From: a virus
Taxonomy: Duplodnaviria > Caudoviricetes
Length of the DNA stretch: 64,000 bases
Virus record (IMG/VR): IMGVR_UViG_3300037424_000224
Span: 10,662 to 74,661 of that record
Direction: 5' to 3' (one strand)
The stretch's first letter is position 1, and each line of letters starts with the position of its first letter. Below the pieces are notes generated by a model. That model searched no databases. It worked only from the letters and a program-made list of their open reading frames with translations, and was not told the origin of the DNA. The translations under genes were made by a program, and so were the position numbers. Positions 1-64,000 of this stretch are shown here, piece by piece.

Positions 1-627
1 ATCTGGATTGATTGTTAATGGTGAACCTAATAGAGGAGTAACAGAGACTTTCATTTCTCTACCCTCACCTTTAGCCATTAACTGGATAGCAAAATGAGTT
101 AATCCTAGTTTTGCACCATTAATTGGGTCTGCATCTTTGGGGTCAACAACTGAATTATTTAGTGCGTCTAACTGAGCAAATAGTTCTGGCCCTCTTTCAA
201 GAATTTGTACCTCATTCATAGATTCTGCCTTAACGTCCACTAGAGAATTACCTTTAGCATCTGTGGCAGGGTAGACTAACTTATCATTCTTATCTTTCAT
301 AGGTAAGTATGGTTCACCATCAGAACCCCTCTTAACGGGGGTAAGATTAACTACATTTACCATATATCTCTTTTGAATCTTATTAAAGCTTGGATTCTTC
401 CAACCGTCAGGGCCGAGTAAAGCGTTCTTAGCGCAAACTGGACATTCTGCCTTACCCAGACATCTAACGCTGGCTTTCTTTCCTTCACTATCAGTTAGCC
501 AATGTTGCCACTTCTGAACTGCGTCGGCGTCGATAACTTGTACAATGGCAGGGATTCCTGCGATTACTTTGACGAACTTATTTGCATTTGTTGCGGTATT
601 TTTCTTGGGCTCTACGTAATATGCCAT
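1..627 (-). CDS. T4 gp32-like single-stranded DNA-binding protein (runs off left edge; not in ORF track)
   Basis: Manual translation from ATG at 627: MAYYVEPKKN...QKWQHWL...VRCLGKAECPVC...IQKRYMVNVVNLTP...QILERGPELF. The Zn-binding H/C-x5-CPxC pattern and position next to recA/pol fit gp32-type SSB. Confidence 0.7.
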   Translation of the reverse strand, partial: MAYYVEPKKNTATNANKFVKVIAGIPAIVQVIDADAVQKWQHWLTDSEGKKASVRCLGKAECPVCAKNALLGPDGWKNPSFNKIQKRYMVNVVNLTPVKRGSDGEPYLPMKDKNDKLVYPATDAKGNSLVDVKAESMNEVQILERGPELFAQLDALNNSVVDPKDADPINGAKLGLTHFAIQLMAKGEGREMKVSVTPLLGSPLTINPD

Positions 628-645
628 TTTAATATTTTCCTTTTA

Positions 646-1083
646 TTATTTGGTGTCTGCTGTTGCTGATATTGTTACCGTCGATGTTAATGGTGTTACT
701 GATACAACTGGACTTGTTATTACTGCGCTTTTTTCTGTTACTACTGGGTCTACTGGTTTAGTATCAGTAGTCTTTAGTTCACCGAATACACTTGATGCAC
801 TAATAAAACCTATATTTTTGTTATTTACACGGTCAGCTACTGACATTCCTAACTTATATCCACCAGTTGTTGAAACTGAAATAATCAAGCCAGCAATAAT
901 AACCACTATCCACTGTGATACGTCTATAGGTTTTGTAACTGTAAATTGATATGCACTACCTATTAATGATCCTACTCCTAATGCTAACCACTCTGCCGCT
1001 GTTCCACTTAAACCTGCCTTAGTTTTAATCCACTCAGTAAGACCCAGGATTAATGCTACTACTGCTCCTAGACTAATATCCAT
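646..1083 (-). CDS. Holin-like small membrane protein with Thr/Val/Pro-rich C-tail
   Basis: 2-3 hydrophobic segments (VVALILGLTEWIK; WLALGVGSLIG; IIAGLIISVSTTGGYK) in a phage-holin-like arrangement. Confidence 0.5.
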   Translation of the reverse strand: MDISLGAVVALILGLTEWIKTKAGLSGTAAEWLALGVGSLIGSAYQFTVTKPIDVSQWIVVIIAGLIISVSTTGGYKLGMSVADRVNNKNIGFISASSVFGELKTTDTKPVDPVVTEKSAVITSPVVSVTPLTSTVTISATADTK

Positions 1084-1089
1084 ATTTAT

Positions 1090-2073
1090 TTATTTATCTC
1101 CTAATACTTGCGCTAATACTTCTTTTTCTATTTTGTCAGTTAATTCTTGATTCTCGGACAACATCGCTATAGTCTTTTCTTTACCTTGACCAATATTTTC
1201 CCCATTATAAAATGTATATGCGCCCCTAGGAATTAATACTCCATACTCAATTGCCATATTATATACCTCTGCACCTTTAACAATTCCCTTTCCATAATAT
1301 ATACTATAATGAGGTTCACTGCCCGGACGGCCACCAACTTTGTTTTTCTTAAAGTTGGCTATACAGTCTATTCCTACTACTTCACCATTGACTTTAATAT
1401 CTTCTTTCTTCTTAGTTTGAATTCTAACTGAAGCATAGTGTTTTAGAGCGTGTCCACCAGACGTACCAACCATTGGCACATAACTTCCAATTACATCTCT
1501 GGCCTGATTGGTAAAAATCATAGCGACATTATTCGCCCGTATGCCATACATATTCTTTTTGAAATACTGAGTTAGAAGTCCAGAAATAGATGAAACACTT
1601 CTCTCACCAATTTCCTTTTCTTTCTCTGTAGCAGTTGAAAGTCCCACTACGGAGTCAAATACAATACAACCAAATAAACCACTGTCAATCCATCTTTCTG
1701 ATAAACTTAAAGCACTATCTAATGTATCTGGCTGACTAAACCAAAGAGAGTCGTAATCTACTCCACATAATTCCATATAATCAGGATCACCCGACTGTTC
1801 AGTATCGATATACCCACAATGAATACCTTTACGTTGTGCGTTGGCAATAATATAATTACATAAGGTACTTTTTCCTGTGGATTCTATTCCAAAAAGTTCA
1901 GTTACACGTCCTCTTGGTATACCACCAATTCCTGTGGCTAGGTCTACTGCTAGTGAACCTGTAGAAATTGCTTCTGGCTTGATTCCATCAAATCCAGCAC
2001 CAGTTAATACGATTGCGTCATCTTCCCATTCTTTTCTAATATCTTTTAATAGTTTATCTAATTCTTCACTCAT
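1090..2073 (-). CDS. recA: RecA/UvsX recombinase
   Basis: ISTGSLAVDLATGIGGIPRGRVTELFG, Walker A GIESTGKST, YIDTEQ, VFDSV, IFTNQAR, GGHALKHYASVR, KNKVG. Confidence 0.97.
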   Translation of the reverse strand: MSEELDKLLKDIRKEWEDDAIVLTGAGFDGIKPEAISTGSLAVDLATGIGGIPRGRVTELFGIESTGKSTLCNYIIANAQRKGIHCGYIDTEQSGDPDYMELCGVDYDSLWFSQPDTLDSALSLSERWIDSGLFGCIVFDSVVGLSTATEKEKEIGERSVSSISGLLTQYFKKNMYGIRANNVAMIFTNQARDVIGSYVPMVGTSGGHALKHYASVRIQTKKKEDIKVNGEVVGIDCIANFKKNKVGGRPGSEPHYSIYYGKGIVKGAEVYNMAIEYGVLIPRGAYTFYNGENIGQGKEKTIAMLSENQELTDKIEKEVLAQVLGDK

Positions 2074-2293
2074 GCTTTGTATTATACCACATTTCTTCTA
2101 TTTTGTCAAGTTCGGAGCTCTTCACTCTAATTCTTACTGTAATATCAGTTACACCGCCAGAACTTGATGTATCATAATCTGTTACAATACATGCCGGTGT
2201 TTCTACTGACATTAATTTTACTACAAAAAAACGTTCTTTTTTGCTCATACTTTCATCCACCCCAACTTTTTCCGCACAAAACATCAACTTCAA
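2066..2293 (-). CDS. Hypothetical protein (true start probably the internal MSKKE)
   Basis: Fills the gap between pol and recA in the same operon. Confidence 0.5.
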   Translation of the reverse strand: MKLMFCAEKVGVDESMSKKERFFVVKLMSVETPACIVTDYDTSSSGGVTDITVRIRVKSSELDKIEEMWYNTKHE

Positions 2294-4076
2294 TCGGCAC
2301 AGTTTTAATCATAGATTCTCCGGCTCTAATCATACAATCTCGTACAATTTCTTCACCTCGTTCGGCAAATTCTTCTGGTACTTGACAAACTATTTCATCA
2401 TGAACTGCTATAATAATATTACCACCGACCTCTTTAAGTGCATCATAAAGATATACTTTAGCCAGCTTTGTCATATCAGCACTTGTACCTTGAATGGCAT
2501 GGTTGGCTCCCTCACGTTTAATTGAAGATAAAATCTGTTCAAAATCTTGATTACCAAAACTTGGTGTAGTAAAGTAGCGTCTACGTCCTAAAATAGTGGT
2601 CGCGTAACCATTAATTACTGCTTCGTTTCCTAATTCCTTTAGTTTAGCAGTTAAGATTGGATAGGCTGCATGAAAACCTTCTACAATAGTCCTGGCTTCT
2701 TTCATACTTACTTGAAACTTAGAAACTAAATTACTTGGGCCACTTCCATACAAACTTGCAAAATTAATATTTTTTGAAATTGTTCGCTCTCTACTATCTT
2801 TAGTAACTTCGTCATAGGGAATATGAAATACTTTAGAAGCTGTTAGTTTGTGCATATCCTTACCAGTTCTATAAGCTTCCAAGAATTCTGGTTCTTGACT
2901 CAGTTCAGTAGCAATTCTTAATTCTACTTGACTATAATCTGATTTAATTAATACACAATGTGGGTCTGCTATAAAAGCTAATCTATAATTAATATCTACA
3001 GATGGGTCTTTTGCTGGGTTGGGACATTGCTGAAGATTGGGTTGTTCACAGGATTCTCTGCCTGTGGCGGCTCCGATTTGATTAAATCCAGCATGAATCT
3101 TACCATCTTTTTGTACATAATCATCTATATAAGACTGACCAAAAGCACTTAATCTCTTACTTAATTTTCTATTTTTAAGAAGTGCCTCCACAACTGGGTG
3201 ATGAATATTAGATAAAGCCTCTGAGCCTGTACTATCTACTTTAATACCAAAAGTATTAAGCATTACTAAAACTTGCTGAATACTGTTTAGATTAATTTCA
3301 GTAGCCTCTATCTTTTCAATTACTGAAATTCCTTTCTTTTTACGGGGTACATCTAAAGTTCCGGCAGTAGATAACATTTCTCGTAGTTCTTTTTCCGCTT
3401 GTTTTTGACGTTTATTAGTAAGATCGTAGATTTTCATCCAGAGTTTCTGGTCAAATCCTACTCCTAATAATTCCATCTCTGCTAGAATTCTTACTAAAGG
3501 AAACTCTATATTGTACGCAATATTGGCTACGTCTTTCTTGATTAACTGTTCATAGATAAGTGGATAGAGTTTAAGTAGATAAATTACGTCATCTGCCGCA
3601 TAGTTTAGTTGTTGGTCAGTAAAGAATACAATTTCTTCTTGGAACTGATTTCTAATCTCTTTTACTAGATTTACATTCAGGTACTTAAAGGTTAAGTCAT
3701 TTAGAGAAGACATAATCTTACCAATTCCAGCAGTTAATAAGGATTCTGCTATCATGGTATCAAATACATATTCTGGAAGCCATCCATAGTTCTTTTTTAG
3801 AAACTTAATATCAAATTTTCCATTATGAAATAACCATCTAATATGTGAACTCAATCTGCTAAAAAACTCAGTCATGTCCAAAGCTCTAGCATCATAAATG
3901 TAAACTAAATCCTCAGATACGCCAATTTGTACTAAAAGTAATTGATTTTCAAGTGCATTTAGTCCATTAGTTTCAACATCTAATGCCATTACTTCTTTAA
4001 ATGGTTCAAAAGACTCTCTGTTGATTATTTCGAGTGACTTCCACATTTCTTCTTCAGTTGTTATATAATGCCACAC
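2253..4076 (-). CDS. polA: DNA polymerase family A (3'-5' exonuclease + polymerase, no 5' nuclease domain)
   Basis: Exo I ALDVET, HNGKFD, YAADD; motif A DYSQVELR, motif B SKNINFASLYG, motif C VHDEIV. Confidence 0.97.
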   Translation of the reverse strand: MWHYITTEEEMWKSLEIINRESFEPFKEVMALDVETNGLNALENQLLLVQIGVSEDLVYIYDARALDMTEFFSRLSSHIRWLFHNGKFDIKFLKKNYGWLPEYVFDTMIAESLLTAGIGKIMSSLNDLTFKYLNVNLVKEIRNQFQEEIVFFTDQQLNYAADDVIYLLKLYPLIYEQLIKKDVANIAYNIEFPLVRILAEMELLGVGFDQKLWMKIYDLTNKRQKQAEKELREMLSTAGTLDVPRKKKGISVIEKIEATEINLNSIQQVLVMLNTFGIKVDSTGSEALSNIHHPVVEALLKNRKLSKRLSAFGQSYIDDYVQKDGKIHAGFNQIGAATGRESCEQPNLQQCPNPAKDPSVDINYRLAFIADPHCVLIKSDYSQVELRIATELSQEPEFLEAYRTGKDMHKLTASKVFHIPYDEVTKDSRERTISKNINFASLYGSGPSNLVSKFQVSMKEARTIVEGFHAAYPILTAKLKELGNEAVINGYATTILGRRRYFTTPSFGNQDFEQILSSIKREGANHAIQGTSADMTKLAKVYLYDALKEVGGNIIIAVHDEIVCQVPEEFAERGEEIVRDCMIRAGESMIKTVPIEVDVLCGKSWGG

Positions 4077-4441
4077 TATTTATTTCTACTTTCTTTAAAC
4101 TTATTGATTGCGTATCTCCAAGCTTTATCTGCTTGTTCATTATCTGGCTGTTGTAATAATACATCTTCAAATTTGGATAGTATAGTTAGAGGTAATGCTT
4201 CTACGTCTCCCATAAAAACGCATCCCCACTTACCAGAAAACATTACATGGTTACAAACATTATCGCTTTCAAAATATACAGCACACATACGTTTATAAGT
4301 ACCAGAATAATAAGCACATAAATCTGTCGGAATCATTATAATGCTAACAGGAGAAAATGTGGTATTACAAACATGACAAGTAATCATATCAGTGGGTTGT
4401 CTATATGCCACACCAGTTTCTAACTCAAAAATACTATTCAC
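4076..4441 (-). CDS. Hypothetical protein
   Basis: Abuts the polA start; operon-like packing. Confidence 0.55.
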   Translation of the reverse strand: MNSIFELETGVAYRQPTDMITCHVCNTTFSPVSIIMIPTDLCAYYSGTYKRMCAVYFESDNVCNHVMFSGKWGCVFMGDVEALPLTILSKFEDVLLQQPDNEQADKAWRYAINKFKESRNK

Positions 4442-4517
4442 TTAATTCCTTTCTGGATATTAATAAAGTAATCCATTTACTGAATATCCTTGCCCGATAA
4501 TCCATAATTAGTCTCTA

Positions 4518-4718
4518 TTAAATACATTTAATTTTCCTATATAATTTATAAATATAAAGTCTATAATTGTTTTCTTTATACTCACTACTATTTTTAATGT
4601 CCTTAATAAATTCTTTAAAATAATCCTTACAATCCTTTATAAGATAAAATTCATCTGATTCTATATAGTATTCATTATTATTACTTATTTCCACTATTGT
4701 AGCAATATATTTATACAT
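4518..4718 (-). CDS. Hypothetical protein
   Basis: Start overlaps the stop of the upstream gene. Confidence 0.5.
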   Translation of the reverse strand: MYKYIATIVEISNNNEYYIESDEFYLIKDCKDYFKEFIKDIKNSSEYKENNYRLYIYKLYRKIKCI

Positions 4719-5071
4719 TATGCTTCACCTCTATCTATGATAAAATTAATTAACTTACCCGTTTTTTCTGCATAAAGAGATAAAATTGCCATTTGACCGT
4801 CATTACCATTAGTAAATATATGGACTTCATCTACTAAATCTACTAATGTATCATAACCTATGATTTTCGGGACTCTACTAGTAAATTCAGATTTAGTAAC
4901 TGGTATATCAATCACAATTAAATCCTGAAATAAGGCTTGATTACGAGCAACATTATCTACACCTTCCATCCTACCACAGTATAAAATTGTATCAATTGAT
5001 AAAGTTTTTACAAACTCTTTAACCAAATCTAAGTCTGGAAAATTAACTGAACCAGTAATTAACACTTTCAT
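4718..5071 (-). CDS. SLOG-superfamily (DUF2493/YspA-like) protein
   Basis: MKVLITGSVNFPD...CGRMEGVDNVA...DLVDEVHIF pattern typical of phage YspA/DUF2493 proteins. Confidence 0.6.
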   Translation of the reverse strand: MKVLITGSVNFPDLDLVKEFVKTLSIDTILYCGRMEGVDNVARNQALFQDLIVIDIPVTKSEFTSRVPKIIGYDTLVDLVDEVHIFTNGNDGQMAILSLYAEKTGKLINFIIDRGEA

Positions 5072-5307
5072 TAAAAGCCTCTCGAACTATTCTGAAATTC
5101 CCACTCTTTACCGTGTTCAAATCCTAATTTATAGGCTCTCTCAAGCTCTGATGCTACCCATCCCCAATCTCTAAAGAAATAGTTATCCTCTGGTTCTCCA
5201 CCGTCCCAAAATTCATTAGATACTTCGTTATCTACAATAATAGTTAATTTACTTCTATAGTCATCATTCATTTCAGATTGTTCAACTATGTATCTACGCT
5301 TTTCCAT
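5071..5307 (-). CDS. Hypothetical protein
   Basis: Coupled ORF in operon (GGEPED, WVASELERAYKLG). Confidence 0.55.
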   Translation of the reverse strand: MEKRRYIVEQSEMNDDYRSKLTIIVDNEVSNEFWDGGEPEDNYFFRDWGWVASELERAYKLGFEHGKEWEFQNSSRGF

Positions 5308-5848
5308 CTAAATAATCCTTTCCTATATTATGTTCAAATATATCATTTAACCAGTCAAAGAATTCTTTTGAAGATAGATTTCTTTTTGCTTTGTTACAAA
5401 TAATACAACACGGAACACAGTTATACAAATAATAACCAATACTGTTATCATATCTATCTATTCCAGAATACTTTAAGTTTACTTTATTTACTACATCATA
5501 AAACGTATTATTAGGTAATCTACCACAATAGAAACATTCTTGTTGTATAAGTACATCAAAATCAAATCTAGATAAGTTAAAATCTACATTTCTACGAACA
5601 GCGTCAACTCTATAACCCTTATAAATTCGTTTACACATTCTTTCAAATGAAGTTTGATTTGATTTTCTTAGACACCCACAAGATGTTGTATGCCCTCTTC
5701 GTAAACCACTAACGTCTACCAATTTAATATTTCCACAATCACACTTACATTTGTATATAATTCTTCTACTTTGGTTTCGTTTTGGGGCTTCTTCGATTAC
5801 AGTTAACGAGCTAAATTTACGGCCTATCAAAAATTCCTTCTCTGGCAT
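5294..5848 (-). CDS. Free-standing HNH-type homing endonuclease
   Basis: LIGRKFSSLTV...CKCDCG...GHTTSCGC N-terminal motif; CFYCG...GIDRYDNSIGY...NCVPCCIICNKAK HNH-like core. Confidence 0.8.
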   Translation of the reverse strand: MPEKEFLIGRKFSSLTVIEEAPKRNQSRRIIYKCKCDCGNIKLVDVSGLRRGHTTSCGCLRKSNQTSFERMCKRIYKGYRVDAVRRNVDFNLSRFDFDVLIQQECFYCGRLPNNTFYDVVNKVNLKYSGIDRYDNSIGYYLYNCVPCCIICNKAKRNLSSKEFFDWLNDIFEHNIGKDYLDGKA

Positions 5849-6611
5849 TTTTTTCCTCCCAATCAGTAAAATATTTTATATACTCTTGATGAGTCTCAAA
5901 CCCTATAAAATTATGCCCTAATAGTTTAGCGGACACAGCAGTAGTTCCTGAGCCCATAAAAGGGTCAAGAACTAAACCATTTTCAGAAGTACAAAACCAA
6001 TCAATCATCTGTTTAGGAAGTTCAATTGGAAATACCCCATGATGTCCGGGTAAGTGGTCTACAGGTAAATCACACACGTTTCCCCAATGCCAAAATGGTT
6101 TATCTAATTGTGGAAGCGTCTGTAATCTACACTCAAATGGGTCACCTTTACTATAAATAAAAATATTCTCGTATCTAGGCATTAATCTTACTGGTCGGTC
6201 GCCTTTCTTACTCATATTCTGCCATTTAGTCTCAGCAAAGCTCAGACGATAGCCACCTTTAGGCTTAGCCCATATTAAGTTATCATAATAGGTAAAGATT
6301 TGTTCTTGTTTGTCGTCCACAGCATATTCTAACATGGCTTGGGTATCAAAACCTAAACTATACTTTCTACCATCTACTACAATTCTAGGACTTACATTCC
6401 AACAAATAAATCCACCCTTCTTTAATACTCTACCGCACTCCCTAATGACGTTAGTTATAAAATATAAATAGTCATTATAGGTTTTCCACTGTGCATATTC
6501 TCTAGCATTATAATAAGGCGGTGAAGTTACTATTAAGTCTACTGAATTAGTAGGAATTTCAGTAAGTCCTACTATACAATCCATATTATAAATCTTGTTT
6601 AGTTCCAGCAA
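5817..6611 (-). CDS. DNA methyltransferase, N4-C/N6-A beta class
   Basis: VDLIVTSPPY (motif IV) before VLDPFMGSGTT (motif I); HHGVFPIELP. Confidence 0.92.
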   Translation of the reverse strand: MLELNKIYNMDCIVGLTEIPTNSVDLIVTSPPYYNAREYAQWKTYNDYLYFITNVIRECGRVLKKGGFICWNVSPRIVVDGRKYSLGFDTQAMLEYAVDDKQEQIFTYYDNLIWAKPKGGYRLSFAETKWQNMSKKGDRPVRLMPRYENIFIYSKGDPFECRLQTLPQLDKPFWHWGNVCDLPVDHLPGHHGVFPIELPKQMIDWFCTSENGLVLDPFMGSGTTAVSAKLLGHNFIGFETHQEYIKYFTDWEEKNAREGIFDRP

Positions 6612-7792
6612 AGTTTAATAATCCTTTAAGTTGAACATTTAGAATCTCGAATAGGTTATCAGTTGGGATGTCTACAAAATATTCGCATACTTTATCAGAC
6701 CAATGTATTTCAACCCCTTGTTCTGATACACACACTTCTGGAAATAAAGAATAAACTATTGTAGAACCAAGTTCCTCTTCTGTTTTTTCTCGTACTGTTG
6801 CTTGTATCATATTAATCAACCTTATAGATAATAGTAAATGTTACGTTATGATATTTACCATAATTTGTACCAAATGAAGTCTCTGACTGAGTAGTATTAA
6901 TAATATAAATATCCTTCTCTCTATTATCAAATAACCACTTATTGACATTGGACTCTAATTCAACAGAATTGGCCGACTCGAATATTTTTACTTTTAACAT
7001 TATTTCCCCAATAGCAATAGAATTAGATTAAATAAATCACCAATTCCCAACTTAACGTAATAGACCTCACCAGCATCTCTAAATTCTAGTTCAACTTCTT
7101 TAGGATTCTTTTTATCTACTTCGGACTTAACATTTTCAATCTTTACAGCTGACCCGCGGGTCGGATTAAACTTTATTACTCTCATAGTATCTTAATTCCT
7201 TTAGGCTGTAGATAGTATCTACTGGTACACTCCAATTATCTGATAATTCAAAAATCGCTAAAAACTCACCATCATTAGTAAGTCCACCTACTCTAAGATT
7301 GATTCTAGTCTTTATTTCGTAACCAGAGATAACAAATCTTATTTTATTTAATTGTTGCTCTGCTAATTCTAGGGCACTTAGTAACTGATAATACCAATTA
7401 TACCCTGTACCTTTACAAAAGAAATCTAATGTATCTTTATCCACTAGCTCCTAACTTAATCAATAGTGCTATTAAAGCTGCTACCATAAGAATCTCTGCT
7501 GCTGTTAACTCTGGTCTATTATCTGGTTTTCCAGAACCATTACCACTTGATGTATCACTCACTTTTAACTATACCTACTTGTAATATTGTATGTGTCTCC
7601 AAGATTCATATTAATCTCTTCAATACAAACTGATTTAATACCCCATGATTCCTGTAATTCTTTTGCTGCAATTCTAGCATCTTCCAAAGACATTTCACAC
7701 ACTATAAAATATGCTTCGTCTACAAAACCTCTATTTGATTGTTCTAAATGAACAAGAAAGTATTTCATTTTACGAGCCTTTCCGTCACTCAT
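6586..7792 (-). CDS. Run of five small hypothetical ORFs (6586-6819, 6812-7000, 7000-7185, 7166-7444, 7565-7792)
   Basis: Same strand, overlapping start/stop junctions, no recognisable motifs. Confidence 0.5.
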
Positions 7793-7884
7793 TATTTGGA
7801 AACCTAGATATTACTACTAATATAATTGTAACAATTACTGCTCCAATAAAAAATCCTAAAATAAAACTATTATTTATATCCATT

Positions 7885-8271
7885 TTAATGTCCTAACTCT
7901 TTAACAATAATTTCCCTTGGTAACCATACTATACTCCAATGAAACTTAAAACCATCTACTATATCTTTTAATTCTCGAAGTCTAGGATAATTTATCTTCC
8001 ATAGATTTTGTACTTGATTAACTAGTAATTTAGAATCTGAATAGATTGTATTATCATAAGCTGAGTCACCATACACTGCTAAAAATCCTAAACATCTAAT
8101 TAAAGCCCAATACTCAGCTTCATTATTGGTTTTAGCATCTATAAAACTAAACTTCTTATCCCATTGTAATAAGTTTCCATCATTATCATAAACCTTAAAA
8201 CTACAATAAGGATTACATTTTCTTATATTATCATAACCGCCGTCTACGTAGCAGATCATATTACAACTCAT
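7885..8271 (-). CDS. rnhA: Ribonuclease HI-like protein
   Basis: YVDGG, TNNEAEYWAL, IYSDSKLLVNQV, WLPRE acidic-triad pattern of RNase HI. Confidence 0.85.
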   Translation of the reverse strand: MSCNMICYVDGGYDNIRKCNPYCSFKVYDNDGNLLQWDKKFSFIDAKTNNEAEYWALIRCLGFLAVYGDSAYDNTIYSDSKLLVNQVQNLWKINYPRLRELKDIVDGFKFHWSIVWLPREIIVKELGH

Positions 8272-8461
8272 GATTCACAAATAAAATTATAGGCCAACAA
8301 ACCACAGTTATACATGCTAGAAGTATATACATGAATAACCTATATGATATATCTGATAACTCACTTCTCTCATAATATATAAGTGAAATTAATGTGATTA
8401 CCCCACCGAGTAAATAAATTTCAGCTAACAACTTTAATAAATCCATATTAAATCCTTCCAA
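8261..8461 (-). CDS. Small membrane protein
   Basis: Two hydrophobic helices. Confidence 0.5.
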   Translation of the reverse strand: MEGFNMDLLKLLAEIYLLGGVITLISLIYYERSELSDISYRLFMYILLACITVVCWPIILFVNHEL

Positions 8462-8685
8462 AAACTATAAATATAGTAGCAACTACTATACATAGTAATA
8501 ATATTACTACTAAACAGGGTATAACTATTTTAGATGTAAAATTCATTTCTTTTTACTCATTTCCTTTAACATTTTTTGTAACTTATGAATTGAAAACTTA
8601 CATAACTGAGCTATGTCTGACATATCTTCAATCTTTTTAATAATTTTATCTATTTCTTTTGTATTATTTTTCATAGACTTTCTTT

Positions 8686-8717
8686 AACATCGGAAGAATT
8701 TAAATTCTTCCGATGTT
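8686..8717. repeat. Perfect 32-bp palindrome AACATCGGAAGAATTTAAATTCTTCCGATGTT
   Basis: Equals its own reverse complement; intergenic. Confidence 0.9.
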
Positions 8718-8953
8718 CAGTTTTAATTTTTTTATTTTCTAATTATTTACTTACTAATGAAAGCGAAAGCTCCTAGCTCCCAAACCAAAATTCTTTCATT
8801 AGTTACAACATGAAATCAAGCGTTTTATAGCAAAACGTACTCAAAATTAAAACATACGAATTTCACGTAAACCCGCTGACTAGACTGGCAGACGCAGCTT
8901 CCCACGCCAAAAATTTATATAAATTTCAGTTCGTCTTCCTGAAAGTTGTCACT

Positions 8954-8982
8954 ATTATAACACAGTTTGTTAAAACTGTCAA
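8954..8982 (-). promoter_or_regulatory. sigma70 promoter TTGACA-17-TATAAT with extended -10
   Basis: Reverse strand TTGACAGTTTTAACAAACTGTGTTATAAT. Confidence 0.85.
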
Positions 8983-9055
8983 GTCCCGTATGGGGGTTGA
9001 ACCCATAATCTCCACCGTGAGAGGGTGGTAGCTTATTCCATTTGCCTAACGGGAC
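8982..9055 (-). tRNA. tRNA-Glu(CTC)
   Basis: Acceptor GTCCCGT/ACGGGAC, anticodon arm CCACC-CTCTCAC-GGTGG, T-loop GGTTCAACCC. Confidence 0.9.
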
Positions 9056-9074
9056 AGCTTTCACTGCCGCCTCT

Positions 9075-9103
9075 ATTATAGCACAAAAGCTTCCACTTGT
9101 CAA
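9075..9103 (-). promoter_or_regulatory. sigma70 promoter TTGACA-17-TATAAT with extended -10
   Basis: Reverse strand TTGACAAGTGGAAGCTTTTGTGCTATAAT; directly upstream of tRNA-Glu. Confidence 0.85.
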
Positions 9104-9157
9104 GGGCAGTACAAAATCGCCTTGTGAGAGCTGGCGGCAGCTTTCTCGATTGGCAAC

Positions 9158-9186
9158 ATTATAGCACGTTTGTCGCAGCTTGTCAA
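9158..9186 (-). promoter_or_regulatory. sigma70 promoter TTGACA-17-TATAAT with extended -10
   Basis: Reverse strand TTGACAAGCTGCGACAAACGTGCTATAAT. Confidence 0.85.
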
Positions 9187-9240
9187 GAGCTGACACTATA
9201 TTAGGGCTAAAACTGATGCCAAATGGCGGCATTGCCTATA

Positions 9241-9262
9241 TTTTACACGCTAACGTGTAAAA
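9241..9262. promoter_or_regulatory. Inverted repeat TTTTACACG-CTAA-CGTGTAAAA (candidate operator)
   Basis: 9-bp perfect arms lying between the divergent promoter sets. Confidence 0.5.
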
Positions 9263-9338
9263 CTTAACTTGATTTTAACTAATTTTCGTAAAAGTCCCCC
9301 AAAAAGTGTTCTAAATCCACCTAATATAGTATAAAAGC

Positions 9339-9367
9339 TTGACAAATTAGTTAAAATGTGTTATAAT
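9339..9367 (+). promoter_or_regulatory. sigma70 promoter TTGACA-17-TATAAT with extended -10
   Basis: TTGACAAATTAGTTAAAATGTGTTATAAT, 8 nt before tRNA-Gln. Confidence 0.88.
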
Positions 9368-9375
9368 ATAAATAT

Positions 9376-9451
9376 TCCGGTGTCGTTCAATTGGACTAGG
9401 ACAAATGACTCTGACTCATTAAATTTGGAGGTTCAAACCCTTCCACCGGAG
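9376..9451 (+). tRNA. tRNA-Gln(CTG)
   Basis: Acceptor TCCGGTG/CACCGGA, anticodon arm AATGA-CTCTGAC-TCATT, GGTTCAAACC T-loop. Confidence 0.9.
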
Positions 9452-9454
9452 CTT

Positions 9455-9537
9455 GGGCAAGTGACGTAATGGTAGACGTGCTACGCTTAGACCGTAGTGA
9501 CCGAAAGGTCGTAGAGGTTCAAGTCCTCTCTAGCCCA
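9455..9537 (+). tRNA. tRNA-Leu(TAG)
   Basis: Anticodon arm CTACG-CTTAGAC-CGTAG, long variable arm GACC-GAAA-GGTC, T arm AGAGG-TTCAAGT-CCTCT. Confidence 0.92.
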
Positions 9538-9541
9538 CTAT

Positions 9542-10003
9542 ATGAAAAAAATAATTTTTATATTTATAGTATTGACGTTTATGTTTCCAACAGTTGTATT
9601 AGCAAAGGAAGCGGATATTGATGTTAAGTTACCTAAGTGGGCGACCCCTGAATGTATACTTACTATTTACAGGATAGTCCAGCATGAAACTGGCAACATG
9701 AAATCTGATGAGGTATTTAGTTTCATGACAACTCAAATAGTACATGACATACACAGATTGGGCTGTAAAAACTTAACTCAGTGGCGATGGTCTATTGGAT
9801 ATTATCCAGAGTCTAAAGTATCTAATCAAGTTAGACTAGCAGTATTAAAAACAATTTTATATCCGCAAGACTTTCCTATTTGCAACTTTATAGGAAATAT
9901 GCACGACAGAATAGTGTGGAAATCTTATGGTTATGATGTTACTATAGGATATAGTAAAACAATAAATTCATTAACGGTGGTAGGTGTAGGATGCAAACAT
10001 TAA
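9542..10003 (+). CDS. Secreted protein with signal peptide, possibly SleB/cell-wall-hydrolase-like
   Basis: MKKIIFIFIVLTFMFPTVVLA signal peptide; YRIVQHETG loosely resembles the SleB catalytic helix. Confidence 0.45.
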   Translation: MKKIIFIFIVLTFMFPTVVLAKEADIDVKLPKWATPECILTIYRIVQHETGNMKSDEVFSFMTTQIVHDIHRLGCKNLTQWRWSIGYYPESKVSNQVRLAVLKTILYPQDFPICNFIGNMHDRIVWKSYGYDVTIGYSKTINSLTVVGVGCKH

Positions 10004-10149
10004 AACTAAATAAAATAAATAGAGCATTTATTTCCGCTCTATTGGCATTGGTACTTTTATTACCAGTGTTTGCCTCATGTGTCGAAAGCGACCCACAACA
10101 GGGTATGCCTGGTCATATGGTATCTCCAAATATTACTTTAGGCAAGTAA
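9991..10149 (+). CDS. Small predicted lipoprotein, 52 aa (not in ORF track)
   Basis: MQTLKLNKINRAFISALLALVLLLPVFAS-C-VESDPQQG: basic N-terminus, hydrophobic core, lipobox-like FAS|C. Confidence 0.5.
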   Translation: MQTLKLNKINRAFISALLALVLLLPVFASCVESDPQQGMPGHMVSPNITLGK

Positions 10150-10165
10150 TTTGATAATTTAATTT

Positions 10166-10220
10166 AGACTACGCTCAGCAAACATACAAAAATTTTATTG
10201 GAAAATTAAAAACGTAGTCT
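10166..10220 (+). ncRNA. Candidate structured ncRNA, CAGCAA family copy 1
   Basis: AGACTACG CT CAGCAA ACATACAAA AATTT-TATTGGA-AAATT AAAAA CGTAGTCT; same architecture as 3 other copies. Confidence 0.7.
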
Positions 10221-10278
10221 GTATTCGCTCTTATAGTATAGTGATATTATAATTGATTTGTAATCTATAGACGTAGGT

Positions 10279-10899
10279 TTGATTCCTACTGAGAGCTTAG
10301 AGGTAAGTATGGATAAAGAGCTAAGACATAGTAAACATTCTTGGTACGAGTGTCCAGAATGTGCTAGAAAATGGTTACAAAAGTTTCCTCAAGATACATT
10401 ACTTTATATGGAATATCTTGAAGATGAAATAAATACATTAATAGAGACTATATGGAAGTTAAAAACAGATGCCAAAAATAATTCAAGGTAATCAAGTATA
10501 TGAATGTAAATTCTGCTCTAAACGGTTTAAAGACCTATTAGATGCTAGAAATTGTGAAGCAACACATGATATAGTCTATGTCCCATTTGAGAGACAGGAT
10601 TTAAAGCGATTGACTTTATTCATTAACACTGGTGAGGTTGAAGTTTTGACCAATAGTCTGCTTAATACAATTATGAAGTATAATGGCTTAAAGCAAGAAT
10701 GATATGTGCTAACCCTAAATGTCTCAAAGAGATACAGGTAACAGCGAGCTATCGAATACTGGCTTTTGACCGACCATATATTAATTTGTACTTTCATGTA
10801 GATTGTGTAGTAGATGAAGAAGAATCTTTTGAAATAATAAGGAATTTAAGTAAAAATGAAGGTAAAAGTAATAAACGAAACTGGGTACATAGAAAGTGA
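10279..10899 (+). CDS. Three small Zn-finger-type hypothetical ORFs (10279-10491, 10469-10702, 10699-10899)
   Basis: CPEC; YECKFC...CEATH; CANPKC...HVDC; overlapping junctions. Confidence 0.55.
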
Positions 10900-11471
10900 T
10901 TAAAGCATGTGAATTTTGTAATAAAAAATTTAAAACTTTTTCTAGTCAAGTAAAATTACGTGGCGGAAAGTTTTGTAGCCGTAAATGTTACTATGCAAGC
11001 AAAAAATCATATGTTACGTGTATAGTGTGCGGAAAACTATATGGACTAGGTAGAGAACATAGGAATAACGGGGGTAATAAATTTTGTTCGTCTAAATGTC
11101 AACATATTAATCAACAAAAAACTAAAATATTATTAAAATGCTTAGAGTGTAATATATATTTCTATGTTTCTCCATCTAAACTTTCTCAAAAGTTTTGTAG
11201 TAAAAATTGTGCTAACAAATATAAAACATTAGATATAGTTGGAGATTATCCAAAAGAATTTTATAAGATACGTAAAATTATTTTAAAAGAAGCAAATAAT
11301 AAATGTTTAATATGTAATGAATTTGCAAATAATGTTCATCACGTAAATTATAATAAAATGGATAGTTCAGAACTCAACCTAGTTGCTCTATGTAGTAGTT
11401 GTCATGCTAAAACTAATTATAATAGGAATTTTTGGGAAATAAGAATAAATTGGATAATAGGATGCGTATAA
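10896..11471 (+). CDS. HNH endonuclease with N-terminal Cys-rich repeats
   Basis: Repeated CxxC...KFCSxxC units; CLICN...VHHVNYNKMDSSELNLVALCSSCH. Confidence 0.88.
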   Translation: MIKACEFCNKKFKTFSSQVKLRGGKFCSRKCYYASKKSYVTCIVCGKLYGLGREHRNNGGNKFCSSKCQHINQQKTKILLKCLECNIYFYVSPSKLSQKFCSKNCANKYKTLDIVGDYPKEFYKIRKIILKEANNKCLICNEFANNVHHVNYNKMDSSELNLVALCSSCHAKTNYNRNFWEIRINWIIGCV

Positions 11472-12028
11472 AAATATTACAAGAATGTGGGTTTGAATAT
11501 GGTAAGTTAGGAACTTCATTAAGTAGACTACAGGATTTAGAAAATATGGATAGAGTCTGTACTAACCTATCTGATAAAGACGGTGGGCATAATAAGTTTT
11601 TGGAATTTATTTCAGTTTGGATAGATATACAGGCTCCTAGGTATTTTTGGCAACAAATGTCTACATACAGAATTGGTAATTCTTGGTTAAGTGAATCAAC
11701 TATGTACACTATTACTAAGAGTTCACTATCTCAAGATAGTTTTGAGCAACATATTTGTCAAGATACATTAAATTATCTAAATAACTTAATTGAAATTTAT
11801 AATAAATCTAATAATAAAGAGTACAAAATACAAATTTTTGATGGGATTAAAAATAATCTTCCAGAAGGATTTATACAAAGGCGAATAATGGTTTCAAACT
11901 ATAAAGCATTAAGAAATATAGTATTACAAAGACAGCACCATAAATTATTTGAATGGCATTATTTTTGTAATGAAGTTTTATCTCAAATTCAACACCCAAA
12001 TTTTATTATAAAGGACTATCATGTTTGA
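11432..12028 (+). CDS. ThyX-like (FAD-dependent thymidylate synthase fold) protein; likely start MRIK at 11462
   Basis: GGHNKFLEFI, APRYFWQQMSTYR, LPEGFIQRR...NYKALRNIVLQRQHHKLFEW resemble phage ThyX-like proteins; the canonical RHR motif is absent. Confidence 0.55.
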   Translation: MGNKNKLDNRMRIKILQECGFEYGKLGTSLSRLQDLENMDRVCTNLSDKDGGHNKFLEFISVWIDIQAPRYFWQQMSTYRIGNSWLSESTMYTITKSSLSQDSFEQHICQDTLNYLNNLIEIYNKSNNKEYKIQIFDGIKNNLPEGFIQRRIMVSNYKALRNIVLQRQHHKLFEWHYFCNEVLSQIQHPNFIIKDYHV

Positions 12029-12315
12029 AACTTGTAAATGCAGCCATTCATGGTTTAGTCATTCAATAGTTACCGGACACTGTGCTACTGGATGTGGTTG
12101 TTTATCATTTCGGGCAAAGATTAAATCCTTTTGTTTAAGGATATTAAAAGTATAATGGATGGACTATATGCTTTTGGTGGTATGGTATTTTTAATAACGC
12201 GTTAGAAAGGTCTTTATTTACTATGGAAATGTGGAAATATACCAGTTGTTAAAGAAAGAGATAGAAAAGCAATGACTATATTAGTTAAAGAAATCTTAAA
12301 TTACAAAGGTAATAA

Positions 12316-12714
12316 ATGAAAAATAGATTAGTACAACACGATAATTGGGCTACTCCAAAAGAAGTCTATGAGGAATTAGACAATGAGTTTCATTTTGATT
12401 TTGATCCCTGTCCACTTAACTACATAGAGGATGGTACAAAATCAGAGTGGGGAAAGTCAAACTTTATTAATCCCCCATATTCAAGAAAATTAAAAGAAGC
12501 ATTTATATTAAAGGCATTTGAGGAAAGTAAAAAAGGTAAAATCTGTGTGATGCTTCTGCCAGTATCTACGTCAACTAAGATTTTTCATGAAGTTATACTC
12601 CCTAATTCCGAAATTAGATTTAGACGTGGACGAATTAACTTTCTAGCTAACGGACTACCAAATGATCGGTATAAATCTGGTCAAATGGATAGTATGATAG
12701 TAATATTTAAATAG
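12316..12714 (+). CDS. Phage Dam-like N6-adenine DNA methyltransferase
   Basis: DNWATP, FDFDPCP, FINPPYS, MLLPVST. Confidence 0.88.
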   Translation: MKNRLVQHDNWATPKEVYEELDNEFHFDFDPCPLNYIEDGTKSEWGKSNFINPPYSRKLKEAFILKAFEESKKGKICVMLLPVSTSTKIFHEVILPNSEIRFRRGRINFLANGLPNDRYKSGQMDSMIVIFK

Positions 12715-12866
12715 AGGATAGATGAAAATTGACTATAGTGGGCTGTACCGAGCTCAGAACCGCGACAATAAAATTCGTAAGCGTAAGAAACTAGAGATGA
12801 CCAGAGATGGTGATTCAGTTAAACTTCTAGATAAGTTACATAGGGAAAGGATTAAAAAGGCACAGG

Positions 12867-13655
12867 ATGAGTTACAAGATATATAATGCGGACAGTAGAG
12901 ATTGTGCAAAGTATCTAGACCAAGATTTACAAGTAGATTTAGTAGTAACTTCACCGCCTTATAATATTGGTGAAAAGTACGAGGATTACATTAAAGGTGA
13001 CGAAGCTTATTGGAAACTTATTAAAGATGTATTCACATCTATCAATCCGTATATCAAACCATACGGCAAGGTGGCTATTAATTTTAATGATAGATACGCT
13101 AATGCTGGTATTCTTGGGCGTGTTTGTGAGATTCCTTATATTTCTAATTATCAAAATATAATGACCTCTTTAGGATATGATTTGTGGGGGCGTATTATAT
13201 GGGACAAAAAGATTAGAGTTGCGAATAAAGACCGTCATATTACAGCAAAATCACGATTTGAAGGACAGATGAGAATTAGTCCTAATTGGGAATATATCTT
13301 TATATGGAGAAAACATGGCGAAGGTAAACCTGAAATTAAAGACATTCAACTCTCACCACAGGAGTGGTCAGATTTCGTTGATGGTGTATGGGAAATTTCA
13401 CCAGTCAATAAGAAAAAGGACGAAGATGGTGAAGTCGGTCGCTTCCCAATGGAGATTCCTCGCAGGCTTACGAAAATGTACACAGTTAGAGGTGACACAG
13501 TTCTTGACCCATTTATGGGTACCGGAACTACTCTCAAAGCAGCCTGTGAACTTGACCGTATTGGTATCGGAATTGAAAAAATGTCAGAAACGGTACAAAT
13601 CGCCCTTAAAGAATTAAAAGATTATGAAGGACAGGCATGGGAAATAAATGATTGA
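12867..13655 (+). CDS. DNA methyltransferase, N4-C/N6-A beta class
   Basis: VVTSPPYN, FPMEIPRR, VLDPFMGTGTT. Confidence 0.92.
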   Translation: MSYKIYNADSRDCAKYLDQDLQVDLVVTSPPYNIGEKYEDYIKGDEAYWKLIKDVFTSINPYIKPYGKVAINFNDRYANAGILGRVCEIPYISNYQNIMTSLGYDLWGRIIWDKKIRVANKDRHITAKSRFEGQMRISPNWEYIFIWRKHGEGKPEIKDIQLSPQEWSDFVDGVWEISPVNKKKDEDGEVGRFPMEIPRRLTKMYTVRGDTVLDPFMGTGTTLKAACELDRIGIGIEKMSETVQIALKELKDYEGQAWEIND

Positions 13656-14310
13656 AGAAGAAAAACCTAAGAAAATGAATGTTAGTATGAAACAGCTTAT
13701 GGTACTTAAACAATATCAAGGTATGTCCGAGGAAGAAGTCTTTGAAAAGTGGCTGGAAGGTAAGAATAAAGACCACTATCGAATCCAAATCCTAAAGGAC
13801 AAAATGGCTGAGGATTATGACCTTACTGACTTAAATGCTAATGATAAAGCTTCTCTAGACGACCTTTGTACTCTCTATATTCGAGTTGAAGATATGGATA
13901 GAAAGATTGCAGACGAAATGGAGAAAGATGAGCCGGATATGTACAATATCCAAAATATGAGTAAAACTCTTAGTCAGTGGCGAGATTCAATTTCTCGTAT
14001 TCAAGTTGACTTAAATATTACTCGTAAAGCTCGTAAAGGCGACAATGAAACTTCAGTTGTAGCAGAGTTTAATAGTGTCAAAGAACGAGCTTCTAAAATG
14101 TTAGATGAGAGACTCAGTTATATTTACTGTGAGAAGTGTAACATGCTCTTGTCTACTTCTTGGTTTCTATACCCCGATGATAGTAATTCAATTACAGTGA
14201 CTTGTGTTAGAGAAACTAATGGAAAGAAGTGTGGCTATCGAACTACAGTTTCATCTAAGTTCCTAAAAGAACATAGGAATATAAATCTGGACGATAAGTT
14301 ACCGGTCTAA
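13648..14310 (+). CDS. Hypothetical helical protein with C-terminal Zn site; candidate small terminase subunit
   Basis: Helical, acidic; CEKC and C...C; last conserved-looking gene before the GT insert and TerL. Confidence 0.35.
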   Translation: MIEEEKPKKMNVSMKQLMVLKQYQGMSEEEVFEKWLEGKNKDHYRIQILKDKMAEDYDLTDLNANDKASLDDLCTLYIRVEDMDRKIADEMEKDEPDMYNIQNMSKTLSQWRDSISRIQVDLNITRKARKGDNETSVVAEFNSVKERASKMLDERLSYIYCEKCNMLLSTSWFLYPDDSNSITVTCVRETNGKKCGYRTTVSSKFLKEHRNINLDDKLPV

Positions 14311-14320
14311 AGGAAATTTT

Positions 14321-14644
14321 ATGAATATAGTAATACTAGGTACAAACGGAATAGATTTAGAATGGCTTCAATTAATTTCAAATTCTACAGTATGTATTAT
14401 TGAAGAACAACAACCAAATGAGGATTTAGAAAAATTAGAATCTGTTCATAGACTTCTTTATGAATTAGTTAATAATCACAATGTAGATTTAAGGATTATA
14501 GAAAATCACCCATTAGACCCTAAAGTAATTTACACAGTTCAACAAGTATGTAATCCCATTGACAGATTGGAAATTAATACTAATTTCCCAGAAAATCAGC
14601 TAGAAGTTATTCATCAATACTATAGCGAGATATTAAGGAAATAA
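14321..14644 (+). CDS. Hypothetical protein
   Basis: ORF in operon. Confidence 0.55.
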   Translation: MNIVILGTNGIDLEWLQLISNSTVCIIEEQQPNEDLEKLESVHRLLYELVNNHNVDLRIIENHPLDPKVIYTVQQVCNPIDRLEINTNFPENQLEVIHQYYSEILRK

Positions 14645-14645
14645 T

Positions 14646-15371
14646 ATGGCAGATTGTATTTCATGTTTTTATGTTGACCAAAAAGAAGAGATGGAACGGA
14701 TGATGAAAATGTTAGGTTATTTTCATCCAGAAGTTACTATTGAAGCAATGAATTATAAAGACCTACAACGTATAGGAATTACTGACTTAGCATTTTCATA
14801 TTCTAAGATTGGCAGAGCACTCTACAACCAGTATAATACTATTACCCATATTGACGCTGATGTACTTATTGTAGACAAACTAGATGAGTTGTTTGACGAC
14901 TCAACAGATGCCAGAGCAGGTAGATGTAATAGTGATACTAATCTAGCTGGTACAAATATTGGATTTGCGTGGGACGGTATTCCGTGGCAAAAGTATTTAA
15001 ATTCTGGAATTCACTCTATAACTGGACAAGTTTTTTGGGACGCCTGGTATGCTGCTGATGTTGACCACATTACTTCCGCTCCACTAGGAGAAAATGGAAC
15101 CTTTAATCAGATATTTTATAGTGGCAAATTTAGAACCACCTTACTTGACCCAATTGAGCAACCAGTCCACTATGGCACTTCATGCCAGTATGGAACTAAA
15201 ACACATTGGGATAGCTGGAAAGAAATTAAAGTAATCAACGATCATCTTGAGATTAATAATAAACGCATTAAGATGTTACATATTGCTGGTGGTGGAACTC
15301 ACAAACCAGAATTAAATACGTTATTTAATCCAGATGTATTAGATTTTATTAATATTATTATAAAAGGTTAG
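14646..15371 (+). CDS. Glycosyltransferase, GT-A fold (GT8-like)
   Basis: HIDADVLIVDKLDELFD (DxD), LNSG, ENGTFNQIF, LHIAGGG..KP. Confidence 0.75.
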   Translation: MADCISCFYVDQKEEMERMMKMLGYFHPEVTIEAMNYKDLQRIGITDLAFSYSKIGRALYNQYNTITHIDADVLIVDKLDELFDDSTDARAGRCNSDTNLAGTNIGFAWDGIPWQKYLNSGIHSITGQVFWDAWYAADVDHITSAPLGENGTFNQIFYSGKFRTTLLDPIEQPVHYGTSCQYGTKTHWDSWKEIKVINDHLEINNKRIKMLHIAGGGTHKPELNTLFNPDVLDFINIIIKG

Positions 15372-15377
15372 GGATAT

Positions 15378-16229
15378 ATGCGAGTTTTTTACGAGGTGTT
15401 GCCAACTACTTTAGGTAGAGCAATGTATAGAATTAATGCCGGATTAAAAAAGTACGCTCCTGAATGGGTGCATTTTATTAATGACCCAGAAAGTGCAGAC
15501 GTACAAATTCAAGATTGTATAGGAGCAGGAAGTTTACCATTTATTAGGAATAAAAATCATATCCTTTTACAGGAGTGCTTAATGACTGAAATAGCACCAC
15601 CAGACTGGTTACCATACTTTAAGGAAGCCAAGTTAGTCGTGAGTTATTTAAATATTCCTAAGATTATTGGTTCATCAGATTTTAACTTTTTAAGAAATCC
15701 TTGTGGAGTAGACCCAGAAATATGGTTTAAAATTCCAGAGGCCACAAAACATATTACTTTTATGACAACTGGATACGTAGCTGAGACTGAATCCATTAAA
15801 GAAATCTATAGTGCAGTAAATAAGGTCGGTGGAAGAGTCGCCCACGTAGGAAAAGATTTTAAATATGGAATAAATTTTCACCATTCTGAAAATTTATCAG
15901 ATGAGGCCATGAGGTACTTATATAACAGTTCTTATTACATTTCTGGTCTAAGAAGAGCAGAAGGATTTGAACTATCAGTTCTTGAAGGACTTCTTTGCGG
16001 TGCTCGTGGAGTTTCTTTTAACGCAGAACACTATTCTTATTGGTTTGAAGATTTGGTAGAGTATATAGAGGAAAAAGATTCACAATCAGTTACAGAACAA
16101 ATACAAGATTTACTTATAAATAAACTTTATCGTCCAGTATCTGACAGTGAAATATCTTTTGTAAAAAATAAGTTTTCGTGGGAAACAGTGTCCAGGAATT
16201 TCTGGTCAGGAGTTAAAAATGCCATATAA
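15378..16229 (+). CDS. Glycosyltransferase, GT-B fold (GT4-like)
   Basis: EGFELSVLEGLLCG (Ex7E), C-terminal KFSWETV. Confidence 0.78.
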   Translation: MRVFYEVLPTTLGRAMYRINAGLKKYAPEWVHFINDPESADVQIQDCIGAGSLPFIRNKNHILLQECLMTEIAPPDWLPYFKEAKLVVSYLNIPKIIGSSDFNFLRNPCGVDPEIWFKIPEATKHITFMTTGYVAETESIKEIYSAVNKVGGRVAHVGKDFKYGINFHHSENLSDEAMRYLYNSSYYISGLRRAEGFELSVLEGLLCGARGVSFNAEHYSYWFEDLVEYIEEKDSQSVTEQIQDLLINKLYRPVSDSEISFVKNKFSWETVSRNFWSGVKNAI

Positions 16230-16743
16230 AGTTGAGTGTGGTTCGGGATACCACCCAGATTTGTCGTTCGACGTACACATCGACCTAAATCCTAACTGTC
16301 CACATTTAGAGTATGTTCACAGTGTAGATAAGTTGGAAATGTTTGAGAATAATTCAGTTGACGAGATAAGAGCTTGTGACGTATTAGAACATTTTTCTTA
16401 TAGAGATACTATTCGAGTATTAAAAGAGTGGCTTAGAGTCTTGGTACCTGGTGGAAAGGTCTATATTCAAACTCCTAATGCCAAATTATTAGCCGAGAGA
16501 TGGCTAAAGAACGATTTACCATTAATGGATGGTATGCCCATAGATTTTTCAGCTTCTTATTGGATTATGGGTGGACAGAATGACCATAATTTTGCTACTG
16601 ATGGTGACGATTGGCGGTTGAATGCACACTATACAATGTTTTCACCAGAATCCGTTGCATTTTATCTAAGATGTGCAGGATTTTCTAGGTGGGATATTCA
16701 ATCAGATGGAGGCTCAAATATGATGATTTGGGCTTATAAATAA
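16219..16743 (+). CDS. Class I SAM-dependent methyltransferase (non-DNA, type 11-like)
   Basis: VECGSG, VDEIRACDVLEHF, EWLRVLVPGG. Confidence 0.85.
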   Translation: MPYKVECGSGYHPDLSFDVHIDLNPNCPHLEYVHSVDKLEMFENNSVDEIRACDVLEHFSYRDTIRVLKEWLRVLVPGGKVYIQTPNAKLLAERWLKNDLPLMDGMPIDFSASYWIMGGQNDHNFATDGDDWRLNAHYTMFSPESVAFYLRCAGFSRWDIQSDGGSNMMIWAYK

Positions 16744-16746
16744 TGT

Positions 16747-18294
16747 ATGATTAAGGAAAAGCTAGATCGTGGAGAACTCGCGTTAGCTGAAATAACAAGA
16801 CATCCAGTTTTTGCAAGTGAATTTATTCGTAACTTAGGTGTCGGGTCTGACGAAGAAGAAAAGATGTGGGAGTACACCCAATACCAGAAGGAAATGCTTT
16901 GTGATTTTAATAGTTATGTTTCTTTGTGTTGTGCTCGTAGCATTGGCAAAAGCGAGGTACTTTTAGGTAAAATTATTTGGCACATGCTAAACCGTTTCTA
17001 TGAGGAGTCTCTAGTATTAACTGGCCCGAATAAAGTCCACTTAGACCCCCTCTTTTTAAAGATTACTCGCTGGCTTAGAAACAACCCCCTATTAAGACAT
17101 TTTGTAGATAGAAATAGTATTAATAACGCAGACTTTACTATTAAAATGAAGAATAACTTCATTTTAGACTGCCGTATTGCGGGTAAGTCTGGCACAGGAG
17201 CTAATGTTATTGGTCTACACGTACCTTTCGTTATGCTGGACGAAGCCGGTTATTTTCCGTGGGGAACTTATATCGAATTACTTCCTATTATTAATTCCTA
17301 TCAAAAAGGATTCCAGTTAATGGTTTCAGGAGTTCCTGATGGTAGACGTGAGAAGTCAGTATTATTTAATGCTGACCAGATGGATAAAAACTTTACTAAA
17401 CATCGAATTCCAGCCTCTCTTAACCCTCGCTATTCACCTGAAGATGAAGAAAGAAACCTAAAACAATTTAGAAGTAAAGAATCAGAAGATTATGTACATA
17501 TGGTACTTGGAGAACATGGAAATCCGGTCTATGCAATGTTTGACCGAGATTTGATGAAGATTCAAGAATATCCCATTTACTACAATAGGTTTAAAGGTAA
17601 AGACTTTGAAGATAATGCCATGTTACCATATGAAATTACTGCCACAATTCCAGTTCTTCCAACCTATTATGAAGAAGTAGTATTTGGAATTGACTTAGGA
17701 TATACTGAACCTACAGTAATTACTATTTTGTACAAACAAAAGGATAGGTGGTATTTTCATGCCAGAATCATGCTGTATCAAGTAGACTACCCAATTCAAG
17801 AAAGATTATTTGATATACTTGATACAAAGTTCCTTCCAAATCTAATCGCAATTGACGAAGGTTCTGCTGGTAAATCCGTTATTCAAAATATGATGTCTAG
17901 TGAGAATTTTCAAGGAAAGGCATACAAGAGTAGAGTCATTGCTATTAATTTTGGTGGAACTACTGTTGTTGGATTTGATGACCAAAATGGGGAAGAGATT
18001 GTACTAAAAACCAAACAGTTTGGTATGCAGAGACTACAGTCCATGGCTAATAACCATGAGATTGTATTTACGTCAGAAGATGATGAAATGATTTCTGAGC
18101 TTGAAAGAACTACTTATAGTAGAACTGAAGCCGGAGAAATCAAGTATTCTGTAGAATCACTTTCAGGTAAGAGTGCAAAAGGTGAAGACCACAATACTGC
18201 GGCATTGGTATGTGCCATTGTTGGTTATTATCTTAAATTTCAATCTCCGATGAATAATATGACAAAACTATACCATAGGATTTCGTGGCTATGA
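16747..18294 (+). CDS. terL: Terminase large subunit
   Basis: ARSIGKS Walker A, MLDEAG Walker B, GIDLG nuclease motif; followed by portal. Confidence 0.9.
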   Translation: MIKEKLDRGELALAEITRHPVFASEFIRNLGVGSDEEEKMWEYTQYQKEMLCDFNSYVSLCCARSIGKSEVLLGKIIWHMLNRFYEESLVLTGPNKVHLDPLFLKITRWLRNNPLLRHFVDRNSINNADFTIKMKNNFILDCRIAGKSGTGANVIGLHVPFVMLDEAGYFPWGTYIELLPIINSYQKGFQLMVSGVPDGRREKSVLFNADQMDKNFTKHRIPASLNPRYSPEDEERNLKQFRSKESEDYVHMVLGEHGNPVYAMFDRDLMKIQEYPIYYNRFKGKDFEDNAMLPYEITATIPVLPTYYEEVVFGIDLGYTEPTVITILYKQKDRWYFHARIMLYQVDYPIQERLFDILDTKFLPNLIAIDEGSAGKSVIQNMMSSENFQGKAYKSRVIAINFGGTTVVGFDDQNGEEIVLKTKQFGMQRLQSMANNHEIVFTSEDDEMISELERTTYSRTEAGEIKYSVESLSGKSAKGEDHNTAALVCAIVGYYLKFQSPMNNMTKLYHRISWL

Positions 18295-19814
18295 CAAAAA
18301 TAGAAGAAGTAGAAAAAGTAAAAGAATCCCCCAAATTCTTACAGGCAGTTTCAGCAGTTATGAATACATCTGAAATTGCTATGAATAATATTTGGGGAGC
18401 TAACTCAGGTTTAGCATTTATAGATAAAATGGAGATTCCAAAAGATTATTATAAACAGGTTGATACCTGTAGATTTTTCTTTTTGAGAGACCCCATTGTA
18501 TCTGGAACAATTAATAAACAAATTGAGATAGCATTTAATGATTTAAAGCCTCGTCAGGGTAATACCAAAGACGAGGAGTTTGAAGTTTATAAGTATTGTA
18601 ATGATGTGATATTAGAAGCAATGAAAATAGTTTCTATGGAATATTTAGTCTCAGGACTAATTGTTCCTGAGATTGCCTGGAAAACTGTAACTGGTAAAGA
18701 AATTGGACTAAAAAATCGACCTAATCGAAGATATGAAATTCCTGACTATATTTGGTTACGACCGTGCGAGAATCTGGTAATCAAACCAACTCCTATTCCT
18801 GGAAGAATTAGAATTTTTGCTAAAGTCTCAATGGAGGATATTTTCTTTTTGAAAAATAATGGTCAATATATGGATGGTACGAAAGATGTTGACCTTTATA
18901 AACAGATTTTACAGGATTATCCAGACTACGTAAAAAGGGTACAAAATGGTGAAACTGAAATTGAACTTTCAGACCATTTTAGTATTCGTAGAAAAGTACA
19001 GGCTGGAAGTATATTCCCAACCCCCTACTTGCTCCCCGCATTAGAGTCCCTCATGCACAAACGTAACCTAAAGAAAATGGATTACTCAATTGCCTCAAGA
19101 GTTATTGGTGCAATTCAGTTAATTACTTTAGGCGATAAAGACTTTCCTCTAACTGAAGATGATAAGGATTCTTTAGATGACCTCAAAGAACAAATGCGTT
19201 GGCGATCATCTCCCGGTAATATGGAAAGAGTATTTCAGCTCTTTGGTAATCATACTATTAAGATTAGTTGGATTTATCCAGATACATCTGCTATGTTGGA
19301 TGAGGGTAAATATTCCTCAGTTAATCACGATATTTTGTACGCTTTAGGTATTCCTAATATTATTACAACTGGTGAAAACTTAAGAAGTGCCTCCTCACAA
19401 GCTGAATTTGCATTACTTCCACCAGCGGAAACTCTTAGAAATTTAAGAAACGAAATTATACCTTTTGTTAAATACATCTATAATCAAATTATGGATAAGA
19501 ACGGGTTTATGGATATAGCTAAACCTAAGATGTCTCCTATTCGACTCTATGACCCCGCTAAGATGGCAACAATCGGTGAAACTCTATATAATAATGGCGC
19601 TTTGTCAAAGACTACTTGGGACGAACTAACGGTAATGGACCTAGAATTTGGTGATGAATTAGTCCAGAGAAAAGCAGATGATTCTGAAACTAAACGATTA
19701 GGACTAGAACCAAGCCCTCAAGTGCCATATTCTTCACCATCTATTGGAGCTCCAAAACCACCGTCACCAAGTACAAAATCCCCCTCTAAAACCCCTGCAA
19801 CTACTAAAAACTAG
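18285..19814 (+). CDS. Portal protein
   Basis: 509 aa, directly after TerL, helical, Pro/Ser/Thr tail. Confidence 0.8.
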   Translation: MAMTKIEEVEKVKESPKFLQAVSAVMNTSEIAMNNIWGANSGLAFIDKMEIPKDYYKQVDTCRFFFLRDPIVSGTINKQIEIAFNDLKPRQGNTKDEEFEVYKYCNDVILEAMKIVSMEYLVSGLIVPEIAWKTVTGKEIGLKNRPNRRYEIPDYIWLRPCENLVIKPTPIPGRIRIFAKVSMEDIFFLKNNGQYMDGTKDVDLYKQILQDYPDYVKRVQNGETEIELSDHFSIRRKVQAGSIFPTPYLLPALESLMHKRNLKKMDYSIASRVIGAIQLITLGDKDFPLTEDDKDSLDDLKEQMRWRSSPGNMERVFQLFGNHTIKISWIYPDTSAMLDEGKYSSVNHDILYALGIPNIITTGENLRSASSQAEFALLPPAETLRNLRNEIIPFVKYIYNQIMDKNGFMDIAKPKMSPIRLYDPAKMATIGETLYNNGALSKTTWDELTVMDLEFGDELVQRKADDSETKRLGLEPSPQVPYSSPSIGAPKPPSPSTKSPSKTPATTKN

Positions 19815-19830
19815 GTAATTTTGACTAAAT

Positions 19831-19860
19831 TAGGAACAAAATCCGCCAATTTTGTTCCTA
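19831..19860. terminator. 12-bp-arm inverted repeat TAGGAACAAAAT-CCGCCA-ATTTTGTTCCTA (attenuator/processing hairpin)
   Basis: Intergenic between portal and protease genes. Confidence 0.5.
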
Positions 19861-19885
19861 AATACCCCTAATATGGTGTAGATAG

Positions 19886-20836
19886 GTGATATATAATATG
19901 ACAGAAAAATTAATAACGATTCAATCAACCGCTATTTTTGATAGGGAAGCATTAGCTTCAGTACAAAGTCCCATACTTTCTAAGTTAAACTTTGTTTTTA
20001 CTGATGATAAACCTAATGCCAATAAACAAGGTGTCCCTTTAAAGGCGTTTGATAATTTAATAGATACAGGAATTCTCATGCCAGTGAAGATGGCTGAGGG
20101 TGGTATTAGTCGGGGTCACGCCGGAACAACACCACTAGGGGTAATTGCTGGAATGAGCAAGAACCTTTCTGACGACACAAATCAGGTATTGGGAAACGCC
20201 GCTTTGTGGTCTAAAGAACGTCCAGAAGATATAAATCTACTTAAAGAGTGCTACGCATCGGGCGATCCAGTAAACATTTCGTGGGAACTTGTTTATACGG
20301 ACTCAACCATAGATGAAGATGGTGTCGAGTGGATTAATGACCCAATTGTTCGGTCAGCTACTATTGTCGGCTCACCTGCATATATGGGACGAACCCCAAT
20401 GACAAGTGTAGCCTCAAATGAGGAAAACATGGAAGAATTAGAACAAGTAAAGGCAGACCTATTAGCAGCCCAGTCACAAATTACGGCTCTAACGGAAACC
20501 TTAGCAACCTCTAATGCAGAACTAGAAGGATTACGGACTTACAAGGCCAGTGCAGAACTAAAAGAGCAAGAATCTGCACTATTAAGTGCAAGATTATCTG
20601 CCTTTGCCGAAGTTGGTATTCAGTACACTCCCGAAGATGTAGAAGCTAAGAAAGCAATGTGGTTGAAGTTAGACCAAGAATCATTTGACTATTTAGTTTC
20701 TGAACTAAAAACATCCAAGTCTGCAAAAGAAACAGAAGCAAGTACAAAAACAGAAGTACCAGCTCCTATTGTAACTACAAAAACTAAAACAAGTTTTGAG
20801 TTAGTTCAAGAGGGCTTGGCACTATTAAAGAAATAG
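19886..20836 (+). CDS. Prohead protease/scaffold fusion
   Basis: N-terminal NANKQG..GH..PLGVI..SWEL beta domain, C-terminal coiled coil; position between portal and capsid genes. Confidence 0.65.
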   Translation: MIYNMTEKLITIQSTAIFDREALASVQSPILSKLNFVFTDDKPNANKQGVPLKAFDNLIDTGILMPVKMAEGGISRGHAGTTPLGVIAGMSKNLSDDTNQVLGNAALWSKERPEDINLLKECYASGDPVNISWELVYTDSTIDEDGVEWINDPIVRSATIVGSPAYMGRTPMTSVASNEENMEELEQVKADLLAAQSQITALTETLATSNAELEGLRTYKASAELKEQESALLSARLSAFAEVGIQYTPEDVEAKKAMWLKLDQESFDYLVSELKTSKSAKETEASTKTEVPAPIVTTKTKTSFELVQEGLALLKK

Positions 20837-20848
20837 AGGATTATAATA

Positions 20849-21412
20849 ATGGAAATTAATCGTTTTGATAACGCATTAGGCGCAGTTGCTCTAGCAGATG
20901 TCAAAGAAGGCTTAATGGTTGTGAGGGTAGACGACGGTGCTGGAAATCCAGCAGCCAGAGTTCCAGCTACACAAGCGGAAGCCATTCAGGCTCGTTGGGT
21001 TGCAGTTTGGCCTCAGAATTATATGCCAATGCCCGGCCCATTAGCTTGGCCTGCCACCGCTGGTGGATTCTCATTGAGAGAAGGCGCATTTGATGTCGCA
21101 CAGAATAATCAGCCTATGGTAACAAATATCTGGTTAACCTATCCAGGTATGCAAGAAGGTACAACCATTCCTAGTGGTTACGACCTCGTAACTCACGGTG
21201 GTGGTGAAGGTACTTATACAGTTGAATCTGGCATGTTTGTAGTTAGTTCTAATCTAACAGTTGGTGCTAAACTAGAGGCACTAAATACAGCCGATGACAC
21301 TACAAATGCTGGTAAACTAAGTTATACGACAGTAGACGCAGACGCAGTTGCTTACGTAGTTAAATACGACGCAACAAACTTCCGCCTAACTTTCCGCACC
21401 CGTGAACTATAA
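20849..21412 (+). CDS. Capsid decoration/minor head protein
   Basis: 187 aa beta-rich ORF immediately upstream of the MCP. Confidence 0.55.
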   Translation: MEINRFDNALGAVALADVKEGLMVVRVDDGAGNPAARVPATQAEAIQARWVAVWPQNYMPMPGPLAWPATAGGFSLREGAFDVAQNNQPMVTNIWLTYPGMQEGTTIPSGYDLVTHGGGEGTYTVESGMFVVSSNLTVGAKLEALNTADDTTNAGKLSYTTVDADAVAYVVKYDATNFRLTFRTREL

Positions 21413-21422
21413 GGTGAACATA

Positions 21423-22352
21423 ATGGAAAATAAAGAAATTACTCAAGAATTTAAAGATGCTTATTCGGCAGTAGCCAAAGATAAGAGTCAGAGAGATGCT
21501 TTTTCTGAACTAATTGTCAAATGGATTCAGCCAAATCACCTAAGTTCAAATCTAGTTAGCCTATTCCTAAATACTCGCAGTATAAAATCTGGCGATGCTA
21601 TGGTCTACAAAGTTCGTAGAGGAATGGAAGTTCGTAAGTTAGTACCTGGTACTATCCCACTACAGAGTGAAGTTGCTGTAAACGATAGAATCAATTACGC
21701 CGTCGAGTTCGCTCAGGTCGGCCTAACCTATAATCTTTGGGAACTAGAATCCGGTGAAATCGGTACTCTAGGTGAACTACAGAATGAAATGCGAGCAAAA
21801 CTATCTGATTACTATGTTAATCGGGTATTTACGGCTCTTTCGACAATTTGGAGTACCGTAAATACTCCTACTAACTACACCAATGTTGGTGGTACAGTTA
21901 CTGCTACAGCCCTCAAGAACGCTATTGATAACATCAATCTAAAGGTCGGTCGTGTTCGTGCAGTAGTTGGTACTCGTAAGGCGTTGACTCCCATCACCAC
22001 TTTTGGTGCTGGTTGGGATACAACTACAGCCGCAGGTACAACTCAGCAAGCCAATTACCCAGCTCTAAACGAGATTTGGCAAACTGGCTGGCTAGGTCGT
22101 TACTATGGTGCACCAATTGTTGCACTAGACCAGATTTATGATAATCCTATCGACTACAGAGCCATGCTCCCAGAAGATAAGATTCTTGTAATTGGTGAAA
22201 ATGTTGGTGAGTTCCTAATGTACGGGGATGTCAAGTCTCAAAACTATGACAGAATGGATGTAATTCCACCTCAGTATATGTTAAACATTTTTCAATCTTT
22301 TGGCTTAGTAGTTACTAATGCCCAAGGTATACATATCTTAAAAGTTAGTTAG
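21423..22352 (+). CDS. Major capsid protein (unspliced form; exon 1 ends at 22290, spliced exon 2 = 23387-23448)
   Basis: AAGGTGA RBS then ATG 21423; about 310 aa; head-module position; C-terminus duplicated across the intron. Confidence 0.85.
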   Translation: MENKEITQEFKDAYSAVAKDKSQRDAFSELIVKWIQPNHLSSNLVSLFLNTRSIKSGDAMVYKVRRGMEVRKLVPGTIPLQSEVAVNDRINYAVEFAQVGLTYNLWELESGEIGTLGELQNEMRAKLSDYYVNRVFTALSTIWSTVNTPTNYTNVGGTVTATALKNAIDNINLKVGRVRAVVGTRKALTPITTFGAGWDTTTAAGTTQQANYPALNEIWQTGWLGRYYGAPIVALDQIYDNPIDYRAMLPEDKILVIGENVGEFLMYGDVKSQNYDRMDVIPPQYMLNIFQSFGLVVTNAQGIHILKVS

Positions 22353-23386
22353 AAATGAAGAAACTTTTTTCAGAAGAGGATGATTTGCTACTGAAAAAAT
22401 TCTATGCAGAAAAAACAAATAAAGAACTAGTTGAATTACTAAACGGACAGTTTTCCAGAGACCAAATCAAATGGAGAGCAAAAAGTCTAAAATTAAGTAA
22501 ACTTCCTGAAACAAACTTAAAATCACAACAGACTAGAAATACTTGTTGGAAAGAGTGGGAAGTAGAAATAGTTAAAAGACACTATCCAAATGAAGGTTAC
22601 TTGGGATGTTTAAAATATCTACCCAATAGAACTGAACAACAAATTACATACAAAGCACAGCGATTACATATAAAAGTTTCTGAGGAACGCCGTTTACAAG
22701 TACAGTCCACTTATTACGGCGTGGCTAAACATACAGAAGAAACTAAACAAAAGATGTCACTAGCACGTCTTGGTAAGCCATTTACACAAGAACATATTGA
22801 TAACTTAAGAAAGTCCTGTAAGCGGGGTATAGAACATCCCAATTATAAACATGGGCAATCAAAGAATCAGTATCCAGATGTTTTTAATATTCCTTTAAAA
22901 GCAAAGATACAAAAACGTGACCATTATCAGTGCCAAGTATGTAAAAAGAAGCCCTCTTGGGGCAAATTAGTAATTCACCATATAGATCATAATAAAGAAA
23001 ATTGCATAGAAACTAACTTAATTACTTTGTGTCGGTCTTGTCATGGAAAGTATCATAGTCCATACAATAGAGACCAGTTAAAGCAACAACAAGACTTTAA
23101 CGACATTATTAGCGGTCAAAAGAAGAATGTAATAGATGGTAACATCTATTTAGCAACAGACCAAATTGCTGGAAACTCTGGGGATATTCAATTAGTTACC
23201 GAAATCAGTAATGATATACGGCAATCTGAAAATATTGAATTGCAGACAATCAGCAGCCAAGTATCCTGAAGGGATAAAGGTTCAACGACTAGAGGGTTTG
23301 CTCCTATTTATAGGATGATAGTATAGTCTGGTCTTATTAGCGATAATAAGAGTTGGAAGATAACCGACTTCCAGAGTAACAGCAAG
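22291..23386 (+). mobile_element. Group I (IA-like) intron in major capsid gene
   Basis: P AAATTGCTGGAAA, Q AATCAGCAGCC, R GTTCAACGACTA, S GTATAGTCT. P1: exon ACATTT (22285-90) with GAATGT (23125-30), U.G at the splice site. P2 AATAGATG-GTAA-CATCTATT. Omega G at 23386. Confidence 0.85.
22355..23269 (+). CDS. Intron-encoded HNH homing endonuclease with NUMOD3 and helical DNA-binding repeats
   Basis: HTEETKQKMS (NUMOD3), CQVC...IHHIDHNKENCIETNLITLCRSCH; ORF reads into the ribozyme core. Confidence 0.88.
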   Translation: MKKLFSEEDDLLLKKFYAEKTNKELVELLNGQFSRDQIKWRAKSLKLSKLPETNLKSQQTRNTCWKEWEVEIVKRHYPNEGYLGCLKYLPNRTEQQITYKAQRLHIKVSEERRLQVQSTYYGVAKHTEETKQKMSLARLGKPFTQEHIDNLRKSCKRGIEHPNYKHGQSKNQYPDVFNIPLKAKIQKRDHYQCQVCKKKPSWGKLVIHHIDHNKENCIETNLITLCRSCHGKYHSPYNRDQLKQQQDFNDIISGQKKNVIDGNIYLATDQIAGNSGDIQLVTEISNDIRQSENIELQTISSQVS

Positions 23387-23448
23387 ATCAACAGTTCGGT
23401 CTTATTGTAACAAACGCGCAGGGAATTCACGTCTTAAAGGTTAGCTAA
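23387..23448 (+). CDS. Major capsid protein exon 2 (T|AT CAA CAG...: YQQFGLIVTNAQGIHVLKVS*)
   Basis: In-frame continuation after splicing 22290|23387. Confidence 0.8.
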
Positions 23449-23468
23449 TTTCCCTTTTGGGAGTATTA

Positions 23469-23505
23469 TAAGGGAGAGTTACTAAAATGACTCTCCCTTA
23501 TTTTG
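23469..23505 (+). terminator. Rho-independent terminator after capsid locus
   Basis: TAAGGGAGAGTTA-CTAAAA-TGACTCTCCCTTA then TTTTG. Confidence 0.8.
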
Positions 23506-23524
23506 TATAAGGATAGGTAAGGAT

Positions 23525-24010
23525 ATGGAAAATAACATGAATCAAATAGCGTCACTTATGTCTAAAGAACCATATAAACGCTATATTAAAGCAACACTAG
23601 GCAGAGTAGTAGTTAAGATTCTAGACCCGATCACAGGACAGCAGGTAGAAGTAGTTCTATCAGGCGATCCTAAACTAAAGGAAGAATCTTGTATTTTAGA
23701 TTTGTGGACTTCTACTGAGCAAACTTATTTTGAAAGAAATAATAAACAGATTTTAGGGGAAGGACTTTTGGTAGATTTTAAAGAGTCTATTGAAGCAGTT
23801 CCTACTGCAAATAATGTTACTGATACTCAGATTGTAGACGCCCTGACAGGTAAGTTTTTCCAAGTAAAGAAACTACTTGATGGCTTCACTAGCACAGCTC
23901 CCGTAGAAAGAATGCTTACTCTAGCAGAAGAAATGAATCGACCAGTTAAGACTATTGATGCAATCAAAGGTAAACTAGCAGAACTTCAAATTTCAGAATA
24001 CGAAAAGTAA
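23525..24010 (+). CDS. Hypothetical head-module protein
   Basis: Strong RBS; morphogenesis context. Confidence 0.6.
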   Translation: MENNMNQIASLMSKEPYKRYIKATLGRVVVKILDPITGQQVEVVLSGDPKLKEESCILDLWTSTEQTYFERNNKQILGEGLLVDFKESIEAVPTANNVTDTQIVDALTGKFFQVKKLLDGFTSTAPVERMLTLAEEMNRPVKTIDAIKGKLAELQISEYEK

Positions 24011-24028
24011 AGTAACAAAGGCTCGAAA

Positions 24029-24598
24029 ATGACAACATTATTGACAAATGCAACTTTTGAAATAGGATACCCAAGTGATTTAGACTATTTGCTTGGCTCA
24101 TTAAGAGTTCATATAGGGGATATTGAATCCCCCTATGACTTTTCTGATGGTCTATTAAGAAAGTGTTTAGTAGATGGATTTAAATCCCTAGATAAACGCT
24201 GGCAAAGACGCTATGATATACTGGCCTCTGGTATTTCTTCAATCTCTGGAATAGATTACAGTTATTATTCTATTGTTAGAACTCTAGATTATAACTTTAC
24301 AGATATAGAACCACCAATAATTCAAGTAGAAGATGAACTACCTATAGTTTTAATGGCCTCTATTATATTAAAGAGGGGCTTACTACATAAAATGTCAAAA
24401 GGGCTGGGTTCTTGGAGAGATGACGAAATTTCTATGTCTAACATAGCAAGTGGTCAAACTTTAGAAATGACATTAAAAATGGATGTATCTGAACTAGAGT
24501 CCATACTTCCATCAAGAGCCAGAAAACTCGCGCGTGGAATCAAGCAGTCGTTACCTGGCTTCAAGTACCCATCAAATTATTACGAAGGCGAATATTAG
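24029..24598 (+). CDS. Head-tail adaptor (connector) protein
   Basis: LRVHIGD...FSD.. motif typical of adaptors; synteny. Confidence 0.55.
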   Translation: MTTLLTNATFEIGYPSDLDYLLGSLRVHIGDIESPYDFSDGLLRKCLVDGFKSLDKRWQRRYDILASGISSISGIDYSYYSIVRTLDYNFTDIEPPIIQVEDELPIVLMASIILKRGLLHKMSKGLGSWRDDEISMSNIASGQTLEMTLKMDVSELESILPSRARKLARGIKQSLPGFKYPSNYYEGEY

Positions 24599-24623
24599 AT
24601 TTTAAAAGGTAAGGTAAAGGAAT

Positions 24624-25805
24624 ATGAAAAAAGTATTAGTAGTAGGAGATGGTGGAGTGGCAACTGGATTTTCTCGTGTACTCCATTCTATCATCGATAA
24701 CTTTCCAGATGAAAGTTACGAATTTCATCATTTAGCAGTTAATTATAGAGGTGACCCATATAAGGTAAAGAATCCCAATCATTATTTATATCCCGCCATG
24801 TTAGGTGGAGATATATATGGTATGGGAAGGATTCAGAGTTTATTAGCTAATATTGAGCCGGATATAATTTTTATACTGAACGATTTATGGGGTATAGAAG
24901 CATATTTACAGAGACTTAGTGAACATGACCTAAAAAAGGTAGTTGTATACTTTCCAGTAGATGGAACTTACAGTGATAAACAATGGCTTAATAACTTTAA
25001 TAAGTTAGGGGCAGTTGTATCCTACACTAAATTTGGTAAAGACGAAGTATCTATCTTAGACCCAAGTTTGGATGTTAAAATTATTCCACATGGAACTGAT
25101 ACTAGTGTTTTCTTTCCAGTTGATAAAAATTATGCTAGAAATGTTTTAAAAGTCATCTCAGCTGACGACTTTGTAGTATTTAATGGTAATAGAAATCAAC
25201 CAAGAAAACGTATTGATTTAACTATTGAAGCATTTGCTAAGTTTGCACAGAATAAACCAGATAATGTAAAGCTTTATTTACATATGGGAGTACAAGATTC
25301 CGGCTGGGACATTAAAAAGATGTCAGCTCGGTACGGAATTTTAGATAGGGTAATTATAACGAGTGAGAGATTATCTCCACAAACATCAGTTCCAGTAGAG
25401 ATGTTAAATATAATATATAATTCTTGCGACATTGGCATAAACACATCAATGGGGGAAGGCTGGGGCTTAGTAAATGTAGAACATGCAGTTACTGGGGCGG
25501 CACAAATAGTACCCAATAGCTCAGCTTGTGCTGAAATTTTTAAGGACTGTGGAGCATTAATTGATATTGACCATTACGATACTCACCCTAATATTCTTAC
25601 TGTTGGGGCAGTTATAAATACTGATTATGCAGCATTTTTATTAGATTACCTATATAAGAATCCTACACAAAGACAAAACTTAGGTGACTCAGCACAAATA
25701 AAATTTAGTAGTCCAGAATATAGTTGGAAAGAAATTTCTAAACAGTGGTTGGACTTATTCGAGAAGGTCATAAATGATAACTTGGCCCGCACAACTAGTA
25801 AATGA
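24624..25805 (+). CDS. Glycosyltransferase family 4
   Basis: TGFSRV, NRNQPRKRID, EGWGLVNVEHAVTG (Ex7E), YSWKEIS. Confidence 0.9.
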   Translation: MKKVLVVGDGGVATGFSRVLHSIIDNFPDESYEFHHLAVNYRGDPYKVKNPNHYLYPAMLGGDIYGMGRIQSLLANIEPDIIFILNDLWGIEAYLQRLSEHDLKKVVVYFPVDGTYSDKQWLNNFNKLGAVVSYTKFGKDEVSILDPSLDVKIIPHGTDTSVFFPVDKNYARNVLKVISADDFVVFNGNRNQPRKRIDLTIEAFAKFAQNKPDNVKLYLHMGVQDSGWDIKKMSARYGILDRVIITSERLSPQTSVPVEMLNIIYNSCDIGINTSMGEGWGLVNVEHAVTGAAQIVPNSSACAEIFKDCGALIDIDHYDTHPNILTVGAVINTDYAAFLLDYLYKNPTQRQNLGDSAQIKFSSPEYSWKEISKQWLDLFEKVINDNLARTTSK

Positions 25806-26226
25806 TACAATAGAAGAAATAAGAAATGCAATCGGTAGGCCAGTAATTTTTAATATTAGAGTTTCTGGTATTGGGTGTACTTATAGTGGTTGTTTTTTAG
25901 ACCCAATTACTAATTTATCTGTTGACCCGTGGTGTCCAGAATGTCATGGAACTTATTGGAAGGATACGATTTCAGGAATTACAATTTCTGGTCATGTGCT
26001 TTGGGGAACTGCTGAATCTCCCTATATTCGGTCTGGTGGAATTATTCCAGAGGGTGATTGCAAAGTAACTATTGTGTTTAGTAGTGTTAATGAAAAATAT
26101 GTAAAAGATGCAGAAGGGTTTATTGTAGATGGAAAGTCTATGAGCCTTAAATCCTACAGACTAAGGGGAGTTCCGACACCCAACCGTCTTGCAATTTTCA
26201 TGACGGAGGAAGGAAATAATGGATAA
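25774..26226 (+). CDS. Head closure/stopper-like protein with Cys cluster
   Basis: CTYSGC...CPECHGT then beta-rich domain; synteny. Confidence 0.5.
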   Translation: MITWPAQLVNDTIEEIRNAIGRPVIFNIRVSGIGCTYSGCFLDPITNLSVDPWCPECHGTYWKDTISGITISGHVLWGTAESPYIRSGGIIPEGDCKVTIVFSSVNEKYVKDAEGFIVDGKSMSLKSYRLRGVPTPNRLAIFMTEEGNNG

Positions 26227-26425
26227 TGAAATTGATATGCTAGTAGTTATTGGACTACTAGGGAAGATTAAAGACACTTACTTAAACTTACTTTTAAGAG
26301 CAATTAAAGACTTGTACGATGCCAATGGTACACCAGAGTATTTACAGGTTAGAAAGGCTGTTCTTGATTATTTTAATGATTATCACAGAGCATTTATCAA
26401 TGTAGTTACGGATGGGGATATTTGA
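26219..26425 (+). CDS. Hypothetical protein
   Basis: Coupled ORF. Confidence 0.55.
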   Translation: MDNEIDMLVVIGLLGKIKDTYLNLLLRAIKDLYDANGTPEYLQVRKAVLDYFNDYHRAFINVVTDGDI

Positions 26426-27263
26426 AATGTTTGAAGATGTTCAGGACATAGTTAAAAGCATACAATCTGATGTGGATAAAATACTTTCAGTTAATCTGGA
26501 ATATTATGCCCAAGAAGATATAGATAATTTGCTTAGAGAAACTGTCCAAGAATATCTACTTTCTTACGCTCAGGAAGCTGCTCTACAATCAGTTGAGTAC
26601 GCGTATCCACCCCTACTTGAGAGACTGTTAGAAAACTTGTCTAATCCAGAACATGTTGAAGTACAAAACGGTGTAGTGACTAAATGTTTTGATGAAACCG
26701 TTGCTGGCGATGCTAGTGACTTCTATGCCGGTGTAGAAGAAGGTGGTGGACACACTCTCACTGATATGGCTCCGAATATCTGGAAGTATGGAATCTATAC
26801 TCCTAACTCGGCCTGGAAAGGTGGTAAGGGGCCTAGAGTATTTAAGAATCTCCCTAGCTATGAGGATGTAATTGCTGAAAGGCTAGATGCTTGGGGGGAT
26901 AAAGCCCCGTACTGGTATCTACTAGAAAATGGAAATGCTGGTGGCGGCAGAGAGTTTCCTACGATTAGACCTACTCACTTTATTACTAATCTCAGAAGGG
27001 CCGCTAGAAAACTTCAAACTATTGTAACTGATATTATATATGAATTGACGAGTAGCTTTGCAGATGCTCAAGTACAAAAGATTCTAATAGAACCCGGAGC
27101 TGGAACTACTGTAGCAGTTGCTAGAGTAAACATCCCAAGTATAGGATTAAGATTAACAAAATTAAAGACTTCTGCTGGCAATACATTCTATAATTTGAAT
27201 GGAGAAAGGTCATTAACAGCCTCAGAAGCGATGTATCGAATTAAAGGTTTAATGGGGGATTAG
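26412..27263 (+). CDS. Neck/tail-completion-region protein
   Basis: APYWYLLENG motif reminiscent of HK97 gp10-like neck proteins; synteny. Confidence 0.45.
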   Translation: MGIFEMFEDVQDIVKSIQSDVDKILSVNLEYYAQEDIDNLLRETVQEYLLSYAQEAALQSVEYAYPPLLERLLENLSNPEHVEVQNGVVTKCFDETVAGDASDFYAGVEEGGGHTLTDMAPNIWKYGIYTPNSAWKGGKGPRVFKNLPSYEDVIAERLDAWGDKAPYWYLLENGNAGGGREFPTIRPTHFITNLRRAARKLQTIVTDIIYELTSSFADAQVQKILIEPGAGTTVAVARVNIPSIGLRLTKLKTSAGNTFYNLNGERSLTASEAMYRIKGLMGD

Positions 27264-27728
27264 ATGATCCCAAATGAAAGGTTACAAGATCAATCTATTT
27301 ATTACTGGTTGAAGAGTATAGTACCCAGTGGAGTTAATATTACTGACGCTTTTCCCACAAGTGTTAATAGTGCTGACCCTGATTTGGTACTTCCTACAGT
27401 ATCTATAGATGCAGCCCGTACACAAAAAGGCCCACTAGAACTGGGTAATTATGTACAAAAACAAGACCGATTTTGGTCGATAGATGTATTCGCTAAGAAT
27501 AAGACTCAACGTGACGACTTAGCGTACTTAATATCAAACGAGTTGGAAAAGAATATTCCTGTATTCGACTATAATGAAGGATTCCCACCAACATTTAGTC
27601 CAACACAACTCGGTGGATTAGACGTAACAAACATAAATTTACAACCTATTTATGTGTTTAGAGATTTGGTTAAGACCTTATACTGGCGTACAAAAATAAC
27701 TTTTGTAACATTATATAGGTCATTTTAG
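27264..27728 (+). CDS. Tail terminator protein
   Basis: LPTVSID...IDVFAKNKTQRDDLAYLI, gpU-like; precedes the major tail gene. Confidence 0.6.
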   Translation: MIPNERLQDQSIYYWLKSIVPSGVNITDAFPTSVNSADPDLVLPTVSIDAARTQKGPLELGNYVQKQDRFWSIDVFAKNKTQRDDLAYLISNELEKNIPVFDYNEGFPPTFSPTQLGGLDVTNINLQPIYVFRDLVKTLYWRTKITFVTLYRSF

Positions 27729-27737
27729 GAGAAATTC

Positions 27738-29779
27738 ATGGCAAATAAACGGCTCGCAATTCCATAGGTTAAAAGTGGCAATAAGATGAAAAACCTTTTT
27801 ATAAAAACAAAGTCAACTAATGATCATTTCTTTGATGATCTAACAGACGAAAAGGCACAATATGTACTAGGATTAATAGCATCAGATGGTAATCTAAGTC
27901 ATAATCCCAAAAATAAAATATCTATAACATCTAAAGATAGAGAAATACTAGAAAAAGTTCAGAAAGTAATGCAGACAGATTATAAAGTAGGATTTGATGG
28001 ACGCTGTGTTTATCAAATTCAAATATATTCAGACATACTTTATAATCGTTGCATAAGTTTAGGACTTCCAGAAAGAAAATCTTTAATTTTAGATTACCCA
28101 AATTGGGCAAATAGACATTTTATCCGGGGGGTATTTGATGGAGATGGCTCAGTTTTTAAACAACATAATAGACCAACGATACTATGTGAGTTTACCTCAT
28201 CTAGTATTAAGTTTATAAATGGTTTAGAAGAGCATTTAACAAATCTGGGTTTGGAATACCACTACAGAAGGGACTACATGCCTCCTTCCGGTAATCCAAA
28301 TTATAAAATCCTTATACATCGAAATTCAGATAAAATAAAGTTTTTTGATTTAATCTATAAAGATGCAACAATATGGTTAAATAGAAAACACGTTATCTTC
28401 CAGAAATGGTTATTGAAAACCTCGAATATCGGAGAAACTCTAGAAGTAGACAACTCCGAGGCACGTTAATTTAACGGAGCCGTAACGACTACCAAGAGGT
28501 CTCCTTTGGGAGAGTGGTATAGTCTGATCTGCACCTATAACTAAAAGAAAGTGCAGAGTTGAGTAGAAATATCTCAACCTCGCGTAAGCGAAGTAACAAA
28601 AATGTTAAGGAAATGCAACTAAGAGTAGTCGGGCCTAAAGGTGAATTCCTAGCAAGTAGAATTCAGAAGTTAGACATTAATGCTAACATTCCTACAACAG
28701 ACGTAGATGAGCTTGGCAATAACAAGCACGCCGGTTCTGTTGCGGGTACACCAGAAGTAACTGCTACATTTTCAGCGATGGATGTATCAGTTAAAATCTT
28801 CTCTGCTTTAACTGGTACAGATGCCGCAGCCTATCCAGCTGCTGGTGTAAGTATTAGTCAGTTAGGTGAGATTGATATTATTGGTCAAGTTAAAGATGAT
28901 AAGCTCGTAGACTACATCAAGACTGTTCACGGTCGTAGACTACAGGTTACTGGCTTTAACTATACTTATAATGTTACTGGTGAATCTACTGAGGAATATA
29001 CAGTTCAAGGCTCTGATAAGAGATGGTTTAAGAATGACGTAACTGTAGATAAGTTCTCTACAGGAACTACTTCGTTCACGTTATCACAGACCCCAATTAT
29101 ACTTAAAAATGGTAATTATGCACTAAGTGTGATTCTTGATGGTTCATATATAGATGAAGTAACTGGTGCACCTGCTACGGGTGAGTATCGAGTAGTCGGA
29201 ACTACACTGACCACTGGCGACAGTATGACTTCGCAAGTAGTTGTGGTTTATCATACTAATCCAGCGGGTACAAATTGGGCTTATATTTCTGATAGTACAA
29301 TTCCTGCTGCTATCCGCGGTAAGAACGTACCAGTTAGTATTGGTCTAAATAGTATTAAAAGAGTTCAGTCAGTTACTCTAAGAGGAACTTTCCCCAATCA
29401 GAAGATTGAAGAAATGGGTAATACAGCCGTAGTTGGTTATACGACTCAAGTACCTCAAGTAACTGGTGATTTGACTGTATTAGATACTGACCTAGAGTTA
29501 ATTGCTCTACTTCAAACAGGTTCGATAAATCCTGCTGATACAGAATTCCCACTATGCGGTTATACGGTTAGCGGATTAAACTTAATTATCGAATTGCATG
29601 ACCCAGCCACAGGATGTTCAGTTTCAGGTGCAGTATTAAAGACTCTTTATGTACCTCAAATTGTACTAACATCTGAAGGACATTCAACTAATGTTGGTAA
29701 TAACGCACAACAGACATTTGGATTTAAGTCTGCATTAGGTGATTTAATTGTATACAGTGGTTATAAGTATCTAACGTAA
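27738..29779 (+). CDS. Major tail (tube) protein, spliced: exon 1 27738-27765, exon 2 28605-29779 (MANKRLAIP-F-KEMQLRVVG...)
   Basis: AGGAGA RBS + ATG 27738; joining T27765 to T28605 restores the frame of the 28559-29779 ORF, whose own N-terminus is intron sequence. Confidence 0.82.
27766..28604 (+). mobile_element. Group I intron in major tail gene
   Basis: P1 CCAT/GTGG with U.G at the splice site; P AATATCGGAGAAA, Q AACTCCGAGG, R GTAACGACTA, S GGTATAGTCT; ends GTAACAAAAATG. Confidence 0.88.
27786..28469 (+). CDS. Intron-encoded double-motif LAGLIDADG homing endonuclease
   Basis: YVLGLIASDGN and FIRGVFDGDGS motifs. Confidence 0.9.
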   Translation: MKNLFIKTKSTNDHFFDDLTDEKAQYVLGLIASDGNLSHNPKNKISITSKDREILEKVQKVMQTDYKVGFDGRCVYQIQIYSDILYNRCISLGLPERKSLILDYPNWANRHFIRGVFDGDGSVFKQHNRPTILCEFTSSSIKFINGLEEHLTNLGLEYHYRRDYMPPSGNPNYKILIHRNSDKIKFFDLIYKDATIWLNRKHVIFQKWLLKTSNIGETLEVDNSEAR

Positions 29780-29820
29780 TAGCCCTAACATAATTGAATA
29801 GCAGTACAAGGGTTTGACTA

Positions 29821-29863
29821 AAGGGGCGATTTCTATCATGCAAATGAAGGTCGCCCCTTTTTT
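29821..29863 (+). terminator. Rho-independent terminator after major tail gene
   Basis: AAGGGGCGA...TCGCCCCTT followed by T run. Confidence 0.78.
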
Positions 29864-29885
29864 ATTTATATAGGAGAGGATAGGA

Positions 29886-30617
29886 ATGAGTAAACAAGAT
29901 CAACTTACTAAGCTGTTTTCGTGGAGTGCAGAACTTACAATTAAAGATCAAAATAACGAAGAAGTTATGAAAGTCTACCAGAGAGTTGTAGGAGACTATG
30001 ACCTTCAAACAGCGCGTAAAGCCGCGCTTAGATATACTAATCAACTTAGATGTAAAGTCTCGGACGAAAAAAGTGATGATTACCAAGTATATGTAGCTCC
30101 AGTATTGGTTTTATCTAGGGAGGAACAAGAAACTTTAGCTTTATATGACTCTATTTTGGAAGTACAAAAAGAAGCAGAAAAGCTCACCAAGATTCCTGAA
30201 CCTAAAGAACCAGAAGGAGATGCCCCAACAGTTGAGTATGAGAAGTACGTAGAACTGGATGATAGTTATGAAGATAGGTATATGAAACTACTTAATGAGA
30301 ATACTCAAAAGTTACTAAATAAAAAGAAAGAAGAACTAAAGGCACTCAGTGAACAAGAATTAAAAGATATAGCTATTCAAACTAGAATAGAAGGTCTGTG
30401 TGAAAATGAACTAAAGTCTAAGTTCTTTGAATACTGTGTTTATTTAGGTACCTACGAAGATAAAGCCTTTAAGACTAGACTTTATTATAATTTTGATGAT
30501 TTTGGTAATATACCCGAATTTTTAAAGATGCAGCTAATGAAAGGTTATGCTGACTTGGAGATGACGGCTATAAGTTTAAAAGAATCCCGAAGAACGGAAC
30601 CTTCCGTGCAAGTGTAA
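29886..30617 (+). CDS. Tail assembly chaperone (gpG-like)
   Basis: Between tail tube and tape measure; carries a slippery site. Confidence 0.75.
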   Translation: MSKQDQLTKLFSWSAELTIKDQNNEEVMKVYQRVVGDYDLQTARKAALRYTNQLRCKVSDEKSDDYQVYVAPVLVLSREEQETLALYDSILEVQKEAEKLTKIPEPKEPEGDAPTVEYEKYVELDDSYEDRYMKLLNENTQKLLNKKKEELKALSEQELKDIAIQTRIEGLCENELKSKFFEYCVYLGTYEDKAFKTRLYYNFDDFGNIPEFLKMQLMKGYADLEMTAISLKESRRTEPSVQV

Positions 30618-30862
30618 GTTTATCTGAAAAGTCTGGTAGACCCTTAGATAGAAGTTTACTATATGTAAGAGATTTTCCCTATACTATTAGTTACTGTATA
30701 AAGAAATCTTATCAGATTGAAAGTTTCTTTGAACTTCCAAAGGATAAACGACCACCAGAGGATATTTGGGATGATGCAGAAGAACTAGAAATCTGGCTAG
30801 ATAATATGTACAGTAATGAACCTAACTCGTTAGAAATAGATATTAACGACATTGAGGGATGA
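29886..30862 (+). CDS. Tail assembly chaperone -1 frameshift product (gpGT-like)
   Basis: T TTA AAA heptamer at 30575-30581; the -1 frame stays open (KRIPKNGTF...ELPKDKRPPEDIWDD...DIEG) to TGA 30860-62, which overlaps the TMP ATG. Confidence 0.8.
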
Positions 30863-33800
30863 TGGCACGAACTAAAGAAGAATTACAAGGATTAATTACA
30901 GTCCTTAAAGAATTAAACATAGCAGTTGGTGGTAATTTAGAGACTAATATAGAAAAAGCCAATGCAGCCATAGGCAAAATTGGTTCTGGAAAAACGTCTG
31001 GTTACGAGGACATAATACAGGCTTTTAAGAGTATTAAAACAGAGATTAAAGGTCTTGAGAATGTCAACCCGGAAGGAATTCATAGAGTTAATACTGCTCT
31101 AGCTGAGACTCTTAGATTAACTGGTGAACTAGAGCGAGCTAAAAAAGCTGCTTCAAATTTAACTGCCGCAGAAGGTAGACAGTTAAATGCCTTACAAAAT
31201 CCAGCAACTCCAGCCGCAGTATCCCAAAGATTAGCAAATGAAGCAAGAATCAGTGAGGAACGTAATCGTTGGTTTAATCCTGAATCTACTTCTGATGGTC
31301 TAGCTCCCGCTAAATTAGTTAGAGGCGCTAGAACTGAGATGGAATCTAACCTTGCCAATAGACCAGAAGCCCTAGCTGCAGTCGAAGCTACCAAAGCTTC
31401 AAAAACTAAGGCCGAATCTGATATTAAAGTGTCAGCACAACTAAATGAACTTTCTACTGCTATTCAGCAGGATAAAGCAGCTTCTATTAGGTCTGCTGAA
31501 ACTAAAGATAAAGCGACTTTAAATGCTACTCAACAAGGTCTACTACAAGCAGAAATTACTAAACGGCAAGGTGAAATAGCGGCTCAAAAAGCTTCTGATG
31601 CTAAGTTACGTTCCGAAGGGGAGATGTACTATAATAATCCCCAAACTGCCGGAGTAGGAATTAATAGACCAGAATCTATTTATGGACAGGCAGGACAGGC
31701 CGCTTCTGCTACTGAGAAAGGTAATGATTTAGCTCGTAAAGCTGAAATATCTGCCAAAGAAACAGTTGCAGATTTAGAGCAACAAAAACTTCTACAACAA
31801 GAAATAAATAAAATTCTTGAACGTAGGGCAGATGAGAAGCAACAACCTCTACTAGAATCTGAGATTGCTAAACGTCAAGCACAATTAAATCCTGTCAAAC
31901 CAGTAGATACTCCTCTTGATCCACAAGCAGCAGCTTTAAAGGCTTTTGGTGATAACCAGAGCAAACTAGACTCGTTTAATGAAAAAATAGGTAAAATGGG
32001 ATTCGGCCTTGAAAATATGACTAGAATCTCTAAAGATGCCGCAACTGGTATTACTACTATGTCAGGCAGTATTAAAAATGCTCAGGGTGTAACTGAAGAA
32101 TTAACCGTGCATGTTGACCGTTTTGGCAATGTAGTACAAAGTAGCTCTAATAACTTTAAATCCTTCGGGGACGTTCTAGCTAATAACGTCAAGAAAATGC
32201 TTGAATGGGTTATTGCCGGTGGATTAATCTTTGGAGCTTTAAGTAAGTTAAAAGAAGTTTTTGGTAATATGAAAGAACTTCAAAATCTACTTAATGATAT
32301 TACAATTACTACTGGACAAACTGGTGAAGCTTTAAGAAGTACGTTTGATTCAGTAGTTGGAATTGCAGATATTGTTGGTGTCAGTGCTATTGAAAGCTTA
32401 AAGGCTATGAATTATGCCTTAAAGATTACCGGGGATAGCGCCAGCTCAGTTGAAAGAACTGCTAGAGCAACTCAATTATTAACTGCCTCACTTACTCTGG
32501 CTAAACTAGGTGCTATACCAGTTACCGAGGCTATGGATACTTTAGTAGCAGCTTTGGAACAGTCTGGTAAAGGTTTTGATTATGCAAATAAGTTACTAGA
32601 TAGCTTTCAGGCAGTATCTAAGATTTCAGGTGGTTCTATTGACGATTTAGCTACAACCTTCGGTATTGCCGCAGGTTCGGCCATTGATGTTGGATTGGAA
32701 GTAGACCAGTTAAATGGCGTTATTGGCGCTTTCGCGGCAGCTACTACTAAGAGTGCTGAAGAAACTGGTAATGCTCTAAAGGTTATGTTTTCCAACTATC
32801 AAACAGATAGTGCTGAAAAATCACTATCTAAATATGGTATTGCAGTAAGAGATTTTACTACCGGTGCGGCTAAACCATTCATGGATGTCATGAATGAAAT
32901 CTACGCCAAGAAAGAGGCAGGATTAATCTCACCAGCAGGAATGTCCGAAATCACTAATGCAATTGGTGGTGGGCCACGTAGAGCTCCTGATGTTACTGCC
33001 TTAGTTAATGTCATGGGTAAAGTACCTGCCATTGAAGAAATTTCTAAATTAGCAAAAGGTGATGCTGTCGCAGCTTTAGCCATTAAACAAAAAACATTAG
33101 AAACTGCTACAGAACAATTAAATAACGCTTTTCTAAAGTTGTCAAACACTTTAGGAGATAGTGGTGGATTCGTTGAACTAATGACTACAGGAGTTAAGTT
33201 TGCAACTGCTTTTGCAGAAGCTATTAACGATATTACCAAGATGTTGGGGCCAATGACATCAGCACTTGCTGGATTGGCTGCATTGGGAATTGGTAATAAA
33301 TTATTTGGTAATCAGGCTAGAGAAATGCTAGGTGGATTGTCCAGATCGCTTGGGGCACAAACTCCTGAAAGTTTAGGATCAAAAGTTTCTGCTGCTGGTG
33401 GAATTGTACCGGAAATGGTACAATCTGGTAAAGGTGCTTCTGATGGTTTTGTGTCTGGAGTTAAAGGTTTCTTCTCTAATGGATTTGGAGCCGCAATTAC
33501 ACCTGTAATAGGCTTATCTCTAATGGAAGCTATGCAGGGCAATTATGCACAAGCAGGAGCTTCAGCCATTGCTGGTGGTATAATGGCGGGATTAACTAAG
33601 TCCTCTGGATGGGCTTCAATAGCTGCTATACTAGCCTCTGTAATAGTTTCAGAAGTGCAGTCTTTAATTGATATGGTTAATAAAGGAAGTGAAGCTAGTA
33701 CGGCTGGAATTCAAACTTATGAGGAGTACAAAAAGAAAAATCCAAATGCTACTGCCGACGAGTGGCAACAAACCATGCGTCAAAGAACACAGGATATAGT

Positions 33801-35844
33801 TGGAGATTCTACGAGATTCGGTACTAAACAAGATCAAATATTATCTGGCTTGGACAATCTACAAAGATATGATCTAGCCGTTAAACAAAAAGAATATCTA
33901 CAAAAGAATGGTTATGGAGAAGACCTGGATAAAATGGTCTCTCAGGGGAAGAGTGGAGATTTACTTGGGTATAATGAATCTCTAGGGAAACTTACTAAAG
34001 TAATTAATGAAGCGGGACTAGGCGTAGGAAGTCAACCAGAGTCTCAAAATTATTTAACTAGATACTTAGTTCCTCAAATGATAATTACTGCTAAGAACTT
34101 TGGTGATATTAGTACAGTTGCTAAAGGCTTGGAAGCTGGTTTTTCGGACTTAAACAAAGTAGTAGAACAATCTACTGATACCCAAAATAATAAGTTATCT
34201 AGTCAGGTCGCTTTTAATAGTGCTTTTGAAGGTGAAGGTACATTCAAGCAGAATCAATTAAAAACTAATTTAATGATGCAGTATGGTCAACCAGGAAGTA
34301 ATGTAAATACATCAGCTAAGTTTAATCAAATTATCGGACAGGGAGAAACTGCTAAAACAACTGTTCCACAGATTCTATCTGCCTTACACCCAGATGTTAA
34401 AGACATAGAAAACGCCAAAGAATATTCAGATAAATACAATGAATTATTTAATATCATGTCTAGAGCACCAGAAGATAGATCTTCTGAAATTGTAAATTTA
34501 GCTAATGCCTATAATGATATTAATATTGCCATTAAAGAAGGTAAAGTAGCGGAGAAAGATTTATCAGCGGAAAGAGAAAAATTAGGTATTTATAAACAGC
34601 AATTAGAAATAAACTTACAACTAGCTGCTGTAGAATCCGCCAAGTCACAAGTAGTTTATCCAGGCTTTACTGACTATAAAGATTTAACTAAACAGCAAGT
34701 TTTAGCAGGTGCCAAGTCCGCCGAAAGGTTACAGGATTATACCGTTAAAGAAATGGGTATAGACCCAGATTTATTTAAACAAAGCTTAGATGACATTTAT
34801 GTAATGACTAAGGATGGTCTAATTAAAGTTAAAGGTCTAAGTAAAGACTTCTTTTCCCCGGCTATTGATGGTATTAAAGATATGAAAAAGAGTCTAGAAG
34901 ATGCTTTTAACTTCCAGAATCTAAGACAATATCCACAAGAAATGGCCGGTAGAATTCAAAAGGCCATGAACTATTATCAGAACTTATTAAAGCAATATGG
35001 ACTAAATGAGAAGATTGAAAAGATGACTTTCTTATTTAAGGATAATCAGGTATCACAGCTAGTCGGCTCGCAAACAGCACTTCAACTAGCATTACAAGAT
35101 TTAACTGAAGTAGAAAAGAAACAATTAGATGGTGTTTATAACCTACCTTCTGGAGCTACGGCTTATATACCATTACAATCTGGACAAGCATTGGCTAATA
35201 ATACTGCTAATAATGTTGGTGCAGCTCCTTTTGATTATGGTGATTTAAAAACTCCTGCACTAACTCCATTAGTTAATCCATTAGACCAAATAGTAATGAA
35301 CACCGGTCAAATAGCAGCAAATACAAATACTTTTTCAAGTTCAAATGATCCTAGAGCTAATACAGGAAAAGGGCCGCTTGCACCGGAGAAGAAACCTCTC
35401 TGGGAAGGCTACGGAGAGAAAAAGATTGGCCCATTTGAAGGTACAGATAAAGGTACAGAGGCACCATGGAAACCAACATCTGAGGCAGATTTAATACGAG
35501 AAAGCATTATAAATGGAACTCCGTATAAAAACGATAAACCATTCGGCGGTGCATTTGAACCACTTACTAAGCCAATTAATGACCTAATGAAGCTATTTGG
35601 ACTTAATAAAGGTACAGCAGGAACTGATGCTTCTATGGGCGGAGGAAAGGCCCTAGCTTCTCCTGCTAAGATAGATATTACTGTTAAGCCTGAAAAAGTT
35701 ACTAATGATCTAAATGCTCACCTAGTCATACAATTAGATGGAAGAGTCGTAGCTAATGTAATTAAGAAATACATTTTTGAAGACTATCAGAGACTAACTG
35801 CATCGGTTGGAAAAGATAGTAGAAGTAGGCCGGGAGTATTATAA
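30859..35844 (+). CDS. Tape measure protein (TP901-type core)
   Basis: 1661 aa, Ala/Gly-rich helical; DDLATTFGIAAGSAIDVGLEVDQLNGVIGAF...GNALKVMFS core. Confidence 0.92.
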   Translation: MMARTKEELQGLITVLKELNIAVGGNLETNIEKANAAIGKIGSGKTSGYEDIIQAFKSIKTEIKGLENVNPEGIHRVNTALAETLRLTGELERAKKAASNLTAAEGRQLNALQNPATPAAVSQRLANEARISEERNRWFNPESTSDGLAPAKLVRGARTEMESNLANRPEALAAVEATKASKTKAESDIKVSAQLNELSTAIQQDKAASIRSAETKDKATLNATQQGLLQAEITKRQGEIAAQKASDAKLRSEGEMYYNNPQTAGVGINRPESIYGQAGQAASATEKGNDLARKAEISAKETVADLEQQKLLQQEINKILERRADEKQQPLLESEIAKRQAQLNPVKPVDTPLDPQAAALKAFGDNQSKLDSFNEKIGKMGFGLENMTRISKDAATGITTMSGSIKNAQGVTEELTVHVDRFGNVVQSSSNNFKSFGDVLANNVKKMLEWVIAGGLIFGALSKLKEVFGNMKELQNLLNDITITTGQTGEALRSTFDSVVGIADIVGVSAIESLKAMNYALKITGDSASSVERTARATQLLTASLTLAKLGAIPVTEAMDTLVAALEQSGKGFDYANKLLDSFQAVSKISGGSIDDLATTFGIAAGSAIDVGLEVDQLNGVIGAFAAATTKSAEETGNALKVMFSNYQTDSAEKSLSKYGIAVRDFTTGAAKPFMDVMNEIYAKKEAGLISPAGMSEITNAIGGGPRRAPDVTALVNVMGKVPAIEEISKLAKGDAVAALAIKQKTLETATEQLNNAFLKLSNTLGDSGGFVELMTTGVKFATAFAEAINDITKMLGPMTSALAGLAALGIGNKLFGNQAREMLGGLSRSLGAQTPESLGSKVSAAGGIVPEMVQSGKGASDGFVSGVKGFFSNGFGAAITPVIGLSLMEAMQGNYAQAGASAIAGGIMAGLTKSSGWASIAAILASVIVSEVQSLIDMVNKGSEASTAGIQTYEEYKKKNPNATADEWQQTMRQRTQDIVGDSTRFGTKQDQILSGLDNLQRYDLAVKQKEYLQKNGYGEDLDKMVSQGKSGDLLGYNESLGKLTKVINEAGLGVGSQPESQNYLTRYLVPQMIITAKNFGDISTVAKGLEAGFSDLNKVVEQSTDTQNNKLSSQVAFNSAFEGEGTFKQNQLKTNLMMQYGQPGSNVNTSAKFNQIIGQGETAKTTVPQILSALHPDVKDIENAKEYSDKYNELFNIMSRAPEDRSSEIVNLANAYNDINIAIKEGKVAEKDLSAEREKLGIYKQQLEINLQLAAVESAKSQVVYPGFTDYKDLTKQQVLAGAKSAERLQDYTVKEMGIDPDLFKQSLDDIYVMTKDGLIKVKGLSKDFFSPAIDGIKDMKKSLEDAFNFQNLRQYPQEMAGRIQKAMNYYQNLLKQYGLNEKIEKMTFLFKDNQVSQLVGSQTALQLALQDLTEVEKKQLDGVYNLPSGATAYIPLQSGQALANNTANNVGAAPFDYGDLKTPALTPLVNPLDQIVMNTGQIAANTNTFSSSNDPRANTGKGPLAPEKKPLWEGYGEKKIGPFEGTDKGTEAPWKPTSEADLIRESIINGTPYKNDKPFGGAFEPLTKPINDLMKLFGLNKGTAGTDASMGGGKALASPAKIDITVKPEKVTNDLNAHLVIQLDGRVVANVIKKYIFEDYQRLTASVGKDSRSRPGVL

Positions 35845-36212
35845 TGACACCAATTTGGAAATTAGGAACAGTATCAATTATTGTATCTGGTGAAGATGAT
35901 AAGCCAGATACAAAGTTATCAGAGCACGTTGTGCTAGATGGCGTAGAATCTATCATACATAATTTTGGGTATGGTAGTGGCATTAGAACATTGTCAGCCT
36001 ATATTTTGGGTAATACTGGTGAATATGAATCTTTAGTAAATTATTACCATACTCAAGACATAATACGCTTAGTAACTGACCAAGGAAACGATATTTGGTG
36101 TACTATATGGTCTATATCCAGAAAACGACTCTTAGATACAAGACGTACATTACCCTCTTACCAACTTTCTATAGAATTAAAGAAAGCTACTCCTGAGATT
36201 GGTACACCATGA
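35844..36212 (+). CDS. Distal tail protein-like
   Basis: Small beta protein right after the TMP. Confidence 0.5.
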   Translation: MTPIWKLGTVSIIVSGEDDKPDTKLSEHVVLDGVESIIHNFGYGSGIRTLSAYILGNTGEYESLVNYYHTQDIIRLVTDQGNDIWCTIWSISRKRLLDTRRTLPSYQLSIELKKATPEIGTP

Positions 36213-37240
36213 CAACAGTCAGAAAGCTTTACGCCAGTGTAACTAGTTGTTCTGGTATTAATAGTATTAGTATCAATACGAGCTACAGCAACTCTTCTGG
36301 AGTTGCTGTAGTTAACTGTGATGTTTGTGCTCTTAGTTTAAATAACTTAGTAACTATAGATTTAGGCTATGAGGACGAACATGCTGTAATATTTTCTGGG
36401 CGGGTAAAGGATATTAATCGAAGCCGCTCCGACATGAATATTACTCTAACTATTAAAGATAAACTCGTAGATGCCTCTGATTATTTTCTGGTTGCTGATA
36501 ATCCAGAAGAACCGTGGTCTAGACAAAATATGAAAGCAGAAGACCTAGTTGGAGATTTATTAGGAGAGGCTGGAATAACCAATTATGTCGGAGATGTTCC
36601 ACTTGAGTTCATCTACGGAGTTTCAGTACCAGCAACCTTTAATCTAATGTCTGTCATGGACGCCTGTACACAGATTTCATCTATCTTAGCGTGGCATATA
36701 TTTTGTGAATCCGATGTAGTCTATTTTATGGATATTAAACCATATTATAGGTCAGCAGCAGATAAGTTATTAGAGTACGGATATTCTGCTCCGGCAGATG
36801 TAATTAGTCATAGATTTTGTAATGATACTACAATATCTGGCTATGACGTAAAAGCAACCATAAAATCATTAGAACACCAAGCTTCAGACGAGAACATTAG
36901 AAACAAGGTCACAGTTTATGGCAGAGAAAATTTGCACGTAAGTGCTTCTTCTCCAAGTCCATATTTACCCGATGGATTTTATAAAACGGCAGTAATTGCC
37001 TCACCTTTAATTGATTCTACTGAAATGGCCGAATCAGCAGCCAGATTTAATCTGGGTTTATATAATAGATTAACTGAATCCTGTCAACTAGATGTATTAG
37101 GTGACCCAAGTATCAGAGCTAGACAGTTTTGTGAAGTATCAGACACTATAACTAGTACTTCTGGATACTGGTTTATAAACGCCTGTACTCATACTATAGG
37201 CGCAGATGGGTATACAGTAAAAATGGTATTAACTAAATGA
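36209..37240 (+). CDS. Baseplate hub/Tal-like protein 1
   Basis: IFSGRV, NKVTVYG, GDPSIRA motifs of the gp27/Mu gp44-like fold. Confidence 0.65.
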   Translation: MTTVRKLYASVTSCSGINSISINTSYSNSSGVAVVNCDVCALSLNNLVTIDLGYEDEHAVIFSGRVKDINRSRSDMNITLTIKDKLVDASDYFLVADNPEEPWSRQNMKAEDLVGDLLGEAGITNYVGDVPLEFIYGVSVPATFNLMSVMDACTQISSILAWHIFCESDVVYFMDIKPYYRSAADKLLEYGYSAPADVISHRFCNDTTISGYDVKATIKSLEHQASDENIRNKVTVYGRENLHVSASSPSPYLPDGFYKTAVIASPLIDSTEMAESAARFNLGLYNRLTESCQLDVLGDPSIRARQFCEVSDTITSTSGYWFINACTHTIGADGYTVKMVLTK

Positions 37241-39555
37241 AATTAAATGCTAATGTTTATATCGACGATATACGTTTGGATATATCATCATATGCTATTT
37301 TGATTAATAGAAACTGGTCTCTTTGTAATTGTTTACAGACATTTAGCATTACTTTAGACCCTACTGTAAAAGATTATCTAGCGTTATCCGGGTTAGTATT
37401 AAAGCCTTCTCTGGATGTAGAAATATGGGAATTCGGAGTAAAGGTATTTACTGGTTTTATAACTACTGTCAAATATAGTAGAAAACCTGAACCTCTAATA
37501 GAAATACAGGGTGCTGACAAGTTCAAGTATGCTAAAGACTACTTTATCGACGAAGATTTCGGTGTAACTAACGGAGAAACAGTTGCATATTGGGTCAGTA
37601 GATTACTTGACCTATGCGGCTTGGATTATTCAATTGACAGTTCTGATGCTAACACGATGACCGTAGGGCCTGGAATTGAAATTAGTATGCGAACTGTAGA
37701 AGATGCAATTCAAGAGTTATTATCTTATTCGTCATCCTATGTTTATACTAGCCCGAGTGGAAGAGTTCATATTTCAAATGGTACTCGTTCATCCAACATC
37801 AAATTCAAGACAGGAATAACCACAGTCTATGACCATAATGACCCAACATTTATTGAGGGCGGAAACGTAAAACGAGCTTATCATCAGACCAATGATACCA
37901 ATACAAGAGATATAGTTAAAGTATGGGGGTGGAAAGGTTCTAGCGCATTCTTAAATGCACACGAATCTCCATACTTAACTGCCACTGAGACAATAGACTT
38001 AGGTCTGCCAGTTCCAAAAACTGTGCTCTATGCAAGTAACTATATCCAAACACAGGAAGCTGCTAATAATCTAGCAAATAGAATCATTAGTGAAGTGGGT
38101 AAGTTTGACTCTGTAAAGACAGTTGAGTGCATCGGTAATCCTGCAATAGAAGTCGGACATAGAGTTGATATAGACCTAGACCTGGAATCTGAGCATTTAA
38201 TCGGCTCAGCCAAAGTTACTACGATTAGTAGTAATATGGGCCAAGATGGCTATATCATGAACATAAAAATGGATGAATTTTGTCCTAAATTTGCAGCATG
38301 GTCTATTGCTACACCACCTCAGGTATTCTACGCTGGAACTACTGCTCATGGAGTATTCAAATCATTAGATGGCGGATTAACTTGGTTCGATTATAATAGT
38401 GGATTGACTACTGGACGTAAATCAGTTAAGATGCTAGCTGCAACTTCAGAAGATGAGGTGATGGCGATCATTAACGGTAGTTTATGGTATACCACAACTA
38501 GCGGAATGACGCTCAGTGGAATTTGGACTAGGCGGTATTTAGGAATACCTACAAATGACGCTGGAGATAGTCCAGCACCGTCTGCTGGTAGTCCATTTGC
38601 AGTAGACTCGTCTGGCTCACCAAATGAATTTAATGTACTAAGTACATTTAAAATTGGAACTGGAATGATCCCTATTTCAGTTAGTGGTATTTATATACAA
38701 GACCCAATTAAGTATCGCTCGTGGGCATGGACAACAGAAGATACAGGATTAACATGGGACAGTGCCCAAATCAGTTATGACACAGTATCTGGTATTGACT
38801 ATGATTTTGCAGGACTAGATTTAAGTAGTCGGTATGGAACTCCATATGTTTTAGCAAATAAGGGGGTTGACTCTAATCCTGGTCTAATTGCAACACATTT
38901 TCCACTAAACCAAGTTGTTTGGGATGGGCATGATTTTCATTTCACTGTCGGTGGAGATGCTGGTACTTATACTCAACGAGATAATCCTGTTTATAGTATA
39001 CATTTTGGTATACAAGAATGGGATTTTATGCGAGATTCAGCAGGTAAACCAACCTATCGGCTGATCGGGACTTCTCCAAATAGAATTTTTGAAATTAACA
39101 TCGTAGGAAGAGATATATCTGGTTGGCCTGTTCTGGCATTAGGGTATCCAGTTACCAGAAAAATAAATTATTTAATTCAATCCGGTGGAGTAATATTAGA
39201 TAACTTTTCTACAATACCTACATACCAGACTTCTCAAATTGATGCAGCAAATATGTACCAAGTTGCTGGAAATGGATTTTATTGGGGGAAAATTACAATA
39301 CCGGAGGCTACTTGGGGAGATAGTTTTTGGATAAAATTTTCTTTTTATACAAAATATATGGCAGTATTAAATGCAATATATTCGTACTCTTTTAGAACAT
39401 ATTCAGGGGAATCCCCATTTTACCCTGAAGAAGATACTTGGCCTTACCCTTATACTAAATGGCCTATCTTTCAATCAGGACAAATGACTGATGACGAATA
39501 CCCACTTGCTTTGGGGGCGGGAACAATTCAAGTAATATTGGATGAATTAACATGA
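37237..39555 (+). CDS. Baseplate hub-like protein 2 with C-terminal Asp-box/BNR propeller
   Basis: VFTGFI, IVKVWG, GNPAIEVG; GVFKSLDGGLTW and TEDTGLTW Asp-boxes. Confidence 0.65.
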   Translation: MKLNANVYIDDIRLDISSYAILINRNWSLCNCLQTFSITLDPTVKDYLALSGLVLKPSLDVEIWEFGVKVFTGFITTVKYSRKPEPLIEIQGADKFKYAKDYFIDEDFGVTNGETVAYWVSRLLDLCGLDYSIDSSDANTMTVGPGIEISMRTVEDAIQELLSYSSSYVYTSPSGRVHISNGTRSSNIKFKTGITTVYDHNDPTFIEGGNVKRAYHQTNDTNTRDIVKVWGWKGSSAFLNAHESPYLTATETIDLGLPVPKTVLYASNYIQTQEAANNLANRIISEVGKFDSVKTVECIGNPAIEVGHRVDIDLDLESEHLIGSAKVTTISSNMGQDGYIMNIKMDEFCPKFAAWSIATPPQVFYAGTTAHGVFKSLDGGLTWFDYNSGLTTGRKSVKMLAATSEDEVMAIINGSLWYTTTSGMTLSGIWTRRYLGIPTNDAGDSPAPSAGSPFAVDSSGSPNEFNVLSTFKIGTGMIPISVSGIYIQDPIKYRSWAWTTEDTGLTWDSAQISYDTVSGIDYDFAGLDLSSRYGTPYVLANKGVDSNPGLIATHFPLNQVVWDGHDFHFTVGGDAGTYTQRDNPVYSIHFGIQEWDFMRDSAGKPTYRLIGTSPNRIFEINIVGRDISGWPVLALGYPVTRKINYLIQSGGVILDNFSTIPTYQTSQIDAANMYQVAGNGFYWGKITIPEATWGDSFWIKFSFYTKYMAVLNAIYSYSFRTYSGESPFYPEEDTWPYPYTKWPIFQSGQMTDDEYPLALGAGTIQVILDELT

Positions 39556-40133
39556 CACAACCATTACCAGTATTAACACCAGTTCCTTCTGGGTGGTATT
39601 ATCCACCACCTTCAGGAGTACAACCTGGTACATATTTCTTTGAGACAGTAGGTTCTGACTGTATATTTCTACAAACAATAAGTGGAGTAGGAAACGGACA
39701 TATATTCGAGGGAATAAATGGAATCTATCTATTTGGTTTATCCAATGGACTATTATTCGCGGACAATGCAGTGGATTTCACTCCAATAAGTTCCTATGCG
39801 AGCTCTGTGACTCAAATGGACAGCACTGGACTTACAGTAATATTTAAGAATACTACCGGACTAAAATCATACGTGTATTCTCAGAAAATACCAGAGACCT
39901 ATAATGGCTGGAACTTAGAAACAACTATTTCTGGAACAATGGTTTCAGATTCAGCGGGAGAACCTGACGAAATTATATCTGTAAACTTACCTACGCTTGT
40001 GGGAAATTCAAGGTCAAATACTTATCCAAGAGTACAGCGAATTACATCAAAAACAACACCTTTAGGTGCATTTGCTAAATCAGATACAGGAATACCAATA
40101 AATGCACAAATTACAGATTTAGAGGCAGTATAA
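39552..40133 (+). CDS. Minor tail protein
   Basis: Coupled, beta-rich. Confidence 0.5.
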   Translation: MTQPLPVLTPVPSGWYYPPPSGVQPGTYFFETVGSDCIFLQTISGVGNGHIFEGINGIYLFGLSNGLLFADNAVDFTPISSYASSVTQMDSTGLTVIFKNTTGLKSYVYSQKIPETYNGWNLETTISGTMVSDSAGEPDEIISVNLPTLVGNSRSNTYPRVQRITSKTTPLGAFAKSDTGIPINAQITDLEAV

Positions 40134-42025
40134 TGTATATAGTTACAGATTTAGAAGAACAAATTATGCGAGAAATTGATGCCGTTGGTAGAGTGAACTC
40201 TCTTCGCGGCTATGATTTTGGTGGAATTTCAGGTTCAGGTGGAGGTTCTGGAAGTCCTATTGGTGGTATTATTGGACAACTCGCTCAGAAGTATGTAACA
40301 TTTGACACAACAGAAGGTGTTGACCCAACAATCCCATTCTCAGGAGCAAGTTTAGTAAATAACCTAAATAGAATTCGTTCTGGGGATGCACTTGGTAATG
40401 GTATAATTCTACTTAGACACTTATCTTCTGGTCTAATTATACCAACAGAATCCTATATAACAGTAGAAGGTACTGGTGGTTCACCAGTTTATGAGAATAT
40501 TAATACAATAAGGTTTACCAATGCTGATTTGGATTTAATAGGATTAAATACTGTTAATGTTACTATAGTATCTTCAGGTAGTGGGGGTAGTGGAATATCT
40601 GGTAGTGGCTATAAATCAATAGAATGGTTTGTAGATGGAAGTCCATCACCTATATTTCTTTCAGAAGTACATAAATTATCAGAAAACTTTACTCCTGTAG
40701 ATTTAACGACAGTTTGTCAAACTACTGGAAGTGGCAACTTAAGCGTGACATTGTACAAAAGCCTAGATGCTATAACTTGGGAATCAGTTGGTATTGCTGG
40801 TATTTATGCTGGAAATAGAACTGACAAGTTCAATATAACATCGGCGGAGTTATTAAAAGATACTTATCTAGGCTTACAAATAGATTCATGCCCAGAATTA
40901 CCATCTGGTATTCCATTTGAAAATTTATCATTCATACTACATGGAATTGGTCAAGTAATTACATCTAGTGGTAGTGGTTCCTTACCAGTATTTTCTCCAA
41001 AAAGAATTCCCTATGCTGATAATACAACTGGAACTTTAACAGAGTCAATTAGATTTAATCATTTACGCGATAATGGTAGCGATATGACCATTATTGGTTC
41101 AGAAGATTATACTAGAATCGGTGGTAGCTTAGAAAAAGTCGGATTAGTAATCGTAAGAGAAGAAGTCGATGGTGGACTCGTCATGGAGACCTACTCAGAA
41201 GGAACATATTCACCTTCTCTAGCAACCTTACGTGCGCGTGGAACACAGACAGTTCCCGAAGCCCTTTTGCAAAATGACGTTATTTTTAGATTTACAGGAC
41301 GAGGTTACGGACAAACAGCGTGGGCCGGTAGCCCAAGATTTAGATTTGAAGGTCGTACTACTGAGGATTGGACTGATGCGGCTCAAGGTACAAAAGCCGT
41401 TATCGGGGTCACTAAGTTAGGTGAAACCGCAACAACTGATATAGTCACAGTAGATGGCACAGGATTATTAATCACAGGGGATATTAATGCGACAGGTAAA
41501 TTAATAGGTATTGATTTACAAGTATCTGGCAATAGCCCTGCAATAGGGGATTTTCTAAGCGCGACGGATACTTCTGGTAATTTTATCACTACACACAGAC
41601 AATATGCGTGGTACGATAAGATTAGTTCACAAACTATTTCACCCAGTAATACAACTATTATTGATTTTGAGGTTTTACAAGAAGATTTGTATAGTTGTGT
41701 AACGACTGGTATTTCCTGGAAATTTACAGTCCCAGAAAATGGTTTATACGAAATAGTAGCAAGTATATTATTAGACGATATAGATTATGCCGAGGGAGAA
41801 CTCCTAATCCTCGAACTTTATAAAAATGGTGGATTATTGTTATTATTTGACCATGTAACTACAAGAGCAACTACACTTTCGTCACAAACTTTGAAAGGTT
41901 CCTGTATACTTAGATTAAATAGTAGTGATTATATTGACATGAGATTATTAAATGGCACTTATCAGGACTCAACTATTTCTGCAAATGAAGCCGGTTGTTT
42001 CATTCAAATAACAAGGATAGGATAA
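40133..42025 (+). CDS. Tail fibre/receptor-binding protein with C-terminal C1q/TNF-like domain
   Basis: Gly/Ser linkers; KFTVPENGLYEIVAS...ILRLNSSDYIDMR C1q-like pattern. Confidence 0.65.
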   Translation: MYIVTDLEEQIMREIDAVGRVNSLRGYDFGGISGSGGGSGSPIGGIIGQLAQKYVTFDTTEGVDPTIPFSGASLVNNLNRIRSGDALGNGIILLRHLSSGLIIPTESYITVEGTGGSPVYENINTIRFTNADLDLIGLNTVNVTIVSSGSGGSGISGSGYKSIEWFVDGSPSPIFLSEVHKLSENFTPVDLTTVCQTTGSGNLSVTLYKSLDAITWESVGIAGIYAGNRTDKFNITSAELLKDTYLGLQIDSCPELPSGIPFENLSFILHGIGQVITSSGSGSLPVFSPKRIPYADNTTGTLTESIRFNHLRDNGSDMTIIGSEDYTRIGGSLEKVGLVIVREEVDGGLVMETYSEGTYSPSLATLRARGTQTVPEALLQNDVIFRFTGRGYGQTAWAGSPRFRFEGRTTEDWTDAAQGTKAVIGVTKLGETATTDIVTVDGTGLLITGDINATGKLIGIDLQVSGNSPAIGDFLSATDTSGNFITTHRQYAWYDKISSQTISPSNTTIIDFEVLQEDLYSCVTTGISWKFTVPENGLYEIVASILLDDIDYAEGELLILELYKNGGLLLLFDHVTTRATTLSSQTLKGSCILRLNSSDYIDMRLLNGTYQDSTISANEAGCFIQITRIG

Positions 42026-43461
42026 TGATACATAATGATAAAATTTTAGGTAAACCTCTTGTTCAATACCTTGATTTAAGGTCAAATATAGAAGCAATTA
42101 CTAACCCAGAACAAGGAATGTTGGCTTATTCCTCAGATGAAAATAAATTATTACAATATACTGGAAGTGTATGGACAGAAGTTACTGGAACTGGTGGGTC
42201 TACTTGGTATAATGTAATTAATTATGGTGCAGACCCGACAGGTATATCTGATAGCACTGCTGAGATAAATGCAGCAGCGGCGGCAATACCAAGTTCTGGT
42301 GGAGTTTTATATTTTCCAGCAGGACTATATTTAACTGACGGTACTCCTATCTATTTAGATAATCCCACAGTGGTTAGAGGTGACGGAGCTTCTTCTGCTT
42401 ATGATGCAGACTTTGGTATCTCTACAGTTAGAACTACAACTACTGATGCCATTGTTTTCTGGGTTAGAAGTCAAAAATGTGACTTTCATGATATTTTTCT
42501 TCATTACGGGCACGTTACTAGACCAACAGCCGGAGCAGGTATTTATGTAGAATCTGGTGGTGATAATGTTACCTACGAAAATGTAACGACTAAGGGATTT
42601 TACTATAATGTAGATGTTCCAAGTGGTGCCCAATTTACATATCATAATTGTAGAAATATTTATCCCGGCAGATTTGGTCTAGTTTGTCATCAAGCGGCCT
42701 TCAGTGGTGACTTCGGAGATCAAATAATTAGTGACTCTTGGTTTATTAGTGGGCCAGCAGCTAATGCTGAAGCCGGATTAAAGATTTATGCTGGTGGTGG
42801 AGTTAAGGTTATAGGGTGTAAATTTAATGGCTGGTTAGGCCCATATGGATTTACTAATGATATAGACATAGAAGTAGGTGCCGGAGTTAATACTGGAATT
42901 TTACTAATTGAAGGATGTTCTATTGAAAATTGGAAAACCTCTGGAATTAAAGTTAGAACTAATGCTACTAAGCCTAGTACCTGGCACACAATAAACATAG
43001 TAGGAAACGAACTTGGTTCTTGGCTTTATCAAGACACCAATGCTATAGATATACAAGCAGATACAATAAATGATGTTAGAGATGTATTAATATCATCAAA
43101 TGTTTTTGTTAGTACACTCAGTCCTACCGGAGCAGCAATTAATTTATCAAAGATTAATACTGCTAGAATTACCGGGGACATTCGTAATACAACTTTTACT
43201 ACTGGTTATCAATCACTGTTGTCTACAACGGATTGCTTGGATATTGTTATTGATGCAGACTTATCTGGGCCAACTTCCGCAACAGACTCAAACTTTGCAT
43301 CATTTGATGGAATCACTGGTAAATTAATAAAAGATAGTGGTTATAATATAAATAATATTAGCAGTTACTTTGTATCTTCAGAAGTTTTAATGGCAGACGG
43401 AATAACTCCTCCTGATCCTTTGACTACAGAAGATGAGACAGACTGGCTATATGAGGACTAA
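41995..43461 (+). CDS. Tail spike with pectate-lyase-like beta-helix (candidate depolymerase)
   Basis: NVINYGADPTGISDSTAEINAA..GGVLYFPAGLY, the classic start of a right-handed beta-helix. Confidence 0.8.
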   Translation: MFHSNNKDRIMIHNDKILGKPLVQYLDLRSNIEAITNPEQGMLAYSSDENKLLQYTGSVWTEVTGTGGSTWYNVINYGADPTGISDSTAEINAAAAAIPSSGGVLYFPAGLYLTDGTPIYLDNPTVVRGDGASSAYDADFGISTVRTTTTDAIVFWVRSQKCDFHDIFLHYGHVTRPTAGAGIYVESGGDNVTYENVTTKGFYYNVDVPSGAQFTYHNCRNIYPGRFGLVCHQAAFSGDFGDQIISDSWFISGPAANAEAGLKIYAGGGVKVIGCKFNGWLGPYGFTNDIDIEVGAGVNTGILLIEGCSIENWKTSGIKVRTNATKPSTWHTINIVGNELGSWLYQDTNAIDIQADTINDVRDVLISSNVFVSTLSPTGAAINLSKINTARITGDIRNTTFTTGYQSLLSTTDCLDIVIDADLSGPTSATDSNFASFDGITGKLIKDSGYNINNISSYFVSSEVLMADGITPPDPLTTEDETDWLYED

Positions 43462-43463
43462 TA

Positions 43464-44150
43464 ATGGCAAAAGCAAGTACAAATAATTTTCCGGGAATAA
43501 CCTTTGTTGACCAAGGTTTAAATCCCACTACCCCTACAGGTGGTAACTCAAGAGTTTTTACAACTGTAAGTGGATTGTTTTTGATGGATGATGTTGGAGC
43601 AGTTATCGGCCCATTTGCTACCACTGCTTCTGAAGGTGGAGCGATGACCAGAATTGGCAGCCCAATAGTGTTAGCAAGTCCAGCACCCAACTTTGATTTT
43701 ACGAGTATTCCTAGTACATATAATCACCTAAAGATTATAATTCAAGCTAGAGGAGATACTGCTTTAGGACAGACAGACGTACAAATGCGTTTGAATAATG
43801 ATGGCGGTGCAAATTATGATAACGAATTATTAAATGGTATTAACACCACAGCCTCAGCATCTAATGTAACAGCAGGAGTAGATAACTATATTGGAAATGT
43901 TCCAGCTGCAAGTGCTACGGCGGGTTTTGCAGGTAGCCTTGAGATTGTTATATTTAATTATGCTCGAACAACCTTTTACAAGAATTACAACGGTATAAGT
44001 GGAAGCATGGCTAGTGCAGCGGCAAATGCACTTAGTAGATTTAGTACTGGACAATGGAGAAATACAGCCGCCGTAAGTAGAGTAACTCTAGTTCCTGGAG
44101 CAGGTAATTTCGATACCGGTAGCGTAGCAACATTATATGGAATTTATTAA
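43464..44150 (+). CDS. Tail fibre-associated protein
   Basis: FTSIPSTYNHLKIIIQAR...GSVATLYGI, a motif family common in phage fibre tips. Confidence 0.6.
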   Translation: MAKASTNNFPGITFVDQGLNPTTPTGGNSRVFTTVSGLFLMDDVGAVIGPFATTASEGGAMTRIGSPIVLASPAPNFDFTSIPSTYNHLKIIIQARGDTALGQTDVQMRLNNDGGANYDNELLNGINTTASASNVTAGVDNYIGNVPAASATAGFAGSLEIVIFNYARTTFYKNYNGISGSMASAAANALSRFSTGQWRNTAAVSRVTLVPGAGNFDTGSVATLYGIY

Positions 44151-46583
44151 ATGAGTAGACTTAGTGTGCATTTTAATGATTCAGGAAATAAAACTGGATT
44201 TGGAGAATTCTTACATACTACATTTGAAGCAAAATCTCCAATAAAAATTATCTATTCAGTTAATGGTAATATTAAACCAGATATAATTAAATATAGTCCA
44301 AGTACACTTTTAATTTATCGTAGACAAACAGAAACATTTAATCGGCTTCCTAATAACTTCTTTATGGATGACCCGGTACAAGATGCGACAGATTGGTTAT
44401 TAAATACTAAAGACCCAACAGATCAAAATAGAAGTCAGTTAGAAAACTGGTTATTAAATCCTGCTGATTATTATGATCCATTAAATGAACCAAGTATTGA
44501 ACTTGCTGATCCAAATAATCCAGAACAGGTAGCAGAAGCAATTAGACGAGCAAAATATTTAAATACTTGGGAATTAACTGCTTTAGAAATTGCCCATCAA
44601 CACGGATTAAAATTAGTTTTATTTTCCTTTGGTACTGAATCTGGTACTTTAGATTTAAGAGTATGGAATGAATTAATTCCTTGCTTAACTAAAGGTAAAG
44701 AATACGGGGCAATCCTAAGTCTACATGCCTATGGTTTAACTGGTGATTTAATTAATAGACCGGGGGCATATAAACAACATCTAAATATTTATAAACTACT
44801 TCCAGAATCTTTACATTTACCAGTAGTTTATAGTGAATGTGGCGCTGGAAATGGTTATGATACCGGATTATCTGGACAAGCCTTCGTAGATGACTTGGGT
44901 TTAGTAGATGATTATTGGAGAACTGATAAATTAGTTTTGGGTGGATGTGCATTTCAATTAGGTGGTCAGGAAAGTAATATGGTAGATGTACTACCAGAAT
45001 TGGGTGAATATATTAAAACTCATCCAGATGAAGAAGGTGAGGATATGAAATTAAATTATGTAGTAATAGGGTATTTAGCACCTCAAAATGCTACTATTGA
45101 ACAAGTAAAACAAATACAAGAAGATGCTTTTCCAACTCGATCTACTGTAAGTCAATCAGCAGATGATGTACGTGCATTAGTATCTATGGGATTACCAGGA
45201 AGTAAGGCCATTATTTATGAGCCTCAAACATGGCCTGGTGGGATAGATGGGATTACTCAATATTTTATAGGGCTATCTATTGAATTTAGATATTTTGGTG
45301 GTCAATCTGTGGATTTTTGGGTACAGTCACCTATTCTGGATATTCCATTTAGAGTGACTGACCCATTTAATGCTCCTAGAAGTTATGCTAATGGTAAACA
45401 TGAAGGACTGGATTTAGATTGCTATGACGATATAAATCGCAGAGCAGTAAATATTTATGCTGGTCAGATAGGAACAGTTGAATCCGTAGTTACTATATGG
45501 TCCGGTACTAGTTACGGAAAACATGTTATTATTAAACATAACTGGTATGGTCAGGTTTTTAAGACTTGGTATTGTCATTTATCAAGCGTGTCTGTAATAG
45601 AAGGACAGACAGTACGAATAGGCGAAAAGATAGGCGTTGGTGGGAATACTGGAACTACTGCAATCCATTTGCATTTTATGATTCAATGGATTGGACATGG
45701 TTTGTCTAGTTATTTTACACTGGATGTAGTCGATCCATTACCTTTGATCAGAAAACCTAGTTCTACCCAGTATTTAACTAAATCTGGCGTTGGTATGGCT
45801 TCACAGTCTATTTTAAGTAATACAGAACTCTTAGCAATTACTAAAAGCAAAGTTTCTACAACTTTAGTACTAACTCTTCCAGATTATGAAGATACTAAAA
45901 CAATGGTAACACAATTAAAGATATTAAATCAGGAAATTATTGGTAGACTCTTTTTTAGTGCTAATATAGGAAGTAAGTTTACTCCACAAGAATTCCTAAA
46001 TTATTGTGGAAATGGTTTAACTGGATTATATGATTCGGGGGTTAGAGTATTTCAAATACATAATGAACCTAACCTTGAATCTGAAGGCAATGGTTGGAAT
46101 TGGGTAAATGGATATGAATTTGGCATTTGGCTAAAAGGTATAATTACTTTACTTAAAACCAAATATTCAGATATTAAATTAATATATCCTGGATTGTCCC
46201 CTCAACCTAATACAGTACAATTCTTTAAGGATTCTAAGTTTGCTGCTGACTTATGTGATTACGTAGGTGTACATTCCTACTGGCATACAGTACAAAACGG
46301 TCAATGGAACATGATTGATCGATCAGGAGGCATGTCCTGGAAAGATGTGGCAGATTTAACTACTAAGGATATTATTGTTACTGAATATTCTAATAATAAT
46401 CCTAACGAAACTTATGAGAATAAAGGTCTTCAATATAAACAATATATTGAACTATTAAAACAAGATGGTAGAGTAGTCTCTGCGTACAGTTTTGCTCTAA
46501 ATTGGCCCAATCAGGACGTAAATAGAGAAGGTTGGGTATATAATGGAAGTCTTACAGCAATACCGGAGAAGTTAGGAATATGA
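44151..46583 (+). CDS. Multidomain lysin: GH-clan-A-like barrel + M23 peptidase + second GH-like barrel
   Basis: PLNEP and SECG (domain 1); HEGLDL, YGKHVII, YCHLS, HLHF (M23); IHNEPN, GVHSYW, VTEY (domain 3). Confidence 0.78.
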   Translation: MSRLSVHFNDSGNKTGFGEFLHTTFEAKSPIKIIYSVNGNIKPDIIKYSPSTLLIYRRQTETFNRLPNNFFMDDPVQDATDWLLNTKDPTDQNRSQLENWLLNPADYYDPLNEPSIELADPNNPEQVAEAIRRAKYLNTWELTALEIAHQHGLKLVLFSFGTESGTLDLRVWNELIPCLTKGKEYGAILSLHAYGLTGDLINRPGAYKQHLNIYKLLPESLHLPVVYSECGAGNGYDTGLSGQAFVDDLGLVDDYWRTDKLVLGGCAFQLGGQESNMVDVLPELGEYIKTHPDEEGEDMKLNYVVIGYLAPQNATIEQVKQIQEDAFPTRSTVSQSADDVRALVSMGLPGSKAIIYEPQTWPGGIDGITQYFIGLSIEFRYFGGQSVDFWVQSPILDIPFRVTDPFNAPRSYANGKHEGLDLDCYDDINRRAVNIYAGQIGTVESVVTIWSGTSYGKHVIIKHNWYGQVFKTWYCHLSSVSVIEGQTVRIGEKIGVGGNTGTTAIHLHFMIQWIGHGLSSYFTLDVVDPLPLIRKPSSTQYLTKSGVGMASQSILSNTELLAITKSKVSTTLVLTLPDYEDTKTMVTQLKILNQEIIGRLFFSANIGSKFTPQEFLNYCGNGLTGLYDSGVRVFQIHNEPNLESEGNGWNWVNGYEFGIWLKGIITLLKTKYSDIKLIYPGLSPQPNTVQFFKDSKFAADLCDYVGVHSYWHTVQNGQWNMIDRSGGMSWKDVADLTTKDIIVTEYSNNNPNETYENKGLQYKQYIELLKQDGRVVSAYSFALNWPNQDVNREGWVYNGSLTAIPEKLGI

Positions 46584-48030
46584 TTAATGTATTTGGTTTT
46601 GGAGACCCGGAAAGATGGATAGTTATATTTTTTATATCTTTATCCTTGTATTTCTTGTGGTCTAATAAAAGATTATATGATAAACGAACAAAAATATTAC
46701 TATCTATACCACGAATATATTTAATAATATATGAAATAGCAATTATTATAGATTTATATAATTTGTCTAACTCAGTAAGTAATTTATTCAAAACAGGATA
46801 TGGTGGAGTGATCGGTATTTTATTACTCTTTGCAGTAGAAGTATACGTTAGATTGGTAAGCAAAAAGTATGGTCGCCAATAATTATGGATTTTTTAAATA
46901 GTATTCAGTGGGGAAATGTATTTACTGCCGTAACTTTAATTACTACTGCTTTCTTAGCATGGAGTGATGTTAGTAAGAGACGAGCAGAAAAACGAGCAAA
47001 AGACTCTGAATCCCACAAAATTGAAACAGACGCCGCAGACGTGATTACCGAATCAGCATTAAAACTATTAACTCCTAAAGACAAACAAATTGAACAGCAA
47101 GATTTACAAATAACAAGACTACTTGCTGAAAATCAACAACTATCTAATAAGTTTAATATTCTTGAATCTTCGACAAATAACTTGATTAAACGAGTTAGTG
47201 ATTTAGAAAACGTTAATAATGAATTAATTAAACAAAGTGAAGAATGGAAAACTGAACGTAAAGAATGGGAGCTTGGTATTGGTAAACTATTAAGCCAATT
47301 AGTTAAGGCTAAAATAGCCCCAGTTTGGCTACCACAAGGAATTACTATATCTGAGATTGAATTAGAGCCTAAATTAGTAATTTCAGGATTTGGTTCTAAG
47401 AAGGTGAACAAATGATAGAATTAATGTCGGGAGTTTTATTTGGAATTGCTGCTCATCAAACGGATAGAATAGTTAAAAATTGGCCTCATCAATGGGAATA
47501 TTTAAGTAGATATGGAATTGGATATTTAACTTGTGGATTTACCTTTGTTTTAATTATAAAAAAATTAAATCCAGGTATAATTAAAGATGCTATTTTAGCA
47601 TTTGGAGGGGCAGGATTCTCTACAGGTCTAGGAGTTTTAATTGCTAGATTGTACGACGAGTATATAAAGTGAGGTAAATATGGTAGAAGATAAAATAAGC
47701 CTAAAAGAGTATGTTGACCTAAAAATTGGAGCAATTGATAAAGCAACCTCAGTAGCGTATGCCAGCATGGAAAAACGCCTTGAGGGTATGAATGAATTTA
47801 GAAATCAATTAAAAGACCAAAATATAACCTTCATAACCAAGGCTGAATATTCAGCCCACATGAATAAAATAGAAGAAGACATTAGAATTCTTAGAGAGTC
47901 CAAAGCTCAATTAGAAGGTAAAGCTTCACAATCAGACGTAAATTCACTAAGATTAATTTCTTATATCAGTTTGGCTATAGGGCTTAGTGGGTTACTTATA
48001 ACGTTGATTAAATTATTAGGAGTAGTATGA
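46580..48030 (+). CDS. Four consecutive small membrane proteins (46580-46882, 46885-47415, 47412-47672, 47680-48030): holin/antiholin/spanin-like candidates
   Basis: TM segments; two have TM + coiled coil; directly after the lysin. Confidence 0.55.
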
Positions 48031-48503
48031 CAAAATTAAATGTACCAGATGCAAATACAGGCAAATTTCTGGAAATAGATTTAGATAATCCTGCTGGTAG
48101 TTATTATGTTACAGACGTTAATACCGGTAAACTAAGATTAATTGATTTAACCAATAATACCGGCAGTTATTATGTTAATGATGCAAATACTGGAAAAGAT
48201 GTATTAATTGATTTGGCTAATTTATCAGGAAGTATTTATACTAGAGATGAAAACACAGGTAAGTTAGTTTTAATTAATTTAGCATCTCCTAGTGGAAGTT
48301 ATTATGTAACTGACCCTAATACCGGTAAATTAGTATTAGTAGATGCCTCTAAATGTATAGTATTAAATAATGGCGGCCTGCGCTCCGGCGTGAGCGTGGG
48401 TGGCGGGGGCGAGCCTGCTACTGTTGGCGACTTCCTGCTGATGGAAGATGGATCGTTTCTACTGCTCGAATCCGGCGATCAAATTCTACTGGAGAGTAAC
48501 TAA
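48027..48503 (+). CDS. Protein with five 22-aa tandem repeats fused to an LLxEDG-type tail motif
   Basis: VxDxNTGKxxxIDLxNxxGSYY x5, then GGG linker and DFLLMEDGSFLLLESGDQILLES. Confidence 0.7.
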   Translation: MTKLNVPDANTGKFLEIDLDNPAGSYYVTDVNTGKLRLIDLTNNTGSYYVNDANTGKDVLIDLANLSGSIYTRDENTGKLVLINLASPSGSYYVTDPNTGKLVLVDASKCIVLNNGGLRSGVSVGGGGEPATVGDFLLMEDGSFLLLESGDQILLESN

Positions 48504-49396
48504 TGGCTAATTCAAAAGTTTCAGCACTAACGGCGGCGACTGTGATCAACGATACTGATTTGTTCTACCTCAGTCAGGGAGGCGCAGACCGCAAGGTACC
48601 CGCTTCGCTTCTCAATGGGTTGGGGCGCTACGCAAACGTCGTTGTCGTTGACAGCGGCGGGGCGGGGGATTACACCACGCTGGCGGCGGCGCTGGCGGCG
48701 ATCACGGATGCCAGTGCGACTAATCGATATGGCATCATCGTCATGCCAGGAGTCTACAATGTATCCGCCGCTTTTGACATCTGCAAGGAAGGGGTCGATA
48801 TATGTGCGCTTATACCAGGGACAGTTGTCCTTACCGGTAGTGTGTCGATTAGACTTGGCTATAGCACAGGTTCAGTGTCGAGGTCTTTGATCTCTGGGAT
48901 CAAATTTATTAACGTTGGGAATAACACCAGCTGGGCTATCTCGTGTAGCGCAAACAATTCATTTAATGCAAAACTTCACCTGTGTGAGTTCAGAAAATCA
49001 ATTGGAAGTGGCGGCCCGGTTGATGTTGGTGGTGATGCAGCAAGCCTACTTGAATTTAACGGTTGTGTGATGGCGCACGACGAGGTAACTGATGCTGCCG
49101 CTCGTTTTGCAGTCCGAGTTGGACTTGCAACAGACGTGATGGCACGGATCATTGATTGTGATCTCATTGCGGTATCGACACATGTAGATTCTGCGTGCCT
49201 ATACGACAATCTGGGAGGAATTGAATTACCGTTGTCGGTACTTCAGTCACGACTGAAGTGCTCTGCAAACATGGTGCGCAGTGCTGGAGACGTCTCCATT
49301 TTCGGAATTGCATTGTGCATGTTGCAAACAAGTACATTCGTGCAATTCACGAACAGGGTAGTCGCGCCAGGGAACGTTGTTGATGCGGGTTTTTAA
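48503..49396 (+). CDS. Tail fibre/spike protein with pectinesterase-like beta-helix start
   Basis: MANSKVSALTAAT N-terminal attachment motif; VVVDSGGAGDYTTLAAALAAI. Confidence 0.7.
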   Translation: MANSKVSALTAATVINDTDLFYLSQGGADRKVPASLLNGLGRYANVVVVDSGGAGDYTTLAAALAAITDASATNRYGIIVMPGVYNVSAAFDICKEGVDICALIPGTVVLTGSVSIRLGYSTGSVSRSLISGIKFINVGNNTSWAISCSANNSFNAKLHLCEFRKSIGSGGPVDVGGDAASLLEFNGCVMAHDEVTDAAARFAVRVGLATDVMARIIDCDLIAVSTHVDSACLYDNLGGIELPLSVLQSRLKCSANMVRSAGDVSIFGIALCMLQTSTFVQFTNRVVAPGNVVDAGF

Positions 49397-50379
49397 CCGA
49401 TGGCACGCCAAGTGCAACCGCGTATGCGTGGTCATCGGATAGCGTATTGCGCGGACAGTTTGAAAGCGAAACGTCGCAAGACGCCAATTCCGATTTTGGC
49501 GCGTGGGTGATGCAGCCGGTGGGAGATGATCTGCTGATCGGGTTGAGCAACTTTCCAGCAGATACTAACGGTGCGCTGGTCACTCGGACAACAGACGGTA
49601 GTACCTTTACAATCGAGCGTGTGCTTGACGAGCAAGGCGTTCACGACATGCAGATGGTGGGCGATCGGCTCTTTGTCCCCGGAACTGACCCGACCGACGA
49701 CTGGACGCTCGGAAATCTCTATGAGCGCAGCGCGTTGGGCATTTGGACAAAACGCCGCACCATGCCGAATGTGTTGCACTCATTTGGCTTGTGGCATGAC
49801 GGGACGAATTTGTTTGTGGCAACCGGTGCGCACACCGGAGACAATGCAACGTGGCGCGGTAAGGTGCTGAGTTCGGTTGACGATGGTGCGACGTGGGCTG
49901 CACAGGTGGATGTCAACAGTTATCGGATACTGGACGCGATCGGACACGGCGCGAAACTCTACGCGATTGGCTATGACTGGACAGGCACGCAGTACACGCA
50001 GGATTTGCATGTGAGCGCCGACGGCGGTGCGACGTGGAGCAAAGTGGCAGGCGTCACGCCGGTCAAGCGACCGAGGATGATCGCGCTCGGCACATCACTG
50101 CTGGTAGCAGGAAGCAGCACGCTCTATCAGATCGACGCCAGTCACGCAGTCACGACGCATAGTCTCCCGTTCACGGTTCCAGACCTATACAACGTCATGG
50201 TAACGGATGGGTCAAGTGTCTATGTGATTGATTCAAGCGGTTACGTGTGGCGCTCTTCTGATCTAAGCAACTGGACACGCTACACCTATGTCGCCAACGC
50301 GATTTCGCTGTGCTGGTGGGCCGGGGTGGGGTTGATGATCGCGGACGCGGGGCTGAATGCACGAATCTGGAAGGCGTAA
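49384..50379 (+). CDS. Asp-box beta-propeller domain, probably expressed as a -1 frameshift extension of 48503
   Basis: Open frame from 49384 with no ATG near its 5' end; SSVDDGATW, VSADGGATW, RSSDLSNW Asp-boxes. Confidence 0.7.
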   Translation, partial: CGFLTDGTPSATAYAWSSDSVLRGQFESETSQDANSDFGAWVMQPVGDDLLIGLSNFPADTNGALVTRTTDGSTFTIERVLDEQGVHDMQMVGDRLFVPGTDPTDDWTLGNLYERSALGIWTKRRTMPNVLHSFGLWHDGTNLFVATGAHTGDNATWRGKVLSSVDDGATWAAQVDVNSYRILDAIGHGAKLYAIGYDWTGTQYTQDLHVSADGGATWSKVAGVTPVKRPRMIALGTSLLVAGSSTLYQIDASHAVTTHSLPFTVPDLYNVMVTDGSSVYVIDSSGYVWRSSDLSNWTRYTYVANAISLCWWAGVGLMIADAGLNARIWKA

Positions 50380-50472
50380 GGCCAGCTAATGGCGTTTAGG
50401 CGCACTAAATGGGCAGTTCAAGTAATGGTTCTTACCGAATCAGGATTGTTCCAGAGGTGGTGGTCTGATTAA

Positions 50473-50889
50473 ATGAAAATAAAAACCCAACCTAATAATT
50501 ATAGTTGCGGTATTTATAGTATAATAAACTCCCTGATAGTCTTTGGTGATAGTAAAACTCCAGAAGAAGTCGGGGAGTTTACTTCTACCACTAAAGAAGG
50601 AACAGATACACCGGGAATTTATAATGCTCTAGATAATTTAGGTTACAAGTATAAAGTCTATAAAACAAGAAATAAAAATAATGCTTGGAGATTGGTCTTA
50701 ACTAACTCCATAAACTATCCCCTAATACTCTATTTAGATAAAGATCATTGGGCAGTTATCACAGGAAGAATAAAAAACAAAGTAATTCTAATAGATAGCT
50801 TCGATACAGCTCATATAGACAATAAACAAGAATTATTAGCAAGATGGAGTAACTTTGGTAACTTCTTAGGGATTAAGGTAAGCTTTTAA
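50473..50889 (+). CDS. Peptidase C39-like cysteine protease
   Basis: QPNNYSCG, GTDTPGI, DHWAVI, LIDS (Q-C-H-D). Confidence 0.8.
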   Translation: MKIKTQPNNYSCGIYSIINSLIVFGDSKTPEEVGEFTSTTKEGTDTPGIYNALDNLGYKYKVYKTRNKNNAWRLVLTNSINYPLILYLDKDHWAVITGRIKNKVILIDSFDTAHIDNKQELLARWSNFGNFLGIKVSF

Positions 50890-50904
50890 ATGATTTTGTA
50901 CTGA

Positions 50905-51080
50905 AACTATAAGTTTTGAAAAGTACAACTTATAGTATTAATACAAACAATAGGTTTCTGAAAACTTAATTTATAATGGTTTACTAGAACTATAGCTTTT
51001 CAGAAGTTTAATTTATAATATTTTGTACTAAGTATAAATACGTTATAGGAACTATCAGTTTTTGAAACTAGATTTTATAG
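50905..51080 (+). repeat. Four imperfect 31-bp repeats at 50905, 50946, 50988, 51050
   Basis: Consensus AACTATAGnTTTTGAAAnnnnAnTTATAR; start spacings 41, 42, 62 bp. Confidence 0.75.
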
Positions 51081-51195
51081 TGGTCTAGCACTACCTGGCC
51101 GCCCCGCGCCCCTAAGCAGTGAATTTTTTCACGATGGGGGGGGGGTCTATACTAATCCCATATAGTCTAGTACATTAGTAGTATTTTGTACTAAT

Positions 51196-51226
51196 AAAAA
51201 AGCCCTGAATTATATCAGGGCTTTTT
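51196..51226. terminator. Bidirectional rho-independent terminator
   Basis: AAAAAA-GCCCTGA-ATTATA-TCAGGGC-TTTTT between convergent units. Confidence 0.85.
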
Positions 51227-51255
51227 GTTTGTTCTATTCAATTGTAGGGTTTGTT

Positions 51256-51528
51256 CTAGCCCAACCACTTTTTACCTGCAACCCGGTTACCATCTTCTCG
51301 CTTGATAGTGGTAACCTTGGGCTTGCGAGTGTATTGGTACCGCCCGTAGGCTAGTATCAATACTAAGGCGATGGTTAACACAATGCCGATCACGGTGGTA
51401 TCGCCGCCAGTGCCGTTTTTGAGGGCATTGTACACACAGCCCGTTATCTGGGTTGTGCACGGGTTGGTATTCAAGACAGCCATTACGAATAGGGCTAACA
51501 GGGCTACGATCACGATCACGAGTACCAT
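51256..51528 (-). CDS. Small membrane protein
   Basis: Two TM helices; AAAGGAAAAAC RBS-like leader. Confidence 0.6.
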   Translation of the reverse strand: MVLVIVIVALLALFVMAVLNTNPCTTQITGCVYNALKNGTGGDTTVIGIVLTIALVLILAYGRYQYTRKPKVTTIKREDGNRVAGKKWLG

Positions 51529-51603
51529 TTTTGTTTTTCCTTTGTCTCAGTTGAGAATAGTGGGGGCGAATGTCCTCGCCCCCTTGTTTTGTTGTCGATT
51601 GTA

Positions 51604-52032
51604 CTACTTGACGGTAATCTCGCGCTTAGCCGTTTTGGCGTTACCCGTCGTGCGAGCGGCTTTAGTGGGGACTTCCATTTTGTCGAAGTGGTAGACTTTG
51701 TTCACGGTCAGCGTCAAGGCATCGATCAATAACATAGTAGCTTTGTCGTCTGTGAAGTCTGAAGCTTTCGCACCACGAGCGATCATTGCCACCATTGCCC
51801 ATTGCTTGACACTGAAAAGCTTGTCGGCAGATTCGATCTGGTACACTGCCTTCAAGGTCTTATTGCCCAAAGTGGCAAAGAGCTTGCCCATATCTTCGGC
51901 CTTGTCGGTGTCAAGCCCGTTAATCTTGGCGTGTTGAAAAATCCACGCGGTACTGAAGCTCTTGCCAAAGAGACCACCAAGAATCATCAAAACATCTTTC
52001 AACGCATCCAATAGACTGTACTTAGCTGCCAT
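51604..52032 (-). CDS. Hypothetical protein
   Basis: GGGGATGATAAC ATG start; coherent codon pattern. Confidence 0.65.
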   Translation of the reverse strand: MAAKYSLLDALKDVLMILGGLFGKSFSTAWIFQHAKINGLDTDKAEDMGKLFATLGNKTLKAVYQIESADKLFSVKQWAMVAMIARGAKASDFTDDKATMLLIDALTLTVNKVYHFDKMEVPTKAARTTGNAKTAKREITVK

Positions 52033-53673
52033 GTTATCATCCCCTATTCTGTAATTGCTTACACCCTAACCCTAAGTCATAGCGGTCAATGGGTGACATA
52101 ATTCTCACTTCTCAATTCATTGTATACGACAAGTCGATTTAGACTTTTATGTTTATTATCACGTTTCGTTAGTCCGTGTTATAATTTGTTCTCATTTTTT
52201 GCTGTTGCCCCAAAGCGCTGTATCGACTGTCTAGCGACTAATATGTGCTTTTGCTTTGATGAGAGCTTAACGAATTTTTTTTGTCTCGTGTGTTTTGTCC
52301 TCCGTGTTTCTTCCTGTCTATGGCACAAGTATATAGCTAGAACGCTGTGGAGCATATAGTACCCTAGTCCTAATTTAGATTAGAGACAGATGAGTGAGAA
52401 CCAGTACATAATAACCAGCGAGTAAGATCTAAGTATATTTGTTCTACTAAGTATACTAATTCAATAGAAGATAGTAAGTACACATACTAAGTAATTACAG
52501 ACTACTTTCAGCGTCTACTTATCTTAGTATCTAAGTAAAGAGTAGATACTAAGATATTGTACTAACTTTTCCCGACAAGGCAGGTTGGAACTAACTGTTT
52601 TCTGGTACTATCCGTATATAAGCACTAACTAAATATGGGAACTCAATTATTTTGTACCATAGAACAGAACTAAGGTGGATACTGAAAATAGATGAACACG
52701 GTACAAAATGTTGCTCATTTTAACTAGAGCAGGGTACGTATAGATGCACGAAATAGTACAAAATCGGTTGGAACTAACTTTTATGACGCACTAACTCTAT
52801 CTGGTAGGGGGTCAAATGTTATTATTTCCTATTAAATTTGAATATGTACTAACTAATTCTATGACGCACTTAGTAGGTTATTGCCCATAGTTTACACGGT
52901 ACCGTGTAAGAACTGGCACGACAAGGCGGTTCGAACTAACTTTTATCCTGAACAAACTCAAGATAGATACTCACTTATTACCGGTACCATGTTTTTGTAC
53001 ATTTGTTTTTACGGTGTGAACTAACTAAGTGTAAAAATACACTTTCATACGTAAAAACCAGCAGATTTGGTGTGTACAAAATAGTTCATATAGATGGTTG
53101 TCTATATGAGTTTTGGCCGCGTGGTAGGTACCTGCTATCTAGGCTCTTTTATTATTGGTGTCTACTATGTCTAGTCCTTTTTTTCATTGTTGTCTACTAT
53201 GCTTTTAGTTTGTACTTAATGCCTAGTGTATATTTGGATTGCATGGTCTAGTGCTTATAACACATTCTATCTCTATACTGCTGTATCTTATGCTTAGATT
53301 TTATACTATTTTGTACTCTATATCCCAAATATATCCCAATATGTTAGTTCTTACTTATTTGGGTTATTGTCTGTTTTTAATGTTATCTCTCCCTGGTATT
53401 TTGTACTAGGGATTTTTATTTTCTTCTGTTTTACCCCTCAGTTCTACAGGTAACAGAACGACTGTCAATACTGGAAAATTACCAAATCTGTACCTAGTTT
53501 TTGCCTTCAAATTTTAATTGGTTTATTATTTAGGCATTGGGTGTCATCTTAGGGGTGTCGCCTCTCTGGTGCATTCTGGTGATGATTTCAGTACAAAATA
53601 CTTATTTATTAGTTAACCAGAGGTCTGACGACTGTCCTCTTAGAACATCTGTTCTGTCCGCCCCTTGACAGAT

Positions 53674-53702
53674 TTGCAAATTGACTTGACTTATGATATG
53701 AT
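53674..53702 (+). promoter_or_regulatory. Probable sigma70 promoter TTGCAA-17-TATGAT (extended -10) for the rightward early unit
   Basis: Overlapping TTGACA/TTGACT hexamers nearby; precedes a long leader and ORF 54126. Confidence 0.45.
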
Positions 53703-54125
53703 GTGGGCTGATGTCGTGATGACATCGCGATATAGATTCTAGTATGCCAAGTAGCATCAAGAGTGAATCTATAAACAACTAAAAAGTAATGAACACCAAA
53801 GAGTAGTAACAGCGCCGTAAAGTACCTTGAGAAAGTAATTACTTAGTAATCACAATCCTCTAGGGAACTGAGCAAAGAGAAACTCCCGGTGAACACGAAA
53901 TAGTAAATATGGACAATGGGTAGTAGAAGTCCCCGTAATCACTAAAGCCTATAACACCTCCCTAGTCCTGACTATAACAGTCGAAATAAGTCTTTAGTGT
54001 AATCGGGAACAAAAAACATTTAAGTTGTAATTTTAGGATAATTGTTCTATTAGTTTAGGCTAGAACACATTTTAACTGAATATGCGACAGTGAGAGCTTA
54101 TTAGTTTGTTCTAGTAAGCTCTATT

Positions 54126-55048
54126 TTGTTTCATATCCCAAATCTAGGAGATGAGTTCATGTGTGCCCGATGTATTGACCGAACAAGTAGTAAGGTAGAG
54201 GAGTTGCCGAGTTATATCTATATTACCCGATATGGAGCTTTGGCAATTCTGAATGAGCTAGTACAGCGAAGATGGATTGACCAAGGGGCAGTTAAGAACT
54301 TGTGGCAGGATTTGAAAGAGTTGCACTCGGTTCTGTTAGTCACCGGAGCTAAGTTGTTCCGGGATCGTGAAGGTAACATCGGCGTGGGTGCTTATGCGTG
54401 GAATCATTCAGACATTGCGCCCTATATGCAGTATCAACTCAAGGAGGTTTAATAGTGGAAAAAGTTTTGTTTGCGTGTGTTTGGATGTTGGCGATTGTAC
54501 TCGCTACGGTGTTGACTGGACTGGTCTTTTCCAAGTCAGTTCGGACTTTCTGGAAAGAAGCTTACAAGATTGACTGGTTGTATGCTGTAGAAGGTGTAAG
54601 TCAGAAGCGGTGGTTTATTACGCTGTTTGCACCTCGTTGGGTAATATCTGTAATGAATTTTCTCGTCTGCAAGCGCTACCCTGTCCAGCGGCGCTTACAC
54701 ATCTGGAAGTTGCGCCTAAATCCTGAGTATCATACAGGGTTCAAATTCTTCAAGAGCTTCTACTGGTACTTGAAGATTTACCGGCACGGATATTACTTTT
54801 CTGGGTTGCAGGGAAGTTGTACTTTCTCGCGTTTGAACTTCGAGAATAAGGATACACACAAGGTAGCAATCGTGGACATTGATTACGGGGACGGTGAGGA
54901 CTTTGGTGAGTTCAAATCCGGTGCTTTTGTTCACGCACACTCTTGGAAGTCTGGATCAAATGTAACTCTGCATCGGTGGGATGAAAATCCAGTCTATCAG
55001 CGTGAGAATGTAGCACGCGAGTTGAACAACGACGAGTTTGATTTCTAA
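54126..55048 (+). CDS. Two hypothetical early proteins (54126-54452; 54398-55048, likely start GTG 54455)
   Basis: AGGAG and AAGGAGG RBS upstream of internal starts. Confidence 0.6.
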
Positions 55049-55110
55049 ACCACATACGGGGCGAGAACAGAACTCGCCCCGGTACTCAAAATCTCTAGGA
55101 GAAAACTAAC

Positions 55111-55983
55111 ATGGGAAAGTCAATGAGTAAAATGGCAGTGGCGAAAGCTGCACAGGGTTTGTTCCGAATTCCTGAGAACTTGACACGAAAACTCAAGCAT
55201 GGTAGTAAAGAAGAAGGTGAACAGAAGAAAGAGTTAGATGCGTGGATTATTGACCGTGATGAGAAGATTAGTCAAGTTGTTCGCTGGCTACAAGCTGATG
55301 GGGCAGTTGATTTTGATTACATCAACGCTGAACAGTTTAACAAGCTCAAGAAAAACCTCAAGGCTGAAGCCATCAAGGTCAGTGATGTATCTGGTGGTAT
55401 CTGGACGGTGACATGCACCGTCAAAGCTAAGACCGCTGAACAGCAGTTAGCTGGACTTGTTGGTGATGGCCCCGAACAAGAGAAGTACAATCGCGAGGTT
55501 AAAGCTTACGAAGTTAAAAAGACCAAGTGGAATAAGCGTTGGGGAAAACTGGTTGAAGCTCGTGAAACATACCACTCACTGCTGAAAGTCTTGACCGCTG
55601 ATCTCGCGCTGAAAGAAGTTAAAGCGCAATTTGGGTACAAAAAGTGTGAGTTCATGGCACAAGTTCCACCTAAGCCTGCTCACCCACGAGCTCCTGAGGC
55701 TAAGAAGGCTCGCGTAGTTCGAACTATCAGGATTTCTCTGTTTCGTGTAACAACTAAGAAAATAGTTGTGAACAAGAAAGTAAACAAGATGGGAAAGTCT
55801 GTTACCAAGAAGATGTATAAAGAAGTTACTACAACAGATTTGGTGCATGAAATGATTGCACCGTTAGACAATGATATTCACGCTAAAGAAATACCGATGG
55901 TGGTAGCTGAAGTCTGTGCTCGGTTGCCGCGTGGTGGAGTTATCCCACAGTGGGATCAATATGAATACAAGATCGTAGGGTGA
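55111..55983 (+). CDS. Lys-rich hypothetical protein
   Basis: AGGAG RBS; 290 aa, basic. Confidence 0.75.
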   Translation: MGKSMSKMAVAKAAQGLFRIPENLTRKLKHGSKEEGEQKKELDAWIIDRDEKISQVVRWLQADGAVDFDYINAEQFNKLKKNLKAEAIKVSDVSGGIWTVTCTVKAKTAEQQLAGLVGDGPEQEKYNREVKAYEVKKTKWNKRWGKLVEARETYHSLLKVLTADLALKEVKAQFGYKKCEFMAQVPPKPAHPRAPEAKKARVVRTIRISLFRVTTKKIVVNKKVNKMGKSVTKKMYKEVTTTDLVHEMIAPLDNDIHAKEIPMVVAEVCARLPRGGVIPQWDQYEYKIVG

Positions 55984-55987
55984 GAAC

Positions 55988-56353
55988 ATGACTAAGTACG
56001 AACTATTACGAAAAGCGGTCAAAGCCCGCAAGAAGTATCCTGAACGAAGCTTTAACTGTTGGGGATTTACTGCGTACTTAATGGGCTGGATAAAAACTCC
56101 TAGATGGCTAAATGAGTGTGAGATTGAAAGGTTAATTCAAGACCATTGTAATTTAGATGGTTTCGGAGAGATTTTAATATTCAGATATGGTGAAGAAAGG
56201 CCCTGGATAGTTCATACCGCGATTTTACTGGATAATGATACAGTTTTACACAAAGATGGTGAGTTAGAAATTAGAATTGATCCTTTATGGGATGTACAAA
56301 CATGGCATTACGGAATGTATAGAAACTATGAAGCCGCTACTGCCGTTCAGTAG
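55988..56353 (+). CDS. Papain/NlpC-P60-like Cys-His protein
   Basis: FNCWGF...HTAILLD...HKDG. Confidence 0.5.
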   Translation: MTKYELLRKAVKARKKYPERSFNCWGFTAYLMGWIKTPRWLNECEIERLIQDHCNLDGFGEILIFRYGEERPWIVHTAILLDNDTVLHKDGELEIRIDPLWDVQTWHYGMYRNYEAATAVQ

Positions 56354-56440
56354 TAACTTCCACGAGAAGGCAGTTTGAACTATTGGGCTTTCTGTTCGTG
56401 TACAGTATTCACGACAGTATAAACTTCTAAGGAGATTACC

Positions 56441-57874
56441 ATGTTAGTTATTCAGAAGAATCACAAAAGCGGGGTCGGCGGCATTGAAGTTGGTTGGCAT
56501 ATTAGAGAACACTTAGATGTTGGGTACCACGAAGTTCCGCTAGTAGAAGAAGTTCAAGCTGATGGAGACGAGTTGGAGCTGGTTCGTGAGATTTGTCAAA
56601 ATATACCCATGACCAATGGTCACGTTGTCCGTTGGTTTGGTGATACTGCGAAGTTCATCGTTGCGTCGTTGATCAACTACTACTAAGGAAAAACAAACAT
56701 GACGACTAAGAAACTTTCACCTAGGGTATCACTACCCTACAAGATGTTACCTGAGGACGTTCGAGATGCAGTTGAACGATTGTTGGTTAAATTTCCAGAT
56801 GCTACAGGAATTGAGTTGTTTGTAAATGGTCAGTGTACTGTTGGGTATGTGTTTACCCGCAATGACCGAAAGATGAAGTATATGTGGATTCCGCTCACCA
56901 TGCCAGTTCCAGTTCCAATGCAATCAGTTGTGGATGTTTTGACCTTTAAGCAGATGTTATCTCAGTCGGAGTTCAAACACAATGAGGAGTATCTGGTTAT
57001 TACACCTAAGTGGTGGGTAGCTGAGACCCTGAACAGCAGAGCTTTGTCCGTTGAAAAAATACCGAACATCTTGGATTACGATTTAGGAGTTAAATAACAT
57101 GGGCGATAAATGGAGCTCTGAACAGTTTAGACAATATGCACGCGATTATCTAAATGGTGACAAATCTCGTTACGAAACAAAAGAAATGCCGCCCGTGCGT
57201 AATAAAGTTATTGATGCGGAGATTAAAACTGAACGAGAAGCTTTTTTACAACAAAAGCTGAAAGGAAAAATAATCGTGGAAGGCAAAACTCTGTTAGTAA
57301 AAGTTGCATACACAATTGACGTGGAGTTGGAAGTGTCCGGTGAAGACCTTGAAAAAGCTCTGCGAGATACAACTCCAGAGGATTTTGAGGTTATCGAAAA
57401 GCTTCGTGAACAAGCGAAAGAAAAGGCCGATAAATACCTTTTTGATGGTTGTCCGTGCATGGTAATTCAATGTAGCCAGTTAGAAAACTTGGAGGAATAA
57501 TGAACACCTTGAAAGAATACCAAGAGTTTCGTAAAGGTAATACTGGTCACGACCTGAGCTACGGGATAGCTCGGATTGATTTTGCTCAGTTAGTTGAGGC
57601 AGTTGACATTGGAGTAGGTCTTGCCTCTCGTCAAGTTGAAGATGAGTTTAGTAAGATTCGGCACGAGTTGATGTCTGACAATGTGCATAAGCCTGAGTTT
57701 GTTCACGCTTGTAATACTGCTGAACATCTAGTACGGTCTGCAAAGCAGTTAGAAAAGTTGGTCAAAGCTGCCAAGGTCTTACACGGGGCTGAAACTCGTG
57801 CAGATATAATCTGGTGCAATCGTCCACCAGAAAGTCAGTTACAGCGGATGTATTGGGAGGGTCAAGGTGAATAA
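56441..57874 (+). CDS. Four hypothetical early proteins (56441-56686, 56699-57097, 57099-57500, 57500-57874)
   Basis: Each has a GGAG/AGGA RBS; tightly packed. Confidence 0.7.
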
Positions 57875-58009
57875 CAAAATCGCCGTCCATTCAGTTAAAA
57901 AGTCCAAAGAAGGAATAACCTTGGAAGTGGTTGGTGGTGAATCAAGTGGTACGTTTCTTCTGCCGTGGAATGAGTCGGAACATCAAAAAACTCTTGGAGG
58001 GTAAGTAAG

Positions 58010-58489
58010 ATGACAGTTCATACTGCACAATGTTTGAAGATGCAAGCCGAGTTGGAAGCATGGATGAAGTTATGGCCGAAGAGTTGTACTACGTGTGGTT
58101 GTTATGGAAGTATTAGTTATCAGGCAACTCGTGACGACCCCGGTGGTAGCGAACCATGCAGTAACTGTATTGAGTATGGAATCTGCCCACGATGTGGTGA
58201 TGATTCTAACCTAACTTACACTGAACATGGAGGTTGTGATTACCCGAAGTGTTTGGCTTGTGGGTGGGACGAGTGGATAATCACCGCCAATCTCGAAGGT
58301 CAGAAAACAATGGTCTCACCTTGGGATGGTGAGTGTGATTGTTGGATGGAAGAAGAACTCGCTGAACAAAAGAAAGCAGAGGTGAAAAATATTTGGTGGG
58401 AACAAGTTGAAGAAACTGAGATGGAAAATCTCTACGATGCCGACCCTGAAATAGTTGAAAAACTTCTCAGTGATGAAGTTTCTAAATAA
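58010..58489 (+). CDS. Zn-finger protein (DnaJ-like CxxCxGxG repeats) with acidic tail
   Basis: CTTCGCYG, CSNC, CPRCG, CLACG. Confidence 0.65.
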   Translation: MTVHTAQCLKMQAELEAWMKLWPKSCTTCGCYGSISYQATRDDPGGSEPCSNCIEYGICPRCGDDSNLTYTEHGGCDYPKCLACGWDEWIITANLEGQKTMVSPWDGECDCWMEEELAEQKKAEVKNIWWEQVEETEMENLYDADPEIVEKLLSDEVSK

Positions 58490-58626
58490 AGGAGAACCAT
58501 GTGGATTCTATTCATCGTGTTGGTTTTTGTTCTATTAGTTTGGTGGATTCGAGGTTAGAATAAAGCAGTGCGGTCTGCTGACTTCAATCAACGAGTCAAT
58601 AAACAAATCAAGTAGTTTCAAACACT

Positions 58627-58657
58627 AGAGCGCACCGCAATGGTGCGCTCTTTTTTT
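58627..58657 (+). terminator. Rho-independent terminator
   Basis: AGAGCGCACC-GCAAT-GGTGCGCTCT-T6. Confidence 0.88.
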
Positions 58658-58850
58658 GTCTCAAAATATTGGTCTGAACTAACTAAATTTAGGTTCTAAA
58701 TTTCCTCTAATCCAGACTGTGGGAACTAATTTTGTACTTACTTCCACGACAAAGCAGTTTTAACTAACTTAATTTGTGGTCTAACTCGTATATAGAACAG
58801 ACTCGAAGTGGGTGCTGGAATTTTACGGTAGTAACTTTGGAAATAGGCAC

Positions 58851-58884
58851 AAAAAAAGACCGAGAAGCAAAAGCTTCTCGGTCT
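58851..58884 (-). terminator. Rho-independent terminator
   Basis: Reverse AGACCGAGAAGC-TTTT-GCTTCTCGGTCT-T6. Confidence 0.88.
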
Positions 58885-58906
58885 AGGTTACTACTATTCA
58901 GTTGTT

Positions 58907-59509
58907 CTAGTCAAACAGCGGATTGGGCTCAGTAATCACCTTCTCGCCCTTCGACTTGCGGGTCTTAGCTGCAGCTTCCAACTTGCACTCCGCCGGGTAC
59001 CGGGCGATGATAGCCGCGGCAATCGCATCCACCATCTTCTGGTCAGCGGGGTCGTTGCACAACTTCCGCTCACTCATCGCCAGCCCCCGCGCCAACCCTT
59101 GGTGGGTGAACATGCTGTCCAGCGGATAGTCCGTGCCGAACACCGCGGCGGTCGTTTCAGCAGGAGCTTTACCAAAGGCCGCGAAGTTGCCCTTCAGCTG
59201 GTCGCCACCGGTCACTTGACGCACACCCTTGACTTCAAAGGCCAGTTTGCCCTGACCCATGGCTTGCACCAAGTTTGTGCCCTTCACGGGGATTCCGGTC
59301 TCGGCGGTCAAAACCGCTGCCATGCGAGCTTCCACCGTGTTTGCCAGAACCTTGAACTCTTCCGCGGTCACCGACTTACGAGCAACTGCCATAACTTTCT
59401 TCGCGGCCAACTTCTTGCTCGAAACTGCCTTCACGTTTTTATTCGTAGCCATGGTACACTCTCCTTTAGAGTTTGCGCCACATTGGGCGCATAAAATTTC
59501 CGTAGTCAC
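58907..59509 (-). CDS. Ala/Lys-rich hypothetical protein (likely start MATNKN near 59452)
   Basis: AAAGGAGAG RBS before MATNK; own promoter and terminator. Confidence 0.7.
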   Translation of the reverse strand: MTTEILCAQCGANSKGECTMATNKNVKAVSSKKLAAKKVMAVARKSVTAEEFKVLANTVEARMAAVLTAETGIPVKGTNLVQAMGQGKLAFEVKGVRQVTGGDQLKGNFAAFGKAPAETTAAVFGTDYPLDSMFTHQGLARGLAMSERKLCNDPADQKMVDAIAAAIIARYPAECKLEAAAKTRKSKGEKVITEPNPLFD

Positions 59510-59585
59510 CTACGGTCGCTCACTTGGGTAACAACTCAACTACAGAAACGCAATTTGTCGGGGCGCGTATTGCCCCGATGTCATA

Positions 59586-59613
59586 ATTATATCACGTTCT
59601 GCTGATTTGTCAA
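59586..59613 (-). promoter_or_regulatory. sigma70 promoter TTGACA-16-TATAAT, extended -10
   Basis: Reverse TTGACAAATCAGCAGAACGTGATATAAT. Confidence 0.75.
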
Positions 59614-59650
59614 ATGGCGATTACGCAGCCCCAAACCTGATACTTAACCA

Positions 59651-59974
59651 CTAAATCAATCTAACACCCTGTACAAATTTTACGCCATATGCACCACAAA
59701 GAGAACATTCAACCTCATTGTCAAACTGTGCATTTTTTGCCTTTTGCCAACGGTGTAAACAAATTTCATTCCCAACAGTGGCTATTGGTTCGATTTCTTC
59801 AATTGTTATACAGTATTTTGTATCTGGTTTGATTCCATCTTTGAGGTCTTGAACAGTTCCGACTTCGTTAGTTATTTCTGCTTCGTCTGAAAATAAAAGT
59901 AATACTAGTGGGTACATCTCCATTAAGTCAGAATTACCTTCACTTGGAAACGATGAAACAAATTGAACTTTCAT
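59651..59974 (-). CDS. Hypothetical protein with C-terminal Zn motif
   Basis: CLHRW...CSLCG; AAGAAAGG RBS. Confidence 0.6.
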   Translation of the reverse strand: MKVQFVSSFPSEGNSDLMEMYPLVLLLFSDEAEITNEVGTVQDLKDGIKPDTKYCITIEEIEPIATVGNEICLHRWQKAKNAQFDNEVECSLCGAYGVKFVQGVRLI

Positions 59975-60025
59975 TTTATACCGACCTTTCTTGACTGATT
60001 TTTGATCGCCTTCTCGTCTGCCCCT

Positions 60026-60053
60026 ATTATATCACGTTACGCCGATCACGCAA
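60026..60053 (-). promoter_or_regulatory. sigma70-like promoter TTGCGT-16-TATAAT, extended -10
   Basis: Shares AACGTGATATAAT with the 59586 promoter. Confidence 0.6.
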
Positions 60054-60202
60054 GGCATAGATTATACAAAATAACCAACCAGTCTTGTTAGTTAATACTC
60101 AAAAAGTAATTACTTTGCCGACAAGACGGTTTCAACTAACTGAAATTATGTACAAATTGACTTTGGCCCGTCTCTCAACCTGTCTGTCCTGATTTTAGGC
60201 AC

Positions 60203-60239
60203 AAAAAAGAGCACAGCAGATTTATTTCTGCTGTGCTCT
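60203..60239 (-). terminator. Rho-independent terminator
   Basis: Reverse AGAGCACAGCAGA...TCTGCTGTGCTCT followed by T run. Confidence 0.85.
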
Positions 60240-60256
60240 GGTCAGGTTGACTAATT

Positions 60257-60715
60257 TCAGGTCAAGTCTGGAAACTCAAACTCTGATTTTTCTTCTTTTT
60301 GGTGAATCTCTAGATCACAATCCTCCAAATAATAAGAGTTCGGAAGGGTAACAGAATCATGTTGGATGCTGGTTTTTCCTGACTTTATAATTTCTTGAAC
60401 ATATTTTGGAGATTTAGGAAACTTGACTAGACCTACAAATCCTTTAATTACTAATTCGCTAGTTTGACTGGGCCACCTAACGTCAATGGTAATATGACAA
60501 TTTCCATCTGAATATTTCAGATGGTGTTGGATTGTAACATCCTTACCCAGTTCCTCTGTAATAATCTGGTACTCTTTTACTAAGAACTTCTGAACTGCGT
60601 TCTGGATTCTAGAAGCTGCCACTACTACCTTAACATCTCCCTCACTAAACCAATGACAACCAAACAATAACAGACCAAATCTAGTTTTGTTACTCATATT
60701 AGCCTCCAAGTTCAA
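60257..60715 (-). CDS. Hypothetical protein (likely start MSNKT 60697)
   Basis: GGAGG RBS before the internal ATG. Confidence 0.65.
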   Translation of the reverse strand: MNLEANMSNKTRFGLLLFGCHWFSEGDVKVVVAASRIQNAVQKFLVKEYQIITEELGKDVTIQHHLKYSDGNCHITIDVRWPSQTSELVIKGFVGLVKFPKSPKYVQEIIKSGKTSIQHDSVTLPNSYYLEDCDLEIHQKEEKSEFEFPDLT

Positions 60716-60728
60716 GATAGAGAGAGTC

Positions 60729-60782
60729 AGATTGCAGTTTTTATCATAATTGGTAGATTTTTATGTTTGCTGGGTGCAATCT
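60729..60782 (-). ncRNA. Candidate structured ncRNA, CAGCAA family copy 3
   Basis: AGATTGCA CC CAGCAA ACATAAAA ATC..GAT AAAAAC TGCAATCT; starts 2 nt after the tRNA-Ile 3' end. Confidence 0.7.
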
Positions 60783-60784
60783 AG

Positions 60785-60858
60785 TGGCCCGTAAGGGTGT
60801 CGAACCCTCTCTGCGCGTCTTATAAGGTCGCTGTTCACTACCGGCGAACACACGGGCC
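60785..60858 (-). tRNA. tRNA-Ile(TAT)
   Basis: Acceptor GGCCCGT/ACGGGCC + A73; anticodon arm GCGAC-CTTATAA-GACGC (one mismatch); T arm AGGG-TTCGACA-CCCT. Confidence 0.82.
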
Positions 60859-60867
60859 AAACTTGAG

Positions 60868-61275
60868 TTACTTTAATAAGTAATCAGATGCAACTTCTTT
60901 TCTATTGGATTTATTACTTTTCTCAAAGAGAATAGAAAAGCTACTTTTAGTAGTTACTTCCACTGGTATTTTATACACAGAATCATTATCTGGACAGTAA
61001 ACTAAGAATAGATCACAACTGTCTTTATAACCTCGTATAAAATAGCCATTTTTATTAATTCTTGTACTTGCTGTATTAAATACTAGGTGTCTATTTCTTA
61101 TTCTGCCTGTCTTACACTGACATTTTAATAGACCTTTTTCTGAATCTATTATTAAGTCGTATCTTTGGTTATCTCCGACCGGCTTGGAAACTACATAACC
61201 TAATTTCATTAGTTCAACAGTTATTACTGCTTCGGAAATTTCTCCTATTCTTTTAGGGTTTGGTTTTTCATTCAT
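60868..61275 (-). CDS. PD-(D/E)XK homing endonuclease (I-Ssp6803I-like family), free-standing
   Basis: GEISEAVITVELMKLGYVVSKP.GDNQRYDLII..QCKT. Confidence 0.85.
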   Translation of the reverse strand: MNEKPNPKRIGEISEAVITVELMKLGYVVSKPVGDNQRYDLIIDSEKGLLKCQCKTGRIRNRHLVFNTASTRINKNGYFIRGYKDSCDLFLVYCPDNDSVYKIPVEVTTKSSFSILFEKSNKSNRKEVASDYLLK

Positions 61276-61310
61276 AGTTTATTCGTTTGAGATATTGGCC
61301 GAACAAAAAC

Positions 61311-61369
61311 AAACTCCCTTACTTTGAAAGATTAGATGTCTTTTAGTTTATGGTTGCTGTAGGGAGTTT
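61311..61369 (-). ncRNA. Candidate structured ncRNA, CAGCAA family copy 2
   Basis: AAACTCCCT A CAGCAA CCATAAACTA AAAGA-CATCTAA-TCTTT CAAAGTA AGGGAGTTT. Confidence 0.7.
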
Positions 61370-61377
61370 AATTTACT

Positions 61378-61845
61378 TTATCGCGGTGTACCAGAAGTCT
61401 CTGGCAATCCTGAACTACCAACTTCTTCGCCAACAATCAAAACTGCCTTAGTCTGTGTGATCTTATACTCACAAACTCTAGGCAATGAATTTTGGTCAAT
61501 TGGATAGCATGTGGTTGGCGTTGAATCAATATATAGGTTCGCCCTGCTATCTGTAACATCTACAGCGAAGGTATCTTCACTTAATAGTTCTGGAAGAAAT
61601 GATTTGGTAGTTCCTTCCATCGGCTTGTATTCATTAACCTTGACAAGCCACACGAACTTGAATCCACTTACTGTCTGGAATGACTTAACTTGTAGCAAAT
61701 CTCCCTTGATTTCAGTTAGCGCCACATTATTATACTTACCTTCAAATGGGCGACGAGTACCAACAGCATACCCCAAAATCAGAATTACAATTGCCGCGAT
61801 TACTGCTAACACTAAAATCTTAGTTGCTGGTCGTTGGTTATTCAT
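61378..61845 (-). CDS. Membrane-anchored protein
   Basis: Single N-terminal TM, soluble beta domain. Confidence 0.65.
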   Translation of the reverse strand: MNNQRPATKILVLAVIAAIVILILGYAVGTRRPFEGKYNNVALTEIKGDLLQVKSFQTVSGFKFVWLVKVNEYKPMEGTTKSFLPELLSEDTFAVDVTDSRANLYIDSTPTTCYPIDQNSLPRVCEYKITQTKAVLIVGEEVGSSGLPETSGTPR

Positions 61846-62014
61846 TTTATCCTTTCCTTATTTATTCTTTACTGCTCTAACTACATCTCCAACTTTTATT
61901 GAGAGTATTGCAAGAAACATGATAATAAAAGCAAGTAGATTATCAGTAATGGTAACTGGCCTCATGAGACCGTACACCAATATCCACACAAACATGCCGT
62001 GTAACCACGCCATT

Positions 62015-62377
62015 TTACTTACCAACCGTTAGCAATGTCTGCAATTTCTCGTACAAAAGTCCAACTAGGTTGTTGATTTCTGGACTATTACTAATACGGT
62101 CGATTCCCTGAATGATCAGCATATCTTTTGTTGAAGGCAAAAATGTTTGAATAACAAAACCAATGGTTATCAACACAAGTGCAGTTATATACACTTTGTA
62201 TACAGTGCGTTTGTTATACCACATTTCTTTTCGTTCATATGTATCTAACATCGAATAGAGCATCTGGTAAAAAGCAAGAACAAGAAAAATCAAAATTGGT
62301 AGAACCAACAGTAGCCATGAAACTAGTGCTTTAAACTGGTCTAACCTCATAATCCAGTACATTTCTGAAGCGGTCAT
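62015..62377 (-). CDS. Membrane protein
   Basis: Two TM helices; YWIMRLD motif. Confidence 0.65.
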   Translation of the reverse strand: MTASEMYWIMRLDQFKALVSWLLLVLPILIFLVLAFYQMLYSMLDTYERKEMWYNKRTVYKVYITALVLITIGFVIQTFLPSTKDMLIIQGIDRISNSPEINNLVGLLYEKLQTLLTVGK

Positions 62378-62724
62378 TGTTTTTTATCCTTCTTTCCTTT
62401 ATATTTACCAGCTCTACGCTGGGGTTGTTTGTTAGGATTAATCGGCATTTTGTAATTATACTTCTCCAACAGAACTCTGTCGGCCACCTCATGGTCGTCG
62501 ATACAGAGTACGTCACATTTATTGACTTCAACCATTACTTCTTTCAGAGGCTTGCCCATAGAGACCATATCTGAAATTTTCCAGATTTTTAGTTCTGGTT
62601 GTCGGTGGTGGAACTCAAGTTTATCAGGGTCAGAGATATGACAAACTTTGCACGTTACTAATCTCTTGTAATCCCTAATGAACTGTCTTAAAACTTTTTT
62701 ATACTCTTTTTTATCTAGTGCCAT
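62374..62724 (-). CDS. Small HNH-like nuclease
   Basis: CKVC...LEFHHRQP...EVNKCDVLCIDDH. Confidence 0.7.
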   Translation of the reverse strand: MALDKKEYKKVLRQFIRDYKRLVTCKVCHISDPDKLEFHHRQPELKIWKISDMVSMGKPLKEVMVEVNKCDVLCIDDHEVADRVLLEKYNYKMPINPNKQPQRRAGKYKGKKDKKQ

Positions 62725-62734
62725 TTTGAACTCC

Positions 62735-62794
62735 AGTCTGTAGGCTCTAACTTAATCTTAACATGATTGGTTGTATGTTTGCAGAATACAGACT
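62735..62794 (-). ncRNA. Candidate structured ncRNA, CAGCAA family copy 4 (CTGCAA variant)
   Basis: AGTCTGTA TT CTGCAA ACATACAACC AATC-ATGTTAA-GATT AAGTTAGAGCC TACAGACT. Confidence 0.68.
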
Positions 62795-62890
62795 TAACTG
62801 AGTGTGCCGCATGTATAATTAGCGGTGAACTCATTTTTCAGTGAGACCTCGCCCACCTACACTAGCGTACACCTACCCCTCTCAGTTAAT

Positions 62891-63288
62891 TTATCCAACA
62901 TCTCTGGTAGGTTCGCCTACCTTACGGAAAACATTCTTCAACAGTTTATCACGAATCCAACCAGAACGAATCAAGTAACTGACGAAACATCGTTTTGCTT
63001 CGGTGATAGAACTATGAAACTTTTGGTTTCCACTTCCCATCTTGCCATTTACAGCTCCACCACACTCTTCTCGTGGGGTTGAACACGTGTACTTAACTAC
63101 GGCTCCACCGGCCATTACTTACCCCCTTGATTCCAAGTTTTAGTTACCTGGTCATATCCCTTAGCGGGTCGATTCCGTCCACTTCCTGGTACTTTGGGCT
63201 TCGCGGGGGTACTGGGAACTACTCCCCGCTTGGTTAATTTGTCAGCGCGTCGATTGATTGGAAACTGAACTTTATCTTTCTTGCTCAT
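62891..63288 (-). CDS. Two small basic ORFs (62891-63115; 63115-63288 MSKKDKVQFP..., not in track)
   Basis: AGGAG RBS; TAATG coupling. Confidence 0.55.
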
Positions 63289-63297
63289 GGTTTCTCC

Positions 63298-64000
63298 TTA
63301 TCGGTAGAGGTTATAAACAACTGCATCATACCGCTCGGCACTCAGGGTATTAATCATAACTTCAAGGGGATTTACGCCCTTGAAAATTGACTTCATAATA
63401 CTTGGTGAGAATCCACTGACCAGTGCAGTTCCATTCTGGTCATATTTGGCAGGTTTGGCCGCCTTGTCGTCAACATTCCAATAGATAACCGATGGTCGCT
63501 TGTACCCAGCCTTACGGTACAAATCGTCGATCATGGCAAATGCTCCTGCTTTACCATATCCCTCACCGACACCTGAGTTAAATTGCATGTCGCTGATGAT
63601 AATAACTGCACTTGGCATATCCTTTGCAGGTACATTATTCTTTACGGCAACTCCCAACATGTGCTCAAAAACTGCCTTGATGTTGGTATTTGCTGCAACT
63701 ATACCGGGCATTGAGACGATCTTCTCATACAGAGTTTCTCCATTCAACTTAATGAACTTCGGAGCTGCTGAGAAGATGTACAGACAGTCCTTAAATGCAC
63801 TTCGGTTACGTTCAGCTAAGTAGATACCTAATCCGACTGATACTTCCATAGGTAATCCCGTCATACTACCGCTGGTATCACAGATGGGCATGAAACTTTC
63901 GTCACCCTCTACGAAGTTGGGTAAGGCTTTCCACTGTGCATTACTTAGTGCAATATCCTCTTTTCTAGGATAATATCCAATTACTGGTCGAACTACTTCG
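63298..64000 (-). CDS. DUF2828-family vWA-domain protein (TROVE/Ro60-like architecture); N-terminus beyond window
   Basis: Frame continues upstream of the track ORF (AQWKALPNFV); MIDAS DTSGS, NTN, IISDMQF, IYWNV, VSGFSP. Confidence 0.8.
   Translation of the reverse strand, partial: EVVRPVIGYYPRKEDIALSNAQWKALPNFVEGDESFMPICDTSGSMTGLPMEVSVGLGIYLAERNRSAFKDCLYIFSAAPKFIKLNGETLYEKIVSMPGIVAANTNIKAVFEHMLGVAVKNNVPAKDMPSAVIIISDMQFNSGVGEGYGKAGAFAMIDDLYRKAGYKRPSVIYWNVDDKAAKPAKYDQNGTALVSGFSPSIMKSIFKGVNPLEVMINTLSAERYDAVVYNLYR

Follow-up and report, generated by a model that had tools for sequence, protein, structure and literature searches.

The 64,000-nucleotide stretch of viral DNA analyzed here, which we call the window, carries on its + strand a capsid gene in which exon 1 (21423-22290) is followed by a group I intron of 1096 nt (22291-23386). 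From the list of open reading frames, its homologues and a fold search, exon 1 was assigned to the major capsid protein of the HK97 fold, family PF27364 ('YonB'), and there are 600 homologues with a length of about 300 aa. The protein was left unnamed by the Pfam search and by the PDB sequence search, and it was the Foldseek fold search that named the fold: an AlphaFold model (pTM 0.64) matched hundreds of phage capsid and encapsulin chains with a Foldseek probability of 1.00. On the basis of this model the gene is predicted to encode an HK97-fold major capsid protein. No close relative was found among GenBank phages, by DNA or by protein, the best match being Clostridium phage Amboise at 21% identity. 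The ORFs of 509, 316 and 187 aa that precede the capsid gene received no name from family searches, and a portal-scaffold order is suggested for them by position only.

The final base of exon 1, T22290, is the first base of a Tyr codon. Exon 2 (copy B, 23387-23448) supplies the last two bases of that codon, 19 further codons and a TAA, and the joining of T22290 to A23387 produces TAT and an ending that begins Y-Q-Q. The same terminal motif, Y (W in a few) followed by QQ, is found in the 119 listed intronless relatives, and in the capsid family alignment (A1) the Y and both Q residues are at least 90% conserved. Judged by its sequence, exon 2 is the orthodox C-terminus of the family, and its location before the terminator and the next gene is the same as in the closest relative, L003, which is intronless. 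The terminator is an intrinsic-terminator-like hairpin with a T-run at 23468-23510, 3' of exon 2; it is the only such site on the + strand here, and none follows the spare copy described next.

The opening 62 nt of the intron extend the exon 1 frame by 20 residues and a stop. The resulting unspliced ORF (21423-22352) ends in a sequence that begins F-Q-S and terminates at a TAG (22350-22352), and its last 20 in-frame codons with the stop (22290-22352), the spare copy or copy A, mimic exon 2. The two copies are identical at 16 of 20 residues and share 39 of 60 nucleotides, with only 3 identical codons.

The bounds of the intron are set by P1, by the omega-G and by the restored conserved Tyr codon. 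Its catalytic core (23097-23350) scores 56.5 bits on Rfam RF00028, whose gathering score is 50 (E 3.6e-13). In P1 the last six nucleotides of exon 1, ACATTT (22285-22290), form six pairs with the internal guide sequence GAATGT (23125-23130), with the U.G pair at the 5' splice site after T22290. A P1 extension of nine pairs joins 22296-22304 to 23115-23123; its 5' strand lies within codons 3-5 of the spare copy and is under a dual RNA and protein constraint. The P2 hairpin (23131-23150; strands 23131-23138 and 23143-23150) has a GUAA loop of the GNRA type, and in the RNAalifold consensus six of its eight pairs have compensatory changes. The core comprises P3 (23157-23162/23294-23300), P4 (23167-23172/23250-23255), P5 (23178-23180/23243-23245), P5a (23186-23192/23234-23240), P6 (23256-23258/23279-23281), P7 (23287-23291/23324-23328), P8 (about 23302-23315) and P9 (23333-23350), and a P9.1 hairpin (23353-23374) follows in the consensus fold. 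The final intron nucleotide, the omega-G at 23386, is invariant in all eight lineages introduced below. The element has the sequence hallmarks of a group I intron, namely a P3-P9 core with P/Q/R/S, a P1 with U.G, an omega-G and a frame-restoring splice, and in the window P1, the P1 extension, the omega-G and the core are all intact. Inspection of exon 2 and the guide region revealed no convincing P10, and any pairing of this kind is weak or absent. The Rfam model pairs the guide with a local ACAUU (23102-23106) instead of the exon, which we treat as coincidental because this motif lies within the conserved C-terminal coding part of the HNH gene and is not kept in all lineages.

Loop L1, between the two strands of P1, contains an ORF of 304 aa (22355-23269) identified through Pfam and PHROG as an HNH homing endonuclease. 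Residues 193-235 match PF01844 with 25.4 bits (cut-off 21.4), and the ORF also matches NUMOD3 and many PHROG HNH families; its sequence carries the HNH beta-beta-alpha-metal motif. The ATG lies 2 nt past the stop of the spare copy in the window and the corresponding distance is 1-13 nt across lineages, with HNH homologues at the same position in five other lineages. In three lineages the HNH stop abuts the guide sequence. The window frame is 46 codons longer than those of its relatives and runs through P2-P6, so that its 3' tail covers P1' and P2-P6, and this overlong frame could hamper ribozyme folding in the window phage. A first-pass annotation, made from the letters and the ORF list, had proposed P1 with its U.G pair at 22290, the P1 extension, the GNRA loop of P2, the HNH ORF in L1, the unspliced end at 22352 and the spliced end at 23448, and had counted the shared residues and codons of the two copies; all of this was borne out. 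Its notation for the splice, 22290|23387, gives the last exon 1 base and the first exon 2 base.

The same layout occurs in at least eight diverged metagenomic lineages from different samples (the window, L019/L024, L020, L021, L025/L026, L023/L022/L032, L065 and L088), all relatives being metagenomic contigs, and the capsid proteins of these lineages are only 44-68% identical. Each of the eight has, at an equivalent position, a guide sequence of 6 nt that pairs without mismatch, U.G included, with the end of its own exon 1, and six different helices are formed in this way. The P1 extension also covaries, with compensatory changes within codons 3-6 of the spare copy. Across seven lineages, compensatory changes are found in 28 of the 55 consensus pairs of the core, L019, whose core is split by a LAGLIDADG ORF, being excluded from that alignment (A2); on inspection, the same alignment also shows covariation in P3. 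The splice join restores the conserved Tyr in each of the eight lineages, and in every lineage the length and stop position of copy A equal those of copy B, including those with 21 or 23 codons. The L065 intron has only 338 nt and no ORF, and it retains copy A. Sequence comparison thus establishes the anatomy of the element, its conservation in eight lineages and the covariation of P1, the P1 extension and the core. Such conservation shows selection in the lineage, rather than activity in this genome.

In a quick tree, from which L021 was excluded because it has only 26 exon 1 codons, the intron-bearing capsid genes are nested among intronless ones, with at least four gains or losses. The distribution of the intron and its HNH ORF is sporadic, a signature of mobility, and the intron family, as judged from these sequences, is a conserved and sporadically distributed one that is mobile or was formerly mobile. 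A second, unrelated group I intron, inserted five codons downstream in other relatives, has a spare copy too, and its P1 covaries. When 68 viral contigs whose intron core is of the same type as that of the window were screened for a protein-level repeat across the intron, only capsid loci were positive. Three other matches in that screen were rejected: the L087 match is a repeat of intron RNA structure within a tandem-intron cluster, and the L051 and L059 matches are search windows overlapping themselves.

Comparison of copy A with its own exon 2 (codons 7-20, six lineages) gives a pS of 0.82 and a pN of 0.10, a pN/pS of about 0.12 with saturated synonymous sites, and the pN between lineages is 0.32. 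These values show, at the level of sequence, that both capsid endings have been under purifying selection. For the six lineages tested, the sequence closest to copy A is the copy B of the same lineage, the identity permutation being the best of 720; in L065, by inspection, copy A lies closer to the ends of L088 than to its own exon 2. Since synonymous sites are saturated everywhere, the donor of copy A is not traceable. A foreign origin of copy A is not evident in these phages. An HMM of the intronless family scores copy B above copy A in all eight lineages, with copy A 2-14 bits lower and a difference of 6.5 bits in the window, and for this reason exon 2 is not regarded as decaying. Copy A departs from the family at two nearly invariant positions, where it has Phe in place of Tyr and Ser in place of Gln, and the protein that ends in it may serve less well as a subunit. 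The first-pass annotation had judged the two copies protein-selected and long diverged and the intron competent in appearance, and the substitution rates, the recurrence of the layout, the Rfam score and the covariation all agree with it; it had also suggested a search for intronless relatives, of which 119 are listed, and had raised a possible decay of exon 2 in relatives, which is the opposite of the HMM result.

The codons of the two copies are not significantly more different than chance would make them. Codon identity between A and B is 51 observed against 59.6 expected (z -1.7, not significant), and the nearest intronless relative is itself near synonymous saturation (pS 0.61). With codon identity only marginally below random we do not claim active recoding by selection for dissimilar codons; the recoding is explained by ordinary divergence or by import of the copy from a related phage. 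It is possible that the recoding nevertheless serves as a device against re-cutting.

We consider it highly probable that this is a splicing-optional capsid gene, in which a conserved group I intron with an HNH ORF carries a protein-selected spare ending and full-length protein is made either way; the sequence indicates that a full-length capsid protein is probably produced with or without splicing. The insertion site is 20 codons before the end of the capsid gene, and copy A encodes the last 20 residues, the final beta-strands of the fold, in a form that departs slightly from the consensus. On unspliced RNA, a ribosome crossing the 5' splice site would finish a full-length capsid protein ending in copy A, terminate 2 nt before the HNH start and be able to re-initiate there. 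A given transcript could be either translated through the HNH frame or folded as a ribozyme, but not both at once, since that frame overlies the guide sequence, the P1 extension and a portion of the core. A transcript that folded instead would splice at 22290|23387, and its product would be the orthodox protein, with copy B as its ending. With the spare copy, incomplete splicing would carry no cost for the most abundant protein of the phage and truncated, possibly poisonous subunits would be avoided, so that the intron can persist. It is possible, as the first-pass annotation had it, that the insertion is fitness-neutral. From these sequences we infer splicing in vivo, the presence of both proteins in virions, translational coupling, homing-endonuclease activity of the HNH protein and the selective rationale. 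A search for sequencing runs that contain 22100-23600 listed no RNA run.

The closest parallels are in fungal mitochondria. An endonuclease ORF inserted with a foreign C-terminus, a mobile ORF or mORF, was reportedly described by Paquin et al. in 1994 as atp6-ORF360 of Allomyces macrogynus (cited in PMC3630166). In the 'gene hybrids' of Glomus sp. atp6, atp9, cox2 and nad3, mORFs inserted with a foreign C-terminus leave two gene ends with about 63% nucleotide and about 91% amino acid identity (PMC3630166). The window intron resembles these in its in-frame stand-in C-terminus with an endonuclease ORF directly after it and the native C-terminus downstream, and in the low nucleotide and high amino acid identity of the two ends, and the likeness to fungal endonuclease ORFs that duplicate a 3' end, drawn in the first-pass annotation, is apt (PMC3630166). 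It is therefore conceivable, although we think it improbable, that a mobile cassette of spare C-terminus and HNH ORF took over the end of the gene, leaving copy A as the only ending of importance in this phage and the ribozyme and exon 2 as unused relics. This would account for the fungal-like layout (PMC3630166), for the overrun of the ribozyme core up to P6 by the window HNH frame and for the weak P10. It would not account for a guide sequence that tracks the exon 1 end in eight lineages, for a covarying core, for the intact P1, P1 extension, omega-G and core of the window, or for an exon 2 that is everywhere nearer to the family consensus than copy A. The native end in the fungal hybrids is usually a remnant or is not transcribed, and they have no ribozyme to join it back on; in the phage a covarying ribozyme joins the native end to exon 1, both ends are conserved and the stand-in forms part of P1. 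A copy of the host C-terminus does lie immediately upstream of the endonuclease ORF, as in the fungal hybrids, but the native C-terminus, displaced or decaying there, is in all eight phage lineages conserved, the best fit to the family and joinable by the ribozyme.

Another explanation, which we regard as very improbable, is that only the spliced protein functions and that the 20-codon extension parks and terminates ribosomes near the HNH start and protects P1, its likeness to exon 2 reflecting no more than how it arose, whether by duplication or by import. An early in-frame stop is common in phage group I introns, and the tight stop-start junctions and the off-consensus residues of copy A at conserved positions are compatible with such a role. 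Parking of ribosomes would not, however, maintain the low pN against the high pS, the exact length, or lineage-specific residues that match a lineage's own exon 2, and the ORF-less L065 intron, with no HNH to couple to, has retained its copy. That the duplication is an assembly or chimera artifact, although the contig comes from a single metagenomic assembly, is so unlikely that it can be set aside, and the first-pass annotation too had called it unlikely: an independent Logan contig, which may derive from the source sample, covers 21900-23700 with zero differences, four DNA runs confirmed the assembly and also contained fragments of relatives, eight lineages from unrelated samples have the layout, and the copies, differing at 21 of 60 nucleotides, cannot be collapsed or mis-joined repeats.

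The splicing-optional reading can also be compared with other introns. In Tremella fuciformis mitochondria, 'introns with duplication of the host gene' have been reported (Deng et al. 2020, PMC7315562), and as in the window the intron begins with coding sequence for an analogue of the exon that follows it, 72-81% similar in Tremella. One of these, nad4-i2, was shown by cDNA to be a real intron, and most predicted cases were unspliced (PMC7315562). The Tremella cases differ in being in organellar genes and in having been read as a route of gene-fragment exchange, not as splicing-optional expression, and neither an RNA-structure role for the copy nor deep cross-lineage conservation was described for them (PMC7315562). 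Among phages, the capsid gene of mycobacteriophage LittleE contains a group I intron for which 'presumably splicing is extremely efficient' (PMC3706429), and the same paper cites Lactococcus phage Tuc2009 for a splicing-dependent capsid intron. Like these, the window has its group I intron, which in such cases sometimes carries a homing endonuclease, in a capsid gene of the HK97 type that is highly expressed; in LittleE and Tuc2009 only the spliced RNA encodes the protein, whereas in the window phage the unspliced RNA also encodes a full-length one. Zeng, Bonocora and Shub in 2009 are said to have described collaborative homing between the cyanophage S-PM2 psbA intron and F-CphI, a route that could bring together an endonuclease gene lying just past the stop codon of a gene and an ORF-less intron close to the 3' end of that gene. 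No spare exon copy is known from that system, and such an origin for the window intron is hypothetical. In the literature we found no description of a spare-exon intron in a phage; what appears to be new, on the sequences compared here, is the conservation of the layout in eight lineages, the covariation of P1 and its extension, the spare copy with saturated synonymous sites, and the second intron with a spare copy.

In a single gene family two unrelated introns, inserted 13 nt from each other, share one design, and this points to a more general reading, in which 'splicing-optional' introns are a stable lifestyle of selfish group I introns in capsid genes, both isoforms being assembled in a ratio set by translation versus folding. 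An intron of this kind would pay its way by encoding a working substitute for the exon that it displaces. We offer this generalization tentatively, as a possibility that may well not hold.

Mobile introns are usually held to be tolerable only if splicing is efficient, and in bacteria ribozymes have to fold in competition with translation, which is coupled to transcription. Gene callers report a complete capsid protein from the unspliced ORF, which leaves such introns unseen in annotations, and capsid C-termini in databases may be 'spare' ones. For experiments on how translation competes with splicing, the eight-lineage alignment offers a system that is ready to use. If our interpretation is true, selection would act on the P1 extension both for its helix in the ribozyme and for the protein that it encodes, which is rare for a single RNA segment. 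If the stand-in is functional, host fitness would be uncoupled from splicing efficiency, which would explain the persistence of an intron in the most heavily expressed gene of the phage.

The observation at the capsid locus of the window, which is itself a portion of a 74.7-kb IMG/VR viral contig, is confirmed. Read without splicing, the capsid ORF (21423-22352; this and the intron features of the window are on the plus strand) encodes 309 aa and belongs to a large family of proteins of about 300 aa (600 matches; Pfam PF27364). Its AlphaFold model, with 54 homologues as input (pTM 0.64), matches HK97-type capsid and encapsulin chains with a Foldseek probability of 1.00, and the last 20 residues form its final β-strands (pLDDT 80-86). 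Directly 3' of the capsid TAG lies an HNH endonuclease ORF (22355-23269; Pfam HNH, 25.4 bits against a cut-off of 21.4), the 3' portion of which overlaps the sole Rfam group I match within the window, a core at 23097-23350 that scores above the gathering threshold (56.5 versus 50 bits). The first-pass annotation had proposed a group I intron that starts with a spare copy of its own downstream exon, and the elements it named are all found: P1 (22285-22290 with 23125-23130) with U.G at T22290, a 9-bp P1 extension (22296-22304 with 23115-23123) and P2 with a GNRA loop, GUAA. The last intron nucleotide, omega-G, is G23386, and joining T22290 to A23387, the first base of exon 2 (23387-23448), creates the Tyr codon of the predicted spliced ending. 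The spare copy (22290-22352) and exon 2 have 16 of 20 residues, 3 codons and 39 of 60 nt in common. An assembly artefact can be dismissed, as an independent Logan contig covers 21900-23700 with zero differences. The only terminator-like site on this strand lies 3' of exon 2, with none 3' of the spare copy. At 23102-23130 a local upstream ACAUU can pair with the guide sequence (the 3' strand of P1), which is the pairing used by the Rfam alignment; it might compete with P1 and is not kept in every lineage. Rfam also finds three tRNA genes at 9376-10297.

An exon-2-like C-terminal motif, Tyr (Trp in a few) and two Gln followed by a small hydrophobic stretch, is present in 119 of 119 listed intronless relatives, and in the alignment of capsid-family relatives conservation of the Tyr and of each Gln is 90% or more. 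The closest relative (contig L003; 82% aa identity) is intronless and has the gene order of the window: capsid gene, terminator hairpin, next gene. This shared motif and order mark exon 2 as the resident end and the intron, spare copy included, as the insertion.

Close homologues of the HNH protein (40-51% identity) adjoin full-length-looking capsid ORFs on other metagenomic contigs, again directly 3', and additional lineages were obtained by pattern scans with conserved core motifs. Eight lineages have one architecture in common, in which exon 1 runs on in frame into a spare copy closed by a stop, followed by the HNH ORF where present, the core and exon 2: the window, L019/L024, L020, L021, L025/L026, L023/L022/L032, L065 and L088. 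The L065 intron is ORF-less and 338 nt long, with the spare copy still present; that of L088 (575 nt) has its HNH ORF reduced to a short HNH-like remnant. The L019 intron carries a second ORF (LAGLIDADG) inside the core, at 3949-4542, where it separates P7 from the 3' strand of P3, besides the HNH ORF in the P1 loop, and is thus a double-endonuclease intron of 1705 nt.

The first-pass annotation judged the intron competent-looking, and comparison bears this out. All eight lineages have a 6-nt guide sequence, about 38 nt upstream of the J3/4-P4 motif, that is perfectly complementary, with a terminal U.G, to the exon-1 end of the same lineage: ACATTT/GAATGT in the window, AAGCAT/GTGCTT in L019, AACTAT/GTAGTT in L020 and L021, GCCTAT/GTAGGC in L025, AACTCT/GGAGTT in L023, AGTTGT/GCAACT in L065 and AGCTGT/GCAGCT in L088. 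Compensatory changes between spare-copy codons 3-6 and the nucleotides immediately preceding the guide sequence preserve the P1 extension, and in a seven-lineage alignment such changes occur in 28 of 55 consensus pairs (P2, P5, P5a, P6, P8, P9 and P9.1), with P3 covariation seen by inspection. The omega-G is invariant. Decay of exon 2 in relatives, named beforehand as evidence against the proposal, is absent, since exon 2 outscores the spare copy against an HMM of intronless relatives in 8/8 lineages, by 2.3-14 bits. The P7-P9 motif also occurs in LAGLIDADG-bearing group I introns of apparent rRNA genes on metagenomic contigs (L027-L031 and L033-L035, one being a Candidatus Saccharibacteria MAG), and by this motif the capsid intron core is a member of a widespread subtype.

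There is comparative evidence that the spare copy is maintained as protein across lineages. Its codon number and stop position equal those of its own exon 2 in every lineage (20, 21 or 23 codons). Over codons 7-20, chosen as lying outside the P1 extension, the two copies differ in six lineages by a saturated synonymous pS of 0.82 against a nonsynonymous pN of 0.10, in keeping with the earlier claim that both are protein-selected and long diverged; either copy gives a pN of 0.32 when lineages are compared with one another. Departures of the spare copy from the family consensus (Phe in place of Tyr, substitution of the second Gln and at times of the Gly) cluster in codons 1-6, exactly those that double as intron start and P1-extension strand. 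The recoding is probably not special, because, where the residue is shared, the two copies use the same codon in 51 cases, compared with an expectation of 59.6 under host codon usage (z -1.7), and exon 1 of the window already differs from its closest intronless relative by pS 0.61 (pN 0.11). The two endings are about as divergent as two phages of one clade, which fits either an old duplication in situ or, as with the fungal elements, import of the copy from a related phage. In the six lineages compared, the spare copy matches its own exon 2 (13-17 of 20 residues) more closely than it does a copy from any other lineage, and the self-assignment ranks first among 720 permutations. This tracking could stem from structural constraints imposed by exon 1, from occasional conversion or from homing restricted to near relatives. 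L065 departs in part from the pattern, with a spare copy more like the copies of L088 than its own exon 2.

In a quick exon-1 tree, capsid genes with and without the intron are interspersed, and well-supported branches force at least four changes. The HNH proteins (42-69% identity) have diverged in parallel with the capsid proteins (44-68%), which suggests a long association in which the element homes among close relatives and is often lost but does not move rampantly between clades. The HNH ORF starts 1-13 nt after the spare-copy stop (2 nt in the window) and stops directly 3' of the guide sequence in three lineages; in the window its frame extends to P6. Ribosomes on exon 1, spare copy and HNH ORF would therefore cover both strands of P1 and its extension, so that a translated transcript would be unable to splice yet would supply both a full-length capsid protein and the endonuclease. 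One that folded would splice and give the orthodox capsid protein. We infer this to be the most likely working.

Among 80 further relatives, L116/L119, L156 and L145 carry a group I intron with a different core five codons downstream of the window's site, in phase 0 after a conserved Gly (L116 3344-4152; L156 3350-4245; L145 3377-3715). It encodes a Zn-ribbon HNH protein in L116/L119 and L156 and is ORF-less in L145. It too opens with an in-frame duplicate of the 16-17 codons still to come (11-13 identical residues, pS 0.66-1.10), and its guide sequence covaries with the exon end (TACGGT/GCCGTA and TTCGGT/GCCGAA). L123 has the same Zn-ribbon HNH after the capsid stop (3408 to the contig end), and the contig breaks off short of any core or second copy. 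As judged from these sequences, this is an independent, convergent case, unrelated to the window's intron. The capsid genes of L023 (about 3594-4554) and L088 (upstream of 7750), both on the reverse strand, are split a second time farther upstream, near residues 60-110, with a LAGLIDADG-like ORF in the L023 gap. The capsid family looks like an intron hotspot. A protein-repeat match at L087 2900-4200 was false and reflects a cluster of group I introns, several in tandem, whose peripheral hairpins are near-identical.

Mobile endonuclease ORFs of fungal mitochondria bring along a C-terminus of foreign origin, with the native one left behind farther downstream, as in Allomyces atp6 and Glomus atp6, atp9, cox2 and nad3 (63.5% nt versus 91% aa identity; PMC3630166); in these cases the native end is not rejoined by any ribozyme. 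Predicted introns of Tremella fuciformis encode, at their 5' end, an analogue of the exon that follows; cDNA confirmed one of them (PMC7315562). Published phage capsid introns such as that of LittleE depend on splicing (PMC3706429), and our literature search found no published description of the spare-copy layout in phages. The proposed reading of the intron is supported, and its high interest lies in how deeply the layout is conserved, in a P1 extension that codes for both RNA structure and protein, and in the second, convergent intron.

Follow-up and report, generated by a model that had tools for sequence, protein, structure and literature searches.

How is a long reading frame translated when it lies one base out of register with the end of a spike-like phage gene and carries no start codon near its own 5' end? 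The question arises at a junction in the window, a 64,000-nt stretch of an uncultured phage represented by an IMG/VR contig. There the upstream ORF (48503-49396) closes with the codons GCG GGT TTT TAA, its stop at 49394-49396, and the -1 frame, interrupted by TGA at 49381-49383, is open from 49384 to 50379, a run of 331 codons (Table 1). An initial annotation of the locus, made from the letters alone, proposed a programmed -1 frameshift fusing a tail fibre to a beta-propeller. It noted that the ORF ends GGT TTT TAA with an X XXY YYZ heptamer directly before the stop, and both are present in the sequence. The two products that it predicted, 297 aa and about 625 aa, agree with our arithmetic (297 + 328 = 625). 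Its statement that the propeller ORF has neither ATG nor ribosome-binding site near its 5' end was borne out by inspection of start codons and Shine-Dalgarno sequences: no ATG, GTG, TTG, CTG or ATN codon occurs between 49384 and the TTG at 49447, and no usable Shine-Dalgarno was found before this TTG or before the ATG at 49510. From the comparison of homologous loci described below, we consider it probable that the cassette is a two-part receptor-binding gene, which would give a 297-aa major product and, when tRNA-Phe makes a programmed -1 slip on reaching the stop codon, a 625-aa minor one.

Table 1. Coordinates of the spike-propeller cassette and its junction within the window.
Feature	Position	Strand	Description
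GC-rich island	48350..50420		45-60% GC by composition profile, in a phage of ~30% GC; carries the whole cassette
Upstream ORF	48503..49396	+	297 aa; N-terminal anchor segment and predicted right-handed beta-helix, tail spike/depolymerase-like; ends Phe-stop (ORF listing)
X XXY YYZ heptamer G GGT TTT	49387..49393	+	Window copy only; homologous loci have TCT TTT or ACT TTT
Shifty stop core T TTT TAA	49390..49396	+	Five-T run and stop; -1 frame reads TTT TTA; core is T TTT TAG in L004/L005, L006 and L009
-1 frame ORF	49393..50379	+	328 codons from the slip; predicted Asp-box (BNR-like) beta-propeller
Hairpin	49397..49438	+	Predicted fold, -20.5 kcal/mol; starts directly after the stop codon
Conserved N-terminal segment of propeller	49414..49473	+	Motif A-x-A-W-S...L-R-x-x-F-E in propeller and fusion alignments; its beginning precedes every possible start
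TTG for conserved Leu	49447..49449	+	First possible -1-frame start and candidate internal start of a separate propeller; no Shine-Dalgarno in the window

The two ORFs encode domains of different kinds. The AF2 model of the upstream ORF (pLDDT 68) shows periodic strands, and Foldseek places pectin methylesterases at the top of its matches (E 5e-6, TM 0.5-0.6), followed by PL6 lyases and phage tailspikes. The Pfam Pectinesterase family gives a weak score of 15 bits, below its cut-off of 27. As modelled, the upstream product looks like an N-terminal anchor followed by a beta-helix resembling a tail spike or depolymerase. The downstream frame is modelled as an all-beta propeller (pLDDT 96.7) with Asp-box-like motifs visible in its sequence. 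Its Foldseek matches are generic propellers (Kelch, GH74, sialidase and Ycf48, at a TM of only 0.5-0.58), and its Pfam matches all fall below threshold (BNR with 21 bits against a cut-off of 27, BNR_2 with 17 against 31, and DUF6242). Propeller homologues are numerous, with 47 of near-full length and 665 HMMER hits; on the strength of these, the 331 open codons and the model confidence, the downstream frame is under selection.

After a slip the -1 frame would read F-L-T-D-G-T-P-S-A-T-A-Y-A-W into the conserved N-terminal segment, which is modelled with a beta-bridge at residues 11-12 and a helix at residues 18-27 (pLDDT 97). The gene call for the window propeller begins at the ATG at 49510 and loses 39 conserved residues. 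Since no start codon comes before it, either in the window or in the homologous locus L006, the N-terminal segment does not appear to be separately initiable. Elsewhere in the operon, genes are preceded by GAGG-type sites or begin at overlapping stop-start junctions; the propeller has neither.

The heptamer does not by itself single out this junction. In-frame X XXY YYZ heptamers number 72 in the 18,589 codons of the window (3.9 per 1000); about 0.3 of the 76 window ORFs would be expected to end in one, and exactly one does. A terminal heptamer alone is therefore not beyond chance. What makes the junction significant is where the heptamer sits, together with the 331-codon frame that lacks a start and the conservation in homologues.

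Neither ORF had a megablast or tblastn match among 50,697 phage records, PHROGs gave none for either ORF and Rfam none for 49000-49800, and scans of genome contigs for homologous loci found nothing. IMG/VR scans with the propeller and the propeller alignments added one other contig only (L009, L013, L040). The -1 class with DNA comprises just four loci (the window, L004/L005, L006 and L009), all metagenomic, and the propellers of the other -1 loci are about 50% identical to that of the window. These four divergent loci share one layout: an upstream gene ending N-T TTT TA(A/G), a propeller or linker in the -1 frame that reads F-L, and a hairpin after the stop. The initial annotation had relied on the heptamer as the signal, but X XXY YYZ is not kept in homologues, where the junction reads T TCT TTT or A ACT TTT. 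What is kept is T TTT TA(A/G). The wobble base of the codon before TTT is T in 4/4 loci, and the tRNA on the slip codon would re-pair perfectly in each (N-T TTT, UUU to UUU on the -1 shift). The first -1 codon is always TTA, although TTA makes up only 3-10% of the Leu codons in these genes, and the codon directly 3' of the slip codon is a stop (TAA in the window, TAG in L004/L005, L006 and L009). The conserved signal thus appears to be a T TTT TA(A/G) shifty stop of the type in which a P-site tRNA-Phe slips, rather than a tandem X XXY YYZ site. Accordingly, the proposal of a programmed -1 frameshift between spike and propeller gains support from the recurrent layout, the start-less conserved segment and the in-frame fusions described next, while its tandem heptamer is given up as the signal.

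The end of the upstream gene is also visible in proteins. The upstream homologues P0002 and P0003 have the same terminal residue as the 297-aa ORF, and a C-terminal Phe is found in at least 7 distinct upstream homologues whose tails are otherwise dissimilar. A scan of IMG/VR with the upstream-family alignment returned 30 loci that are uninformative on the junction site, because nearly all are long single-ORF spikes (535-1026 aa) without recoding at their ends.

In other relatives the same two domains are joined in different ways. In L003 and L007 one in-frame TGA sits precisely on the boundary between the domains (TGA CTG and TGA CTA), following a homologous upstream gene in L003 and a different one in L007. 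Stop-codon reassignment in these contigs was considered and rejected, since TGA ends other genes and other adjacent same-frame ORF pairs are ordinary gene boundaries. P0092 (613 aa) carries the same GDYTT-motif N-terminal domain, linker and propeller as one uninterrupted frame, and P0026, P0061, P0067, P0074 and L008 have the propeller fused to other N-terminal parts. In-frame fusions count in favour of the frameshift reading, and so does the TGA at the same boundary, a putative equivalent recoding solution.

In L009 the -1 frame ends at a TGA that overlaps the propeller ATG, and this ATG is preceded by a GAGG site. No start codon occurs in the -1 linker of L009, which shares 13/16 residues with the P0045 N-terminus, with the two propellers only 47% identical overall; judged by this similarity, the linker seems to be still coding.

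A stem had been annotated as starting at 49397, and a hairpin is indeed predicted there (49397-49438). It is not more stable than dinucleotide shuffles (z -0.8 to -1.3), and none of the individual hairpins of the -1 loci is (z -0.8 to -1.7). Ranked against 48-nt windows across both ORFs, the hairpin is within the most stable 1.7%, and post-stop stability in the four -1 loci falls in the top 1.7%, 11%, 13% and 0.5% of windows. The hairpin starts 0-2 nt past the stop in all four, and in the RNAalifold consensus 3 of the 11 pairs show compensatory changes. The two TGA loci (L003 and L007) lack a comparable post-stop structure. Classical -1 signals place a spacer of 5-9 nt between heptamer and structure; the stem in the window is closer, only 3 nt from the heptamer.

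Under the frameshift reading, most ribosomes would stop at TAA (49394-49396) and release the 297-aa protein. With a slowly decoded stop in the A site, the peptidyl-tRNA-Phe on UUU (49391-49393) would, in a fraction of ribosomes, move back one base onto UUU at 49390-49392. In the window copy only, a tandem slip on G GGU UUU would also be possible. The A site would then present UUA (Leu), and the ribosome would read on in the -1 frame, across a short linker and then the 328-residue Asp-box propeller, to give the 625-aa fusion. The hairpin probably promotes this backward movement or delays termination. We infer that slippage takes place at an efficiency that leaves the fusion the minor of two isoforms made at a fixed ratio, and that both enter virions, which would carry mostly short subunits and a minority with a distal propeller, presumably a glycan-binding or glycan-cleaving tip. 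Bypassing of the gene-60 type, from UUU to a downstream UUU, was rejected because the linker that it would skip is conserved as protein and present in in-frame fusions.

The main alternative is that two separate proteins are made without any fusion: the propeller would start at TTG 49447 (the Leu of L-R-G-Q-F-E), perhaps by termination-coupled initiation with the hairpin bringing stop and TTG close together, and would bind the spike non-covalently. The codon for this conserved Leu is TTG in all four -1 loci and CTG in both TGA loci (TTG accounts for 26-32% of Leu codons), and L006 has GGAG 6 nt upstream of it; these two observations make a separate start possible. Gene callers begin P0015, P0017, P0019, P0020, P0025 and P0034 at the TTG position, and the hairpin ends 8-11 nt short of the TTG. 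In L004/L005 a -1-frame GTG precedes the junction and could serve as a start. There is also a large propeller subfamily with its own ATG (N-termini MT-A/T-AT..FGAY, at least 13 clusters), so the propeller can be made free, without its first ~30 residues. But separate initiation leaves unexplained the constant N-T TTT TAR and Phe end of the upstream gene, the coding, conserved and start-less segment before the TTG in the window, L006 and L009, and the in-frame TGA or absence of any stop at the same boundary in relatives. Moreover, TTG 49447 has no Shine-Dalgarno, a start there would remove the beta-bridge and the first helix residue that are confidently modelled, and the TTG of L009 opens merely a 10-codon frame. 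On balance we regard a separately made propeller as unlikely.

The frameshift reading could also belong to a broader scheme, which we offer as a decidedly speculative one. A sub-stoichiometric propeller tip might be obtained by four interchangeable routes: a -1 shifty stop with hairpin, UGA readthrough, fusion, and a split form in L009 and perhaps in all of the M-T-(A/T)-A-T subfamily. In the split form the frameshift would give the spike no more than a tag of ~24 residues, which would supply the missing N-terminal strand and helix of the propeller and dock the separate propeller by fragment complementation, with synthesis of both proteins coupled by termination-reinitiation.

Could the window copy instead be an artefact or a dead gene, with six T miscounted as five, or a non-functional cassette left by transfer or chimeric assembly into an AT-rich phage? 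With one additional T the sequence would encode precisely this 625-aa protein, the contig was assembled from a metagenome, and the cassette stands out as GC-rich within an AT-rich genome, which makes both its activity in this genome and the correctness of the assembly uncertain. The homologous loci themselves have 55-61% GC. Against an artefact, the same stop and the same residue occur in independent divergent contigs and proteins, so the short product is ancestral and not an error. Long intact ORFs elsewhere on the contig (up to 1661 aa) argue for a low error rate, the downstream frame is intact over all its codons, and both borders of the island lie inside one contig, the left one crossed by an ORF. 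An error or a dead copy is therefore very improbable. A change at the RNA level, with the polymerase stuttering on the T run and adding one U to some transcripts, would put a homopolymer exactly at the junction to use and restore the frame with one added base, but it is barely credible, because the run has only five T, productive transcriptional slippage in bacteria and phages uses runs of about 7-9 or more, and the stop right after TTT, the 3' hairpin and the TGA-readthrough equivalents would go unexplained.

A -1 slip at the stop has its closest parallels in known C-terminal extensions of phage structural proteins. Shifty stops give +1 extensions in the lactococcal 936-group MTP-TpeX at CCC.UAG, with Bacillus phage SPP1 gp17.1* named as a further case (PMC4759559), and in the tsh gene of Listeria phages PSA/A118/A500 at CCC_UGA (PMC5009743). 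Like these, the window would combine a slip of the last sense codon with a stop in the A site, in a late structural operon gene, and a short major product with a longer minor one that has the same N-terminus and a C-terminal binding domain. In the known cases tRNA-Pro slips +1 on CCC, and major tail or capsid proteins thereby gain Ig-like or carbohydrate-binding modules, whereas the window would use a -1 slip of tRNA-Phe on U UUU in a spike/fibre-type protein, with a 3' hairpin and a 328-residue propeller.

The T7 gene 10 slip site is G GUU UUC. Capsid extensions by -1 frameshift are described for T7/T3 gene 10A/10B and Lactobacillus phage A2, and extensions in different phages are reached by +1, -1 or in-frame decoding (PMC5009743). 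The window resembles the T7/T3 and A2 systems in that a -1 slip late in a structural gene would give two virion proteins, and in its U-rich site, and the interchangeability of decoding modes is also seen in its family. It differs in that those systems concern the capsid and internal tandem sites, whereas the window would extend a receptor-binding spike by a terminal-codon slip at the stop, adding a large enzyme- or lectin-like propeller. The Q-beta coat protein is extended by UGA readthrough to the A1 protein. L003 and L007 resemble A1 in that one in-frame TGA separates a structural protein from the domain that extends its C-terminus, and the extended product would be minor if the codon is read through; Q-beta is an RNA phage whose extension is not a propeller, and the window has a frame change instead of readthrough. 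Ribosomal frameshifting also makes the CP-delta fusion of Orsay virus (PMC7565637). As in that system, frameshifting would equip a structural protein with a fibre or host-recognition module, and the fusion would be incorporated in a minor amount, but Orsay virus is a eukaryotic RNA virus that fuses the module to its capsid protein, and its fold is unrelated.

Among phage structural genes, those for tail chaperones, capsid proteins and major tail proteins provide well-documented cases of recoding. In the literature searched we found no case of recoding of a spike- or fibre-type receptor-binding protein, and the available portion of a 2016 frameshifting review makes no mention of tail fibres or tailspikes. 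The cassette would extend the known recoded C-terminal extensions of phage structural proteins to a new variant. If the frameshift is real, gene callers systematically mis-annotate such cassettes, and a minority of spikes could carry an extra glycan-binding or -cleaving tip at a ratio fixed by RNA, which bears on host-range prediction and receptor-binding protein engineering. The family would then be a natural experiment in which the same problem is solved by -1 frameshift, UGA readthrough, fusion and splitting, and the cassette would be apparently mobile between phages of very different GC content, recoding signal included.

Another -1 shift of phage tail modules, that of the tail assembly chaperone G/GT, was reportedly described by Xu, Hendrix and Duda in 2004. 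The window junction would resemble G/GT in that a tail-module gene has a conserved -1 slip close to its end, in a fixed short/long ratio, and in T-run motifs. A GTTTTT slippery motif has been reported for G/GT (PMC12846349). G/GT is flanked by the major tail and tape-measure genes, and its products are absent from the virion; the window junction lies elsewhere. The tape-measure gene of the window is at 30859-35844, with the junction 13 kb downstream in the distal fibre/spike region, and a separate G/GT-like overlap at 30554-30617 has its own candidate site, T TTA AAA at 30575-30581.

The window lies on an IMG/VR virus contig of 74.6 kb, and its late operon is of the siphovirus type, encoding terminase, tape-measure and distal tail proteins together with an 810-aa protein that carries a peptidase domain of the M23 type and also matches glycosyl hydrolases weakly. 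The sequence and the ORF listing bear out the layout described in the initial annotation, an upstream ORF with a terminal slippery heptamer and a long open -1 frame that encodes a beta-propeller. After a -1 slip the frame would read F-L-T-D-G-T-P-S-A-T-A-Y-A-W, as had been predicted. The propeller frame was also said to lack an ATG or ribosome-binding site near its 5' end, and we agree: its earliest ATG, GTG or TTG is TTG 49447, the next is ATG 49510, and no Shine-Dalgarno sequence was found before either. For genes neighbouring the propeller, either a GAGG-type site is present or the start overlaps the preceding stop. The heptamer by itself is not beyond chance. In-frame X XXY YYZ heptamers are frequent in the AT-rich window (3.9 per 1000 codons), and one of 76 ORFs, the upstream ORF, ends in one versus ~0.3 expected.

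Features of the junction in the window and at related metagenomic loci (L-numbers)
Feature	Position	Sequence	Detail
Tape-measure protein	30859-35844		1661 aa
Upstream ORF	48503-49396	GCG GGT TTT TAA (3' end)	297 aa
Heptamer	49387-49393	G GGT TTT	
-1 frame	open 49384 to 50379		331 codons; TGA at 49381-49383
Predicted hairpin	49397-49438		-20.5 kcal/mol
L004/L005 upstream gene 3' end		TCT TTT TAG	propeller frame -1, reads F-L
L006 upstream gene 3' end		ACT TTT TAG	propeller frame -1, reads F-L
L009 upstream gene 3' end		ACT TTT TAG	linker frame -1, reads F-L
In-frame TGA, L003	1123-1125	TGA CTG	
In-frame TGA, L007	2195-2197	TGA CTA	

We compared the DNA of seven related loci, a small metagenomic set in which L004/L005 is one locus in two samples. 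The four loci with a -1 junction, the window included, share the element N-T TTT TA(A/G), with T at the preceding wobble position (4/4), then TTT for Phe and either TAA or TAG as the stop. Of the heptamer, whose conservation had been put forward as a check, the T TTT TAR core is thus kept in 4/4 -1 loci and the full X XXY YYZ occurs in the window only. Because of this element the first -1 codon is TTA, which accounts for only 3-10% of Leu codons in genes of these loci. The homologous proteins P0002 (50% identical to the upstream protein) and P0003 stop at the same residue, ending ...D-T-G-F and ...D-A-N-L, respectively, and a profile search for further upstream homologues gave eight proteins with a Phe end and at least seven different C-terminal tails. 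The junction break is old and conserved and the short product ancestral.

At L009 (IMGVR_UViG_3300007072_000063) three frames are in use within 80 nt (2930-3010). After T TTT TAG comes a -1 linker of 24 codons that lacks a start codon; its TGA overlaps the propeller ATG in the third frame (CCATGA), and a GAGG site lies 7 nt upstream of that ATG. Between this linker and the N-terminus of the homologous protein P0045, 13/16 residues are identical, and the two propellers are just 47% identical. Since the start-less linker would be translatable solely via a -1 slip, it lends independent support to slippage at the T TTT TAG motif. The layout suggests a frameshift-added docking tag with termination-reinitiation, or a recent 1-nt deletion.

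The stem that the initial annotation placed after the stop is indeed predicted, but it is no better than dinucleotide shuffles. A hairpin is predicted in 4/4 -1 loci, with its 5' arm starting 0-2 nt past the stop and its 3' arm over the Trp-Ser codons, and RNAalifold on the four loci gave 11 consensus pairs, three with compensatory changes (G-C and A-U swapped between window/L004 and L006). Ranked for stability against every 48-nt window across the two ORFs of the locus concerned, the 48 nt after the stop fall in the most stable 1.7% in the window and 11%, 13% and 0.5% at the other -1 loci; the same ranking at two loci with an in-frame TGA showed no unusual structure (85% and 43%). Fisher's method on the four -1 ranks, with independence assumed, gives roughly 6e-4. 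These results are suggestive of a position-specific hairpin in the -1 loci (n = 4 sequences), although its spacing is closer than in classical -1 signals.

A programmed -1 slip at the stop is, in our judgement, the probable explanation. UUU (Phe) in the P site with UAA or UAG in the A site would slow termination; UAG, the stop in three of the four -1 loci, is read by RF1 alone. The peptidyl-tRNA-Phe could re-pair perfectly one base back, and decoding of UUA would then allow the propeller to be made. UUA is probably common among the codons of the AT-rich recipient phage, and slippage might be more efficient there as a result.

Separate initiation of the propeller at TTG 49447 seems to us unlikely. 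The TTG is kept in 4/4 -1 loci and is CTG in both TGA loci, GGAG lies upstream of it in L006, and free propellers clearly exist, but such a start does not account for the conservation of T TTT TAR with a terminal Phe, for the conserved linker that lacks a start codon, in L009 above all, or for the equivalent TGA and fusion junctions of relatives. The fusion and a separately started propeller could be made side by side. It is improbable that this copy is a dead gene or reflects an assembly error or a chimeric assembly, the short product being ancestral, and transcriptional slippage, hardly to be expected on a run of five T, is very improbable.

At L003 and L007 the upstream ORF and propeller share one frame, separated by a single TGA. 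The L003 upstream gene carries the GDYTT motif of the upstream protein, and no start codon follows its TGA for about 50 codons; the L007 upstream gene differs and carries an Lcl_C domain. The L003-type pair is also found as proteins P0206 and P0024, each with a longest listed contig of 23 kb. A reassigned genetic code on the L003 and L007 contigs was ruled out because TGA ends other genes and other same-frame neighbours are ordinary gene boundaries. Both TGAs, which lie exactly at the border between an upstream fibre gene and the propeller domain, are candidates for programmed UGA readthrough in a DNA phage. P0092 (613 aa) has a GDYTT-motif domain, the same linker and the propeller in a single frame, while P0026, P0061, P0067, P0074 and L008 have the propeller fused behind other N-terminal parts. 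A propeller subfamily with its own ATG comprises at least 13 clusters, with N-termini M-T-(A/T)-A-T..F-G-A-Y; the L009 propeller, with its GAGG site, starts in this way.

The upstream protein has a disordered or anchor-like N-terminus, with 26 residues common to another viral contig, a strongly conserved motif (N-V-V-V-V-D-x-G-G-x-G-D-Y-T-T-L-A-A-A-L-A-A-I-T-D-A-S) and, after it, a repeat region rich in strands. It is a predicted right-handed beta-helix, because Foldseek groups its AF2 model (pLDDT 68) with pectin methylesterases, PL6 lyases and phage tailspikes. The 158-aa ORF at 48027-48503 contains five repeats of ~22 residues (D-x-N-T-G-K...Y-Y-V) and stands as a gene of its own in the window; P0006 and P0007 have its repeat domain and the beta-helix spike domain fused in one reading frame, and the C-terminal L-L-x-E-D-G-type motif of this domain recurs just upstream of the L002 spike gene. 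P0206, P0208 and P0209 (longest listed contig of each, 23,047 bp) are paralogous fibre proteins that share one ~45-residue N-terminal anchor and differ in their distal parts, one having pentapeptide repeats. They look like a set of several fibres, with P0206 the only paralogue to precede the propeller.

The downstream protein is modelled by AF2 as a beta-propeller (pLDDT 96.7) with Asp-box-like motifs; Foldseek found generic propellers only (TM 0.5-0.58), and Pfam BNR-type matches were below gathering cut-offs. The motif A-x-A-W-(S/T)-x-x-x-x-L-(R/K)-x-x-F-E precedes the first blade in all fusions and many stand-alone homologues. In the window's propeller model a beta-bridge involves residues 11-12, and a helix spans residues 18-27 (pLDDT 97). 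The linker is part of the propeller domain, and in the window and L006 it lies upstream of every start codon; the database gene call for the window's propeller starts at ATG 49510 and misses 39 conserved residues.

The cassette formed by the two genes (~48350-50420) looks like a recently imported receptor-binding module, because it is 45-60% GC in a ~30% GC phage and the contigs of all homologous loci are 55-61% GC. The GC-rich island starts inside the 158-aa ORF and stops just past the propeller stop codon; a doubly chimeric assembly is a less likely origin than recent import. Directly past the cassette, at the late operon end, 50473-50889 encodes a protein of 138 aa that has a Peptidase_C39 domain on its own (E 1.7e-13), which is not what usually accompanies a receptor-binding module.

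The proposed slip would mirror, in the -1 direction, the CCC-stop '+1 shifty stops' known from the tsh genes of Listeria phages, from SPP1 gp17.1* and from lactococcal MTP-TpeX (PMC4759559, PMC5009743). Among the backward-slip motifs compiled from annotated phage frameshifts is a run of five identical bases (PMC10885494). For phage capsid and major tail proteins, C-terminal extensions through +1 frameshift, -1 frameshift or in-frame decoding are known, mainly with Ig-like domains, and the interchangeability of the three routes is already discussed (PMC5009743). In the accessible portions of the literature searched on recoded phage structural proteins, we found no spike- or fibre-type receptor-binding case, none adding a propeller, and no U UUU UAR site acting as a -1 shifty stop next to a conserved hairpin. 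Elsewhere in the window, two ORFs overlap, one at 29886-30617 and one in its -1 frame at 30554-30862; the second ends where the tape-measure gene starts. A PHROGs search matched neither ORF; a perfect T TTA AAA heptamer (30575-30581) lies within the overlap (30554-30617), which is likely the canonical tail-assembly-chaperone frameshift, as assigned by position only.
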